Source of the DNA: a virus
Lineage: Duplodnaviria > Caudoviricetes
IMG/VR virus record: IMGVR_UViG_3300032073_005389
Location: 1 to 53,242 of that record
Length of the DNA: 53,242 bases
Strand: one strand, 5' to 3'
Positions 1 through 53,242 of this stretch are shown piece after piece (within the stretch, counting starts at the first letter, position 1; each line of letters opens with the position of its first letter). Below the pieces are notes generated by a model. The model saw only the letters and a list, made by a program, of their open reading frames with translations. It searched no databases and was not told the DNA's origin. A program made the translations under genes and the position numbers.

Positions 1-189
1 AAAACCATCAGCGAATAATGCTTCTGAATTTATATCGGAAATAATGTCTCTGCAAGTATTGAGGCAAGGCTCGTTATCCACAACTTTTTTCTTTGGTTCA
101 ATTGGATTGAAGATTTCTTCGTTGATTGTCATTTCTTTTCTATCTAACGTCTTAACTGATTTCGTTCCTAATTCGATTGGGAAGCTCAT
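1..189 (-). CDS. Hypothetical phage protein, truncated at window edge
   Basis: Manual translation from ATG at 189: MSFPIELGTK...SEALFADGF, open to position 1; not in ORF track because it has no stop. Confidence 0.6.
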   Translation of the reverse strand, partial: MSFPIELGTKSVKTLDRKEMTINEEIFNPIEPKKKVVDNEPCLNTCRDIISDINSEALFADGF

Positions 190-221
190 ATATGAGGAAA
201 CAAGACTCGATTGCATTAAGG

Positions 222-440
222 TTACGCTATATCGTTAAACTTTGCTACAACCTCTCCTTGGCCTTTTGCCAACCTTTGTATTTCATCGAGACTTTCCTTG
301 ACATTCTGATGACTCCATCGAGTAAGTATAGTCGCATTTTGATTCTCTTGACCGTATGGTTCGATTGAGACTACCGTATCTAGGTTAAATAGAATCTCTT
401 GGTTCTGTCCCGCCGTATGTAATTTAATAAAGTGTGCCAT
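222..440 (-). CDS. FlbD/SwrD-like small protein
   Basis: FIKLH..G....LFNLDTVVSIE...ATIL......VKESLDEI matches the FlbD family pattern and size. Confidence 0.5.
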   Translation of the reverse strand: MAHFIKLHTAGQNQEILFNLDTVVSIEPYGQENQNATILTRWSHQNVKESLDEIQRLAKGQGEVVAKFNDIA

Positions 441-464
441 TTAAAAATTTAAAAAAAGTTTTTT

Positions 465-497
465 AAAAAAGCGGGGAGGCAAAAGCCTCCCCACTTT
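465..497 (-). terminator. Intrinsic terminator after rIIB
   Basis: GGGGAGGC-AAAA-GCCTCCCC hairpin (473-492) followed by a T-run on the minus strand. Confidence 0.85.
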
Positions 498-512
498 AGT
501 TATGATTACTAC

Positions 513-1418
513 TTACCTACTTTTTACAAACCGACCTAGTTTGTCCCGCTTCGGGACTCTCTTTGCCGTCTTGGGAACACTCATCCCCAAAGTCTTTTTA
601 GCCTCATTATACCCTGCTTCATAACCAGCATCATAATCGCTATCAGTATAGTCGCATTGATTCTCGTAATCGGAATCATCTACATCATAATCACCGTAGT
701 CATCGCAAAGTGGTTCTTCTAATTTACGCTCAAATAAAGAGACAACCTTGTATTTACAAGTGCGTAACTTCTGGCAGTTGCAGTCGGTAGGAACCGAAAC
801 AACATCAGCGGGATCAATCTCGACAATCATCAAGTTACCACTACTACCGAAATCACGGGCATACTCAAGACTACCAGCATGAAAACCGTCAGAGCATCCA
901 ATGTTAGCATCGTCACAAACAGAATTGCGAGTCATCTCCAACGTGTTTCCAACATTGTTGTCGAACTTACCACTATGCCAATCGGTGAAATCTTCTCTAA
1001 CACTCTTGTATGCCAAGAAGTTACCGTCAGGAGTCAATGGCATTGACTTATGCTCAAGGAAAGCGTAAAGTTCCTGAGTAGCTCGGCGTGATGGATTACT
1101 CATCAACTTATCAAGAAATTTAACAAGTGGTTCGTATGGTAAACCTTGACGCATGAAATTAAGTATTCGACCAACAACGTGACCATGTACTTCTTCAGTC
1201 TTGTATCTTACAACACCTTCTTTGACAGAGATGTTGCCGTCAACGTAGTCCTCTACTGCTTTGCTGGTATCAAAAAGTTGTTCCAACTTATCAGCATCTT
1301 GATTTCTGAGAGCTTCGTTTGCTTGATGGAAAGCAGGGTTTGTCTTATCCATCGTGTATGCCTTTCCATTTACTACAACGGTCAGGGAGTTGTCGGTTAG
1401 TATGTACGGTATCGTCAT
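513..1418 (-). CDS. rIIB: rIIB-like protector from prophage-induced early lysis
   Basis: NPS..A..ELY.FL, TPDG.FLAYK.V, M.RN.VCDD....CS.GFHAGS..YA, P.DVVSVP.D....KLRTCKY motifs; directly downstream of rIIA. Confidence 0.85.
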   Translation of the reverse strand: MTIPYILTDNSLTVVVNGKAYTMDKTNPAFHQANEALRNQDADKLEQLFDTSKAVEDYVDGNISVKEGVVRYKTEEVHGHVVGRILNFMRQGLPYEPLVKFLDKLMSNPSRRATQELYAFLEHKSMPLTPDGNFLAYKSVREDFTDWHSGKFDNNVGNTLEMTRNSVCDDANIGCSDGFHAGSLEYARDFGSSGNLMIVEIDPADVVSVPTDCNCQKLRTCKYKVVSLFERKLEEPLCDDYGDYDVDDSDYENQCDYTDSDYDAGYEAGYNEAKKTLGMSVPKTAKRVPKRDKLGRFVKSR

Positions 1419-1429
1419 AATGTTCTTTA

Positions 1430-1458
1430 ATCTTATATTAAACTTACTTGCTTGTCAA
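1430..1458 (-). promoter_or_regulatory. sigma70-type promoter for rIIB
   Basis: TTGACA-N17-TAAGAT, overlapping the rIIA 3' end. Confidence 0.7.
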
Positions 1459-3747
1459 GTTCCAAGTTGAATCAATTACGTTCACATAATTGATAGTGTC
1501 GTGAACCCAATCAGTATTCTCCTTGTTTCTCCAATCACAGAATAAATTATCGTCAATATTCTTGAGCATTGGGTATTTCTCATTACATTTAACTGCAAGG
1601 ACTTCCCATTCTTTGAAAAGCTCATCCTTGATATCTTTGCAATCAAGTCCTGCTTTATCTATCCAGTTCTGAAGACTGTCACGAATTGACTGTAATTTAC
1701 TATGATCGTCCTTATGATTCTTTTTCTCGTAGAACTCAATCAAAGCGTGGAGTTCTGACTGTTTGTTTAAGCCAAATGTTTTCCAATGATTCTTTTCAAT
1801 CGCTTGAACAAGTTTGCCAAAATGTTGATTGACTTCATTGTGTTGCATACGGTTTCTGTTTCCATACCGATTTGAATGATAGTCAGTCAATGAACTAATA
1901 AAGGTAGCCTCAATCAGCTTTCGATGCAACTCTGCACCAAATTTATCCTTGACTTGAGCAACCATCCAATCACCAAGTTCAGTCCATTTGTGTGTTTGTC
2001 TCTGAACATCAAACGCTTTGTTAGGTTTAAAGGCGTAAACCTTTGGTACGGAAATGTTAAGTTGCTCGCAAGCCTTTATGATATCCTTTGCGTAAACAAC
2101 AGGATGACATTCCCCGCAACCACTTCCCTGCACCATGAACCTATCAATCTTGATATACACTCCCTCCTTAACTGAGGTGAGGTCAACCGATGACTCATCA
2201 AAGAACTCACTCTTTAACGTAGCCCAATTACTACCCTTGCTCGCCTTGTCTATATCGTAAACAAACTCCTTTGTAGTGTGCTTGCTGGATTTGGCTACCG
2301 TAGTCCCATTACTACTGCTCTCATAAATATCTGATAACTTTACTTTGGGTAAAGAGTTCAGCTTTGGAAACTTCTTTGTCCCTGCTTTAGCATAGAAGTC
2401 CTTCTCTGCTTGTTTATTTTTAAACGATAATAAAAACGCTCGCTTGTAAAGCGTCTGACTTTCTGGTCTTGAATCATACTCCTTAACTAAAGGATGAATA
2501 CGATTCGATACGCCATTTGTATCCTCGATAAAATTACGATCATCAATAATGAGGATATTATCGTCGCTACATAATATGTTATGAGCTTCTTCTTGTTTAA
2601 CACGTTTTGCTTTCGACCATCTATCTGGTTTTGCGAAAGTCCTAACAATGGCATCTGATTTGTTAGCGAACGAAAAATGGTTATCTTGCACCTTCTTTCC
2701 ATTCCAATAAAGAGTTTGGTTGTCAAGTATATTCCTTAATCGAGAACCTAATCCTCCATGACTAAACAGTTTGCCGTAAATCATCTTTGCCTCCCAAAGA
2801 TTCTTACAGTCCTTCATCTCGTCACTAACTAATTTAGGAATTTCCTTAATTATACTTTTTAGCTTACTAATGATAACTTCTTTAGTCTCATCAGTATATT
2901 GCAATGCCTCTCGGCTTGCTGAAATATCCAAGTCTCCTATGTTGAAGTATAGACATAGTGATACATCGCCAAGGAGTGAACGCTCATTAGAGTTATACGA
3001 TAGGTCTAACGCACTTGAGCTTAATGGGTACGCTATGTTGCCCATAACCGCAACTGAATCACCACTATCTCGGATAGTCCAATCGTCTGAGTGCATTAAA
3101 GACTTGGCATCCTCTTTGTAGAAATTGCCTTCATCTACGCCTTCCACTTGAGGCTTCACCTTAAAGTGAGTGAAAAGAGATAACGCTTTTTCCTTAAAGG
3201 CTGAAAAGTCTCCTTCTTTTGCTGGTATAACAATCTCAATGCCATCTTTCTCCTTTGATTTCTCGGATGTTAACTTTGAGATTTGACCAATCTGAGTGTC
3301 ATCAATAAATGCGTTATAGGAAGTTTTGCTTCCCTTAACGAATGAGTTGATAACGAAATTATCCCCATAAGCAAAAGCACTTTTGCTGCCTAGACCTAAT
3401 TGTCCGATTTGCTCATTTGTCCCTCGCTTGGTGCTTTCACCGTACATAGCATAAATCTGACCGATTTGTTTTTCTGTCAAACCTCTGCCATAATCTCGTA
3501 CCTTGAAGTATGGGGAAAGTTGATTAGGTAATGTAACCTTAATTGGCTCATTAAGTTTGCCTACTTCTGTATGAGCGTCAATCGCATTAGTAGAATACTC
3601 GCGGATAACTGCTAATACTTTATCAGAGTATAGCTGATTGCGTAGGACATTGAAAATGTGAGCAAGTCCCTCTTTCTTGATGCCAAAAGAGTAAGATTTA
3701 AAATCTTCGGATTGCTTGACCGTTTTTTTGTTAGGCTTGGTAATCAT
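1444..3747 (-). CDS. rIIA: rIIA-like protein with N-terminal GHKL/HATPase domain
   Basis: LYSDK..AVIREYSTNAIDAH, VRDYGRGL, YGESTKR..NEQIGQLGLGSKS, GDLDISASREAL; upstream of rIIB. Confidence 0.85.
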   Translation of the reverse strand: MITKPNKKTVKQSEDFKSYSFGIKKEGLAHIFNVLRNQLYSDKVLAVIREYSTNAIDAHTEVGKLNEPIKVTLPNQLSPYFKVRDYGRGLTEKQIGQIYAMYGESTKRGTNEQIGQLGLGSKSAFAYGDNFVINSFVKGSKTSYNAFIDDTQIGQISKLTSEKSKEKDGIEIVIPAKEGDFSAFKEKALSLFTHFKVKPQVEGVDEGNFYKEDAKSLMHSDDWTIRDSGDSVAVMGNIAYPLSSSALDLSYNSNERSLLGDVSLCLYFNIGDLDISASREALQYTDETKEVIISKLKSIIKEIPKLVSDEMKDCKNLWEAKMIYGKLFSHGGLGSRLRNILDNQTLYWNGKKVQDNHFSFANKSDAIVRTFAKPDRWSKAKRVKQEEAHNILCSDDNILIIDDRNFIEDTNGVSNRIHPLVKEYDSRPESQTLYKRAFLLSFKNKQAEKDFYAKAGTKKFPKLNSLPKVKLSDIYESSSNGTTVAKSSKHTTKEFVYDIDKASKGSNWATLKSEFFDESSVDLTSVKEGVYIKIDRFMVQGSGCGECHPVVYAKDIIKACEQLNISVPKVYAFKPNKAFDVQRQTHKWTELGDWMVAQVKDKFGAELHRKLIEATFISSLTDYHSNRYGNRNRMQHNEVNQHFGKLVQAIEKNHWKTFGLNKQSELHALIEFYEKKNHKDDHSKLQSIRDSLQNWIDKAGLDCKDIKDELFKEWEVLAVKCNEKYPMLKNIDDNLFCDWRNKENTDWVHDTINYVNVIDSTWNLTSK

Positions 3748-3758
3748 AAGCTCCCATA

Positions 3759-3787
3759 AGCATATACCACGCTTAATGAGTTGTCAA
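3759..3787 (-). promoter_or_regulatory. sigma70-type promoter for rIIA
   Basis: TTGACA-N17-TATGCT. Confidence 0.7.
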
Positions 3788-3794
3788 GCATTTT

Positions 3795-3968
3795 TTAAGA
3801 AAGTTTTACAAAGTAGCCTTCTTTATTCTTTTTTGTTATCTTTTTAGCGTATGCTTCCGCTTCTTTTAATCCCTCATCTGAGAAAGGGAAAGCACCAAAT
3901 AGATGATTATTCTTCTCTGACAAAACAAGATAAACTTTGCTTTGTTTAGTCTTTGCCTTTATCGCCAT
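3795..3968 (-). CDS. Small hypothetical protein (57 aa)
   Basis: Manual ORF MAIKAKTKQSKVYLVLS...GYFVKLS* filling the gap; below ORF-track cutoff. Confidence 0.55.
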   Translation of the reverse strand: MAIKAKTKQSKVYLVLSEKNNHLFGAFPFSDEGLKEAEAYAKKITKKNKEGYFVKLS

Positions 3969-4281
3969 CTATTTTTTTAAAAGATTTAAAAAGTTTCTGA
4001 GCTAAAAGTTTATTCGTTTTTTCTTCTAGTCTTTCAACTTCTTGTTCTTCACCTTCTAATCTCTTTAGGACAAACTGCATCTTATCTGTTAGTTGACTGA
4101 ATGATGACTCTAGTTGTTCTTCTGAATATAGGTCTTGATTAGAGTCAAGATCATTCATTTTGTTTATAATAGAATCCATTCTTTCTTCCCAAAAATCAAT
4201 AGAGTTACGAATTATATCGTGCTGCTCTTGTAAATAGAAGCGAATATCTTCACTCAATAATGTTTTGATTTTTTTATTCAT
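3946..4281 (-). CDS. Hypothetical coiled-coil protein
   Basis: ORF on coding strand, tightly packed with neighbours. Confidence 0.65.
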   Translation of the reverse strand: MNKKIKTLLSEDIRFYLQEQHDIIRNSIDFWEERMDSIINKMNDLDSNQDLYSEEQLESSFSQLTDKMQFVLKRLEGEEQEVERLEEKTNKLLAQKLFKSFKKIDGDKGKD

Positions 4282-4465
4282 TTAAAAGTTTTTTTAAAAC
4301 CTTGAGATGGAAAAGCACAAAGGAATCTCCTACTGCTTTTTCACCTTGAGCTTTACTAATCCAATAATCTTTTAGGTAAGCATCATCTTGAGCCGCTGCT
4401 TCAATTATCTGATCTAATAAATTATTTGCTATTTCCAAATTCTTATTTGTATTAATATCGTTCAT
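4274..4465 (-). CDS. Hypothetical protein
   Basis: ORF preceded by TAGTGTAATT motif. Confidence 0.6.
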   Translation of the reverse strand: MNDINTNKNLEIANNLLDQIIEAAAQDDAYLKDYWISKAQGEKAVGDSFVLFHLKVLKKLLNE

Positions 4466-4469
4466 AATA

Positions 4470-4479
4470 AATTACACTA
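4470..4479 (-). promoter_or_regulatory. TAGTGTAATT motif copy 1 (candidate phage-sigma promoter)
   Basis: Exact 10-mer found four times, each intergenic and upstream of a start codon. Confidence 0.55.
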
Positions 4480-4512
4480 CTGGTTAATTATTTGGCCTTT
4501 TCTTATTCCTTT

Positions 4513-4701
4513 TTATTTTGAATATTTGGCTTTTTTTCTTTCACAATTATATGTTTCGTATGCCTTTATAATTTCTCTACCTTCTTCTTTAGTTATACCA
4601 TACTTACCCCAATGTTCCTCATGCCAATCATTTTCTGTATCACCAAAGCAATTAAGAACTTTCATTAGAAGTTTCTTCCAGTCTGTGTCATTATTTGGCA
4701 T
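4513..4701 (-). CDS. Hypothetical protein
   Basis: ORF packed behind the PfkB kinase gene. Confidence 0.55.
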   Translation of the reverse strand: MPNNDTDWKKLLMKVLNCFGDTENDWHEEHWGKYGITKEEGREIIKAYETYNCERKKAKYSK

Positions 4702-4704
4702 TTT

Positions 4705-5475
4705 TTACTTAGTAATTACAGTAACCCCTCTTTGTTGTACTATCTCAGAGGCTTTTTGGTTAGAATATTTTATAGATTCGTCTATATTATTTGTCTCAAG
4801 CTGTTTAACAACTAAGGCAGCAAGAAAAGAATCTCCCGCTCCAGACAAGTCAAACACGGGTACTTTATTGGCAGTATAGTAGTGAAAGCCATTCTCTTTC
4901 ATCATCATACAACCTCGGTCGCCTAGTGTTACGATTAGTTTATTAACCCATCCTTTAGGATTAATATCGTTTTTAATAGCTTCAAACTCTGGATTATTTA
5001 TTTTTATATAAGCTGCATCTTTACACCAATTACCTATGCACTTTTTAGTGTCTAAAAATGTATTAGTATTATTTGTGCAAAAACGAGTAATATCTTCTTC
5101 AGAGAGAAACCCTTTACCATAATCGCTTATGACCACCGCATCAAACTCTGCTATCTCCTCATTCGTAATTAAATTACCCCCGTATTCTTGAAAAGTATCA
5201 ACATTATCTTCACCTTCATCTACCCGTAGGAAGGTATAATTAAGTTTCTCATCCACATATCTAGTTTTTGTTATTGAATTTATTTGAGTAATTGAGTCTA
5301 CCTTACAACCTAATGACTCTAGGTTGCATATAGTATTACCAGCCATACCGTTATTAACTACTTTTTTATTAGCTTTAAAAACTGGTGCAGGAACATCTGG
5401 GCAAAGCCTAGACGCGGAGCCATAAATAAATATATCGTCGCAAATCTCTCCTACTACTAATACTTTATTTTTCAT
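4705..5475 (-). CDS. PfkB-family sugar kinase, HldE/RfaE domain I-like (heptose-7-phosphate kinase)
   Basis: VLVVGE...D.FIYG...RLCPDVPAPV, TKTRY, VVISDYGKGF, VFDLSGAGDSFLAAL. Confidence 0.8.
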   Translation of the reverse strand: MKNKVLVVGEICDDIFIYGSASRLCPDVPAPVFKANKKVVNNGMAGNTICNLESLGCKVDSITQINSITKTRYVDEKLNYTFLRVDEGEDNVDTFQEYGGNLITNEEIAEFDAVVISDYGKGFLSEEDITRFCTNNTNTFLDTKKCIGNWCKDAAYIKINNPEFEAIKNDINPKGWVNKLIVTLGDRGCMMMKENGFHYYTANKVPVFDLSGAGDSFLAALVVKQLETNNIDESIKYSNQKASEIVQQRGVTVITK

Positions 5476-6004
5476 TTTTAAGAGATAATATATGTTCTTT
5501 TACAACTCTTTGGACTCTTGTGTCTTCTGGCATATCCTCTGGTTTAAATACTGTGATTTTCTTCTTAACAGGGACTTCTTCTTTCTCTTGGGTTAGCCAG
5601 CTACTGCTTTGTATTTTGTCTCCTAGACCATAAACTGATTTTATGCCAAGTTCCTCACACAAATTATGCTCTGGTGTGTTTGCTCCGCTAGTTTTATCGC
5701 CTCCATTACAGAATAAAATTTCATCATATTTGTCTTTGTATGTTTCGTATATTTGCTTTATAGTAGCTTGGACTGTTTCATCTGTATCTATACTTTTTAC
5801 AGCTAGTTTAATTGGCTTTAAGGCTTGAATAATTATTACTCTTTCTTCAAAAGGCATAAAGGGTTTACCTTTTTTATTTGTCAAAAAGTCATCAGTATTT
5901 ACAATAGCAAATACATCATCTGATATAGATTTTGCTCTTTCAAATAATTCTAAATGACCTACATGGACTGGGTCGAATCCGCCGCTAACTATTGCTAATT
6001 TCAT
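5465..6004 (-). CDS. Cytidylyltransferase-family (HxGH) nucleotidyltransferase, HldE domain II/TagD-like
   Basis: SGGFDPVHVGH, KKGKPFMPFEER, NGGD, KIQSSS. Confidence 0.8.
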   Translation of the reverse strand: MKLAIVSGGFDPVHVGHLELFERAKSISDDVFAIVNTDDFLTNKKGKPFMPFEERVIIIQALKPIKLAVKSIDTDETVQATIKQIYETYKDKYDEILFCNGGDKTSGANTPEHNLCEELGIKSVYGLGDKIQSSSWLTQEKEEVPVKKKITVFKPEDMPEDTRVQRVVKEHILSLKNEK

Positions 6005-6006
6005 TT

Positions 6007-6258
6007 TTACTCTTTCTCTCTAAACATATGTTGGTTATAAGTATAGTTTTTGTGTTTCTCTTGTTTTCTACCTTGCTTGTCTGTATAAAATTCTTTTTTA
6101 GGAGGAGGTTCTCCTTCAAGGTCTTTCCAATTAAACTCTTTTTCAAGGGCTTCAAGGTTGTTCATTCCTACCCAAAACAATCCGCGACCATCTTTATCGT
6201 TAGAAAGCGTCAGCATACCCTTATCGCCCATTTTAAATAATAATTCTTTATATGTCAT
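6007..6258 (-). CDS. Hypothetical protein
   Basis: ORF on coding strand with abutting neighbours. Confidence 0.6.
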   Translation of the reverse strand: MTYKELLFKMGDKGMLTLSNDKDGRGLFWVGMNNLEALEKEFNWKDLEGEPPPKKEFYTDKQGRKQEKHKNYTYNQHMFREKE

Positions 6259-6459
6259 TTACCACTTATGTATTATATTGCCTACTATAAAAAAACAAGT
6301 AACTAAATTTACCAAAATAATAAAAGTCCTCAAAAAAAGACTTACCTGAGCCTGTCTCAAGGATAGTATAGGTATATCTGGTTCATCCTCATCTGTTTTA
6401 CCTATTCGATGATCTACTGTTCTGCACCAAATTAACCATAGATTTTTTAAAAATTTCAT
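6259..6459 (-). CDS. Small membrane protein
   Basis: C-terminal hydrophobic helix; abuts the next gene. Confidence 0.6.
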   Translation of the reverse strand: MKFLKNLWLIWCRTVDHRIGKTDEDEPDIPILSLRQAQVSLFLRTFIILVNLVTCFFIVGNIIHKW

Positions 6460-6551
6460 ACTAAATATTTAGAAGCAAGCCAACAATTAAAAACGACTAG
6501 GAACAAAATAAGAACCCAAAAAGCCGTAATTTCTTTTTTATTTAATCTCAT
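6456..6551 (-). CDS. 31-aa membrane peptide
   Basis: Manual ORF MRLNKKEITAFWVLILFLVVFNCWLASKYLV* with ATGA overlap into the next gene. Confidence 0.45.
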   Translation of the reverse strand: MRLNKKEITAFWVLILFLVVFNCWLASKYLV

Positions 6552-6555
6552 GTAT

Positions 6556-7698
6556 TTAATTTTTTAATATATTTGATATTTTATCTGCCAACTGAATAAA
6601 CCATTGTTTGCTATGTCCTCTTGTAGTCTCTGCTGCCGTACCTATTCTTATACCACTTGTTTCTACAAAAGACCTTGGGTCATTGGGTACGCCATTCTTA
6701 TTTACTGTAATACTGTTTGATTCTAATAAATCTGCCGCTTCTCTGCCACTATATTTATTGTTAGATAAGTTAATTAATATTAAATGACTGTCAGTACCAT
6801 CTGTTTGAATTTTGATTTCATTATTTACGAAAACTCTACTCATTTCTTTAGCGTTCTCTATGACATTCTTACAGTATTCTTTAAAGTCTGGAGTTGAAGC
6901 CTCTGCGAAGGCTTGAGCCTTAGCTGCAATTATATTCATCAATGGCCCTCCTTGACTTCCGGGAAATACTGCTGAATTTATTTTTCTTGTATACTCTTGT
7001 TTATTCCAAAGTATAATCCCTCCTCTTGGCCCTCTTAGTGTTTTGTGAGTAGTGCTTGTTGTGAAATCTGCATACTCTACTGGGCTAGGGTAAGCACCTC
7101 CAGCAATTAGCCCTGAGTAATGAGCCATGTCAACTAAAAGATACGCTCCTGCTTCATCTGCTATCTGCCTAAAAATTTTCCAATCAATTATTCTAGGGTA
7201 AGCACTAGCTCCAGCTACAATCATCTTCGGTTTACAAGATAAAGCTGTATCTCTTATCTCGTCGTAATCTAAAAAGCCATCTTCATCTACTTTATAAGAA
7301 TGCGATTCAAAAAATTTACCAGACACATTAACTGAAGCACCATGTGTTAAGTGACCCCCACTAGCTAGATCCATGCCGAGTATCTTATCGTGAGGCTTTA
7401 AGAAAGCTAGGTAAATCGCAGTATTAGCATTAGCACCAGAATGAGGTTGGACATTCGCATAATTACATTTATATATATCTTTTAATTGATCTATAGCTAA
7501 CTGCTCTACTTCGTCCATATTGTCGCATCCATTGTAATACCTTTTAGATGGATAACCTTCAGCATACTTATTAGTAAATATACTACCACATAAATCCATA
7601 ACTGACTGACTAGCAAAGTTCTCACTAGCTATTAATTCTATAGTAGTGTCTTGTCTAAATTTTTCTTTATCAAGAATATCTTTTATATGATCTATCAT
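6556..7698 (-). CDS. glyA: Serine hydroxymethyltransferase
   Basis: ELIASEN, NKYAEGYP, NVQPHSG, GGHLTHG, PLP-lysine motif TTHKTLRGPRGG, SGIRIGT. Confidence 0.97.
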   Translation of the reverse strand: MIDHIKDILDKEKFRQDTTIELIASENFASQSVMDLCGSIFTNKYAEGYPSKRYYNGCDNMDEVEQLAIDQLKDIYKCNYANVQPHSGANANTAIYLAFLKPHDKILGMDLASGGHLTHGASVNVSGKFFESHSYKVDEDGFLDYDEIRDTALSCKPKMIVAGASAYPRIIDWKIFRQIADEAGAYLLVDMAHYSGLIAGGAYPSPVEYADFTTSTTHKTLRGPRGGIILWNKQEYTRKINSAVFPGSQGGPLMNIIAAKAQAFAEASTPDFKEYCKNVIENAKEMSRVFVNNEIKIQTDGTDSHLILINLSNNKYSGREAADLLESNSITVNKNGVPNDPRSFVETSGIRIGTAAETTRGHSKQWFIQLADKISNILKN

Positions 7699-7712
7699 TT
7701 TTGAGTATTTAA

Positions 7713-7892
7713 TTAAAATATAAGACTTCCTGCATCAGATTGTCGTCTTTGTGATTTTTTAGGTTTATCATCTAAGTGTTGAGCTATCGTCTCGGCTATG
7801 TGTTTTCTGGCTGCGGGGCTTTCAAAGTTTAATTGTTTGTGTTGTCTTTGTATCTTATTTAATATATTATTTATTTCTTTTTCTAAACTCAT
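7713..7892 (-). CDS. Small hypothetical protein (59 aa)
   Basis: Manual ORF MSLEKEINNIL...AGSLIF* with ATGA overlap to the nuclease stop. Confidence 0.5.
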   Translation of the reverse strand: MSLEKEINNILNKIQRQHKQLNFESPAARKHIAETIAQHLDDKPKKSQRRQSDAGSLIF

Positions 7893-8323
7893 TTTTTCTT
7901 CCCTTTAAAATATTCTATTGCGTGACCTTCGTCTACTAAAATTTGATTATAACTCCTATCGTCAGTAGCTTTTATTAACTCCATAGGTAGACCGAATGAT
8001 CTTTCTGATTTAGAAGCATCTATAGATATGAACCTGTTATGAATAGGGAAAAGCTGGCCAAGTAAACGACCAAACTTTCCTTTTTTATCAATATAAGTTT
8101 TCACTCTAAATTGATTATTACCTTCTTTGATAAGCTCTTCGAGTCTAGCTTTAGCTGCAAAACCTTTTATCTTTTCCTCTTTATCTCTAGTGCGACACTC
8201 TGGGGCATCAATGCCTTGTAGTCGAATACGTTCTTTTTTGAATATGCTAAAACCACAATCAATAACTGCGTCTACTGTATCTCCATCTACCACCCTATCC
8301 AACTTTGCTCTATACTCATACAT
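7889..8323 (-). CDS. Thermonuclease (SNase-like)
   Basis: RVVDGDTVD, RIRLQGIDAPE, GKFGRLLG, NQILVDEGHA. Confidence 0.9.
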   Translation of the reverse strand: MYEYRAKLDRVVDGDTVDAVIDCGFSIFKKERIRLQGIDAPECRTRDKEEKIKGFAAKARLEELIKEGNNQFRVKTYIDKKGKFGRLLGQLFPIHNRFISIDASKSERSFGLPMELIKATDDRSYNQILVDEGHAIEYFKGKKK

Positions 8324-8328
8324 AATAA

Positions 8329-9300
8329 CTATTTTATTTGACCGACTTGAATTATATGAGGGTAAGCCTTTCCGTCTAAAGCAACCTCAGAAGCTATTTT
8401 GTCTTTTTCCTCTGGGCTAACTACCATACACATACCTACCCCATTATTAAATACAGACTTCATTTCTTCATCTGATATTCCCCCCCATTCTTGAATTGAA
8501 TCAAATACAGAAGGGCGAGGAATATTATCTCTCCATTCGACATCTAAGCCTTCTGGCAAAACTCTATTTAGATTACTAAATCCTCCTCCAGTTATATGGG
8601 CTATACCTTTTATTTTAAATTTATTTAAAAGATGTCTTAGTCTGTATACATATATTTCAGTAGGTTTTAGCAAGTCATTTATAGTATCTTGTAATATGTC
8701 TAGTTCTTTAAGTGGGTTTCCAGATAGGCAGTACTTCCTCCTTGTTTGTAGAACTTTCCTTATTAAAGTATACCCATTGCTGTGAAAACCGTTACTTGGA
8801 AAAGCTATTACAGAATCTCCACTCTTAATAGTCTTACCATCAATGAGATCTTTCTTCTTAACTATACCTACGCAAAAACCAGCAACATCAAAAGTCTCAC
8901 TAGATACTAAAGCTGGTAATTCTGCTGTCTCACCACCTATTAGTGGTATTCCATAATCATTACAACCTTTCTTGATTGACTGAACTACTTCTAAAAACTG
9001 AGTCTCATTTATTCTACCAGAAGCAAAGTAATCTAAAAAGAACAATGGCTTGGCTCCTGTGCATATAATATCATTAACACACATCGCAACACAATCAATG
9101 CCGACACCTTTTAGGTTTTTGTATTCTTGAGCTAAAATAATCTTAGTCCCTACGCCATCGGTAGAAGCAACTAAATAATTTTCATCACACAAATCGTACA
9201 GCCCGGCAAAGCCTCCTATATTATCAACTAAATTAGAAATACTATCAGTAAGTCTGTCTGCTTTAATTATATCTACCCCTGCTTCTTTATATTTATTCAT
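8329..9300 (-). CDS. purM: Phosphoribosylformylglycinamidine cyclo-ligase (AIR synthetase)
   Basis: YKEAGVDI, STDGVGTK, GIDCVAMCVND, PLFFLDY, GGETAE, SNGFHSNGY, HITGGG. Confidence 0.97.
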   Translation of the reverse strand: MNKYKEAGVDIIKADRLTDSISNLVDNIGGFAGLYDLCDENYLVASTDGVGTKIILAQEYKNLKGVGIDCVAMCVNDIICTGAKPLFFLDYFASGRINETQFLEVVQSIKKGCNDYGIPLIGGETAELPALVSSETFDVAGFCVGIVKKKDLIDGKTIKSGDSVIAFPSNGFHSNGYTLIRKVLQTRRKYCLSGNPLKELDILQDTINDLLKPTEIYVYRLRHLLNKFKIKGIAHITGGGFSNLNRVLPEGLDVEWRDNIPRPSVFDSIQEWGGISDEEMKSVFNNGVGMCMVVSPEEKDKIASEVALDGKAYPHIIQVGQIK

Positions 9301-9478
9301 CTTCTGCTAGTTCCTCCTCTACTACTCTTGCTACTTCTTTAGCTAACTCAGATGAGATTCTTTCGTGATCTTCTTGTATTGCTTGTTTCTTCCATAAAGG
9401 TAATTCTTCGTAGAGTTCATCATAAACGGCTTTATATCTTTTAGCCATTTCCTTATGTTTCTTAAGTATTCTAGGCAT
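9293..9478 (-). CDS. Hypothetical protein
   Basis: ATG 8 nt below a consensus -10; overlaps the purM start. Confidence 0.65.
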   Translation of the reverse strand: MPRILKKHKEMAKRYKAVYDELYEELPLWKKQAIQEDHERISSELAKEVARVVEEELAEDE

Positions 9479-9486
9479 GAATTGTT

Positions 9487-9515
9487 ATTATATACAGAAC
9501 ATAACAAAAAGTCAA
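9487..9515 (-). promoter_or_regulatory. sigma70-type promoter
   Basis: TTGACT-N17-TATAAT. Confidence 0.8.
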
Positions 9516-9518
9516 GTT

Positions 9519-9755
9519 TTACCACTTTATTTCATCAAAATTATCCCTAAATTCTTCGTAGTCAGATATCCTATTTGCGTCTCCTTTTCCAGCGGGTTTC
9601 CTTTGTCTTCCTTGCGAATCTGTTAGGTGCTTTCCTTCTTTAACGTGTTTATAGACTTCGTTTGAGTAAGTCTCGCTATGTTTGTGCTTAGTTGAGACTT
9701 TCTTCCCTTCTTTTATGTAGTACCCTTTATGTTTGTGGGTTTTCTTCTCGCTCAT
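9519..9755 (-). CDS. Hypothetical phage protein
   Basis: C-terminal AGKGD..R......FRDNFDEI.W pattern seen in small phage proteins. Confidence 0.65.
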   Translation of the reverse strand: MSEKKTHKHKGYYIKEGKKVSTKHKHSETYSNEVYKHVKEGKHLTDSQGRQRKPAGKGDANRISDYEEFRDNFDEIKW

Positions 9756-9792
9756 ATTAAGTTATTAATATATTTTTTTAAAAATAAAGAAA

Positions 9793-10239
9793 TTAATAAG
9801 TACAATTATAAGCAAACCCTGTTCCTTCTAAGTCTTTATTATAGTCTGCTGTAAGCTCCTCACCTTTTTTTATTTCTCTCGTTGTTTTAAAAAAAGTTTC
9901 TAATTCTGGGTCAATTAAGAGATTTGGTTCTCTTGAACCATTCAAAAATTGACTGATATGAAAAACTTCAAGCTCTTTAGGGTGAATAAATAAACCTCGT
10001 TTATTTAAAAGATTATAGTCAAGTAATGCTTCTCTTGCGTCTTCATCAAGCCTGTTTAATTCAGAAATTGAAAGTCTTAATGTTTCTCCTACGTTATGAT
10101 GATTGGGGAAAGAAAAAGGACAGACCCCTAAAGGTATGTCCTTAATGGCGAATACGCCTACTCCGTGAATGCTTGAAGGCTGAACTCTACAATAGATCCT
10201 ATCTTTAAGTCTATCGAAGTTATTATTGTTGTTTTTCAA
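9793..10239 (-). CDS. SET-domain protein (lysine methyltransferase fold)
   Basis: PSSIHGVGVFAIKDIP, FLNGS..PN, REIKKGEELTADY. Confidence 0.85.
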   Translation of the reverse strand: MKNNNNNFDRLKDRIYCRVQPSSIHGVGVFAIKDIPLGVCPFSFPNHHNVGETLRLSISELNRLDEDAREALLDYNLLNKRGLFIHPKELEVFHISQFLNGSREPNLLIDPELETFFKTTREIKKGEELTADYNKDLEGTGFAYNCTY

Positions 10240-10753
10240 GCTTCGCTGGGATAATTTTAGTTATCGGCTTACCAATGAACTTAACTACCTTTAAGGTGGT
10301 CGTTAGAACATTCTTTGCCAATCCTATAGTTGCTACAATTGTACCCTCGCTGCCTTCAATCGCTGATCCTGCCGCTAGGCCAATTGGTACTATTACTGCT
10401 TCTGGATGAGTTTTTGCTGCTTTAGCGGTATCTTTAATTTTAAAAATTGATACAACTTCTTGTAGCTTAACTTTTTCTCCAGACTTCGAGGCTTCCTTAA
10501 GTTTAACCCAATCAACTTTAATAATCGATTCTGTTACTTCTTTTGAGCCTTGCATATAATGTCGTACATAGTTTCTCTTAAACCAAGTTTTTGGCTTGGC
10601 TAATTTAAACTTTGGTTCATTGGGGTTTACCCAACTACCATCTTCGTAAATAATAGTACGACCCAAGAACTCAAGCTCTTTACTTTCTTCTGCGTGAACA
10701 GACAGAGCAATCGCACTCAAGGCTACTAGACTTAAATATTTTTTGATAAACAT
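10223..10753 (-). CDS. Hypothetical exported protein
   Basis: Signal peptide ending VHA. Confidence 0.7.
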   Translation of the reverse strand: MFIKKYLSLVALSAIALSVHAEESKELEFLGRTIIYEDGSWVNPNEPKFKLAKPKTWFKRNYVRHYMQGSKEVTESIIKVDWVKLKEASKSGEKVKLQEVVSIFKIKDTAKAAKTHPEAVIVPIGLAAGSAIEGSEGTIVATIGLAKNVLTTTLKVVKFIGKPITKIIPAKLEKQQ

Positions 10754-10809
10754 ATTTAATTGTTGCTTTTAACTTTATTATTTCTATCTGAGTTAATATG
10801 CTCAATAGA

Positions 10810-11079
10810 CTAGAGGCCCAATGCTCCCACTATAATGCTAGTGACAGTTAGAATAGTCCAAGCAACCATAACCTTGGTGTCAGCGTTACCATTCATCCAA
10901 CCCCAAACAAATGCGATAAGGCTTCCTATACCGCAAATAAAAGTTAGAATAATAGATGTTACGCCAAGGCCAGCCTTACCTTGTTTAAACATTGATACCC
11001 AAACTATCACAAGGCATACCAATGAAGGTAAAGCTAAAACTAGCTGAAGAGCGGAGACTTGACTAATTTGATTTTCCAT
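10810..11079 (-). CDS. Small multi-pass membrane protein
   Basis: Three or four hydrophobic segments. Confidence 0.7.
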   Translation of the reverse strand: MENQISQVSALQLVLALPSLVCLVIVWVSMFKQGKAGLGVTSIILTFICGIGSLIAFVWGWMNGNADTKVMVAWTILTVTSIIVGALGL

Positions 11080-11302
11080 CTCGAATTTCAGTTAGAGTCT
11101 TATTGATCTCAAAGATAACCAAGAGAATCTCTGCGTAAATGCGAACCACGATTGGTCCTAATATAGCTGTGCCAATTCCTGTCAACGGATCTACCGTCAT
11201 ACTAAGAAGGCCAGTCACTAGGGCCACCACCATTCCAATGTAACTCAGAATCTTTACGACTGCCGGAGTTATCATATACTCGTAATTAATGAACTGCTTC
11301 AT
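11063..11302 (-). CDS. DUF4282-like membrane protein
   Basis: F..MITP.VVK..Y.IG ... VRIYAE.L.VIF.IN..L.EI pattern. Confidence 0.7.
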   Translation of the reverse strand: MKQFINYEYMITPAVVKILSYIGMVVALVTGLLSMTVDPLTGIGTAILGPIVVRIYAEILLVIFEINKTLTEIRDGKSN

Positions 11303-11310
11303 ATTTTTTT

Positions 11311-11339
11311 ATTCTAATATAAGCTTGAGAATAAGTCAA
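11311..11339 (-). promoter_or_regulatory. sigma70-type promoter
   Basis: TTGACT-N17-TAGAAT, ATG 8 nt downstream. Confidence 0.75.
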
Positions 11340-11390
11340 GCTAAAAATAGACTTTCTATCTTGATTTCTTTTATAATCATTGTTTTAAAG

Positions 11391-11466
11391 TGGTACCCCG
11401 ACTAGGACTTGAACCTAGAATCTACAACTTAGAAGGTTGTTGCCTTATCCATTCGGCCATCGGGGC
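11391..11466 (-). tRNA. tRNA-Arg(TCT) with encoded CCA
   Basis: Cloverleaf: GCCCCGA/TCGGGGT acceptor, ACAAC-CTTCTAA-GTTGT anticodon arm, CTAGG-TTCAAGT-CCTAG T arm, 3' ACCA. Confidence 0.95.
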
Positions 11467-11477
11467 AAAATAAATTC

Positions 11478-11550
11478 TGGGCCTTGCAGGATTCGAACCT
11501 GCGGCTAATCGATTATGAGTCGACTGCTCTAACCGCTGAGCTAAAGGCCC
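11478..11550 (-). tRNA. tRNA with CAT anticodon, probably Ile2 (lysidine, reads AUA)
   Basis: GGGCCTT/AAGGCCC acceptor, GTCGA-CTCATAA-TCGAT anticodon arm, GCAGG-TTCGAAT-CCTGC T arm; ileX-like, with no initiator features and no encoded CCA. Confidence 0.9.
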
Positions 11551-11556
11551 GGATGA

Positions 11557-12750
11557 TCAAGAAAAGAAGTGTGTATTTATTGTGTTCGCAACTCTTCCAG
11601 CTTTATTTCTAGCTTCTTGAATACTGTCTGCGCGAGCTACTACAACTCCCATTCTACGTTTGCCGTTTATGTTAGGCTTTCCGAATAGCTTTAATTGAGT
11701 GTCGGTGTAGTCCAAGGCTTTATCTAGGTTTGAAAATAATATATTATTTCCAGAACCTTCTACCTTAATTACATGAGAGGCGCTATATCCATGCTGAGTA
11801 ATATTTGGTATAGGTAAGCTTAGGACGGCTCTAACGTGCAAAGCAAACTCGGATAAGTCTTGAGAGATAAGGGTAACTAATCCTGTATCATGCGGACGAG
11901 GAGAGACTTCGGAGAACCAAACTTCGTCGTATTTTACAAACAACTCCACCCCAAACACTCCATAGCCGCCTAAAGCATCTGTGATTGATTTAGCTATCGT
12001 TTCCGCGCTTTCAAGAGCTTGAGTTGTCATTGGGTGCGGTTGCCAAGACTCAATATAATCTCCATCAACTTGTCTATGCCCAATCGGTTCACAAAAACTT
12101 GTACCGTCTTTATGCCTAACTGTAAGCAAAGTTATTTCATAGTCAAAATCAACCACTTCTTCTACAATGACTTTTCCTGCTCCAGCACGACCTCTAGACT
12201 GTGCGTGTTCCCACGCAGACTCAATGTCTTCGGCACTTTTGATTGTGCTTTGGCCTTTGCCGCTAGATGACATAATTGGCTTCACTATACATGGTATGCC
12301 TATTTCATTTATTACAGCATCTATGAATTGCTCTTTGTTGCTCGCAAATTTATATTTAGAAGTATTTAATCCGAGAGTTTCTGCGGCTAATGTTCTTATT
12401 CCTTCTCTGTTCATGGTGAGCTTAACTGCCGAGGCATCTGGAATTACTTTTATTCCATTCGCTGCCGCTTCTATGAACACATCTGTAGCTATAGCCTCGA
12501 CCTCTGGAATTATATAATGAGGCATAACTTTTTTGATTGTGTCTCTTAAAGCATCTTCGTTAAGCATATCTACTACATAAGAATTATCTGCAACTTGCAT
12601 CGCAGGAGCATTCTCGTAAGAATCAATTGCTGTTACTTCAACTCCAAGCCTCTGTAGTTCTATAGCAACTTCTTTACCTAACTCTCCGCTACCGCAAAGC
12701 ATAACTTTTGTAGCGCTTTGAGAAAAGGGAGTGCCTATTTCTGTACTCAT
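11557..12750 (-). CDS. purT: Formate-dependent GAR transformylase
   Basis: [58 protein letters not shown]...G.RRMGV. Confidence 0.97.
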
Positions 12751-12986
12751 GTTATAACTGATGGTGTCTCAGGAGGCCACACTCCAGTAAAGTCAATAGA
12801 CCCTAGCTCTTTAAAGCCTGTCCTTTCTTTCTTTAAGAAAAGAAGCTTTCCAGTGCATCTAAAAGGGTAACTAAATACCCAATCTATATCTTTAACTTCA
12901 GACTCAGCTATTTTACCTTCTTCGGTTACTAGCTTGATGTGAGTTGCTCCTCTAGGAATTGGACTTGGTTGTCTTTTAAGTGACAT
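12747..12986 (-). CDS. Hypothetical protein
   Basis: ATGA overlap with purT. Confidence 0.6.
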
Positions 12987-12995
12987 TATTTTTAA

Positions 12996-13217
12996 TTACT
13001 TTTTTAAAAATTTATCTACTGAAAATTTAAATGAGAAAAAAGCAATAAATGGCCAAGCTGCAAATACGAGAAAGTTAAACCAACCTGCGGTTTCGAGACC
13101 GCTAACGTCAGTTGAACCTCCTATGGCCATAAAAATACCCACTACTACTCCTAAACCAAACAGCCCTGCAAAATTGAGAGCTACCATCGCTGCAAACCCT
13201 TTAATATAATCTATCAT
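12996..13217 (-). CDS. Small two-helix membrane protein
   Basis: Likely start at ATG 13217 (MIDYIKGF) just after the cupin stop; two hydrophobic segments. Confidence 0.65.
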   Translation of the reverse strand: MIDYIKGFAAMVALNFAGLFGLGVVVGIFMAIGGSTDVSGLETAGWFNFLVFAAWPFIAFFSFKFSVDKFLKK

Positions 13218-13218
13218 T

Positions 13219-13608
13219 TTATGTAATTGAAAGTTGTTCTGGAAGTTTACGATAAACTCTATAGCTATCGCTATCTTCATGGAAAGTACTAATTTCTACA
13301 AATTTAACATCTCCGCCTTTAGGCACTAACCTGTGAGGAATTAATCTGTCTAAGACAAAGGTTTCTCCTTCGTTTAAGGTTTTGGTATATATATCTGTAG
13401 TTATAGTGTCTATGACCTCAATATCAAGTGAACCCTCTAAGATATAAAAAGTCTCATGTTTCTTTTGATGAAAGTGCATTGAAGTAGAGTGACCAAACTT
13501 AATAAATAGAATTTTACCGCAGTAATTTTCTTTTTCATTATTGGCCATCCATATTTCATAACCCCAATTTTTATTTACCTTTTTTGGTTTTCCTAATACA
13601 CTCATCAC
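13219..13608 (-). CDS. Cupin-domain protein (mannose-6-phosphate isomerase-like)
   Basis: K.WGYE.W, YCGKIL, SMHFH..KHETFYIL.G, PHRL, EISTFH..SDSYR. Confidence 0.85.
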   Translation of the reverse strand: MMSVLGKPKKVNKNWGYEIWMANNEKENYCGKILFIKFGHSTSMHFHQKKHETFYILEGSLDIEVIDTITTDIYTKTLNEGETFVLDRLIPHRLVPKGGDVKFVEISTFHEDSDSYRVYRKLPEQLSIT

Positions 13609-13619
13609 AATATAACATT

Positions 13620-13648
13620 ATCTTACCTTTAACTTGCTTCCAAGTCAA
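13620..13648 (-). promoter_or_regulatory. sigma70-type promoter
   Basis: TTGACT-N17-TAAGAT. Confidence 0.7.
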
Positions 13649-13689
13649 GTTAATTTCATCAAAAACTTTCTTGCATAGACGACATGGAC

Positions 13690-13902
13690 TCATAAGTCTG
13701 CCTCGCCTATTTCTATAAAATATAAAAGTCTGAGAACCTTATCCATCCCTTCTTCTGTTTCTGATAAGTCTATCGGCATTTGCATATCTAAGTCTTTGTT
13801 TGGCGTTAAGAGCCAATCAGCTACTTTATCGTCAGGCATAACCTCGCAGCACTCATTAACAAGGTTAACAAATTGAATTAAATTATTTTTTTTAATTCTC
13901 AC
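13690..13902 (-). CDS. Stand-alone Xre/MbcA/ParS antitoxin C-terminal (toxin-binding) domain
   Basis: VADWLLTPNKDL....PIDL.ET.EG.DKV..LL..IE.G matches W...PN..L....P..L..T..G...V...L..I..G. Confidence 0.7.
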   Translation of the reverse strand: MRIKKNNLIQFVNLVNECCEVMPDDKVADWLLTPNKDLDMQMPIDLSETEEGMDKVLRLLYFIEIGEADL

Positions 13903-14588
13903 TTCTCTTTTTTTCGTTCATCATACTGCCTACGTCTTTCATTAGTGTCAATTTTTCTATTTAAACTATTTTGGCCGCTTTGAAGTCCTTCTAACCTTTT
14001 AAGAATATATTCTCTCTTTTCTTTATCGTCTATTCTATCTATATATTCTAATCCTTTTTGGATGATTTTAGGGTCAATTTTAGGCCTTCTAGATGGGACT
14101 TTAATCACACTTGGTTGCGGTAGAGTTGGTAATGTCTTAATAGATTTAGAGCTTTCTCTCTTGGTCTTTTCTTTTTTATCTTTTTTTATAACTGTTGGTT
14201 TAGAGAGTGCTGGTAATGTAACTATAGATGGCAGTTTATGAGTCTCGAAAGATAAAACCTCAACTAATCCGTTATTATTTACTTCTACAACCCCTTTATT
14301 TACGCTTATTAAAGTAATACCAGAGTCTGTCCTTCTTCTTTTATTTAAAGTTAAAAATCTTTTTGGTATATCGTTAGAAAAAAGATATACATTTGTTTCG
14401 CCTTTATATTTCATTATTCCGGTTAGGTTTAATTTAACTGGTGGTTGTTTTAAAATCTCTCTAGCTGGGGGCAATCTTGGTACGTCCTCTAATAAAGTGA
14501 ATGCGTTTCTCTTAGTGATTGCATCGTACGGATTATCTTCCGCAAAGACAGAAGTAAATAGCAGTAATTGTATTAGTATTTTTTTCAT
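13899..14588 (-). CDS. Hypothetical exported, Pro/Lys-rich protein
   Basis: Signal peptide; NPY.AI..RNAF.L....PP......L.LTGI pattern. Confidence 0.7.
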   Translation of the reverse strand: MKKILIQLLLFTSVFAEDNPYDAITKRNAFTLLEDVPRLPPAREILKQPPVKLNLTGIMKYKGETNVYLFSNDIPKRFLTLNKRRRTDSGITLISVNKGVVEVNNNGLVEVLSFETHKLPSIVTLPALSKPTVIKKDKKEKTKRESSKSIKTLPTLPQPSVIKVPSRRPKIDPKIIQKGLEYIDRIDDKEKREYILKRLEGLQSGQNSLNRKIDTNERRRQYDERKKEK

Positions 14589-14612
14589 TTTATTTTTTGT
14601 TATGTGAAGCCT

Positions 14613-14861
14613 TTATCCATCTCTCTCTAGTTTATTAATATATTTATTTAAATCACAGCACTCTTTAAGTAGGTGCATAGAGGTTGTCCTCCAGAACTTA
14701 CCTACCTCTCTTAGTGCTTCGTTTTGGTCCCTGAGTTCCTCTAGGGTTACCTCTATTTCGGTTACATGTTTTAGGGTCTTATCTATTAAGGGACAAGTGT
14801 TGTCTGGTATCTCAGGGCAATCCTCCCGTATTTCCTTGTAGCCTTTTGAGGGGAAGTCCAT
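14613..14861 (-). CDS. Hypothetical coiled-coil protein
   Basis: P..PD.TCP.ID, LEELR..N..LR..G.FW pattern of small phage proteins. Confidence 0.65.
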   Translation of the reverse strand: MDFPSKGYKEIREDCPEIPDNTCPLIDKTLKHVTEIEVTLEELRDQNEALREVGKFWRTTSMHLLKECCDLNKYINKLERDG

Positions 14862-14885
14862 TAAGAGTGACTGGGGTTATCCGTT

Positions 14886-15428
14886 TTAGGAATGCTTCCA
14901 AAAACTTAGCTTTTCTTTTTCTTTCTCTCTTTTTTCTGCTGGCATTGAGATATAATTTATATAAGTCTTTTGCTCTGACCAACTCAATAGTTTTCTTAAG
15001 AGTCTGGTGAGATTAGAAAAGAACTTATATCTAAAAGTTCTTTGAAATAGCTTCCTTTTAGTATCAGCTACCTCCCAGTCTTTCTTTCGTTCTTCTTCTT
15101 CTTTAATAGTCTCTTCTATTTCAAATTTTATTAATTCTTTTTTATCAACGATCCCATTAACAAAAGTAAATTCAAATTCACTCCACCATACGTTTTTATC
15201 TTTATCACGAAAAGATGTATAGAAATTAATTTTTCCGCTGCGGGTGTCTCTAATCCAGTCTTTATTCTCTTTTACAAAGAGCTTTTGCTTGTAGAGTTTA
15301 TATTGACTCAAGAAATTTTCAAGAGATTTGGTTTGATAATTGTTATCTTTAATCAGCTTCTCCTGCTCTTTTGTTAACAAGCCTTTTAAATAAGACTTTG
15401 GTATAATTATATCATCATACATTCCCAT
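14886..15428 (-). CDS. Hypothetical phage protein (paralog of 48874..49440)
   Basis: MGMYD, YQTKSL, G.INFY, W.EF...F..G motifs. Confidence 0.7.
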   Translation of the reverse strand: MGMYDDIIIPKSYLKGLLTKEQEKLIKDNNYQTKSLENFLSQYKLYKQKLFVKENKDWIRDTRSGKINFYTSFRDKDKNVWWSEFEFTFVNGIVDKKELIKFEIEETIKEEEERKKDWEVADTKRKLFQRTFRYKFFSNLTRLLRKLLSWSEQKTYINYISMPAEKREKEKEKLSFWKHS

Positions 15429-15951
15429 AAGGCATTCTCTCCTTCCATCTATCGTGTGCGTGTTTTACAACTGACATAGCTTTCTTTCCATTTTTCCATT
15501 CTCCTACTTTAGTAGAGGAACTTCGATCTATTTTATAGATTCTAAAAAACTGTTTAAATATCTTTAAATGACTATCTTCTATACCGCTCAACGTGCCGTA
15601 CTTGTCCAGAGGTGACCAATGCGGGGCCACAATTAGCTTGTAATCAATTTCTTCGTCATCTACAAAGTCAAGTACTCCGAGAGGTCTACACTTCACTAGA
15701 CTGCCCCTATCAATGGGATCGTGATTAAATATCAATACATCAAGAGGGTCGTTATCTAACGCATAGGTCTGAGTCACAAATCCATAATTTATCGGATACT
15801 GTAATGACGAAACAAGACACCTCTCTAATTCAAAAATATTATACTTTTCATTGTATTCATACTTTGTATTAGTTCCTTTTGGTATTTCTACAACACAGGA
15901 TATGTGTCGAAAATCGTCAGTTGTTATTGGTATATCGTTAACTAAATTCAC
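15415..15951 (-). CDS. ppa: Family I inorganic pyrophosphatase
   Basis: VVEIPKG...KYEY, YPINYGFV.QT...DNDPLDVL, D.EEIDYKLI, FFRIYK. Confidence 0.93.
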   Translation of the reverse strand: MNLVNDIPITTDDFRHISCVVEIPKGTNTKYEYNEKYNIFELERCLVSSLQYPINYGFVTQTYALDNDPLDVLIFNHDPIDRGSLVKCRPLGVLDFVDDEEIDYKLIVAPHWSPLDKYGTLSGIEDSHLKIFKQFFRIYKIDRSSSTKVGEWKNGKKAMSVVKHAHDRWKERMPYGNV

Positions 15952-16292
15952 GGCTTATTATATCTATTAGGTTTCTTATCCTTCAACCACTTTATAGATT
16001 TTAGTTCATAGCCAGCGTCTTTAACAATTTTTTTCATCTGTGATGGATGAATTTCTATACTAATAAATTCTATTTGACATATTTGTTTTTTAGTGTCAAA
16101 TTTTATTAGTTTAGTTAATTTAGTTTTTTTAAGTCCGTTTCTGATACCGATCCCACAAGAAGAACATACAAGTCCCTGTATGCTTAGTTCTACGTCTGGA
16201 TCGAAATTAGCTTGGTCTATTGAGAGAGTGTTGGTAAAACCCCACCCAGCGAGAAAACAAATAATAATAGTTGTAATAATTCTTTTATTCAT
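15948..16292 (-). CDS. Exported heavy-metal-associated (HMA) domain protein
   Basis: Signal peptide, then LSIQGLVCSSC ... IVKDAGY; likely start at ATG 16292. Confidence 0.75.
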   Translation of the reverse strand: MNKRIITTIIICFLAGWGFTNTLSIDQANFDPDVELSIQGLVCSSCGIGIRNGLKKTKLTKLIKFDTKKQICQIEFISIEIHPSQMKKIVKDAGYELKSIKWLKDKKPNRYNKP

Positions 16293-16545
16293 AAAATACC
16301 TCGTAGTCTTCAATAATCTCATTATATAAGAGCTTGTCTATAGCCTCTTGTATATTCTTTTTTACGTCCTCTTCTGGCCCTTCGTCTAACTCTACTTCTA
16401 TATAACGACCAATGCTAACTTTTTTTAAATACTTAATACCTAAGCTTCTTTCAAGGTTGCTCTTTACCACAACTCCTTGTGGGTCAAGTGTATTAGCTTT
16501 CGGTCGAGTCATGACTCGAGCTTTCTTTAATGTTTTGGATTCCAT
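16285..16545 (-). CDS. purS: FGAM synthase subunit PurS
   Basis: K...LDPQG..V...L, V.IGRYIE..L, KLL.NEIIEDY. Confidence 0.85.
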   Translation of the reverse strand: MESKTLKKARVMTRPKANTLDPQGVVVKSNLERSLGIKYLKKVSIGRYIEVELDEGPEEDVKKNIQEAIDKLLYNEIIEDYEVFYE

Positions 16546-17231
16546 CTGCCGTCTTTATGCTCAACTGACCACAACGCTTCCGAAACATTAGGAAAATTCT
16601 GCTTGAATATATTCTTACACTCTTCTGCTATGTCTCTGTGTTCTTTTTGAGTATTTTGTTCTGTACGTAGATCAATATAATGAACCCAGCTTCTAATACT
16701 ACCTTTCATGTACATAGTAGTCTCTGTTGTGAGTGGTAGAACCATTCTGGCAGATTCTTTGGCTACTCCAGCTCTAATCAACTCATTGTAAAGAGCCACG
16801 CCTTTTGCGGTATGCTCTCTTACTTTTCCTAGTAAATGGCCATCACTAAATGTTTCGCTGCTGCTCTGTCTATTTTTCTCAGCTTGGACTCTAAGCTCTA
16901 ATTCTTCTAAAGCCTGAGCCTCTGAATATCTTTGGCTAAACTCTTGAAAGCTAAAGCTTCTATGTCTGAGTATTTGTGCTGCAATTGCTCTGCTAGTTTT
17001 GATTTCGACGGTCATATCAACCATCTCAAACGGAGACCAATGTTTATGTTTAATTAAAAACTTTAATAGTCTCGGGGCTGTTTGTGTATTATTTTGATTT
17101 TCTGGGTTGCTTACTCTAGCACAATAAGCTATTAAATCTTCTGGATTAGTTTTCGATTGCAGTACTGCTTCTCGTAAATCAGAATTATCTTCAATGTATG
17201 GTTGAGTAATAGATATTAATTTTACTTGCAT
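16527..17231 (-). CDS. thyX: FAD-dependent thymidylate synthase
   Basis: ARVS, HWSPFE, RHRSFSFQEFSQRY, GVAKESARMVLP, TQKEHR. Confidence 0.97.
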   Translation of the reverse strand: MQVKLISITQPYIEDNSDLREAVLQSKTNPEDLIAYCARVSNPENQNNTQTAPRLLKFLIKHKHWSPFEMVDMTVEIKTSRAIAAQILRHRSFSFQEFSQRYSEAQALEELELRVQAEKNRQSSSETFSDGHLLGKVREHTAKGVALYNELIRAGVAKESARMVLPLTTETTMYMKGSIRSWVHYIDLRTEQNTQKEHRDIAEECKNIFKQNFPNVSEALWSVEHKDGRWNPKH

Positions 17232-17425
17232 TATTTTCCAGATTTAAATATTTTTTTTAGCTCTTGCAGTTCTCTTTCAAAATCATGGGCCATCTCTACC
17301 TTAGTGGCATCATCGTCATCCATCATTTCGTGATTACGCCAAATTTTTTTATATTTATTTATAAGCTTATTGATATAAGACATAGTCTTTTTGGGTTTAT
17401 TTCTTTCAAACTCTGAGATATTCAT
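17231..17425 (-). CDS. Hypothetical protein
   Basis: TAATG overlap with thyX. Confidence 0.6.
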   Translation of the reverse strand: MNISEFERNKPKKTMSYINKLINKYKKIWRNHEMMDDDDATKVEMAHDFERELQELKKIFKSGK

Positions 17426-17879
17426 TAAGATGCTCTTTCTTTAGTCCTTCATTTCTTACTAGATTGATAGCAAAAGCAGTTTTGATCTCATGCTCATTCT
17501 TTAATACTCCTTTTGGTTTAATATCATTAACTAGAATTCTAGCACCAGAAGGAATGTCGAAAATAATTTGATCATACTTTATACCGACATATTCTAATAC
17601 TTTAATTGTATGTTCTTTATGTCTTCTAGCTCTAGCGGTTGTTAGAACTACTTTATCGCATTTAGGTATATTTTTTAAAAACTGCTTGCTAGACATTAAG
17701 GCTTCTTCTTGTCGATGTGAAATCTTACCATGCTTGCCTATGATTTGGTCTAGTCTCTCGTTTGAGGTGTTTTTAAGCAACGTGCCATCTAAGTCAAAAA
17801 ACCATGTTTTACCTATCTTACTATGGATTTGCTTATTTTCTTCTATTCTGTCGTTTTCAGTAAATGTGTTTTCTATCAT
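17406..17879 (-). CDS. HAD-superfamily phosphatase-like protein
   Basis: WFFDLDGTL, LTTAR, RILVNDIKP. Confidence 0.8.
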   Translation of the reverse strand: MIENTFTENDRIEENKQIHSKIGKTWFFDLDGTLLKNTSNERLDQIIGKHGKISHRQEEALMSSKQFLKNIPKCDKVVLTTARARRHKEHTIKVLEYVGIKYDQIIFDIPSGARILVNDIKPKGVLKNEHEIKTAFAINLVRNEGLKKEHLNEYLRV

Positions 17880-17902
17880 TTTTTCACTTAAATTTTTGCT
17901 AA

Positions 17903-18130
17903 TTACTTAATGCGCCTTCTCAAGAGAAGCGGGTCGATGTTGTCGTTCGAATCGTAAGCAAATGGCTCCCATCCTTTAGGGATGTTTTTAGTGTTGGAGG
18001 TTTTAAACTCCCACTGCTGATTCGGATCCCAAGAAGTGATTAGTGGGCTTGATGAAGCTCCTGTGCTGAGTACAATAGTAGTGGTTAAAAGTACGCCAAT
18101 AGCAAATGATTTAAAATCTAGTATTTTCAT
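17903..18130 (-). CDS. Small exported protein
   Basis: DFKSFAIG.LL signal-like N-terminus; has its own promoter. Confidence 0.65.
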   Translation of the reverse strand: MKILDFKSFAIGVLLTTTIVLSTGASSSPLITSWDPNQQWEFKTSNTKNIPKGWEPFAYDSNDNIDPLLLRRRIK

Positions 18131-18149
18131 TAATTTAACTTATGTGTCT

Positions 18150-18178
18150 ATTATATCGTATACTTACACTTAGGTCAA
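18150..18178 (-). promoter_or_regulatory. sigma70-type promoter
   Basis: TTGACC-N17-TATAAT. Confidence 0.75.
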
Positions 18179-18180
18179 GC

Positions 18181-18210
18181 AAAAAAGAAAGAGGGAGCCT
18201 AAGCTCCCTC
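18181..18210 (-). terminator. Intrinsic terminator
   Basis: GAGGGAGC-N4-GCTCCCTC hairpin (18191-18210) then TTTCTTTTTT on the minus strand. Confidence 0.85.
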
Positions 18211-18233
18211 CTAGTTAGTTGACTCTTATTGAA

Positions 18234-18686
18234 TCACTTACGAGACCTACTCTTCTTCCCCTTGCCTCTTTTCTTATTCTCTCCTCTTTTCTTTCTCGCC
18301 TCCATGGCTTTTTTCATAGCCGCCTTCTCATTGTCGCAAAGTTTACCATCTTTGTTTTTGTCGAATCTCTTTAATAGAGATACTTTAGATGTCTTGGATC
18401 TTTTAGGAGCTACCTTTTTTCTAAGCTCTGCATACTTTGCTTTTGCTTGAGTTGTAGTAAGCTTTCCAGCTTTAACTGCTTCTCTGATTTTTTTAGCAGC
18501 TTCAGCGTACTTCTTCCTAGCTTCAGCCGACACTTTATTCCTCTCTGGCTTCTTATCTTTACTTGCTTTAGCTTTGGTAGCTTTAGCTTTGGCAACCTTA
18601 TTTGTTTTTGAATGGTGATCAGCTTGTGTAGCGTTAACGCCTAACATTAAAACTGCCGTCATGATTAATATAATATATCTATTCAT
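18234..18686 (-). CDS. Exported Lys/Ala-rich protein with a single EF-hand-like motif
   Basis: Signal peptide; KIREAVKAGKLT..QA motif; FDKNKDGKLCDNE. Confidence 0.75.
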   Translation of the reverse strand: MNRYIILIMTAVLMLGVNATQADHHSKTNKVAKAKATKAKASKDKKPERNKVSAEARKKYAEAAKKIREAVKAGKLTTTQAKAKYAELRKKVAPKRSKTSKVSLLKRFDKNKDGKLCDNEKAAMKKAMEARKKRGENKKRGKGKKSRSRK

Positions 18687-18692
18687 AAATTT

Positions 18693-19208
18693 TTATTCTC
18701 CAGTATTATTACCATCAATTACTTCGTCTCTTTTGTTTTTAAACTCATCACGAATTTCTTTAATACGAGTCCTGACCTCTTCTCTATTACCTTTCATGCC
18801 TTCAAACCATTCTTTCCTAAGATCTTTAAGCTGGTCTCTGAGTCCGTCTTTATCGTCGTTCGAAGCATCTTTCATTTGCTTGTTTAAATCCTTTATTTTG
18901 GAATGATGTTCTTTGGCGGCAGAGGTAAAAGCTTCTCTAAGTTCTTTAACTTTTTCGTCATCTCTAACAAGTTTGCCGAACGCTTTACCTTTGTGATTTA
19001 GTTTGTTACCTTTCTTTTTTGAATCTTTATGATTCTTTTTACGTTTTTCAAAGGCGGCTTTAAGACGTTCTTTGATTTTTTCCTTATCAATCTTTTTTTC
19101 TGGTTTAGGGCGTTCCGGTTTCTCTTTATCTGGACGAGCTTCCGCTGTAGTAAGCGAAGCCACGAACAGAGCAATCAATCCAATTTTAAGAATATTTTTC
19201 ATGTTCAT
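18693..19208 (-). CDS. Exported Lys/Glu-rich coiled-coil protein
   Basis: Likely start at ATG 19208 after the TAGTGTAATT motif; signal peptide ending AEA. Confidence 0.75.
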   Translation of the reverse strand: MNMKNILKIGLIALFVASLTTAEARPDKEKPERPKPEKKIDKEKIKERLKAAFEKRKKNHKDSKKKGNKLNHKGKAFGKLVRDDEKVKELREAFTSAAKEHHSKIKDLNKQMKDASNDDKDGLRDQLKDLRKEWFEGMKGNREEVRTRIKEIRDEFKNKRDEVIDGNNTGE

Positions 19209-19211
19209 ATT

Positions 19212-19221
19212 AATTACACTA
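19212..19221 (-). promoter_or_regulatory. TAGTGTAATT motif copy 2
   Basis: Exact 10-mer 3 nt upstream of ATG 19208. Confidence 0.55.
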
Positions 19222-19307
19222 TTATTCAACATTTTCACCAAAACCAAACAGTATAGTCCTCTCCTTCGAAGTCCTCTGGTAATATATCGTAATGTTTTCT
19301 TTTCATA

Positions 19308-20327
19308 TTAAAAGTCATCCTCTAGCGATCCCGCTTGTTGGTATTCTCTAACCCGTCTCTCGAAAAAGTTACCCATTGCTTGTACGTCAACGACTTCCCC
19401 GAGCCACGGGAACGGGTTTTTGTCCGACGGAAACCTATATTCAAGCCCAATTCCTTCAAGTCTCCTATTACCGATATAATGCATGTAATCAACAAACATA
19501 TCAGCATTAAGACCAAGGATACCTCTAGGTAGTACATCATTAGCATAAGCGATTTCAAGCTCTACGGCTTTTTTAATATGACTAGTTATTTCTTCTTGAA
19601 AATTCTTAGTCCAAATTTTTGGGTTCTGTTCTATAATTTGATTAATAGCATAAGTGCCAAACTGAATATGAGAGCTTTCGTCTCTCAAGGTATACTTTAT
19701 TTGATCTGCGATACCCTGCATTTTATTTTGTCTTCCAAGAGCCAAAAGCATTGCAAACCCACTAAAGAAAAATATACCCTCGCAAACAATCCAGTAACTA
19801 ATAAAGTTTCTTAGAATCTCTTTCTTTCCTTCTTGCGTGTTTGGGTTAAAGTCCGCTCTACTTAGGTCGGTAGTGATTTCCATTAAGAAATCATCTTTAG
19901 CTTTGATTGATGGTATATTGATATACGCTTGATATACTTCGTCTATTTTAAGATCCAAAGAATCGCAAACGTAAACAATAGTAAGGTTATGAAGGCTCTC
20001 CTCAAACGCTTGTCGTAAAATATACTGCCTACACTCAGCATCAGTAATATAACGAAAGCCGCTAATAAGAAGGTTGTTACCAACAAGAGATTCGCTACCA
20101 GCAAAAAAGCCAAGCGAACGTTTGACCAAAAGCTTTTCATCATCTGTTATTTCTCCGTTTTTCCATTGTTTTATATCCTCTGCCATTGATATTTCTGTCG
20201 GCATCCAATTATTAGCGCAGCCTTTTAGAAATAAATCCCATGCGGTTTTATGTTTATGTGGAAGTATGCAGTTTACACCAGCAATATCTTTCCCTAATAC
20301 TTCTCCAGTTTTACTTTCCTTTTTCAT
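19308..20327 (-). CDS. nrdB: Ribonucleotide reductase small subunit, class Ic (R2c)-like
   Basis: LGFFAGSESLVGNN, EESLHNLTIVY, EGIFFFSGF, RDESSH, NFFERRVREY. Confidence 0.93.
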   Translation of the reverse strand: MKKESKTGEVLGKDIAGVNCILPHKHKTAWDLFLKGCANNWMPTEISMAEDIKQWKNGEITDDEKLLVKRSLGFFAGSESLVGNNLLISGFRYITDAECRQYILRQAFEESLHNLTIVYVCDSLDLKIDEVYQAYINIPSIKAKDDFLMEITTDLSRADFNPNTQEGKKEILRNFISYWIVCEGIFFFSGFAMLLALGRQNKMQGIADQIKYTLRDESSHIQFGTYAINQIIEQNPKIWTKNFQEEITSHIKKAVELEIAYANDVLPRGILGLNADMFVDYMHYIGNRRLEGIGLEYRFPSDKNPFPWLGEVVDVQAMGNFFERRVREYQQAGSLEDDF

Positions 20328-21088
20328 TTATAAAAAATTTCTCTCTGTTTGTTGAAGTCTCCTTCAAACTCTATGTTTCCTCTGTGTTTTAATTTAATAT
20401 CTGTTAGTGCGTATATTTTTCCTCCGCACTCCTGCCAAGTTTTACAAAACCCGTAATCTTCACTTTCATACTTTTTATTTTTTGGATTAACCCAACATCT
20501 AAAAAAATCATAAAAATCATCTCCGTAGCTCATGTATCCGTCAATATCATTGTTATATTTTAAATCGGGCTTGGTCTTTGCTATAGTGTTAAATACACTT
20601 GTTTTAATTAACATAAACCCAGTTGCTGCGTAGTTGACCTCTATTAAGTTTTCATTACTTTTAAAAACTTTATTATCAAACTCAGAAGAGAAATCTCCTA
20701 CTAATTCTCTCCAGAAAGCTGGCATCTGGCTGTACTTTTTTGAAAGAAATTGAATCTTTTGATTATTTATATATTTCTTTGGGTACAAACCAACTGCAAC
20801 ATCCTTATCTGCATCTATTAATTTAATTACATCATTAGCGTCAAAAATAACATCTGTATCTATAAACATTAAATAGTCATCTTTGTTTGATAGTGCGGCG
20901 GCTGCACTTGCATTTCTAGCTCTACTAATTAAGCTTTCAAACCAAATAGAGGGGCAGCTAACACTTATACCAAGCGCGGCTAACTTATTAACAAGATTAA
21001 TCATACCCATCATGTAGTTGCTATGAACCATTCCTCCATAAGCTATAACTGGCAGACTTATTTTCTTACCTTTATAACTTACTGACAT
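20324..21088 (-). CDS. GT-A fold glycosyltransferase-like phage protein
   Basis: ESLISRARN, LMFIDTD, GLYPKK, ATGFMLIK, YESEDYGFC..W...GG. Confidence 0.75.
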   Translation of the reverse strand: MSVSYKGKKISLPVIAYGGMVHSNYMMGMINLVNKLAALGISVSCPSIWFESLISRARNASAAAALSNKDDYLMFIDTDVIFDANDVIKLIDADKDVAVGLYPKKYINNQKIQFLSKKYSQMPAFWRELVGDFSSEFDNKVFKSNENLIEVNYAATGFMLIKTSVFNTIAKTKPDLKYNNDIDGYMSYGDDFYDFFRCWVNPKNKKYESEDYGFCKTWQECGGKIYALTDIKLKHRGNIEFEGDFNKQREIFYK

Positions 21089-23514
21089 GCTTCGCAAGCC
21101 TCCGGATTAGCGATTGAACAAGCTATTTGCTCTTCTTCTGTATATTCTTTCTTAGTTGACTTTTCAACTTTAGAAGCTCCTCTATTTCTTAAATAGTATG
21201 TAGTTTTTAATCCAGCTTCCCATGCAGCCATATAAATATCATTTAAATATTTTAAACTTGTTTCTTTATTGTAAAGATTAAATGAGACTCCTTGGTCAAT
21301 CCATTTCTGCCTTGCTGCATTACATTCAATAAGCTTGAACATATCTCTATCAAAAGCTGTTTTATACTTTTCAATATATTTTTCTGGTATATCTAAAAGA
21401 GTAACGTCTCCGTCTACGTCTTTTACTGCCTCTGCTAATTGAGGACTCCAAAGACCTTCTTTCTTCATGTCATTTACGAACTGCTCATTTGTTACGTAAA
21501 AATTACCACTCTTACATTCGTAAACAAACATTACCGAGAAGTTCGGTTCGATGCTCTGCTCCACACCGTTAATATAACCAATAGTGGCAGTAGGAGCAAT
21601 TGCCATAGTGTTACTATTTCTGATTCCATATTTTGTAATGTGTTCTCTTAAGCCTTCCCAATCTATATCTTCGCTTCCGACCTCTGTGGTTTTTTTACCT
21701 CGAAGCTTCATTAAATCATTATAAGTATCGATTGGTAATATATTCTTATCCCACAAAGAGCCAGAGTAAGTTTTGTAGCTTCCTTTTTCTTTAGCTAACT
21801 CACTCGATGCTAGAATAGCATTATAAGAAAAGAACTCTGTAAGCTCGTCAACAAACTTTACTGCTTCATCTGAATCGTACTGCACATCAAGAATCTGTAA
21901 TACGTCATGAGTAGCCATCATACCTAGACCAATAGGACGATGTTGCATATTCGAATTCCTAGCTTCTTCGGTAGGGTAGAAGTTTAAATCGATGACATTA
22001 TCAAGTATTCTGATAGCTGTCTTTACAGTAGAGGCCAAAAGCTCCCTGTCGATCCTTGGCTGCTTTGCTTCGCTAGGGATTCTAAGATGATTCTTAAGAT
22101 TGACAGAGCCAAGATTGCATACAGCAGTTTCGCCAATCTCCGTTTTAGTTCCGTTCTCATAACTAGATGGCTTTGTATGAAGAAGGATCTCCGTACAAAG
22201 GTTGGAACTATGTACTACACCTAAATGTTGGTTGCTGTAACGGATATTTGATGGATCTTTAAAGGTAATCCAAGGGTGAGAAGTCTCGAATAAAACCTTT
22301 AACATCTTTTTCCATAGATCTTTAGCGTTAATGGTGCGATAATTTGATAATTCTCCTTTATCTGCCTTTTCGCACATTTCATTGTAAACCTTCTCAAATT
22401 CCTGACCAAAAGTTTCATGTAAATCTTTACAATCAGATGGGCAAAACATATACCATTGTTCATTATTCTTGACCTTCTGCATGAACAAATCTGGAACCCA
22501 AGAAGCAGTATTCATATCGTGACAACGCAAACGGTCGTCACCTGTGTTGCGGCGCAGATTGAGAAAATCTTCAAAATCAAGATGCCAAGGTTCTAGATAT
22601 GCACATCCAGCCCCGGGCCTCTTTCCGCCTTGATTTACCGCGACAAGTGTGTCGTTGAGGATTTTGAGCCATGGCACAAGACCTCCAGAAATCCCGTTTG
22701 TGCCTTTGATATAAGCCCCAGAAGCACGAAAATTAGTAACGTCAAAGCCAAGACCTCCAGCGTACTTACTCTTTCTGGCTTCTTGCCAGACCCCTTCGAA
22801 TATTCCGTCAATGCTGTCATCGAATGTATTTAAATAACATGAACTTAATTGTGAGTGAGTTGTTCCACTGTTAAACAATGTAGGAGTGGATGGAGTATAC
22901 AACATATTACTAAATAAATTATAAAACTCAATTGCTCTCTCTTCTTTATTTTCTTCATTAATTGCTAACCCCATTGCTACTCTCATCCAGAAAGCTTGGG
23001 GAGTTTCCATTATCTTATTATTTACACGAATAAAGTATCTATCTATTAAAATTTGCAGACCTAAATATTTGAATAAAGAATCTCGTTCTGGCTGCATAGC
23101 TACTGAAAGCTTCTTTAAATCAAAATCCAGTAATTTTGCAGATAGAATGTCTTCTTTAACTAATTTTTTTATATTTAATACAAATGCTTTTTTATATTGT
23201 AAGTCAAAAGTATCGCTGTCTACGCTCTCCCTAAATACTTCCTTATATAGAGCGTTGGCAGCTAGCGCGGCAGCGACTTTGCTATAATTTGGTTCTTTTT
23301 CTATTTTTGCTCTAGCAGAAAGAATTAAAGCTTCATCTATCTCTTTGGTTGTTATCTTATCAAATAATTGTAATTGAGCATCTAAAATTACCTCGCTCGC
23401 TGAAACATTATTTCCGTCAATTCCTTCACAAGCCCTGTAAACGCACTTGTTTATTTTCTCTACATCAAAGTTCTCTAATTTTCCGTTTCTTTTCTTTACT
23501 TTAAGATTCTGCAT
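21079..23514 (-). CDS. nrdA: Ribonucleotide reductase large subunit with ATP cone
   Basis: VKKRNG ATP cone, TPTLFNSG, LSSCY, QGGKRPGA, SSNLCTEI, APTAT, KTTYYLR, C-terminal CEAC. Confidence 0.97.
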   Translation of the reverse strand: MQNLKVKKRNGKLENFDVEKINKCVYRACEGIDGNNVSASEVILDAQLQLFDKITTKEIDEALILSARAKIEKEPNYSKVAAALAANALYKEVFRESVDSDTFDLQYKKAFVLNIKKLVKEDILSAKLLDFDLKKLSVAMQPERDSLFKYLGLQILIDRYFIRVNNKIMETPQAFWMRVAMGLAINEENKEERAIEFYNLFSNMLYTPSTPTLFNSGTTHSQLSSCYLNTFDDSIDGIFEGVWQEARKSKYAGGLGFDVTNFRASGAYIKGTNGISGGLVPWLKILNDTLVAVNQGGKRPGAGCAYLEPWHLDFEDFLNLRRNTGDDRLRCHDMNTASWVPDLFMQKVKNNEQWYMFCPSDCKDLHETFGQEFEKVYNEMCEKADKGELSNYRTINAKDLWKKMLKVLFETSHPWITFKDPSNIRYSNQHLGVVHSSNLCTEILLHTKPSSYENGTKTEIGETAVCNLGSVNLKNHLRIPSEAKQPRIDRELLASTVKTAIRILDNVIDLNFYPTEEARNSNMQHRPIGLGMMATHDVLQILDVQYDSDEAVKFVDELTEFFSYNAILASSELAKEKGSYKTYSGSLWDKNILPIDTYNDLMKLRGKKTTEVGSEDIDWEGLREHITKYGIRNSNTMAIAPTATIGYINGVEQSIEPNFSVMFVYECKSGNFYVTNEQFVNDMKKEGLWSPQLAEAVKDVDGDVTLLDIPEKYIEKYKTAFDRDMFKLIECNAARQKWIDQGVSFNLYNKETSLKYLNDIYMAAWEAGLKTTYYLRNRGASKVEKSTKKEYTEEEQIACSIANPEACEACQ

Positions 23515-23566
23515 ATGTGTGGTATAATAATTACAGTTAATTTGGTTAACTGACCCAGAAAATACT

Positions 23567-23595
23567 ATTCTAACCTAAACTTTTTTTTAGGTCAA
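23567..23595 (-). promoter_or_regulatory. sigma70-type promoter for nrdA
   Basis: TTGACC-N17-TAGAAT. Confidence 0.7.
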
Positions 23596-26159
23596 GCAAT
23601 ATCCTTTAATTCTGACAATTTTGTGAATATTTTTTGACTTTGGATACCAATATCATCAATAAAAACACAATCGTCTCGCTTAGAACCCCTAATTATGACA
23701 ACATCGTCCTTAATTGGAGCCCTACCGTTTACAAGCTTACTCTCGTCTATCTTCTGATTAAACTGTAGACAAGTAACGTTGCCTGTCTCATCAGAGCAAA
23801 GCAAACGCATATATTCAGAACCTTTCTTAGATTTACCTTTGAAATAGTCGGCAATACTAGATATAAACACGACTCTCTCTCCGACTCTTCTGCTGTTTAC
23901 GTTATAAATACTCATTAAATTAGGTACTTGTTTAGAGTAAACCTCTTTAAGCGAATTAGCATGAGAATAACCTAATAACTTTTTCTCATAATACCAATTA
24001 GCTAAACTTTCAGATTTGCTATTCTGCATATAGATATCTTTATAAGGTTGGTATTTTTTCTTAATAGTCCCAAATCTTGATTCTTTAATATGCACTTTTC
24101 CGTTTTCGTCTTTCCTCTCTGTTAAGTCTTTTATAACTTTAACTAGATCAAAATCAAATTTTTCTCCAAGAGAATAGGCTATTCTTTTTTCTCTTTGGGT
24201 TAATAGGTTCCAAAGCTGAGCCTCTAAGACAATCTTACTTCTAGATTGAGAGAATCCTTCAAATGCTCCTGCTTGTATTAGAGCTGAGAGAACTCCTATT
24301 CCTACCTTAGCTTCACTTGCAGCTTGGAATACCTCAAACTTATTAGCAAAGTCAGATCTAAAGTTATTCAACTTCTCTATAGTCTTATCAGATATACCTT
24401 TGATAGACGTAAGTCCGTACCTAATATTCTCACCTTCAATAGAAAAATCCATTTTAGATTTAGTTATGTGAGGTGGGAGCAGTTTGATATCAAACAATCT
24501 AAGCTCAACTTGAATCTTGTTGATTTCTGCAAGAGGATCTGGTTCATGCTTTGTCATTTTAAGCAATGAAAGAAAGAACTCTTTAGGGTACTTAAATTTT
24601 AAGTAAGTCGTTATTGCAGCAAGAGCAGCGTAGCAAATAGAATGAGATTTATTGAAAGAGTAATTAGCTGAATCCTCTAACACTTTCCATAGAACATCTC
24701 CTACATCAGTTTTAAGTTTATTCTCTTTAACTTTTTCTGAGATCTTCTTCTTCCATTCTCTTACCTCTTTAACTTTCTTCTTGCCTACGATTCGTCTTAG
24801 AATCTCCGCTTCATCAAGAGTGAAACCAATTTTGTGAGCCATCTGCATCAACTGTTCTTGGTACAAAGCAACCCCACCAGACTTTTTGAGTATATCGTCA
24901 AATAAAGGATGAATAGGTTCATATACATCGTTATTTGAATAACTAGCATACTGATCTACAAAACCCAAAGCTCCCGGTCTACCTAGGGCTAAAACAGCAC
25001 TAAGCTCCTCTAAGCTCTTAGGCTTAACTTTCTGACAAACACGGTAGTTAGTGTCTGCTTCAATCTGAAAAAGGCCGTGAGGGGTTTCTAAGTCTTGAAG
25101 GCTCCTATATATAAAAGGATCGTCAAGATTAATATCAGTGATTTTAAGATTAACTTGCTTGCATACGTCATCAACTACTGAGACACTACGCAGACCAAGT
25201 ATATCAAGTTTAACATTAAATAAAGACACCCAGTTCATGTCATAAGACGATACTAAAGCTTTATCTGATGTTAATTCTACTGGACAACTATCCTGTAGTT
25301 CGTCATACGAGAGTAAGATACCAGAAGCGTGAACACTCTTATTTTTAATTAAGTTTCTTAACTTAAGTGAGATATCATAAGCTTCTTTGTTTTCTGAATC
25401 ATCTGCCCAGTCTCTAAACTCTGGCACTTCGTCATATGTTTCTTCAAGATCCTTTACTTGACCAAAGATTTTAGGTATGTATCCGGAAACAGTATTCATT
25501 TCTGTTTCACTTTTACTAGCTATAATCTTGCCGCATTCTTTTATTAAAAGCTTTCCACTTAGAGTATTAAGAGTCAGTATCTTAGCTGTCTTCCCTTTAA
25601 ATTTATTATCTATATACTCTAGAACTTCTTGTCTCTTGTAATAGCATACGTCATTATCAATATCAACCATTAGGTTTCCATCAAGATAAGTTACTCCATC
25701 TACAACTTGTTTTTTAGCTCTGATCTTCGAGATAAATCTTTCAAAGAATAAATCGTATTTTATTGGATCTAAGTTAGTGACTCCTAGAAGGAATAATACG
25801 AGACTACCAGCAGCGGAGCCACGACCTAGCCCAATCGGGATATCACTTTTCTTACAAAAATCAATAACGTCCCAAGTGAGAAGCATATAATCCACAAACC
25901 CTAGCTCTATCATTGTATTGAGCTCATGCTTAGCTCTGTCAGCGTATTCTTTGGCTTTAGAGGGGTCTATGTCCTTAGCTTCAACTTTGGTCTTGTAGCC
26001 TTCGTTGCAGAGCTTTTTTAGGATCGAGGCGTTGTCTTCGTCTTTATCTGCTCCTAGTCTATCTCTTAATGATTGACTCGCCTCAAAAGATGGAAGTCTT
26101 ACTCCGTGAAGAGGTAAATCAATTTTTTTAAATTTTTTAATAAAAGTCTCTGTTTTCAT
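23592..26159 (-). CDS. dnaE: DNA polymerase III alpha catalytic core (lacks PHP domain)
   Basis: GRGSAAGSLV, LFFERF, DIDND, HASG, KLDILGL, YQEQLM, YSFNKSH, C-terminal OB fold. Confidence 0.93.
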   Translation of the reverse strand: MKTETFIKKFKKIDLPLHGVRLPSFEASQSLRDRLGADKDEDNASILKKLCNEGYKTKVEAKDIDPSKAKEYADRAKHELNTMIELGFVDYMLLTWDVIDFCKKSDIPIGLGRGSAAGSLVLFLLGVTNLDPIKYDLFFERFISKIRAKKQVVDGVTYLDGNLMVDIDNDVCYYKRQEVLEYIDNKFKGKTAKILTLNTLSGKLLIKECGKIIASKSETEMNTVSGYIPKIFGQVKDLEETYDEVPEFRDWADDSENKEAYDISLKLRNLIKNKSVHASGILLSYDELQDSCPVELTSDKALVSSYDMNWVSLFNVKLDILGLRSVSVVDDVCKQVNLKITDINLDDPFIYRSLQDLETPHGLFQIEADTNYRVCQKVKPKSLEELSAVLALGRPGALGFVDQYASYSNNDVYEPIHPLFDDILKKSGGVALYQEQLMQMAHKIGFTLDEAEILRRIVGKKKVKEVREWKKKISEKVKENKLKTDVGDVLWKVLEDSANYSFNKSHSICYAALAAITTYLKFKYPKEFFLSLLKMTKHEPDPLAEINKIQVELRLFDIKLLPPHITKSKMDFSIEGENIRYGLTSIKGISDKTIEKLNNFRSDFANKFEVFQAASEAKVGIGVLSALIQAGAFEGFSQSRSKIVLEAQLWNLLTQREKRIAYSLGEKFDFDLVKVIKDLTERKDENGKVHIKESRFGTIKKKYQPYKDIYMQNSKSESLANWYYEKKLLGYSHANSLKEVYSKQVPNLMSIYNVNSRRVGERVVFISSIADYFKGKSKKGSEYMRLLCSDETGNVTCLQFNQKIDESKLVNGRAPIKDDVVIIRGSKRDDCVFIDDIGIQSQKIFTKLSELKDIA

Positions 26160-26794
26160 AGTTCTAATGCGTACTTTAATTTATTCCATACTTTAAGGTT
26201 TAATTCTAAATCTACTATTGCATTATGTAGCTTATCATAATCGTGTTCAATATTAAACTCTTTTCCTAAGAGTGTTAAGCTGCTTCTGATTCCTTTTCTC
26301 CTTGTGTTAACAATTCTATATTGATACTCAGTAAAGTCTTCTTCTGGTTTATATGGTATCTCCATCTTCACTCCTCTTGCTATGCAGTTAGTGTCTATTA
26401 ACTTAGGAACAAGAGGTTTATAATCTTCCCCAAACATTTTATACATCTCTTTAATTAAATATATGTCAAAACCTATAATGTTATGTCCAACAATATAATC
26501 AGCACCATCTAACCATTTTTTTATAGTGGGAAAAACTTCTTTAGGTTCTCTTCCGTTTTTTTGGACAAACTTGTCATCATATCTAGTTATCCTTTTTGCG
26601 TCTTCACTAATTTTAAAAGGGGTATCCCATTTTATATAAAAATCCTTCTCGTCTTTCTTATATGTACCATCTGTACTAATCATCGATATCTGCCAAGCTA
26701 CGTTATGGCAAAAGTTAAGGCAGAGGTTATATGTCTCGCAGTCAATAAAGACTACCTTTTTATCTTTTCTAAATCTGAGTAAATGTTCGTCCAT
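26156..26794 (-). CDS. DEDDh 3'-5' exonuclease (DnaQ/epsilon-like)
   Basis: FIDCET, VGHNIIGFD, IDT, LHNAIVD; ATGA overlap with dnaE. Confidence 0.88.
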   Translation of the reverse strand: MDEHLLRFRKDKKVVFIDCETYNLCLNFCHNVAWQISMISTDGTYKKDEKDFYIKWDTPFKISEDAKRITRYDDKFVQKNGREPKEVFPTIKKWLDGADYIVGHNIIGFDIYLIKEMYKMFGEDYKPLVPKLIDTNCIARGVKMEIPYKPEEDFTEYQYRIVNTRRKGIRSSLTLLGKEFNIEHDYDKLHNAIVDLELNLKVWNKLKYALEL

Positions 26795-26798
26795 GTTA

Positions 26799-27380
26799 TT
26801 AAATACTTTTAAAATTTGTTCTGAAAAATAAATGTGTTAAATCTAACTTACTTTCTTTTTTTCTTTGTGGGTTCTTCCTGTTGTTTGATTCGTTTGACCA
26901 TCTTAGATTTACTGGCCTCCAATCTAAATACTGCCAACCAGCGCTTATGTCAAGGGGGTTCCAATTAAAAGCTTCATAGATTTTGTATATGATATCTTCG
27001 TTGTTTTCGTTAATATGATCTACTATAATTTGTGATCCGGGCTTTGAGTTTTTATGAAAGCAAAGGCTTACTAATTTATGGATAGCTATTGTAACACCAC
27101 CGGGACTAACGGCAGGATATTGATTTCTATTTGGGCCTATAGATAAGACCTCGTTTTTTTTGACATTTTTAACATACGGCATACAAGATAGCTTTGGGTG
27201 ACCTTTTGGATAAATAAAAAAAGTATCAATATCTATTTTATTTAACTTCTTTATCAATCTGTTTCCTTCTTTAGAGTTTATGTCTCCACCTTTATATTTT
27301 ATACTTATTTTAGATATATCAAAACCTCCTTCTTGGGCTTCGACTTTATCGTAGTTTGAAAAAAGCTCTAGCTGCTCCAT
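26799..27380 (-). CDS. Free-standing HNH homing endonuclease-like protein
   Basis: YPAVS....IAIHKLV...F, IVDHINEN, DWRPVNLRW....NN; TAATG overlap with the PHP gene. Confidence 0.7.
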   Translation of the reverse strand: MEQLELFSNYDKVEAQEGGFDISKISIKYKGGDINSKEGNRLIKKLNKIDIDTFFIYPKGHPKLSCMPYVKNVKKNEVLSIGPNRNQYPAVSPGGVTIAIHKLVSLCFHKNSKPGSQIIVDHINENNEDIIYKIYEAFNWNPLDISAGWQYLDWRPVNLRWSNESNNRKNPQRKKESKLDLTHLFFRTNFKSI

Positions 27381-28147
27381 TACGCTTTGGCTTGAGACTC
27401 CTTCCAACTTTCAAAACTAAATTCATTAGAGCATAAATGATCAAACCTAGGATTTTCTAATGTGGTTCTGTTATTGATACATTTAAATGTTAGATAAGCT
27501 TTGAAGTCTTCTTTCTTTTCATAGTAAACCGACTTGACATCAAGGGTATTAAATTTATTATCTTTGCAGTAGTTTAAAACTTTTTTTCTTATTAAGAAAT
27601 CGAAAGGGATATCGTTATCTTCTAAGAAGAATACAGGTTTAGTGAAAGAAAAATCCGGAAAGCACAAAGAAAAAGTCAGAGTGTTATTAAAAAGAAATGA
27701 ATCATAAAAAGGTACGCAAAGCTGTAAGTCTTTATCAGACCAAAAAGATTTTATTTTATTTAGATCTGTTCTTGGCTGGTAGTAGAATCCCTTAGATGCT
27801 GCATCGCTAGATATCTTAATCAGTCTCTTGTATCCTTGCTCATTTCTTGCTAAGATAACATATTTAGATTCTTTAGACACGGACTCTTTATCCTTCACAG
27901 ATGAATCCTCACATACGCTCACTCTTAAACCAAAGACTAATTTTATGTTGTTGTTCTCGCAATTCTGAAAAGCCTCAAGGAAACCGTTCATACTGTCCTC
28001 GATTAGAAACACAGAGTCCATCTTGTTTCTCTTAGCTATCTCTATTATAGAGGATGGCTTTTTTGCGTTTGGCTCCTCGTTGTCTTCTAAGGTAAGTATT
28101 GACTTACCTATGCTATAGTGGGATTTAAATAAAGGTACAGACTGCAT
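27380..28147 (-). CDS. PHP domain of DNA polymerase III alpha as a separate ORF
   Basis: PLFKSHYSIGKSIL, IK.VFGLR, LARNEQGYKRLIKISS, GFYYQPRTD; likely start at ATG 28147. Confidence 0.85.
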   Translation of the reverse strand: MQSVPLFKSHYSIGKSILTLEDNEEPNAKKPSSIIEIAKRNKMDSVFLIEDSMNGFLEAFQNCENNNIKLVFGLRVSVCEDSSVKDKESVSKESKYVILARNEQGYKRLIKISSDAASKGFYYQPRTDLNKIKSFWSDKDLQLCVPFYDSFLFNNTLTFSLCFPDFSFTKPVFFLEDNDIPFDFLIRKKVLNYCKDNKFNTLDVKSVYYEKKEDFKAYLTFKCINNRTTLENPRFDHLCSNEFSFESWKESQAKA

Positions 28148-28159
28148 CTTCCTTTTTTT

Positions 28160-28188
28160 AGGATAACGCAAACTTTAAATAATGTCAA
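28160..28188 (-). promoter_or_regulatory. sigma70-type promoter for the polymerase cluster
   Basis: TTGACA-N17-TATCCT. Confidence 0.7.
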
Positions 28189-28189
28189 G

Positions 28190-29170
28190 TTAAAAATCTG
28201 AGAAGTCAAAAGCTTTAGATGAAGAAACAGATTTAGGGACATTAGACCAAGCTGGGCATCCTTCGTAGTCCTTCTTTGTTATCTCGTATTTTCCGTTCTT
28301 GTCGTCCAGATCTTCTTTAGAGAAGGCGCTTCTAATTATTTTGCCAGTTTCTTTATCTTCTAAGGCATAGAACTGAAAAGGCTTCCTAACTGGACAAATC
28401 CACTTTCCGGGTTTTTCACTACCACAAAGCCACCTATATTTTCTTCCTTCTTTAGCTAGATTTTCTTTAGCTTTGTTTTCGTCAAATACAGCTATTTGTT
28501 CAGCAAGGGACTCAAGGAATAATTCAAACCCTTCTAGTTCTTCTTTTGTTAGTTTTGGAGCTTCTTGCTCTGGAGAGTCAGGAAAACGGAGGAATAAGAA
28601 TTTAACACTAGGAATAACTCCATCTTTCTTAAGAGTAGCTAAAGAATACATTAAAGCTTGGTAATTAGCATTTATTTCTTCTTTATTGAATTTAGATTTG
28701 CTGCTCTTGTAGTCCCAGATATCTATTTTATTTTTATAAAAAGCTTTTTTATCAATGAAGCCGTTAATAACAAAGTTTGACCCTTCTATTTCAAAATGCT
28801 CTTCTGGTTTTAATTCTTTTGAGCCTTTGCAATAAAAGTTATAATTTAGCCCTACATAAATCATTTGGTAAATTAAAGAAAGGTTTTCTTCGTCATCTAC
28901 CCCTAATAGTTTTGCATGGCTGAGTACGTGCCTATGTACTGCCTTGCATTTGAATATTGATTCTGGACTCTTTTTAAGTCTATTAAAATACTTAGCTTTA
29001 TGCCTAGGGTTAAGTAGTAGCTCAAAAACTAAATGTACGATGGTGCCTCTGTAGGCACCGTCGTTGCCGGTATCCGGCGTTTTTAAATTGTATTTAGAAT
29101 AAAAAAGCCAACTACATGTATCTAAAGTCTTGATTTTACTGGCACTAAGCCGTACTTTGGGTTTGTTCAT
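28190..29170 (-). CDS. PD-(D/E)XK nuclease (RecB/Cas4-like exonuclease)
   Basis: LSASKI....C, GTIVH..FE, INGFIDK, IWDYKSSK, QALMY, C-terminal Cys residues. Confidence 0.85.
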   Translation of the reverse strand: MNKPKVRLSASKIKTLDTCSWLFYSKYNLKTPDTGNDGAYRGTIVHLVFELLLNPRHKAKYFNRLKKSPESIFKCKAVHRHVLSHAKLLGVDDEENLSLIYQMIYVGLNYNFYCKGSKELKPEEHFEIEGSNFVINGFIDKKAFYKNKIDIWDYKSSKSKFNKEEINANYQALMYSLATLKKDGVIPSVKFLFLRFPDSPEQEAPKLTKEELEGFELFLESLAEQIAVFDENKAKENLAKEGRKYRWLCGSEKPGKWICPVRKPFQFYALEDKETGKIIRSAFSKEDLDDKNGKYEITKKDYEGCPAWSNVPKSVSSSKAFDFSDF

Positions 29171-30119
29171 GAAAAAAGTTCCTTAAAAGGGTAGGTTCCT
29201 GCTGGTGCATTTCGTTAAAATCGTTATATCCTTTTGGTAGTTTTATTGTTATTTGATCGTAATCAAAAAAGTCTAACATTTTTTTTCTAGCTATGTAGGC
29301 TGCTTTGTTACCTGCTCCACTATTAGCGGAGTCATCATTAAAAGATATAAAAATTTTATCTGGATCAAGTCTAGTTAATACACTAAGCATGTCTGGTGAT
29401 ATAATTACACCAAAAGAGACTATTACATTTTTGATATTATTCTCCCATAAAGAAAGCATGTCTCCTATACTTTCTACAATTATAACAGATTTTTGTTTCC
29501 TTATTATTTGTAGATTGTTGAGAAGGGGATATCTCCATTTAGATTTGTTTCCTACGTGCTTCCATTTAGGCCTAAAGAATTTTGAATCTTCGTTATTGGT
29601 TGGGTTTAAGTCTCTACCGGAAAAACCAACTATCTTTTCTTGTTTGTTAAATATGGGAAAAACATATCTATTTGCCATTGTTGACTTCTTGCCATTTTCT
29701 GTTATTCCTCCCTTAAAGTGACAAAGAGTATCGTTGCTTATCCCTCTGCTATTCCAGTAAGAATGGTCTGGTATTAATTTACTTAATAATTCATTTTTAA
29801 AAATTTTAGTTTGTTTAAGTTGAGGAGCTCTAGATTCAAGATTTGACTCATTTGGGCTTACGCCTTTGTCTACAAGCCACTTTGTCGCTTCTCCGTGAGA
29901 TTTCAGCCTAAGAGTTATCCTTATTAAATCCTCAAAAGAACCACCTATATCTTCTCTGAAGTCTTTCCATCTACCATTAGACTTATCTATGCTTAATACA
30001 GTATGACTACTAGAGTCTCTATATAAAGGTTTAGTTCTGTAATATTTACCTTGGTCGCTTAAAGAATAACCAATGTCAGTAAGTATATCTCTTATTTGAT
30101 CTGGGTCAAAAGATGTCAT
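29145..30119 (-). CDS. dnaG: DNA primase (TOPRIM)
   Basis: RYVFPI....KIVGFSGR, PKWK, IIVESIGD, FNDD, NDFNE. Confidence 0.85.
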   Translation of the reverse strand: MTSFDPDQIRDILTDIGYSLSDQGKYYRTKPLYRDSSSHTVLSIDKSNGRWKDFREDIGGSFEDLIRITLRLKSHGEATKWLVDKGVSPNESNLESRAPQLKQTKIFKNELLSKLIPDHSYWNSRGISNDTLCHFKGGITENGKKSTMANRYVFPIFNKQEKIVGFSGRDLNPTNNEDSKFFRPKWKHVGNKSKWRYPLLNNLQIIRKQKSVIIVESIGDMLSLWENNIKNVIVSFGVIISPDMLSVLTRLDPDKIFISFNDDSANSGAGNKAAYIARKKMLDFFDYDQITIKLPKGYNDFNEMHQQEPTLLRNFFHEQTQSTA

Positions 30120-31579
30120 AATAAGTTATCTCTCTCGCTTTCTGAATCATTAAGAGTGGCTTGCATGGCTCTGTTTTCAGATATAGTCTGTAAGGTTCCG
30201 TGTTCAGAAACGCTAAAGTTTTCAATGTTATAATTTATAAAGTTAGGAACATATTTGTATCTATTTCCTTCTGCTACTCTGACTAAGTCTGTATGCCCTT
30301 GGGCTTCTCTACCTTGGAACCTTGTGGCTAGAGGTATTAATTTATGAGTGCCAAACTCCCTACCTTCTTCAGATATCTCTTCTGGACTTTTTCTTCTAAA
30401 GATGGCGACAAAAGAGGCAAACCATTGCAACCTATCAGATTGAGCAATAGCACTACTATCATCCACACCACTCTCGGCAGATCTATTTAACTGACAAGCG
30501 GTAAGTAGTGGTATGTCTAACTCAAGAGTTAGCTCTTTTAAGGTATTTACTTTTTCGCCTATGAGCTCGTATTCTTTTTTATTGTTATCTTTCTCTCCGG
30601 TAAGTTTGATGTAATCATAGACTACAACGCAGTTATTCCCTCTTCCTACATGCGTGTAATACCATCTCCTAACTATAGAGCAAATTTCTTGAATAGGTTT
30701 TCCCGCTACAGTCATGTGCATGACGTTACGTTTAGCTTGATAAAATCTATCTTTATTTTCTTCAAACTTTTTAACCATGTCTTCGTTCTTTCTCCATTGA
30801 CCAGTCTCTAAATACCAGACAGGTATTCCGGTAACTGCTGAAGCTATTCTGAATTGAACATCTACAGTTGACATTTCTGTATCAAGAATCAAAGCTGGGC
30901 ATTCGTTTATAACAGACATCTCCGTAGCTAGGTGAGATAAAATAGTAGACTTTCCGTGTTTAGGTCTACTCACCCAAGCATATATATTACCTTTTCTTAT
31001 GCCACCGAACATAGTGTTGAAATTATCATAAGGGGTTTTTAAACCCATTTCATCTTGAGGATCTAAGCCCCTTTCGTTTATGAGATCTTCTATACCGTCA
31101 AATAAAGCTTCTGGTTCATTAAGTTTAGAATACTCTTGTATTTTATTATTATATATTTGATCTGCTTCTGTTACTATAGAGTCAGCGTCTTTATGACCAT
31201 TAGTTTTTACAAAGTCTTTTAATTTAGTAGCTGTTTCGTCTATTTCTCTTCTTATCCTTATTTTGCATAGCTCTTTGCATGCTTCTATTAAAGCTTCTTT
31301 TGTTATTTGAGTGAAATATATATCCTCAATATAATTAAAAATATCTACTTCGCTTTTGAAGGATACTCCTAAGTTCTTAATTTGATGAGCTAAAAGCGTT
31401 TTATCTAACTTTTTACCAGAAGATAGAATATCTTTTATTGTAGAGTATATAACATAATGCTCTTTTGAGACGAAATCTGATGTAGTGACGAATTTATCTA
31501 CGTCAAAGAATACATCTGGGTACTTAAGTAAGCCGCCTAGAACGTGTCTTTCTATTTTGAGGGAGGATATATTGGGCAT
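30116..31579 (-). CDS. dnaB: Replicative DnaB-like helicase
   Basis: E.HVLGGLL, Walker A SRPKHGKS, DTEM, VVYDYI, CQLNR. Confidence 0.9.
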   Translation of the reverse strand: MPNISSLKIERHVLGGLLKYPDVFFDVDKFVTTSDFVSKEHYVIYSTIKDILSSGKKLDKTLLAHQIKNLGVSFKSEVDIFNYIEDIYFTQITKEALIEACKELCKIRIRREIDETATKLKDFVKTNGHKDADSIVTEADQIYNNKIQEYSKLNEPEALFDGIEDLINERGLDPQDEMGLKTPYDNFNTMFGGIRKGNIYAWVSRPKHGKSTILSHLATEMSVINECPALILDTEMSTVDVQFRIASAVTGIPVWYLETGQWRKNEDMVKKFEENKDRFYQAKRNVMHMTVAGKPIQEICSIVRRWYYTHVGRGNNCVVVYDYIKLTGEKDNNKKEYELIGEKVNTLKELTLELDIPLLTACQLNRSAESGVDDSSAIAQSDRLQWFASFVAIFRRKSPEEISEEGREFGTHKLIPLATRFQGREAQGHTDLVRVAEGNRYKYVPNFINYNIENFSVSEHGTLQTISENRAMQATLNDSESERDNLL

Positions 31580-31588
31580 CCTAAACCA

Positions 31589-31617
31589 AGCTTAACATAA
31601 ACATGAGTAAATATCAA
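31589..31617 (-). promoter_or_regulatory. sigma70-type promoter for dnaB
   Basis: TTGATA-N17-TAAGCT, ATG 9 nt downstream. Confidence 0.55.
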
Positions 31618-31907
31618 GAAGAAAAATCCGAATCTTCATCAGAATCAAGATCATCAAACCATCCTTCGCTATCGTCTTGGCTTTCTGGATTCATAGTATC
31701 CTTCATTTGCTCTAAGTTAGCGGCTTCCATTCCTTCAATCCAGTATTCTGCTGTTTTTTGTAAAGCTAATAAGTGCATTTCAGTGTCAAACTTAACATAA
31801 GACCTAGCTGTGCCTACCTCGTCAAAGGCAAAAAGAAGAAAACCTCCACTAGAACATTCGTTTAATTGAGATAAAATAGAGTTAGGTATGACGAAGTTCT
31901 TTTTCAT
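31614..31907 (-). CDS. Hypothetical protein with acidic tail
   Basis: ORF preceded by the TAGTGTAATT motif. Confidence 0.7.
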   Translation of the reverse strand: MKKNFVIPNSILSQLNECSSGGFLLFAFDEVGTARSYVKFDTEMHLLALQKTAEYWIEGMEAANLEQMKDTMNPESQDDSEGWFDDLDSDEDSDFSS

Positions 31908-31913
31908 ACTATG

Positions 31914-31923
31914 AATTACACTA
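31914..31923 (-). promoter_or_regulatory. TAGTGTAATT motif copy 3
   Basis: Exact 10-mer 6 nt upstream of ATG 31907; includes the TAG stop of the upstream gene. Confidence 0.55.
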
Positions 31924-32337
31924 TAAATCCACTTTAAATTTATTTTTAAAAAACTCTTCAGATAGAAGGTTTACTTCATCGTGGTTAATTTCTATTAAGT
32001 TATACTTGTTTTGCTCTAACCACTCTAATTTTTTAAAGTCTCTATTGATAGACTTTAGGTAATTTACCCTAGAATTTGCGTGAAAAAACTTGTTAAAGTT
32101 GCCGTGTTGAGCTCCATTAACCTCAACTGCGATCTTTTTTGTGGCATTAAGTATGTCTACCTTCATTCTACTGCCGTAAACAGGAAATTCTTCGTAGACA
32201 ATGCAAGATTTCCAGTATCTTTTTAAGAATTGTTTTACATCAAATTGAAGCTTTGACCTGCTTTTCCCGTCCCATTTTATTAAATATTTATTAACGCCTT
32301 TGTTTTCTAAGCGTCCATATATATTATAAAGCCTCAC
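31921..32337 (-). CDS. Vsr/DUF559-like endonuclease
   Basis: EEFP....KVD......IAVEVNGAQH..F..FFH, RD..K.EW. Confidence 0.75.
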   Translation of the reverse strand: MRLYNIYGRLENKGVNKYLIKWDGKSRSKLQFDVKQFLKRYWKSCIVYEEFPVYGSRMKVDILNATKKIAVEVNGAQHGNFNKFFHANSRVNYLKSINRDFKKLEWLEQNKYNLIEINHDEVNLLSEEFFKNKFKVDL

Positions 32338-32600
32338 GACATAACTTGGTTGACCTGAGACTCTAGTTTTTTGACATAAGAAATAAGATTTGAGTCAGAA
32401 GCGTGATTCCTTTTGAATCTTTTAAAGTCTCTTTTAATCTCTTGTTTTAGGCCGCGCACGACCATATCCCTGCTGTTTACGATACCTTGCTTGACGCTAC
32501 GGGTTCTCTTCAGCTTCTCCTTCTCTGCCTTTCTTTGCGCGTGTTTTGTTTTCATCTTCTCTTCTCGTTTGAATGCTTTTATAAGCTCTTCATAATCCAT
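32334..32600 (-). CDS. Basic hypothetical protein
   Basis: Likely start at ATG 32600 (MDYEELIK); the upstream extension runs into the structured non-coding element. Confidence 0.6.
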   Translation of the reverse strand: MDYEELIKAFKREEKMKTKHAQRKAEKEKLKRTRSVKQGIVNSRDMVVRGLKQEIKRDFKRFKRNHASDSNLISYVKKLESQVNQVMS

Positions 32601-32604
32601 ATAT

Positions 32605-32812
32605 AAAAAAAATGGTGGTTGGATTATTTGTTTACCAACACCTTTTCGGCTCCCTAGAAACAAAGTTTCATATCAACCTACTTCGGACTCACCCACGTTT
32701 TCCCTCTGCCACTTGGCCGTTGGTACTTCCGCAGATGCTACGTTACCCCCTTGGGAGGAATTGTTCCGTCACACCGCCTCACTCCGTCGAGAGAGGAAAT
32801 TCTTACTAACGT
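32605..32812 (-). ncRNA. Candidate structured non-coding RNA (about 200 nt)
   Basis: GC-rich island with several hairpins, own promoter, and a terminal hairpin plus U-run. Confidence 0.55.
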
Positions 32813-32818
32813 TTTATT

Positions 32819-32847
32819 ATATTAACATAAGCCTAACTCTATGTCAA
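32819..32847 (-). promoter_or_regulatory. sigma70-type promoter upstream of candidate ncRNA
   Basis: TTGACA-N17-TAATAT, overlapping the recA stop. Confidence 0.7.
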
Positions 32848-33977
32848 GCTAAAGTTTCCTTGAATTTATTATAAAAGTAATTAGTCGCTTCTGAGTTTTC
32901 TTCTAAGTAATTAAATAAACCATTCTTTCCTTGAAACTTCTCTGGTATATTTATCTTATTTGCTTCTAACTCTTTTACTACTTCTTCTGATACTTTAATC
33001 CAAGCTCCTGACTTTGTTACAAACTCATACTGAATTAAAAGATCAACAATTTCTAACTCTTTCCAAATACTAGTACCTCCTACTCTACCTCTTTTGATTG
33101 GGTAAGGAATCACAACATTAGTTTTTTCATTTGGAGATTTCTTAACTGTAACTTTAGACCATTGACCTAAAATTTTATTTGTAACTCTATCTGGTGCTTT
33201 TTTATCGTCTTCTAAAATATAATCCTTTTTATAGCGCGGTTCAAACTCTAAAATCCAATTAGCAAAGTGAAGCAGGGCATTGCCCCCTGTTGCTGAAGTT
33301 TGACGCACTGGAGCTTTAGAATAAGGGTCTAACTGTATGTCTGCTCTAACCTGACTAATAAAAATAGCCATATGGCCTCTCTTGGTTAGTGCGGTAGCTA
33401 CTTTCTTCATAAAGACAGAACTAATAGTAGCACCACCAGCAACCTTTGTTGCGTCGTCTAGAGCTTTTTCGCTGTCTCCTTTAGTTTGAAGACCGTCAAC
33501 AGAGTCGAGTATAAAAAGATACTTTTTTCCTTCTTCGTTAAATTGAATAAGCATCTTCATCATATCGAAGACAGATTCGTAGATGTTACTTTCGTAGATA
33601 AAACAAGTCCCGTCCTTCCAGCTCTCTGGCTCCCTTGTATCAACAAAAGGGACACCACACCTTTCCCTCATTTCTGGACTTAGTCTACCTTCGCATTTGA
33701 AATATACAGCTCTAGAATTGGGCATCTTCAAGAAATGCTTGGTGACTTCCAAAGCTTCTGATGTTTTACCTCCTTCATTTATTCCACAAAAACGATGAAG
33801 TCCCGGGCCTAGTCCTCCACCTGTCTCGATATCTAAAGTAAGAGACCCTGTAGAGACTTTGTATTCGACAGTTTCCTCGTAGTTGTAGTGGTCTTCTTTG
33901 TGTGTTTTTAGGAACGAAGATAATTGTTCCGCTGAAGTTACTATACCTTCTTTATTTACTTTCTTCTTTACTGCCAT
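32844..33977 (-). CDS. recA: RecA/UvsX-family recombinase
   Basis: STGSL.LD...GGG, G.NEGGKTS, ILDSV, IFISQVR, TGGNAL.HFA. Confidence 0.88.
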   Translation of the reverse strand: MAVKKKVNKEGIVTSAEQLSSFLKTHKEDHYNYEETVEYKVSTGSLTLDIETGGGLGPGLHRFCGINEGGKTSEALEVTKHFLKMPNSRAVYFKCEGRLSPEMRERCGVPFVDTREPESWKDGTCFIYESNIYESVFDMMKMLIQFNEEGKKYLFILDSVDGLQTKGDSEKALDDATKVAGGATISSVFMKKVATALTKRGHMAIFISQVRADIQLDPYSKAPVRQTSATGGNALLHFANWILEFEPRYKKDYILEDDKKAPDRVTNKILGQWSKVTVKKSPNEKTNVVIPYPIKRGRVGGTSIWKELEIVDLLIQYEFVTKSGAWIKVSEEVVKELEANKINIPEKFQGKNGLFNYLEENSEATNYFYNKFKETLA

Positions 33978-34314
33978 CTCTTAAAAATTCTAATAATGTT
34001 TTGGGTTTTCTTTTGTTTATTTTAGGGTCTTCCCCTATCTTCTCTTTATCTAGTATAGCATGTTCTTTTCTGAAGTCAAGCTTAGAAAGCTCTTTTTGTT
34101 TATTTAAATAATTTTTAAACTTTTTTGTACGAAACTGAGCTAAGCTCTCTATCTTAATACCGTCGAAAGAAAGATCTTTGAATATTTGTTCTCCATGATC
34201 TTTTATTAAAGATTTAGCAATTACTATTTCTTTTGGCCAGTTTACTTTTTCTGGCTCTTGACAAAACTTCCAGACAAGATACTGATAAATATTATTGATT
34301 TTCTTCTTCTTCAT
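33952..34314 (-). CDS. Hypothetical protein
   Basis: ORF overlapping both neighbours on the coding strand. Confidence 0.65.
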   Translation of the reverse strand: MKKKKINNIYQYLVWKFCQEPEKVNWPKEIVIAKSLIKDHGEQIFKDLSFDGIKIESLAQFRTKKFKNYLNKQKELSKLDFRKEHAILDKEKIGEDPKINKRKPKTLLEFLRDGSKEESK

Positions 34315-35011
34315 TAAGTATCTTTTTAGTTTCTTCCCAATTTTCTACTTGCCAAAATATATCAGCTTTTTGAGCTAAGGAATAGTCGTTTCCTCCTTTA
34401 TCACATTTATCACCGAAAAATATAATAGTGTCTTCTTTTAAGTGTTCGACTACTTGACCTTTGTTGTTTCCTAACGGTTGTATGTCTAAGGAGATCTGAC
34501 CTCCTATCAGAGCTTCTATTTTGTATTTATTTTTAAATTTTTTATTAAATTGATTAGCTAAGACTTCTCTTTCTTTATTGTCTGTATCCCATTTAGAATA
34601 ATACTGCCTTAGTTGGTTGTCGGCTCCGCGACCAACAATGCTAAAGTTAAGAGTGCCAAATCTGTATTCGAAATGAGGAGGTTTTCTATATTGGAAAGTC
34701 GAAGAGTTGACCTTAGAAGACAGCCAGTCTTCTATTTCATGTGGAAGCTCAAGTTCTTTTCGGTAAATATATTTTTCTCCATCCCAGTACTCATTACCCA
34801 TAGATGAAAAAACTCCTTTACATTTATTAAGTATGAAAACAGGGACTTGCTCTTTTATTTTTGGTAAATCGCTACCAGAAACTAAGTAAACGTTTTTATT
34901 ATCCATCCAAGAAGAAAAAAAGTCCGAAAACTCAGGACTCATTTCTTGTCGGGGGTCTGTTAGAGTACCGTCTACGTCAAATAAAAAACAAGGCTTTAAA
35001 CCATTATGCAT
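34292..35011 (-). CDS. HAD-IIB phosphomannomutase (eukaryotic PMM-like)
   Basis: LFDVDGTLT.PRQ, VSGSDL.K, E.R.G.LNFS.VGR, GGQIS.D, FFGDK...GGNDY. Confidence 0.88.
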   Translation of the reverse strand: MHNGLKPCFLFDVDGTLTDPRQEMSPEFSDFFSSWMDNKNVYLVSGSDLPKIKEQVPVFILNKCKGVFSSMGNEYWDGEKYIYRKELELPHEIEDWLSSKVNSSTFQYRKPPHFEYRFGTLNFSIVGRGADNQLRQYYSKWDTDNKEREVLANQFNKKFKNKYKIEALIGGQISLDIQPLGNNKGQVVEHLKEDTIIFFGDKCDKGGNDYSLAQKADIFWQVENWEETKKILNEEEENQ

Positions 35012-36038
35012 AACTATCTAAGTCGCATTGTACCATGTCCTCTATCATTTTGTCAAATGAAATTTCACGATTCCATCCGAGTTCTTTTTCAGCTAGAGAT
35101 GGATCACCATGAAGCAAATCAACTTCTGCTGGCCTAAACCATTCTTCGCTAATCTCCGCTAAGATAGTATTTTCTTGAAACAGTCTAAATTTTGCGTCCA
35201 AGCCTTCTCCGCTCCAAAGACCCGGTATACCTGCCGCTCCAAAAGCTTTAGTAACAAAGTCTTTAACAGAGTTGGTCTCTCCACTAGCCAAAACATAATC
35301 TTTAGGTTCATTTTGATTAAGCATGAGCCAAACGCCTCTCATAAAATCTCTACTATCGCTCCAATCACGTTTAGATTCTATATTGCCTAATTTAAGAGTT
35401 TCAAACTTTTCTTTATTTTTAGTTTTATGTTGTATTTCTGCTACTTTTTTAGTTATCTTCCTAGTGACAAATTCTGCTCCCCTTCTTGGGCCTTCGTGGT
35501 TGAATAATATCGAGTGAACAGCATAAAGATCATAAGACTCTCTGTAAACTTTAACTAGGTGCCTAGCTGCTGCCTTAGAGGCTCCATAAGGGCTCCTAGG
35601 TTTGACTGGGTGCTTTATATCCTGAGGACTATAATCAACATCACCAAACTCTTCAGACGAACCAGCGCTATAAAATCTACAGTCAGGTTTGTGTTTCCTA
35701 ATGGCCTCTAAGCATCTTATTACTCCAGACGCGTTAATATCGAAAACACTCAAAGGAGTATCCCAACTAACTCCTACGAAAGAATTAGCTCCAAAATTAA
35801 TAAAGTAGTCTGGTTGTATTTTAATAACCAAGTCATCAATACTAGCGGAATCAGTAAGATCTCCATCGACTAAAGAAAACCTGTCATGAGCAATAAAGGA
35901 TTTTATGTTTGATAAATTAGGAGTCCCAGATCGACGTTGCATTCCGTAAACTTTATTATCTGTATTATTTAGTAGATACTCAGCCATATTTGAGCCATCT
36001 TGTCCAAGGATACCTGTGATTAGAACTCTCTTACTCAT
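35004..36038 (-). CDS. gmd: GDP-mannose 4,6-dehydratase
   Basis: LITGILGQDGS, PRSPYGASK, ILFNHE.PRRG.EFVTRKIT, LGN...KRDW, RPAEVD.L.GD. Confidence 0.93.
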   Translation of the reverse strand: MSKRVLITGILGQDGSNMAEYLLNNTDNKVYGMQRRSGTPNLSNIKSFIAHDRFSLVDGDLTDSASIDDLVIKIQPDYFINFGANSFVGVSWDTPLSVFDINASGVIRCLEAIRKHKPDCRFYSAGSSEEFGDVDYSPQDIKHPVKPRSPYGASKAAARHLVKVYRESYDLYAVHSILFNHEGPRRGAEFVTRKITKKVAEIQHKTKNKEKFETLKLGNIESKRDWSDSRDFMRGVWLMLNQNEPKDYVLASGETNSVKDFVTKAFGAAGIPGLWSGEGLDAKFRLFQENTILAEISEEWFRPAEVDLLHGDPSLAEKELGWNREISFDKMIEDMVQCDLDSYA

Positions 36039-36047
36039 ATTTTTTAT

Positions 36048-36076
36048 ATTATATTAAGAACTGGAGCATAAGTCAA
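36048..36076 (-). promoter_or_regulatory. sigma70-type promoter for gmd
   Basis: TTGACT-N17-TATAAT, ATG 9 nt downstream. Confidence 0.8.
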
Positions 36077-36084
36077 GCATTTTA

Positions 36085-36639
36085 TTAATGCCAGTCAGAA
36101 AAATTTATAGACCTATTATTTATTTCTTTCATTATAGATTCTTTATTTTCTCCAGTTTTTTCATCATGAAATTCTACTACAAGTTGATTGACATAGCTTA
36201 GAGAATCATCTTCTATCATCTTATTCAAAACTTTATATTCAGCCCCTTCTATGTCCATCTTTATAATTATGTTGTCTTCTTTTTTAAAATTATTTAAAAT
36301 AAACTCAGAAAAATCAAAAGCTTCAACGTTGACTTTTTCTTCCTCTTTATGTACAGTCATGTTCCATTTAGACTTTTCTTTATTTAGCGTGCTTGCTCCT
36401 GTAAAAGCATTATCTTTTCCGTATTTATCTACTTTCACAACATAAAAGGGTAAAATGCAATTACTTACCCAGACAGCTTTTTCTTCTAACTTGCAGAAAG
36501 AATGTCTATCTTTATGAGCTTGGAATAAGTATGGATTAGCCTCGAATGCAAAGTATTCATATTTATCTCCTTTTTGATTGTATGTGTCTTCAGTAACGTC
36601 TCCTACGTTGTATCCACAGTCTATGAATATATTCCTCAT
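36085..36639 (-). CDS. FkbM-family SAM-dependent methyltransferase
   Basis: FIDCG.N.G, AFEANP, AVW, IKMDIEGAEY, VEFH. Confidence 0.88.
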   Translation of the reverse strand: MRNIFIDCGYNVGDVTEDTYNQKGDKYEYFAFEANPYLFQAHKDRHSFCKLEEKAVWVSNCILPFYVVKVDKYGKDNAFTGASTLNKEKSKWNMTVHKEEEKVNVEAFDFSEFILNNFKKEDNIIIKMDIEGAEYKVLNKMIEDDSLSYVNQLVVEFHDEKTGENKESIMKEINNRSINFSDWH

Positions 36640-37469
36640 TAGTCTAGTTCGTACTGTTTACAGTTTAAAGTCTTTCCGTTTAGCTTAAAAGACTTAGTGT
36701 TTTCATTGATGTAAGAGTTTTGTTTATTTAATTTAGGCCTTATGAAAAAAAACAATACATCTCTAGGTTTAGAGTTTAAGGAGGGGCAACTAGCCCTATG
36801 GAATATATTAGGAGTATGAACGACGTATGTCCCAGCAGGACCAACTACATTGTTGACTTTCCATCCTTTCTGTTTTACATTTTCTTCTACAACTTCAGTA
36901 GGTATTCTGGAGCCAGCATAAATCTGAGGAGAGTGGTAATTAGGAGCTATCCTAAATGATTCTAAAACGGGGGCATCTCCTTTTTCGTCTGTCAGGTATT
37001 TAAGACAACCACTATCTTCAGTGACCTCATTTAAATAAACGAAAAACTTCAAAAACTCTCTAGGACAATCATCGTAATGCCATTTCCAAGAAGATTCGAG
37101 CTTGTCTGTGTCCCATTCAGTTTTCATGTCAAATTTACTAGGGGTATTTCTGTAAGGATGTAAAAATTCTATTGACGCTCTACAGCCAAATAAATGTTCC
37201 TCTAGTATTGGCATAAAATAATCAGATAGTATCTCTATTTCTTTTATATCTTTCCACTCGTTTATTCTTATGGCGTGGCTATCATTGTAGCAGCCTATAT
37301 TATTATGTATTTTGTGACAGAATTTTTTATGTATTTCTGATATTAAATTTAAATCTAAATCTCCTAATATAGAATCATCAATAGTTAAATCGTAGAGTGA
37401 GTTATATTTTCTTTTTATTTTGGTATTGAAAGGCTCTCTACATAAAGCATAGTGTTCTTTGTATGTCAT
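36639..37469 (-). CDS. 2OG-Fe(II) oxygenase (PhyH-like)
   Basis: SWKWHYD, LKFFVYLNEV....G, GPAGT, FHRA. Confidence 0.75.
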   Translation of the reverse strand: MTYKEHYALCREPFNTKIKRKYNSLYDLTIDDSILGDLDLNLISEIHKKFCHKIHNNIGCYNDSHAIRINEWKDIKEIEILSDYFMPILEEHLFGCRASIEFLHPYRNTPSKFDMKTEWDTDKLESSWKWHYDDCPREFLKFFVYLNEVTEDSGCLKYLTDEKGDAPVLESFRIAPNYHSPQIYAGSRIPTEVVEENVKQKGWKVNNVVGPAGTYVVHTPNIFHRASCPSLNSKPRDVLFFFIRPKLNKQNSYINENTKSFKLNGKTLNCKQYELD

Positions 37470-37471
37470 AA

Positions 37472-38263
37472 TTAAAATCCGTGATACTCTTGTCCGTAAC
37501 CGTGATTAAAAAAAGAACTATTTGGAAAACATGAAGAAACGTAAGTCCAAAAAAGCTTATATTGATATCTATAAGAGTCTTCGTTATAGAAAGAAGGCAT
37601 GTTAGTTTTTCCTTTCTCGAATGCATGTTCCCCTTTCCTTATGTAAGAAGTTCCATCTAAACCCACAAAATGTACTTCCTTAACACCTAAAACGCAAGCG
37701 AAAATTATCATCCTAACGCAAGCTCCTAGTTTACTGTAAAAATCAGTATGCATTAAGAAATACTTTTCGTAGTCATCGAAAGAATAACCTTTCCATCTAT
37801 CATGTATCTCAAAACCTATCATTGGTTCGAATTCATCCCTGTAGTCTAGGAACTCTTTTGATTTAATATCTGGCTCTCCCATTATCATAGCCATGTCTAT
37901 TTTTGTGTTTTTTAATGTAGGGTTTAAATAAAAATGATTACATGACCATAGATAATCAAAGTTTAAAGAATTGAAATCTAAATTGTTTGTTGAAGGGCCT
38001 CCTCCTATTATTAAAATTTTAGAATCTTTATATTTACTAAAATGAGAACGTTTAGAAAAGACTATACACTCGCTTAGGGCTGGATCATCAATAACATGAT
38101 CTGGAAAATGACCGGCTTCATTTTTAACAAAGCCAATAAAAGATCCTTTTCTTCTGTGACTCTCAAATGGGCTCATTCTTAGTAGACCTTCTTCTATGCA
38201 ATCTTTATGCCGTAAAAGTTTTGGAGTGTATTCCTCTTCTAAATTTTTCTCAAACTTGCTCAT
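37472..38263 (-). CDS. GT42 (Cst-II)/Maf-like nonulosonic acid transferase
   Basis: ILIIGGGPS...D, SCNHFY, A..LG.KE..FVGLD; adjacent to neuB. Confidence 0.65.
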   Translation of the reverse strand: MSKFEKNLEEEYTPKLLRHKDCIEEGLLRMSPFESHRRKGSFIGFVKNEAGHFPDHVIDDPALSECIVFSKRSHFSKYKDSKILIIGGGPSTNNLDFNSLNFDYLWSCNHFYLNPTLKNTKIDMAMIMGEPDIKSKEFLDYRDEFEPMIGFEIHDRWKGYSFDDYEKYFLMHTDFYSKLGACVRMIIFACVLGVKEVHFVGLDGTSYIRKGEHAFEKGKTNMPSFYNEDSYRYQYKLFWTYVSSCFPNSSFFNHGYGQEYHGF

Positions 38264-40092
38264 TATGTTGCTGTATCCCAGTTATCTTTTTGTTTGCTCA
38301 AAGCGTCAAGAGCTTTTAAAAAACCTGCTCCATCGTGAAAGTGACCTTGCCATACTTCTATAACTTTAAGTTTATTTGAATCTAGAAACATAGAAAAATC
38401 TCCAATGTTACCAGAACCAATATCTAAACCTTCTCCATCTACTCCTTCTGCATCAGCAAGATGGAAATGTCCAATTCGAGACTTTAGTTGGTTGTACCAA
38501 TCTAGCCAGCTTTCTTTAGAATACTCAGCGGAAAGCGATAGGTGACAAAGGTCTAAGGTTATATCTATATCGTGTTTATTTATATAATCAATATCACTCT
38601 GAGAATTAAATAAATCCAACTTTACAGAGCCTCCGAAGTACCAAGCATAAACAGGCAACCATTGTGGATATATTGACTTTGGGAGATAATTAAATAGTTC
38701 CTCTAATATATCTTCTCTTTTCCTTCCGCATTTTTGAGAGAAACTTCCTATTATAGGTACGTTCTTTCCTATTTTATCACTTATTTTTTTAGCAAATTCT
38801 TCTGTCCTTTTTATTAACTCTCTACTGTCATTTCTAGTATCTTTATTTGTGGATATTGGGTCTACTATCCTGTTTCCTTCTAGGTAATCTGGCAGATGTA
38901 TTGATATATAATCATCTTTATCAACTTTAGATGATGAGTCTATTAGTTTATCAGAAAACACTTCTGTATAAGATAGATGAAATTCATACACTCCTGTATT
39001 TATGAGTTGTCTGTATTTGTCTATATCGTGAATCCTAACAGGGATGCCTACTAAGTTATCTCTTGCAAAAGAAGAGAGTTTGTCTTTATTGTAACTTGTT
39101 ATTTTAGTAAAGTGCCTATTTGATAAAGCCTCACCTTTATTTAAATTTATAAATAACGGTTTGTTAGAAAAGTCTTCTAGATATTCTCCAACTGACATAC
39201 CTACACGCGGAGCCTTGATCTCAAAGTCAGACAAGCTATGAGATATAGAATCAATACAATGCTTTTTTGCATACATTCCTGTACCTAGGTTCTGCATATT
39301 AAGTATCTCTCCTTGGTTTGGTAGCCTATTTTTGTCGCCCATTATATCGTTCATATTACGAGCGTATCTATCTAGTAATTTGAAATCTGATAGCTCAGAA
39401 CTAGAGGAGTCGTCTAGCCCTTTTCCTTTTGAATTATTAGTGAGATGTCTCTCTATCCATTTTGCTCCAATAGCCATAGCCATTAAACAGACCTCTATAT
39501 CTTCATCGTGACTAGAGTAGCCAACTTGGGTAAAGCCTAACTCTTTTAATTTTTTTATAAAAAGTAAATTTTGAGCTCCGAGCTTTGTTGGGTAATTTGG
39601 GACACAGTGAAAAATAACTAAATCTTTATTAATAAATTTAGTTAAAGTATCTTCTATTTTTGTTACTGAGTGACCTCCTGTGCTAACCATCACTTGTTTT
39701 TTAGTGTTTAATAGTTCTTTTATTAGGTTGTAGTTAGTACACTCTGCAGAAGGAACTTTAAAGAAGTCAAAGCTATTAGAGGCTGATCCAAAAACTTTAT
39801 AATCTTCAACTCTAAAAAAACTAATACCAGCCTTCATACCTAATGACCTAGCTAAATCAGCAAGTAGTGTTAAGTCTTTTGGATTTAAATCTGTTCTGTT
39901 TATTTCTGCTGAAAGTATTTCGTCTCCTATTTCATTAGAAGACTGATAAAATGTTGAAGTATCCCTAAACTGAAACTTTACACCCCAACAGTTAGCGGAG
40001 GCTGCTTGTCTAACTAGAGATTTAGCTTCTTCTAGGTCGCCGTTATGATTGCAACCTATCTCAGCTATTATAAATGGCCTATTTTTGTTCAC
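38263..40092 (-). CDS. neuB: NeuB-family nonulosonic acid synthase fused to an AP-endonuclease-2/xylose-isomerase-like TIM barrel
   Basis: IIAEIGCNHNG, VKFQ, KVPS, STG, HC..NYP, GYSSH, IERHLT; C-terminal LDLCH, HFHLADA.G.DGEGL.IG.G, EVWQGH. Confidence 0.9.
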   Translation of the reverse strand: MNKNRPFIIAEIGCNHNGDLEEAKSLVRQAASANCWGVKFQFRDTSTFYQSSNEIGDEILSAEINRTDLNPKDLTLLADLARSLGMKAGISFFRVEDYKVFGSASNSFDFFKVPSAECTNYNLIKELLNTKKQVMVSTGGHSVTKIEDTLTKFINKDLVIFHCVPNYPTKLGAQNLLFIKKLKELGFTQVGYSSHDEDIEVCLMAMAIGAKWIERHLTNNSKGKGLDDSSSSELSDFKLLDRYARNMNDIMGDKNRLPNQGEILNMQNLGTGMYAKKHCIDSISHSLSDFEIKAPRVGMSVGEYLEDFSNKPLFINLNKGEALSNRHFTKITSYNKDKLSSFARDNLVGIPVRIHDIDKYRQLINTGVYEFHLSYTEVFSDKLIDSSSKVDKDDYISIHLPDYLEGNRIVDPISTNKDTRNDSRELIKRTEEFAKKISDKIGKNVPIIGSFSQKCGRKREDILEELFNYLPKSIYPQWLPVYAWYFGGSVKLDLFNSQSDIDYINKHDIDITLDLCHLSLSAEYSKESWLDWYNQLKSRIGHFHLADAEGVDGEGLDIGSGNIGDFSMFLDSNKLKVIEVWQGHFHDGAGFLKALDALSKQKDNWDTAT

Positions 40093-40778
40093 CTTAATCC
40101 TGAGCTATACAGAGACTCGCACATATCAAACTGCCACTGGTAATCTATATCTAAGCATTCTCTCTCTTGCATTGGAAAAAGTTCTATATCTCCAGATTTG
40201 TTAAAATCTCCCATCCAAACACCTTCTCCTATCTTGTCCATTCTACCTGCATAAAGGCAATGAGCTGCCTCGTAAGTCTCTTCTACAAATTTACTATTCA
40301 TAACAGCATGTCCTTCTGGCCAAGGAGTGACTAAGTCAAACTGTTTATTCCAAAAGTAATTTTTCTTTTCCATAACGCCAAACATACCATCAGCTTCAGA
40401 GTTTATATAAGCTTTAGTGAAATTTTCTATAGTTTCTGTTTGTAGGAAAGGAGCGCAAGCATTTATAAGAACACAATATTTGTAAGGTAGTTTATTCCAC
40501 CATTCATACATTAAGCTCATAGGTGTCCCTTCTGAGTTAGCTGATTCTTCAGACCTATTAAAAATATTAACTTCTTTTTGTATACATATAGACTTTAGTT
40601 CATCTTCGTATACAGATACAAAAAATTGAGAATTAGGTATAAAGGAAGAGGAGCTTATTTTGTCTAAACATATATGCATTAAAGTCGTACCAGAAAAGTC
40701 TTTTATCATTTTTTGGGGAACTCTTTGGGAGCCTAGTCTTGCTTGAATTAAAAAAAGTACATCTTCTATTTTTTTCAT
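40089..40778 (-). CDS. neuA: Acylneuraminate cytidylyltransferase (CMP-NulO synthetase)
   Basis: IQARLGSQRVPQK.IK.F, DIDY..QF; likely start at ATG 40778 (ATGA overlap). Confidence 0.85.
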   Translation of the reverse strand: MKKIEDVLFLIQARLGSQRVPQKMIKDFSGTTLMHICLDKISSSSFIPNSQFFVSVYEDELKSICIQKEVNIFNRSEESANSEGTPMSLMYEWWNKLPYKYCVLINACAPFLQTETIENFTKAYINSEADGMFGVMEKKNYFWNKQFDLVTPWPEGHAVMNSKFVEETYEAAHCLYAGRMDKIGEGVWMGDFNKSGDIELFPMQERECLDIDYQWQFDMCESLYSSGLR

Positions 40779-41440
40779 GATAGTATGTTTAATTTTATAT
40801 CTTTGGATTCTATCCATTCTTTTATACTTGGGACGGCTGCTGCATTAGATTCCATATCCCAAGATATTTCACAGCCTCTATTATACATGTTTTCTTTTTC
40901 TTTCTCGTTATAAAAATGACTACCATGGCCATTTAAATCCCAACCTATTGTATTTATAGACTTAACTCCAGCATGTATAGCTGTGTAGAAAACTGTTTCT
41001 ATCATGATTCCGGGACCTGTACATCTTTCTGTACATGTTTTGCTTATGAGAAAGTCGTCGTAGTTTCTTTTTACCACGAGAGTGTTTTCCTTCCCGCCTA
41101 TTTCTTCAAGAAGGGGGATTCTGAAAAATATATCACATCTTTGATCTTTATTCCATCTTGTTCCTTCTTCATAATTGCTACTTGCTATTACAGCCTCCGG
41201 TTTATGATTTATATACCTATAGGGTATATTCATATAATCCAATGGTAAATTTGAGCAATTCCAGAAATGAAAGTCAGTTTCTTCTTCGAACCTGTCGTAG
41301 GCCTGTTTAACAGAAAAGACTAAGTTATTTCTTAGTTTTTCTCTAGTCTCTTCATTGTCGTATTTATTGAGAGAAGGTCCACATGCTAATATATAGCAAT
41401 CTTGACCTGACTTCGAATTTTCTAAATCTTTAAGATCCAC
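40775..41440 (-). CDS. Maf/GT42-like (DUF115-type) transferase
   Basis: CYILACGPSL, A.HAG.K.I..IGWDL.....HFY; GTG start behind a promoter. Confidence 0.65.
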   Translation of the reverse strand: MDLKDLENSKSGQDCYILACGPSLNKYDNEETREKLRNNLVFSVKQAYDRFEEETDFHFWNCSNLPLDYMNIPYRYINHKPEAVIASSNYEEGTRWNKDQRCDIFFRIPLLEEIGGKENTLVVKRNYDDFLISKTCTERCTGPGIMIETVFYTAIHAGVKSINTIGWDLNGHGSHFYNEKEKENMYNRGCEISWDMESNAAAVPSIKEWIESKDIKLNILS

Positions 41441-41450
41441 CGTGTTTATA

Positions 41451-41479
41451 ATTATAACAACAACCTAGAAGTTTGTCAA
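41451..41479 (-). promoter_or_regulatory. sigma70-type promoter for the nonulosonic acid operon
   Basis: Perfect TTGACA-N17-TATAAT. Confidence 0.85.
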
Positions 41480-41487
41480 GAAGTAAT

Positions 41488-41518
41488 AAAAAGCCCCGCC
41501 CTTGAGGGACGAGGCTTT
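41488..41518 (-). terminator. Intrinsic terminator after the 494-aa ORF
   Basis: AAAGCC.CG.CC...GG.CG.GGCTTT imperfect hairpin followed by a T-rich run on the minus strand. Confidence 0.7.
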
Positions 41519-41539
41519 CTGAACAAATAATAACAAATA

Positions 41540-43024
41540 TTAAGATTGCTTTTCTTTTTCTGATTTGGCTGCGTCATCTCCTGAGCTTAGCTGCCAATAC
41601 TTCATAGGTGAAAACTTAGCTAGGTAAGCGCAGACAAGTTGACTTGCTGTAATTGGCTTTAAGAAAAAGTTTATAGGTATACCAGCTTTTCCTTCTGATG
41701 CCTTAACTACGTAGTCATCGAAAGCTGTCATAAGAGAGTTAGTGTCAATGACTTTATTCTTTTCTATATCTCCTTGTTTCAAGCTACTGACTACAGTCTT
41801 CAGATAATCGGAATTTAAATCTTTGAAGCTAGCTCCGTCTCTTGCTTTCTTGGCTCCAGCGGCCATTCCAGCATTTACGCTGTTGTCTGAAGCTGACTGA
41901 ACAGAAGCAAGCTGATCCATAACATCTTGAGCAGATGGTTGTAAGGTTTTAATTGAAGAGGCTACTTCATTAGATTTAAGGGTAGGTATGATTCCCATAG
42001 TAATAACATCAGCGTGAGCTTGAACATTGCTAGTGCTTAACATATTTTTGACGTTATTAGAGAACTCTGCATCTACTCCGAAGCGCCCTTCCATATGAGC
42101 GAAGAATCCGCCTTCTTCGAATTGAGTCTCTAAAGCGCTAGTAGAAGAACGAGAACTTTGGCTGGAGGTTGTTTCATCCATTTTAAGTATATGAGCCATA
42201 CCAACAAAACTAGAACCATAAGTCGCGCCACTAATCAGTTTCATACCCACTGTTTGATCTTTAATTCTTTTGGCCATCGAATCCTCATCGGTAGTGTTTA
42301 TGCTTTTGCCTTGTCCGGGATTATAAACATTCCAAGCTCTAATGCCTTTTTCTGGATCAAGAATAAAAGGAGCGAAAATATCTGCGGCTTTATGAGTGCA
42401 GGTTGCTGTAATAATTAGTGTTCCCTCTATACTGTGATTGGAAGTCTGACTTAATACAGAATCATGTACGCTGCTAGCAGCTTGAGCTCCCCAACTTGGT
42501 CCGAAAATAGTAGAAACTTTAGCTGAAGCGTGTGCGGCTAGACTACTGGCGTGAGCGTCTGACCCGTCTTGTTCGTTCTCGTTTCTAATATATTGAGCAT
42601 CTACGATCATAGAGTCGGAGCTTATATCCATCTTTTTGATCGATGACTTGTTCCAATCTATTGGTGATTCTACTTCAGCATTAACTGAGTCGCTACCTTT
42701 TACTTTCTTTTTTGCTGCTTGGACTTTAGGTCCTTGCGCGAGAACAGTTGTAGCGTAAACTCCTGCTTGTTTAGCTAAATCTGATTTTACTTTATTTATT
42801 TGGGTCGTAAACTTAGAAAGATCTTTTGAGTCTACTTGCATGTTGATCAGCTCTTGCAAAGTAATAGCGAGGCTTCTCTCTGTCGCAATTAGCGAGTTAA
42901 GGTCGTCTTGAGCTAAGTCGATAGGTCTCTTTGCTTCCGCTACTGCTTCTAGAGCAGCTATCTTTCCGGGGTCTGCAACGTTGCCTAATACTAATGATGG
43001 GTCAAATGGAATTGATGTTGGCAT
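41540..43024 (-). CDS. Hypothetical protein with possible MACPF/CDC-like domain
   Basis: 494-aa ORF; ISGATYG, Ser/Thr/Gly-rich amphipathic segments, GIPINFFLKPI; N-terminal coiled coil. Confidence 0.8.
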   Translation of the reverse strand: MPTSIPFDPSLVLGNVADPGKIAALEAVAEAKRPIDLAQDDLNSLIATERSLAITLQELINMQVDSKDLSKFTTQINKVKSDLAKQAGVYATTVLAQGPKVQAAKKKVKGSDSVNAEVESPIDWNKSSIKKMDISSDSMIVDAQYIRNENEQDGSDAHASSLAAHASAKVSTIFGPSWGAQAASSVHDSVLSQTSNHSIEGTLIITATCTHKAADIFAPFILDPEKGIRAWNVYNPGQGKSINTTDEDSMAKRIKDQTVGMKLISGATYGSSFVGMAHILKMDETTSSQSSRSSTSALETQFEEGGFFAHMEGRFGVDAEFSNNVKNMLSTSNVQAHADVITMGIIPTLKSNEVASSIKTLQPSAQDVMDQLASVQSASDNSVNAGMAAGAKKARDGASFKDLNSDYLKTVVSSLKQGDIEKNKVIDTNSLMTAFDDYVVKASEGKAGIPINFFLKPITASQLVCAYLAKFSPMKYWQLSSGDDAAKSEKEKQS

Positions 43025-43054
43025 AATATTTTATTTTTTATTAAATTTATATAT

Positions 43055-43064
43055 AATTACACTA
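43055..43064 (-). promoter_or_regulatory. TAGTGTAATT motif copy 4
   Basis: Exact 10-mer 30 nt upstream of ATG 43024. Confidence 0.55.
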
Positions 43065-43088
43065 ATTTGATAGAGATTTGTATAATTA

Positions 43089-43880
43089 TCATAGCATGTG
43101 TAACTTTTGCTTAGCATGAGCGATAAGCCATCTGTCTTTTTTATCTAAATGTGATCTAAGATGATCGTCAATCTGTTTAAGCATTTCGGGCTTTTCACCC
43201 ATATGAGTGTCTCTTACTTTTTGTATACCCTGTACGACTTTAAGTAGTGTTGAGCTAGCTCCGGTAGCTGGCATAGCAAATGGAGCAACGACTCCTACAA
43301 TTTTAACACCTATAAATAAAACAACTAAGAAGATAACAACGCCAACGATCCAATATACTTTGCTCATTAAGCTAGAATACTTGGTTGCTTGAAGTGCGTT
43401 TTCTTGGTTTATTGCTTTTAGCCTTGTCTGAGCATCTTGTAATTGACCAGATAAAATCCTGTTTTGATTTTGTATAGCTATGAGTTCTTTATCCATTGTA
43501 GCCAAAATCTTTTGTCCGTTCTCAACTTGTTTAGGATCTGTAGAGAGAAGACCTGTCACCATTTGGTCTGATTTCATAGCGTTCTCCATAGAAGGTGGCC
43601 CTAGTGCAGTTACCCCTCTTGTTGTCATTTGTTTAGCCACTTTAGATTCTGGTGATGGATCTGGATCTTTTTGTAGTGCTTGGTCAGCAGCGTAAACAAA
43701 CGTTCTTCCGCTTTCTACTTGCTGATTATCATTATTTTTCTTTTCTTGCTGTATGTTCTCTACTACTTTTTCTTGTTTGTTAAACTTTCCTAGTGGAGTG
43801 GCGCATCCAGCCATAACAACCAAAGATAAAGCCATAATATAGAAAACATCCTTAAAATAGTTATTCTTTTCTTCTTTCAT
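43089..43880 (-). CDS. Lipoprotein with coiled coil and C-proximal TM helix (spanin-like topology)
   Basis: Lipobox VMAG-C, heptad-rich middle, TM VYWIVGVVIFLVVLFIGV. Confidence 0.65.
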   Translation of the reverse strand: MKEEKNNYFKDVFYIMALSLVVMAGCATPLGKFNKQEKVVENIQQEKKNNDNQQVESGRTFVYAADQALQKDPDPSPESKVAKQMTTRGVTALGPPSMENAMKSDQMVTGLLSTDPKQVENGQKILATMDKELIAIQNQNRILSGQLQDAQTRLKAINQENALQATKYSSLMSKVYWIVGVVIFLVVLFIGVKIVGVVAPFAMPATGASSTLLKVVQGIQKVRDTHMGEKPEMLKQIDDHLRSHLDKKDRWLIAHAKQKLHML

Positions 43881-44416
43881 AGATACTTATCCTTTATAAT
43901 CTCTAAAACCTCTTTACAGTTATTGATATTTATTTCTTTTTTACAATTTTTTAAACTATCTTTTATATGATTATCGTATGTTTTAATAGTTTGTTCGAAG
44001 CTTTCTTCTATTTCGTTTTTCTCGCAATAGCTCTTTAATGCTCCAGAAAACAAAACTGTTACAATTAAACAAACAGCAGCCGATTTCTCGTCCTTCTCTT
44101 CATTCTTCTTTCTAGATATGTCTAAATTAGGTTTAAGATCTTTTTGAGACAGGCAGAAAAAATAATTATGTAGAGAATCTGATAGAAAAAGACAATCTTC
44201 ATCTGATAGGCCTTTTTTGTAGCCCTCTTTAAAAACCATTAATTGAGATGAAATTTTAGAATCTATCTTTTTTAAAATTTTTTTATTAAGTCTCTTTTTG
44301 GAAGCTTGCCTAACTAGTTCAAGTCTATCGCTTTCTTCCTCTGTTAATTTTTTAATTATAGTTTCTTCGGACTTTAGTAGTTTTGCTATATAAGAAACTG
44401 TAGAGTTATTAAGCAT
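43877..44416 (-). CDS. Hypothetical protein
   Basis: ORF with ATGA overlap. Confidence 0.65.
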   Translation of the reverse strand: MLNNSTVSYIAKLLKSEETIIKKLTEEESDRLELVRQASKKRLNKKILKKIDSKISSQLMVFKEGYKKGLSDEDCLFLSDSLHNYFFCLSQKDLKPNLDISRKKNEEKDEKSAAVCLIVTVLFSGALKSYCEKNEIEESFEQTIKTYDNHIKDSLKNCKKEININNCKEVLEIIKDKYL

Positions 44417-44417
44417 A

Positions 44418-44759
44418 TCATTGTTTTTCTCTATACTTCATACCTCTTCTTTTTTTAGAGTATTTCTTCTCAGCTTTTTCTCTAATAGGGTCAGTGCCTC
44501 CCATGGCGTTTTTTCTTTTTTCGCTAAGCTCTTTAGAGTAATCCCATATATCACCCATCGTTCCTTTCATATCTTTAGTCTTTTGTCTAAACTGTTCTGC
44601 AGAAAAAGGATCTGATGCCGCATCGATAGACATATTTGGTACAGTAAAAACCCTATCAAACTCTACTCCGTCTTCGGAATAAGTATGCTCTTCTTTTATC
44701 GACTGAAGAACTCTAACAACTTCTCCTGTCTCTGGGTTTTCATAAAAATACTCAGGCAT
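44418..44759 (-). CDS. FmdB-like regulatory/zinc-ribbon-type small protein (Cys residues absent)
   Basis: MPEY.Y.NPETGE......S..E.H ... RVFT.P N-terminus. Confidence 0.5.
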   Translation of the reverse strand: MPEYFYENPETGEVVRVLQSIKEEHTYSEDGVEFDRVFTVPNMSIDAASDPFSAEQFRQKTKDMKGTMGDIWDYSKELSEKRKNAMGGTDPIREKAEKKYSKKRRGMKYREKQ

Positions 44760-44761
44760 AT

Positions 44762-45850
44762 CTATAGTTCGTAAATTAAATCTAATATTTTATCTGTAGT
44801 CTTAGCGTAGGTAAAATCTTTTTGTAGTTTTAATCCTTCTTGATTAACTTTATTTGATTCTACTCTTTTTATTGCTTTTTCACAACTTTCAATAAACGAT
44901 TCTTCATTAAAGTCAAATATTTGACCTTGGTTATAATCTGATCCTTTATGAAAAAACACTCCATCATTAGAATCAATTTTGGAATCTGGCTCAAGTAAAA
45001 CGCTGTTTGCCTCGTTAGCCCACTCCTTATAACCTGTAGCGTTCATAATGACTGCATGTTTACCGATAGCTACAGAATGAAACTCAGGCAAACCCCATCC
45101 TTCGCCACCAGAACATCCAAGAATTATGTCAGCAGAATTTAAATAATCGTTGTATACATTGTTTTTAGACATATAATCAAGAAACTGTATATTGAAATAT
45201 TTTTTACCACCTAAGATTCTATTAATTAGAGCTGGCATTTCTTTTTTAAGAAAATGATTATGAATAGAGCATTGTAAATGATACCTTTTATCTCCACCAA
45301 ATCTTTTAGCCCAAGAGCTAATTATCTTTTGATGCCTTTTTCTTTTCTCTAATTTACCGCAAAGGTTAAATACTATTCTTCCGTCATCGTAATAATTCTT
45401 ATCGAGTTTTGAAAAATGCATTGAGTCAAAACCTAAAGGTATGACGGTTGTGTGGCAAACATCTTCTTTATTAAAGATTTCCTTAGAATGCTCACATGTA
45501 AATGCTAGCCTGTCTATGTTGTTAGCTATGTTAATCTCTGCTTTAGTTGGAGAGTCTAATTCATAAAAAGACAACATCACATTCCTTCTGGAAGGATTGT
45601 TTAGAGCTGTAGCGTTTAAGTGCCACAGTTGAAATACTGGGTTTTCTTTATTATGGTTGGATGCAGTTTTCCTTATGCAGTCCTTTAACCATTTTAAAAA
45701 ATTCTTATCAAGAGAATAAGATGATACATCCTCGTTAATAGGAAATAAGCAAGGCTCAAGCCCCTTTTTGTATAGCTCATTTAAGATACAAATAGAGACT
45801 TGGCCAAAGCTTAGACCATTAATAGGAAGATTTAGAGCAAACTCACTCAC
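44762..45850 (-). CDS. GT4-family glycosyltransferase
   Basis: VIPLGFD, GKLEKRK, S.GEGWGLP....A.GK. Confidence 0.85.
   Translation of the reverse strand: MSEFALNLPINGLSFGQVSICILNELYKKGLEPCLFPINEDVSSYSLDKNFLKWLKDCIRKTASNHNKENPVFQLWHLNATALNNPSRRNVMLSFYELDSPTKAEINIANNIDRLAFTCEHSKEIFNKEDVCHTTVIPLGFDSMHFSKLDKNYYDDGRIVFNLCGKLEKRKRHQKIISSWAKRFGGDKRYHLQCSIHNHFLKKEMPALINRILGGKKYFNIQFLDYMSKNNVYNDYLNSADIILGCSGGEGWGLPEFHSVAIGKHAVIMNATGYKEWANEANSVLLEPDSKIDSNDGVFFHKGSDYNQGQIFDFNEESFIESCEKAIKRVESNKVNQEGLKLQKDFTYAKTTDKILDLIYEL

Positions 45851-53242: not shown

Follow-up and report, generated by a model that had tools for sequence, protein, structure and literature searches.

The closest described relative of the RNA treated here is manA (RF01745), which a 2010 paper put forward as a candidate riboswitch from marine phages and whose pseudoknot was drawn as "pseudoknot?" in that paper (Weinberg et al., PMC2864571). 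Our search of the literature for a manA ligand found none. In a 2026 preprint, manA RNAs are reported to form pentamer-based closed oligomers in vitro, namely decamers, octamers and a 60-mer cage, which are built by the intermolecular kissing loops L5-L7' and L8-L9'; these assemblies were obtained at an RNA concentration of about 3 mg/mL following a 50 C annealing step, and the term "in vivo" has no occurrence in the main text of the preprint (10.64898/2026.07.01.735769). Downstream of canonical manA lie purL, hsp20 and purM in P-SSM2, small ORFs in P-SSM4 and tRNA genes in S-CREM1, where manA adjoins two of them. The wcaG motif (RF01761), also a riboswitch candidate of marine phages and cyanophages, is found near manA in S-CREM1.

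Two further groups of RNAs offer points of comparison. In the fluoride/crcB and preQ1 classes of pseudoknot riboswitches, a pseudoknot formed by the 3' tail and a terminator helix make use of the same nucleotides within a 5' leader. ROOL and GOLLD are large ornate RNAs, often carried by phages, that assemble into homo-oligomeric cages and whose function is obscure.

Here, we describe an element on the minus strand of the IMG/VR virus record IMGVR_UViG_3300032073_005389, the 53,242 nucleotides of which are referred to as the window. With a probability of roughly 0.9, positions 32605-32812 specify a structured RNA of about 205 nt that constitutes a divergent, sub-threshold subfamily of manA (RF01745) residing in uncultured marine phages other than T4-like cyanophages. 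Its parts are compiled in Table 1.

Table 1. Coordinates of the manA-family RNA, its predicted elements and the adjacent gene in the window
Feature	Position	Strand	Details
Sigma-70-type promoter (predicted)	32819..32847	-	10/12 match, TG before -10
Promoter parts	-35 TTGACA 32847-32842; TG 32827-32826; -10 TAATAT 32824-32819	-	17-nt spacer
manA-family RNA, ~205 nt	32605..32812	-	predicted start to end of U-run
P1 hairpin	32777..32796	-	8 bp, one U-U mismatch in the window, loop GACG
Pseudoknot 5' strand GGUG	32772..32775	-	partner 32617-32614
P2	32740..32769	-	outer 3 bp (32769-32767 with 32742-32740); inner 6 bp (32761-32756 with 32750-32745)
P3 domain	32690..32737	-	long-range 8 bp (32737-32730 with 32697-32690) around P3a
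P3a small hairpin	32717-32708	-	GCC-AAGT-GGC
Single-stranded junction AGUCCGAAGUA	32679..32689	-	between P3 and P4, invariant among homologs
P4	32648..32678	-	outer 4 bp (32678-32675 with 32651-32648); inner hairpin 32669-32657
P5 hairpin	32618..32639	-	5 bp, conserved 12-nt loop
Intrinsic-terminator-like element	32605..32647	-	A-tract, extended P5, U8
Small basic protein gene, 88 aa	32334..32600	-	ATG 4 nt after U-run

Affiliation with manA

The minus strand of the window matches RF01745 at 32608-32794 over model positions 1-192 with 43.2 bits (E 7.3e-10 with 551 bases searched; E 1.7e-11 against the whole record). This score falls short of the gathering score of 55.2 bits, as do those of four relatives (42.7, 47.1, 45.5 and 44.1 bits), and an Rfam search in gathering mode called manA neither in the window nor at any of 15 loci. 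Run on 14 control genomes, the RF01745 search gave no hit. In the reverse direction, a subfamily model termed R1, which scores 231.6 bits on the window, finds manA of P-SSM2 end to end (27.3 bits, E 1.7e-7, model positions 1-210) and that of S-CREM1 in its 5' part only (15.7 bits, E 9e-4), all R1 E-values being rough owing to a short calibration. The initial annotation had recognised no tRNA, tmRNA, RNase P, SRP or hammerhead consensus in the element and had considered an undescribed ncRNA as one option; the full-model match and the reciprocal match to P-SSM2 manA contradict that option. It had also named a hit to an Rfam family as speaking against its proposal, and such a hit exists by its E-value over the full model, while by the gathering score it does not.

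The likeness extends to the arrangement of the parts. In both RNAs, P1 with UCGACGG is succeeded by the 5' strand of the pseudoknot and by GUGAC-GAA-AA with its P2 hairpin; next come a long-range helix enclosing hairpins, a hairpin in two parts and a final one with a large conserved loop, and the 3' strand of the pseudoknot closes the series. The motifs UCGACGG (in P1 of P-SSM2, P-SSM4 and S-CREM1), GUGAC-GAA-AA and UAA-GU as well as the P5 loop are common to both, and so are the occurrence in marine phages, the position just upstream of an ORF and a near-consensus promoter directly upstream, which in P-SSM2 and P-SSM4 reads TTGACA-N17-TATAAT at the equivalent position. P1, P2, P5 and their conserved flanking motifs align to RF01745 at high posterior probability, the three hairpins covary among the homologs, and GGUG/CACC corresponds to the pseudoknot bracketed in Rfam, where P-SSM2 and P-SSM4 feature GGGAG/CUCCC and S-CREM1 GGAUG/CAUCC. 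Here the loops of P4 and P5 complement each other (UUU/AAA), as do those of the last two hairpins in canonical manA (CUGUA/UACAG in P-SSM2, CUGU/ACAG in P-SSM4 and the Rfam consensus, UUGU/ACAG in S-CREM1). The closing helix of P3 and the two-part P4 covary as well, yet the Rfam model aligns neither of them and leaves the middle third with the P3 interior unaligned.

On the other hand, the subfamily differs from canonical manA in several respects. The interior of P3 is shorter and comprises a single hairpin, while that of P-SSM2 is read as two, and a subfamily-specific GAAAAGGU linker extends P5 into a putative terminator of canonical form. Instead of metabolic genes, it is consistently a gene for one small basic protein that accompanies the RNA, whose carriers possess a DnaE-type polymerase, two larger relatives being devoid of psbA. 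A search of the stretch against cultured phages with blastn gave zero matches. No wcaG-like match is present in the window, and one relative (L243) has a weak, non-significant one (17.3 bits, E 0.77) over a hairpin just upstream of its manA-like RNA. ROOL and GOLLD, which are likewise structured and phage-associated, are much longer than the present ~205 nt, and the Rfam search of the window gave no match to either.

Covarying architecture of the RNA

At least 92 distinct homologs were collected from marine viral and metagenome contigs. A pattern scan of metagenomes yielded at least 119 stretches and was the source of 80 of the 92 alignment rows, and a viral pattern scan gave 13 distinct sequences; an early, looser viral pattern gave 119 rows, among which just one (L131) was recognised as a true homolog, the others not being used. 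Sequence conservation ends at the borders of the RNA, and each genome carries one copy, including one virus record rated 100% complete.

Over the 92 homologs, nine helices with 46 base pairs are paired in 97.8% of cells, and 22 of the 46 pairs exhibit compensatory changes on both sides. None of 500 shuffles reached the observed values for pairing and covariation, and slid registers gave at most five pairs changed on both sides. Covariation among homologs, which the initial annotation had put forward as a check, is borne out. A single-sequence fold of the region was no better than that of shuffled sequences (z = 0.18; 109 of 200 shuffles fold equally well), and it is the homologs, not the window sequence alone, that set the RNA apart from chance.

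As shown by covariation, the RNA is made up of P1, a 4-bp pseudoknot, P2, the long-range P3 with its inner hairpin, a P4 in two parts and P5, the loops of P4 and P5 being joined by a kissing contact. P1 is 98.1% paired with both sides changed in five of its eight pairs. In P2, a conserved GAA-AA bulge separates the outer part (98.9% paired, 2/3 pairs changed on both sides) from the inner part (100%, 3/6), which is closed by a CCCAA loop. The long-range helix of P3 is paired in 91.0% of cells (3/8 pairs changed on both sides) and P3a in 99.6% (2/3). The invariance of the adjoining junction is partly by construction since UCCGAAGUA was held fixed in both the viral and the metagenome search patterns; S-CREM1 has a similar counterpart, UCCGAAAGU. 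Like UCCGAAGUA, GAAAAGGUG was not free to vary under the fixed search patterns. The outer helix of P4 (98.1% paired) is changed on both sides in all four pairs, its internal loops include an invariant GGG, and the inner helix is 100% paired and nearly invariant. P5 is 100% paired, two of its pairs having changed on both sides (in 41 and 44 sequences).

The pseudoknot GGUG/CACC is 100% paired and broken in none of the 92 sequences; its middle pair is U-A in 83 of them and C-G in the other 9, a switch that maps to at least two changes on the tree. A comparable picture emerges for the kissing contact, in which AAA of the P5 loop (32629-32627) faces UUU of the inner P4 loop (32664-32662): all 337 cells are paired, U-A occurs in 81 and A-U in 11 sequences, no sequence of the 92 is broken, at least four changes map on the tree, and slid registers are paired in 39-55% only. 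Covariation is blind as to whether this contact is formed within or between molecules. The preprint's L8-L9' would correspond to this P4-P5 contact.

Of the stems listed in the initial annotation, those at 32796-32777 (P1) and 32717-32708 (P3a) are kept in the homologs and covary, and the invariant GAAAC-TTT-GTTTC stem at 32669-32657, the inner hairpin of P4, is kept as well. The hairpin proposed for 32747-32722 was not confirmed as drawn: its inner CGTAG/CTGCG arms are compatible with the homologs (98.3% of cells paired) and compete with two better-supported helices, the outer part of P2 and long-range P3, while the outer GGTA/TACC arms were rejected with pairing in just 45% of cells. The proposed long-range alternative, TTTCCTCT/AGAGGGAAA (also given as UUUCCUCU/AGAGGGAAA), is 87.8% paired and as such not distinguishable from a register slid by 3, for which the value is 86.5%. 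Long-range CGGA/UCCG pairs suggested by RNAalifold were also discarded, the CGGA strand being variable (CAGA, CUGA) and UCCG fixed. In a scan for mutual information, most other high-scoring column pairs track one split into two clades; this includes the pairs 95-104 and 96-103 beside P3a, a place at which the two clades are moreover one base out of register in the alignment.

Promoter, terminator and downstream gene

The promoter TTGACA-N17-TAATAT of the initial annotation was located at 32847-32819 on the minus strand with 10 of 12 matching positions and a TG, and transcription is predicted to start near 32812. Promoter-like sites occur at chance density in the window (8 observed, 7.7 expected). 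Among the window and six relatives, which make up seven sequences of the window type, the promoter hexamers are constant and the spacer is variable, and three loci (L005, L337, L277) have a TTGACA promoter of their own in the same place. Taking all 92 loci together, the RNA is preceded by its own promoter in 10, by another conserved element in 59 and by something else in 23; in L003 it directly follows recA and is devoid of a promoter.

Segment 32641-32800 was recounted at 84/160 G+C (52.5%, 35.1% for the whole window), in agreement with the earlier count, and represents the most GC-rich 160-nt stretch of the window, a level attained by only 0.02% of such stretches. Parts of the stretch were encountered in RNA libraries from 20 runs and 14 studies, with the best run comprising 0.29 of its words. 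In the four runs examined, nine short contigs covered only 32605-32883. These are assembled contigs, stemming mostly from relatives that have only the conserved RNA in common, and neither ends nor levels can be read from them; flanks devoid of contigs are not evidence of absent transcription. A single contig identical to the window covers 32648-32883 and spans the promoter, and it may derive from transcription starting at recA or from DNA in the library.

The 3' end has the form of a putative intrinsic terminator, a GC-rich hairpin followed by a U-run. Its strands GGTGTTGG...CCAACCACC are followed by U8 (32612-32605), as the initial annotation had stated, and the helix (12 pairs) is 98.6% paired in the 92 homologs, with 7-9 U within the 10 nt 3' of the hairpin in all of them. 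Next to an A-tract (32646-32643), GGU at 32642-32640 lengthens P5 by pairing with ACC at 32616-32614, and the mean hairpin energy amounts to -9.3 kcal/mol compared to -5.5 for P5 alone. The stem has 8 bp with one bulge, and the 12-nt loop is unusually large, which is why a terminator scan of the window did not call the element. The pseudoknot's 3' strand (32617-32614) doubles as the lower part of the 3' side of the terminator stem. Its CACC is able to pair in both structures in 92 of 92 sequences; in the nine with G in the 3' strand, the terminator keeps a U-G pair and the pseudoknot partner has changed to C. The local GGUG was fixed in the metagenome pattern, so that its invariance in the 92 rows is partly by construction; in the viral scan, whose pattern left it free, it is kept in 13 of 13 distinct sequences. 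Such mutually exclusive structures fit the expression platform of a riboswitch and would allow actual switching. The fluoride/crcB and preQ1 classes share the competition of a short pseudoknot with a terminator and the location in a 5' leader. The present RNA is far larger with its nine helices and offers two identical 5' strands, the distal and the local GGU/GGUG, for one 3' strand.

The adjacent gene belongs to a single family. Judged by motif, 81 of the 92 loci encode a basic protein of this family no more than 200 nt downstream of the RNA; two further loci were recognised by eye and three more are truncated by contig ends. Among 80 recA loci, RNA and gene are both present in 13 and both absent in 67. 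In most loci the ORF begins 0-8 nt past the RNA unit and lacks a promoter of its own, for which the gap between U-run and ATG in the window is too small; replication genes follow behind it. Of 38 ORFs in the window, only 6 have a Shine-Dalgarno-like motif ahead of them, and an open A/U-rich start region is therefore probably important. The protein features the conserved motif KTKH-QRKAEK, its N-terminal segment, rich in Lys and Arg and strongly conserved, lies on a long helix, and AlphaFold2 predicts it as all-helical (helices 3-65 and 70-87; pLDDT 89.7). All its 62 relatives are unnamed and derive from marine data. No family was found in Pfam and PHROG, no look-alike in the Atlas and no Foldseek match in the PDB at E <= 0.001. 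This linkage is the strongest result from the gene context, and the proposal of the initial annotation that the RNA would serve the basic protein gene as its leader fits it.

Interpretation and significance

We favour, at somewhat less than even odds, a cis-acting leader that would work as a conditional terminator. Transcription would start at its own promoter in the window and further upstream in other relatives. In one state, the 3' CACC would pair with the distal GGUG and complete the manA fold, leaving P5 as a weak 5-bp hairpin 5 nt short of the U-run, so that RNA polymerase would read into the basic protein gene and then the replication genes, the start region being freed. In the other, CACC would pair with the GGU beside P5 and, together with pairs between A-tract and U-tract, form the full terminator, whereupon the ~205-nt RNA would be released. 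Within this leader reading, a small molecule as the signal and a fixed leak with no signal at all are equally conceivable, each being rather unlikely on its own; self-association of the RNA is slightly less probable still, and the basic protein a doubtful candidate. Several observations count against a leader: our literature search brought up no ligand of manA, a small RNA gene standing on its own would likewise have a strong promoter and a terminator, S-CREM1 manA next to tRNA genes resembles a processed stable RNA, and the oligomers reported in the preprint favour a trans-acting or structural role (10.64898/2026.07.01.735769).

Possible although unlikely is a stand-alone structural RNA, stable and made in abundance, whose loops would drive its assembly into pentamer-based oligomers and which would act in trans, maybe alongside the basic protein; the terminator would then be constitutive and the downstream gene fed by leakage only. 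The oligomers formed by manA via L5-L7' and L8-L9' in vitro, as reported in the preprint (10.64898/2026.07.01.735769), point in this direction, as do the complementary and covarying loops of the last two hairpins (0/92 broken, at least four events), which recur in P-SSM2, P-SSM4, the Rfam consensus and S-CREM1, the near-consensus promoters of the window, P-SSM2 and P-SSM4, the S-CREM1 copy within a tRNA cluster and the single copy per genome, including the record rated 100% complete. However, covariation fits an intramolecular kiss equally well, the equation of L8/L9 with P4/P5 is a matter of inference, and the oligomers of the preprint were seen in vitro at ~3 mg/mL after annealing at 50 C. 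A promoterless ORF 0-8 nt behind the unit and the kept competitor helix for the pseudoknot strand are left unexplained. Improbable in our opinion is an autoregulatory leader, in which the basic protein would bind the RNA and set its own synthesis in the manner of ribosomal-protein leaders or arginine-rich antiterminator peptides. The strict co-occurrence of RNA and gene (13 both, 67 neither; gene downstream in 81/92), the Lys/Arg-rich segment, which may resemble arginine-rich motifs, and the absence of a competing function, the protein falling into no known family, agree with it, but manA of P-SSM2, P-SSM4 and S-CREM1 keeps the core without this protein.

Very little probability remains for a new family unrelated to manA whose Rfam match reflects convergent short motifs. 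All five scored members lie under the gathering cut-off, the middle third is unaligned to RF01745 and the gene context is unlike every published manA context. Against this stand E-values of 1e-9 to 1e-11 with both model ends matched, the reciprocal R1 match (E 1.7e-7), the same helix order and equivalent pseudoknot and loop-loop partners. The idea that there is no RNA element, merely a coding extension, an antisense ORF or a recA terminator with chance GC-rich hairpins, is negligible and is ruled out by covariation and ORF disruption as far as sequence analysis can do so. Two plus-strand ORFs (65 and 53 aa) and a TTG-started extension on the minus strand do overlap the locus, and the single-sequence fold does not exceed shuffles, yet these ORFs are uninterrupted in just 3, 23 and 33 of 91 homologs, compensatory changes affect 22 base pairs and conservation ends at the RNA borders. 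It is because of this disruption that the region is regarded as non-coding; translation of an overlapping ORF, named in the initial annotation as an argument against an RNA, was addressed by the same counts at the level of sequence.

The RNA is accordingly of a known kind, a sub-threshold branch of manA that has been overlooked by standard annotation. The Rfam cut-off misses this abundant branch, for which the metagenome scan gave at least 119 stretches and which is found in marine phages other than T4-like cyanophages. Clean covariation is now available for the pseudoknot queried in the 2010 paper (PMC2864571) and for the loop-loop contact. The overlap of the putative terminator with the pseudoknot would allow a simple in vitro read-out for the response of the fold, and with one conserved partner gene manA is tied to a concrete candidate. 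Since its description in 2010, manA has remained an orphan, and the RNA-only cages that its members are reported to build in vitro come with no known biology (10.64898/2026.07.01.735769). A more speculative combination, to which we attach a low probability, is that an RNA cage, a closed multimer assembled through the covarying kissing loops, together with the basic protein as partner or cargo makes up a phage ribonucleoprotein module, in which competition between pseudoknot and terminator would read the amount of assembled RNA. If true, nature would here have equipped an RNA cage with its own dedicated protein and a built-in control of dosage.

Locus, homologs and conserved structure

The RNA is encoded between recA and the gene for a small basic protein (Table). 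The initial annotation had counted 84 G+C per 160 bases in this region, a count that is exact and compares with 35.1% in the window. No other 160-nt stretch of the window is richer in GC, and at least 50% is reached elsewhere in it only by the two tRNA genes (11394-11550, minus strand; 67.8 and 75.8 bits) and one stretch within the ribonucleotide reductase gene. The folding energy of the RNA region is at the level of shuffles (z 0.18) and promoter-like sites occur in the surrounding 3 kb at chance density (8 found vs. 7.7 expected); the window sequence by itself does not exceed chance.

Among 80 viral loci with a gene for a RecA relative (the best 80 of 287 confirmed), nhmmer detected homologs in 13. 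Pattern scans yielded 22 stretches from viral contigs and at least 119 from metagenome contigs, while a looser viral scan was set aside as too loose. Searching all gathered loci with nhmmer gave at least 153 matches and at least 115 distinct sequences, from which 91 distinct full-length homologs and the window were combined in an alignment of 216 columns (A4); 24 sequences that were truncated at a contig end or measured less than 205 nt were left out. As the metagenome scan, the source of 80 of the 92 rows, fixed UCCGAAGUA, GAAAAGGUG and GGUA, and the viral scan fixed UCCGAAGUA and the inner P4 hairpin, the invariance of these letters is partly by construction.

Features of the RNA and its surroundings, all on the minus strand of the window
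Feature	Position	Remarks
RecA/UvsX-like gene	3' end at 32844	upstream neighbour of the RNA
Promoter-like site	TTGACA 32847-32842; TG-n-TAATAT 32827-32819	17-nt spacer
GC-rich stretch		between promoter-like site and terminal hairpin
P1	32796-32777	counted on A4
Pseudoknot	32775-32772 with 32617-32614	counted on A4
P2 outer	32769-32767 with 32742-32740	counted on A4
P2 inner	32761-32745	counted on A4
P3	32737-32730 with 32697-32690	counted on A4
P3a	32717-32708	counted on A4
P4 outer	32678-32675 with 32651-32648	counted on A4
P4 inner	32669-32657	counted on A4
P5	32639-32618	counted on A4
Terminal hairpin		GGUGUUGG, 12-nt loop, CCAACCACC
U-run	32612-32605	A, then U8; directly 3' of terminal hairpin
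88-aa basic ORF	ATG at 32600	4 bases past U8

The structure was drafted with RNAalifold on the first eight sequences, corrected by eye on larger alignments and counted on A4. It comprises nine helices with 46 pairs, in which 97.8% of 4232 cells are paired and both sides have changed in 22 pairs (346 cells). Not one of five measures was reached in 500 column shuffles, and registers slid by 1-3 columns gave 43-49% pairing and 1-5 pairs with changes on both sides. The middle pair of the pseudoknot is U-A in 83 sequences, C-G in nine and never broken. A mutual-information scan revealed one further contact, in which the P4 loop contributes its first U and the P5 loop the third A of its AAA (U-A in 81, A-U in 11, broken in none of 92), in a register consistent with antiparallel UUU/AAA pairing, and 61 sequences having an extra loop base add a fourth A-U pair. 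On a tree built from the remaining columns, the pseudoknot change amounts to at least two events and the loop-loop change to at least four, both rough minima from a short alignment. Reading frames overlapping the RNA are not kept; an open, in-frame counterpart remains in 3, 23 and 33 of 91 homologs.

Among the stems proposed initially, P1 and the GCC-AAGU-GGC and GAAAC-UUU-GUUUC hairpins were right. For a further hairpin at 32747-32722 the outer arms fell away (45% paired) and the inner arms proved pairable (98.3%), overlapping outer P2 and P3, and a suggested long-range alternative pairing did no better than a slid register. CCC in the P2 loop (32751-32755) and GGG on the 3' side of the P4 internal loop (32652-32654) are complementary and invariant in 92 sequences; a contact between them, either tertiary or intermolecular, is possible. 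In L303, L223 and L255, insertions are coordinated across both sides of the pseudoknot, with an extra UU beside its 5' strand and an extra UCC beside its 3' strand (A4 columns 35-36 and 205-207).

Affiliation with the manA family

At gathering thresholds, an Rfam scan of the window returned two tRNAs and nothing else. Under E-value reporting, manA (RF01745) was the sole family matching 32608-32794 on the minus strand (43.2 bits vs. a gathering score of 55.2; E 7.3e-10; model positions 1-192; E 1.7e-11 in the whole-record search), so that the original statement that the RNA resembles no known family has to be withdrawn, albeit on a match below gathering. The same search found no manA match in 14 control genomes. 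Both ends of the model align at high posterior probability, covering P1, P2, P5 and both pseudoknot strands, and its middle part is unaligned. Five members of the window's subfamily score 42.7-47.1 bits, and none passes gathering in the 15 loci scanned. Canonical manA RNAs score 181.6 (P-SSM2), 184.1 (P-SSM4) and 96.6 bits (S-CREM1); these are three of six cyanophage records tried, manA being absent from Syn9, S-PM2 and S-RSM4.

In the reverse direction, a covariance model built from A4 recovered the P-SSM2 RNA in full length (27.3 bits, E 1.7e-7) and the S-CREM1 RNA in its 5' part (15.7 bits, E 9e-4), with no other match of note in 60 kb. The motifs UCGACGG, GUGAC-GAA-AA and UAA-GU are common to the window RNA and the canonical RNAs of all three phages. 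Canonical pseudoknot partners differ yet match within each sequence (GGGAG/CUCCC, GGAUG/CAUCC), and complementarity also holds between the loops of the two final hairpins (CUGUA/UACAG, CUGU/ACAG, UUGU/ACAG). The window subfamily has the architectural features of manA, but the interior of P3 is reduced and Rfam's curated cut-off is failed. On the basis of the reciprocal match, the common motifs and the complementary pseudoknot and loop partners within each sequence, we file the RNA as a divergent subfamily of manA. The initial observation was largely right and its interpretation half right.

With regard to the canonical RNAs, those of P-SSM2 and P-SSM4 have a U-rich tail past the pseudoknot, and a 57-aa hypothetical ORF annotated over the P-SSM4 RNA (164884-165057) is probably spurious.

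Genomic context, carriers and expression

The upstream side of the RNA varies among the 92 loci. A TTGACA promoter of its own lies within 60 nt upstream in ten (seven window-type sequences, L005, L337 and L277), another conserved GC-rich element in 59 and something else in 23; in L003 the RNA directly follows recA. The GC-rich element, which is absent from the window, is non-coding and part of a 230-470 nt leader (e.g., L220:5319-5785, L243:6952-7178). It ends 5-10 nt before the manA-like RNA in a hairpin, CUGCUG-GUGGUG-CGGCAG, with a covarying stem (UUACUG/CGGUAA, CUGUUG/CGACAG), and has no significant Rfam match, the sole one being wcaG (17 bits, E 0.77).

The downstream side is constant. 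The motif of the small basic protein family occurs within 200 nt in 81 of the 92 loci and L004 and L320 hold two further members recognized by eye; three contigs end 25 to 35 nt downstream with similar beginnings, and the gene is different or disrupted in six loci (L209, L273, L283, L220, L242, L230). The ORF begins 0-8 nt past the extracted RNA stretch in the majority of loci. Within the flanks examined, RNA and protein occur together in the same 13 of 80 RecA loci and neither occurs in the other 67. The protein belongs to no Pfam or PHROG family, and marine data contain 62 relatives of it, all unnamed; its confidently predicted, all-helical model (pLDDT 89.7; helices 3-65 and 70-87) gave no fold or Atlas match. 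A 138-aa ORF (31921-32337, minus strand) that overlaps its stop has weak HNH/homing-endonuclease PHROG matches (E 1.5e-6) and is kept, at 83-96% identity, solely in the window's own clade.

The name manA stems from the link of these RNAs to mannose genes. In the window, phosphomannomutase and GDP-mannose 4,6-dehydratase genes (34292-36038, minus strand) precede recA, and the RNA is located downstream of them at a distance of about 1.5-3 kb.

The window, an entire IMG/VR record of 53,242 bases estimated as 35% complete, has genes for RIIA, a DnaB-type helicase, ribonucleotide reductase and a DnaE-like polymerase, the last of which shares no more than about 32% identity with any cultured-phage protein. 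A single RNA copy is present in each of two larger relatives, of which one, at 170 kb, is rated 100% complete; psbA was not found in either. Given this gene set, the distant polymerase and the psbA-less relatives, the carrier is not a T4-like cyanophage.

Expression data are weak. In four RNA libraries, assembled contigs, mostly from relatives, cover only parts of 32605-32883; one is identical to the window and spans the promoter. Three RNA-library contigs (runs X3, X4 and X5) resemble the RNA over its 3' half and all diverge at the same place (window 32720-32722); relatives may exist with the P3a-P4-P5 half joined to a different 5' half.

Proposed function and alternatives

The 3' CACC can pair with a distal GGUG in the covariation-supported pseudoknot or, alternatively, with a GGU adjoining P5, to give the terminator extension. 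The terminator helix is 98.6% paired across 12 pairs, A-tract/U-tract pairs included; in the nine sequences in which the A common to both pairings has become G, it retains a U-G pair and the distal partner is now C. Mean energies are -9.3 kcal/mol for the full hairpin vs. -5.5 for P5 alone, and 7-9 U occur within the 10 nt after the hairpin in all 92 sequences. With the local helix formed, transcription would stop and an RNA of about 205 nt would be released. Formation of the pseudoknot would leave just a weak hairpin at some distance from the U-run, and the polymerase would proceed into the basic protein gene, in front of which a separate promoter would not fit. The pseudoknot state would also free the A/U-rich start region, which likely matters because only 6 of 38 ORFs in the window genome are preceded by an SD-like motif. 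We tentatively regard the RNA as a conditional-terminator leader, with a probability of roughly 0.45.

A stand-alone assembling RNA is the main alternative, though a less likely one. In vitro assembly of manA-family RNAs is reported in a preprint of July 2026 (10.64898/2026.07.01.735769), which describes octamers, decamers and an icosahedral-like cage of 60 subunits, all built from pentamers joined by the intermolecular kissing loops L5-L7' and L8-L9'. If hairpins 8 and 9 of that preprint are the last two, a numbering we infer, the covarying P4/P5 loop contact equals the L8-L9' interface; covariation, however, does not distinguish an intramolecular from an intermolecular kiss, and the assemblies described there formed at high RNA concentration. 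Three more features would agree with an RNA that is made separately and in abundance. The S-CREM1 RNA (L339:1633-2002; record 10132-10501) is annotated without spacer between tRNA-Leu and tRNA-Asn, a placement more in keeping with a stable, processed RNA than with the leader of an mRNA. Near-consensus promoters (TTGACA-N17-TATAAT) directly upstream in P-SSM2 and P-SSM4 (L340:1465-1500, L346:1467-1497) end about 7 nt before P1, and the promoter-to-terminator anatomy of the window unit is that of a small RNA gene. A purely trans-acting role, on the other hand, does not account for the close association in cis with a single ORF. An autoregulatory leader bound by protein appears improbable; an RNA family unrelated to manA is very unlikely, and a reading that involves no RNA is practically negligible.

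The 2010 description presents manA as a likely cis-regulatory riboswitch candidate (PMC2864571), and a validated ligand was not found in the literature searched. The RNA is a new variant of this known but still unexplained family; the structural evidence for it is unusually clean, its terminator platform is testable and its partner gene is conserved.
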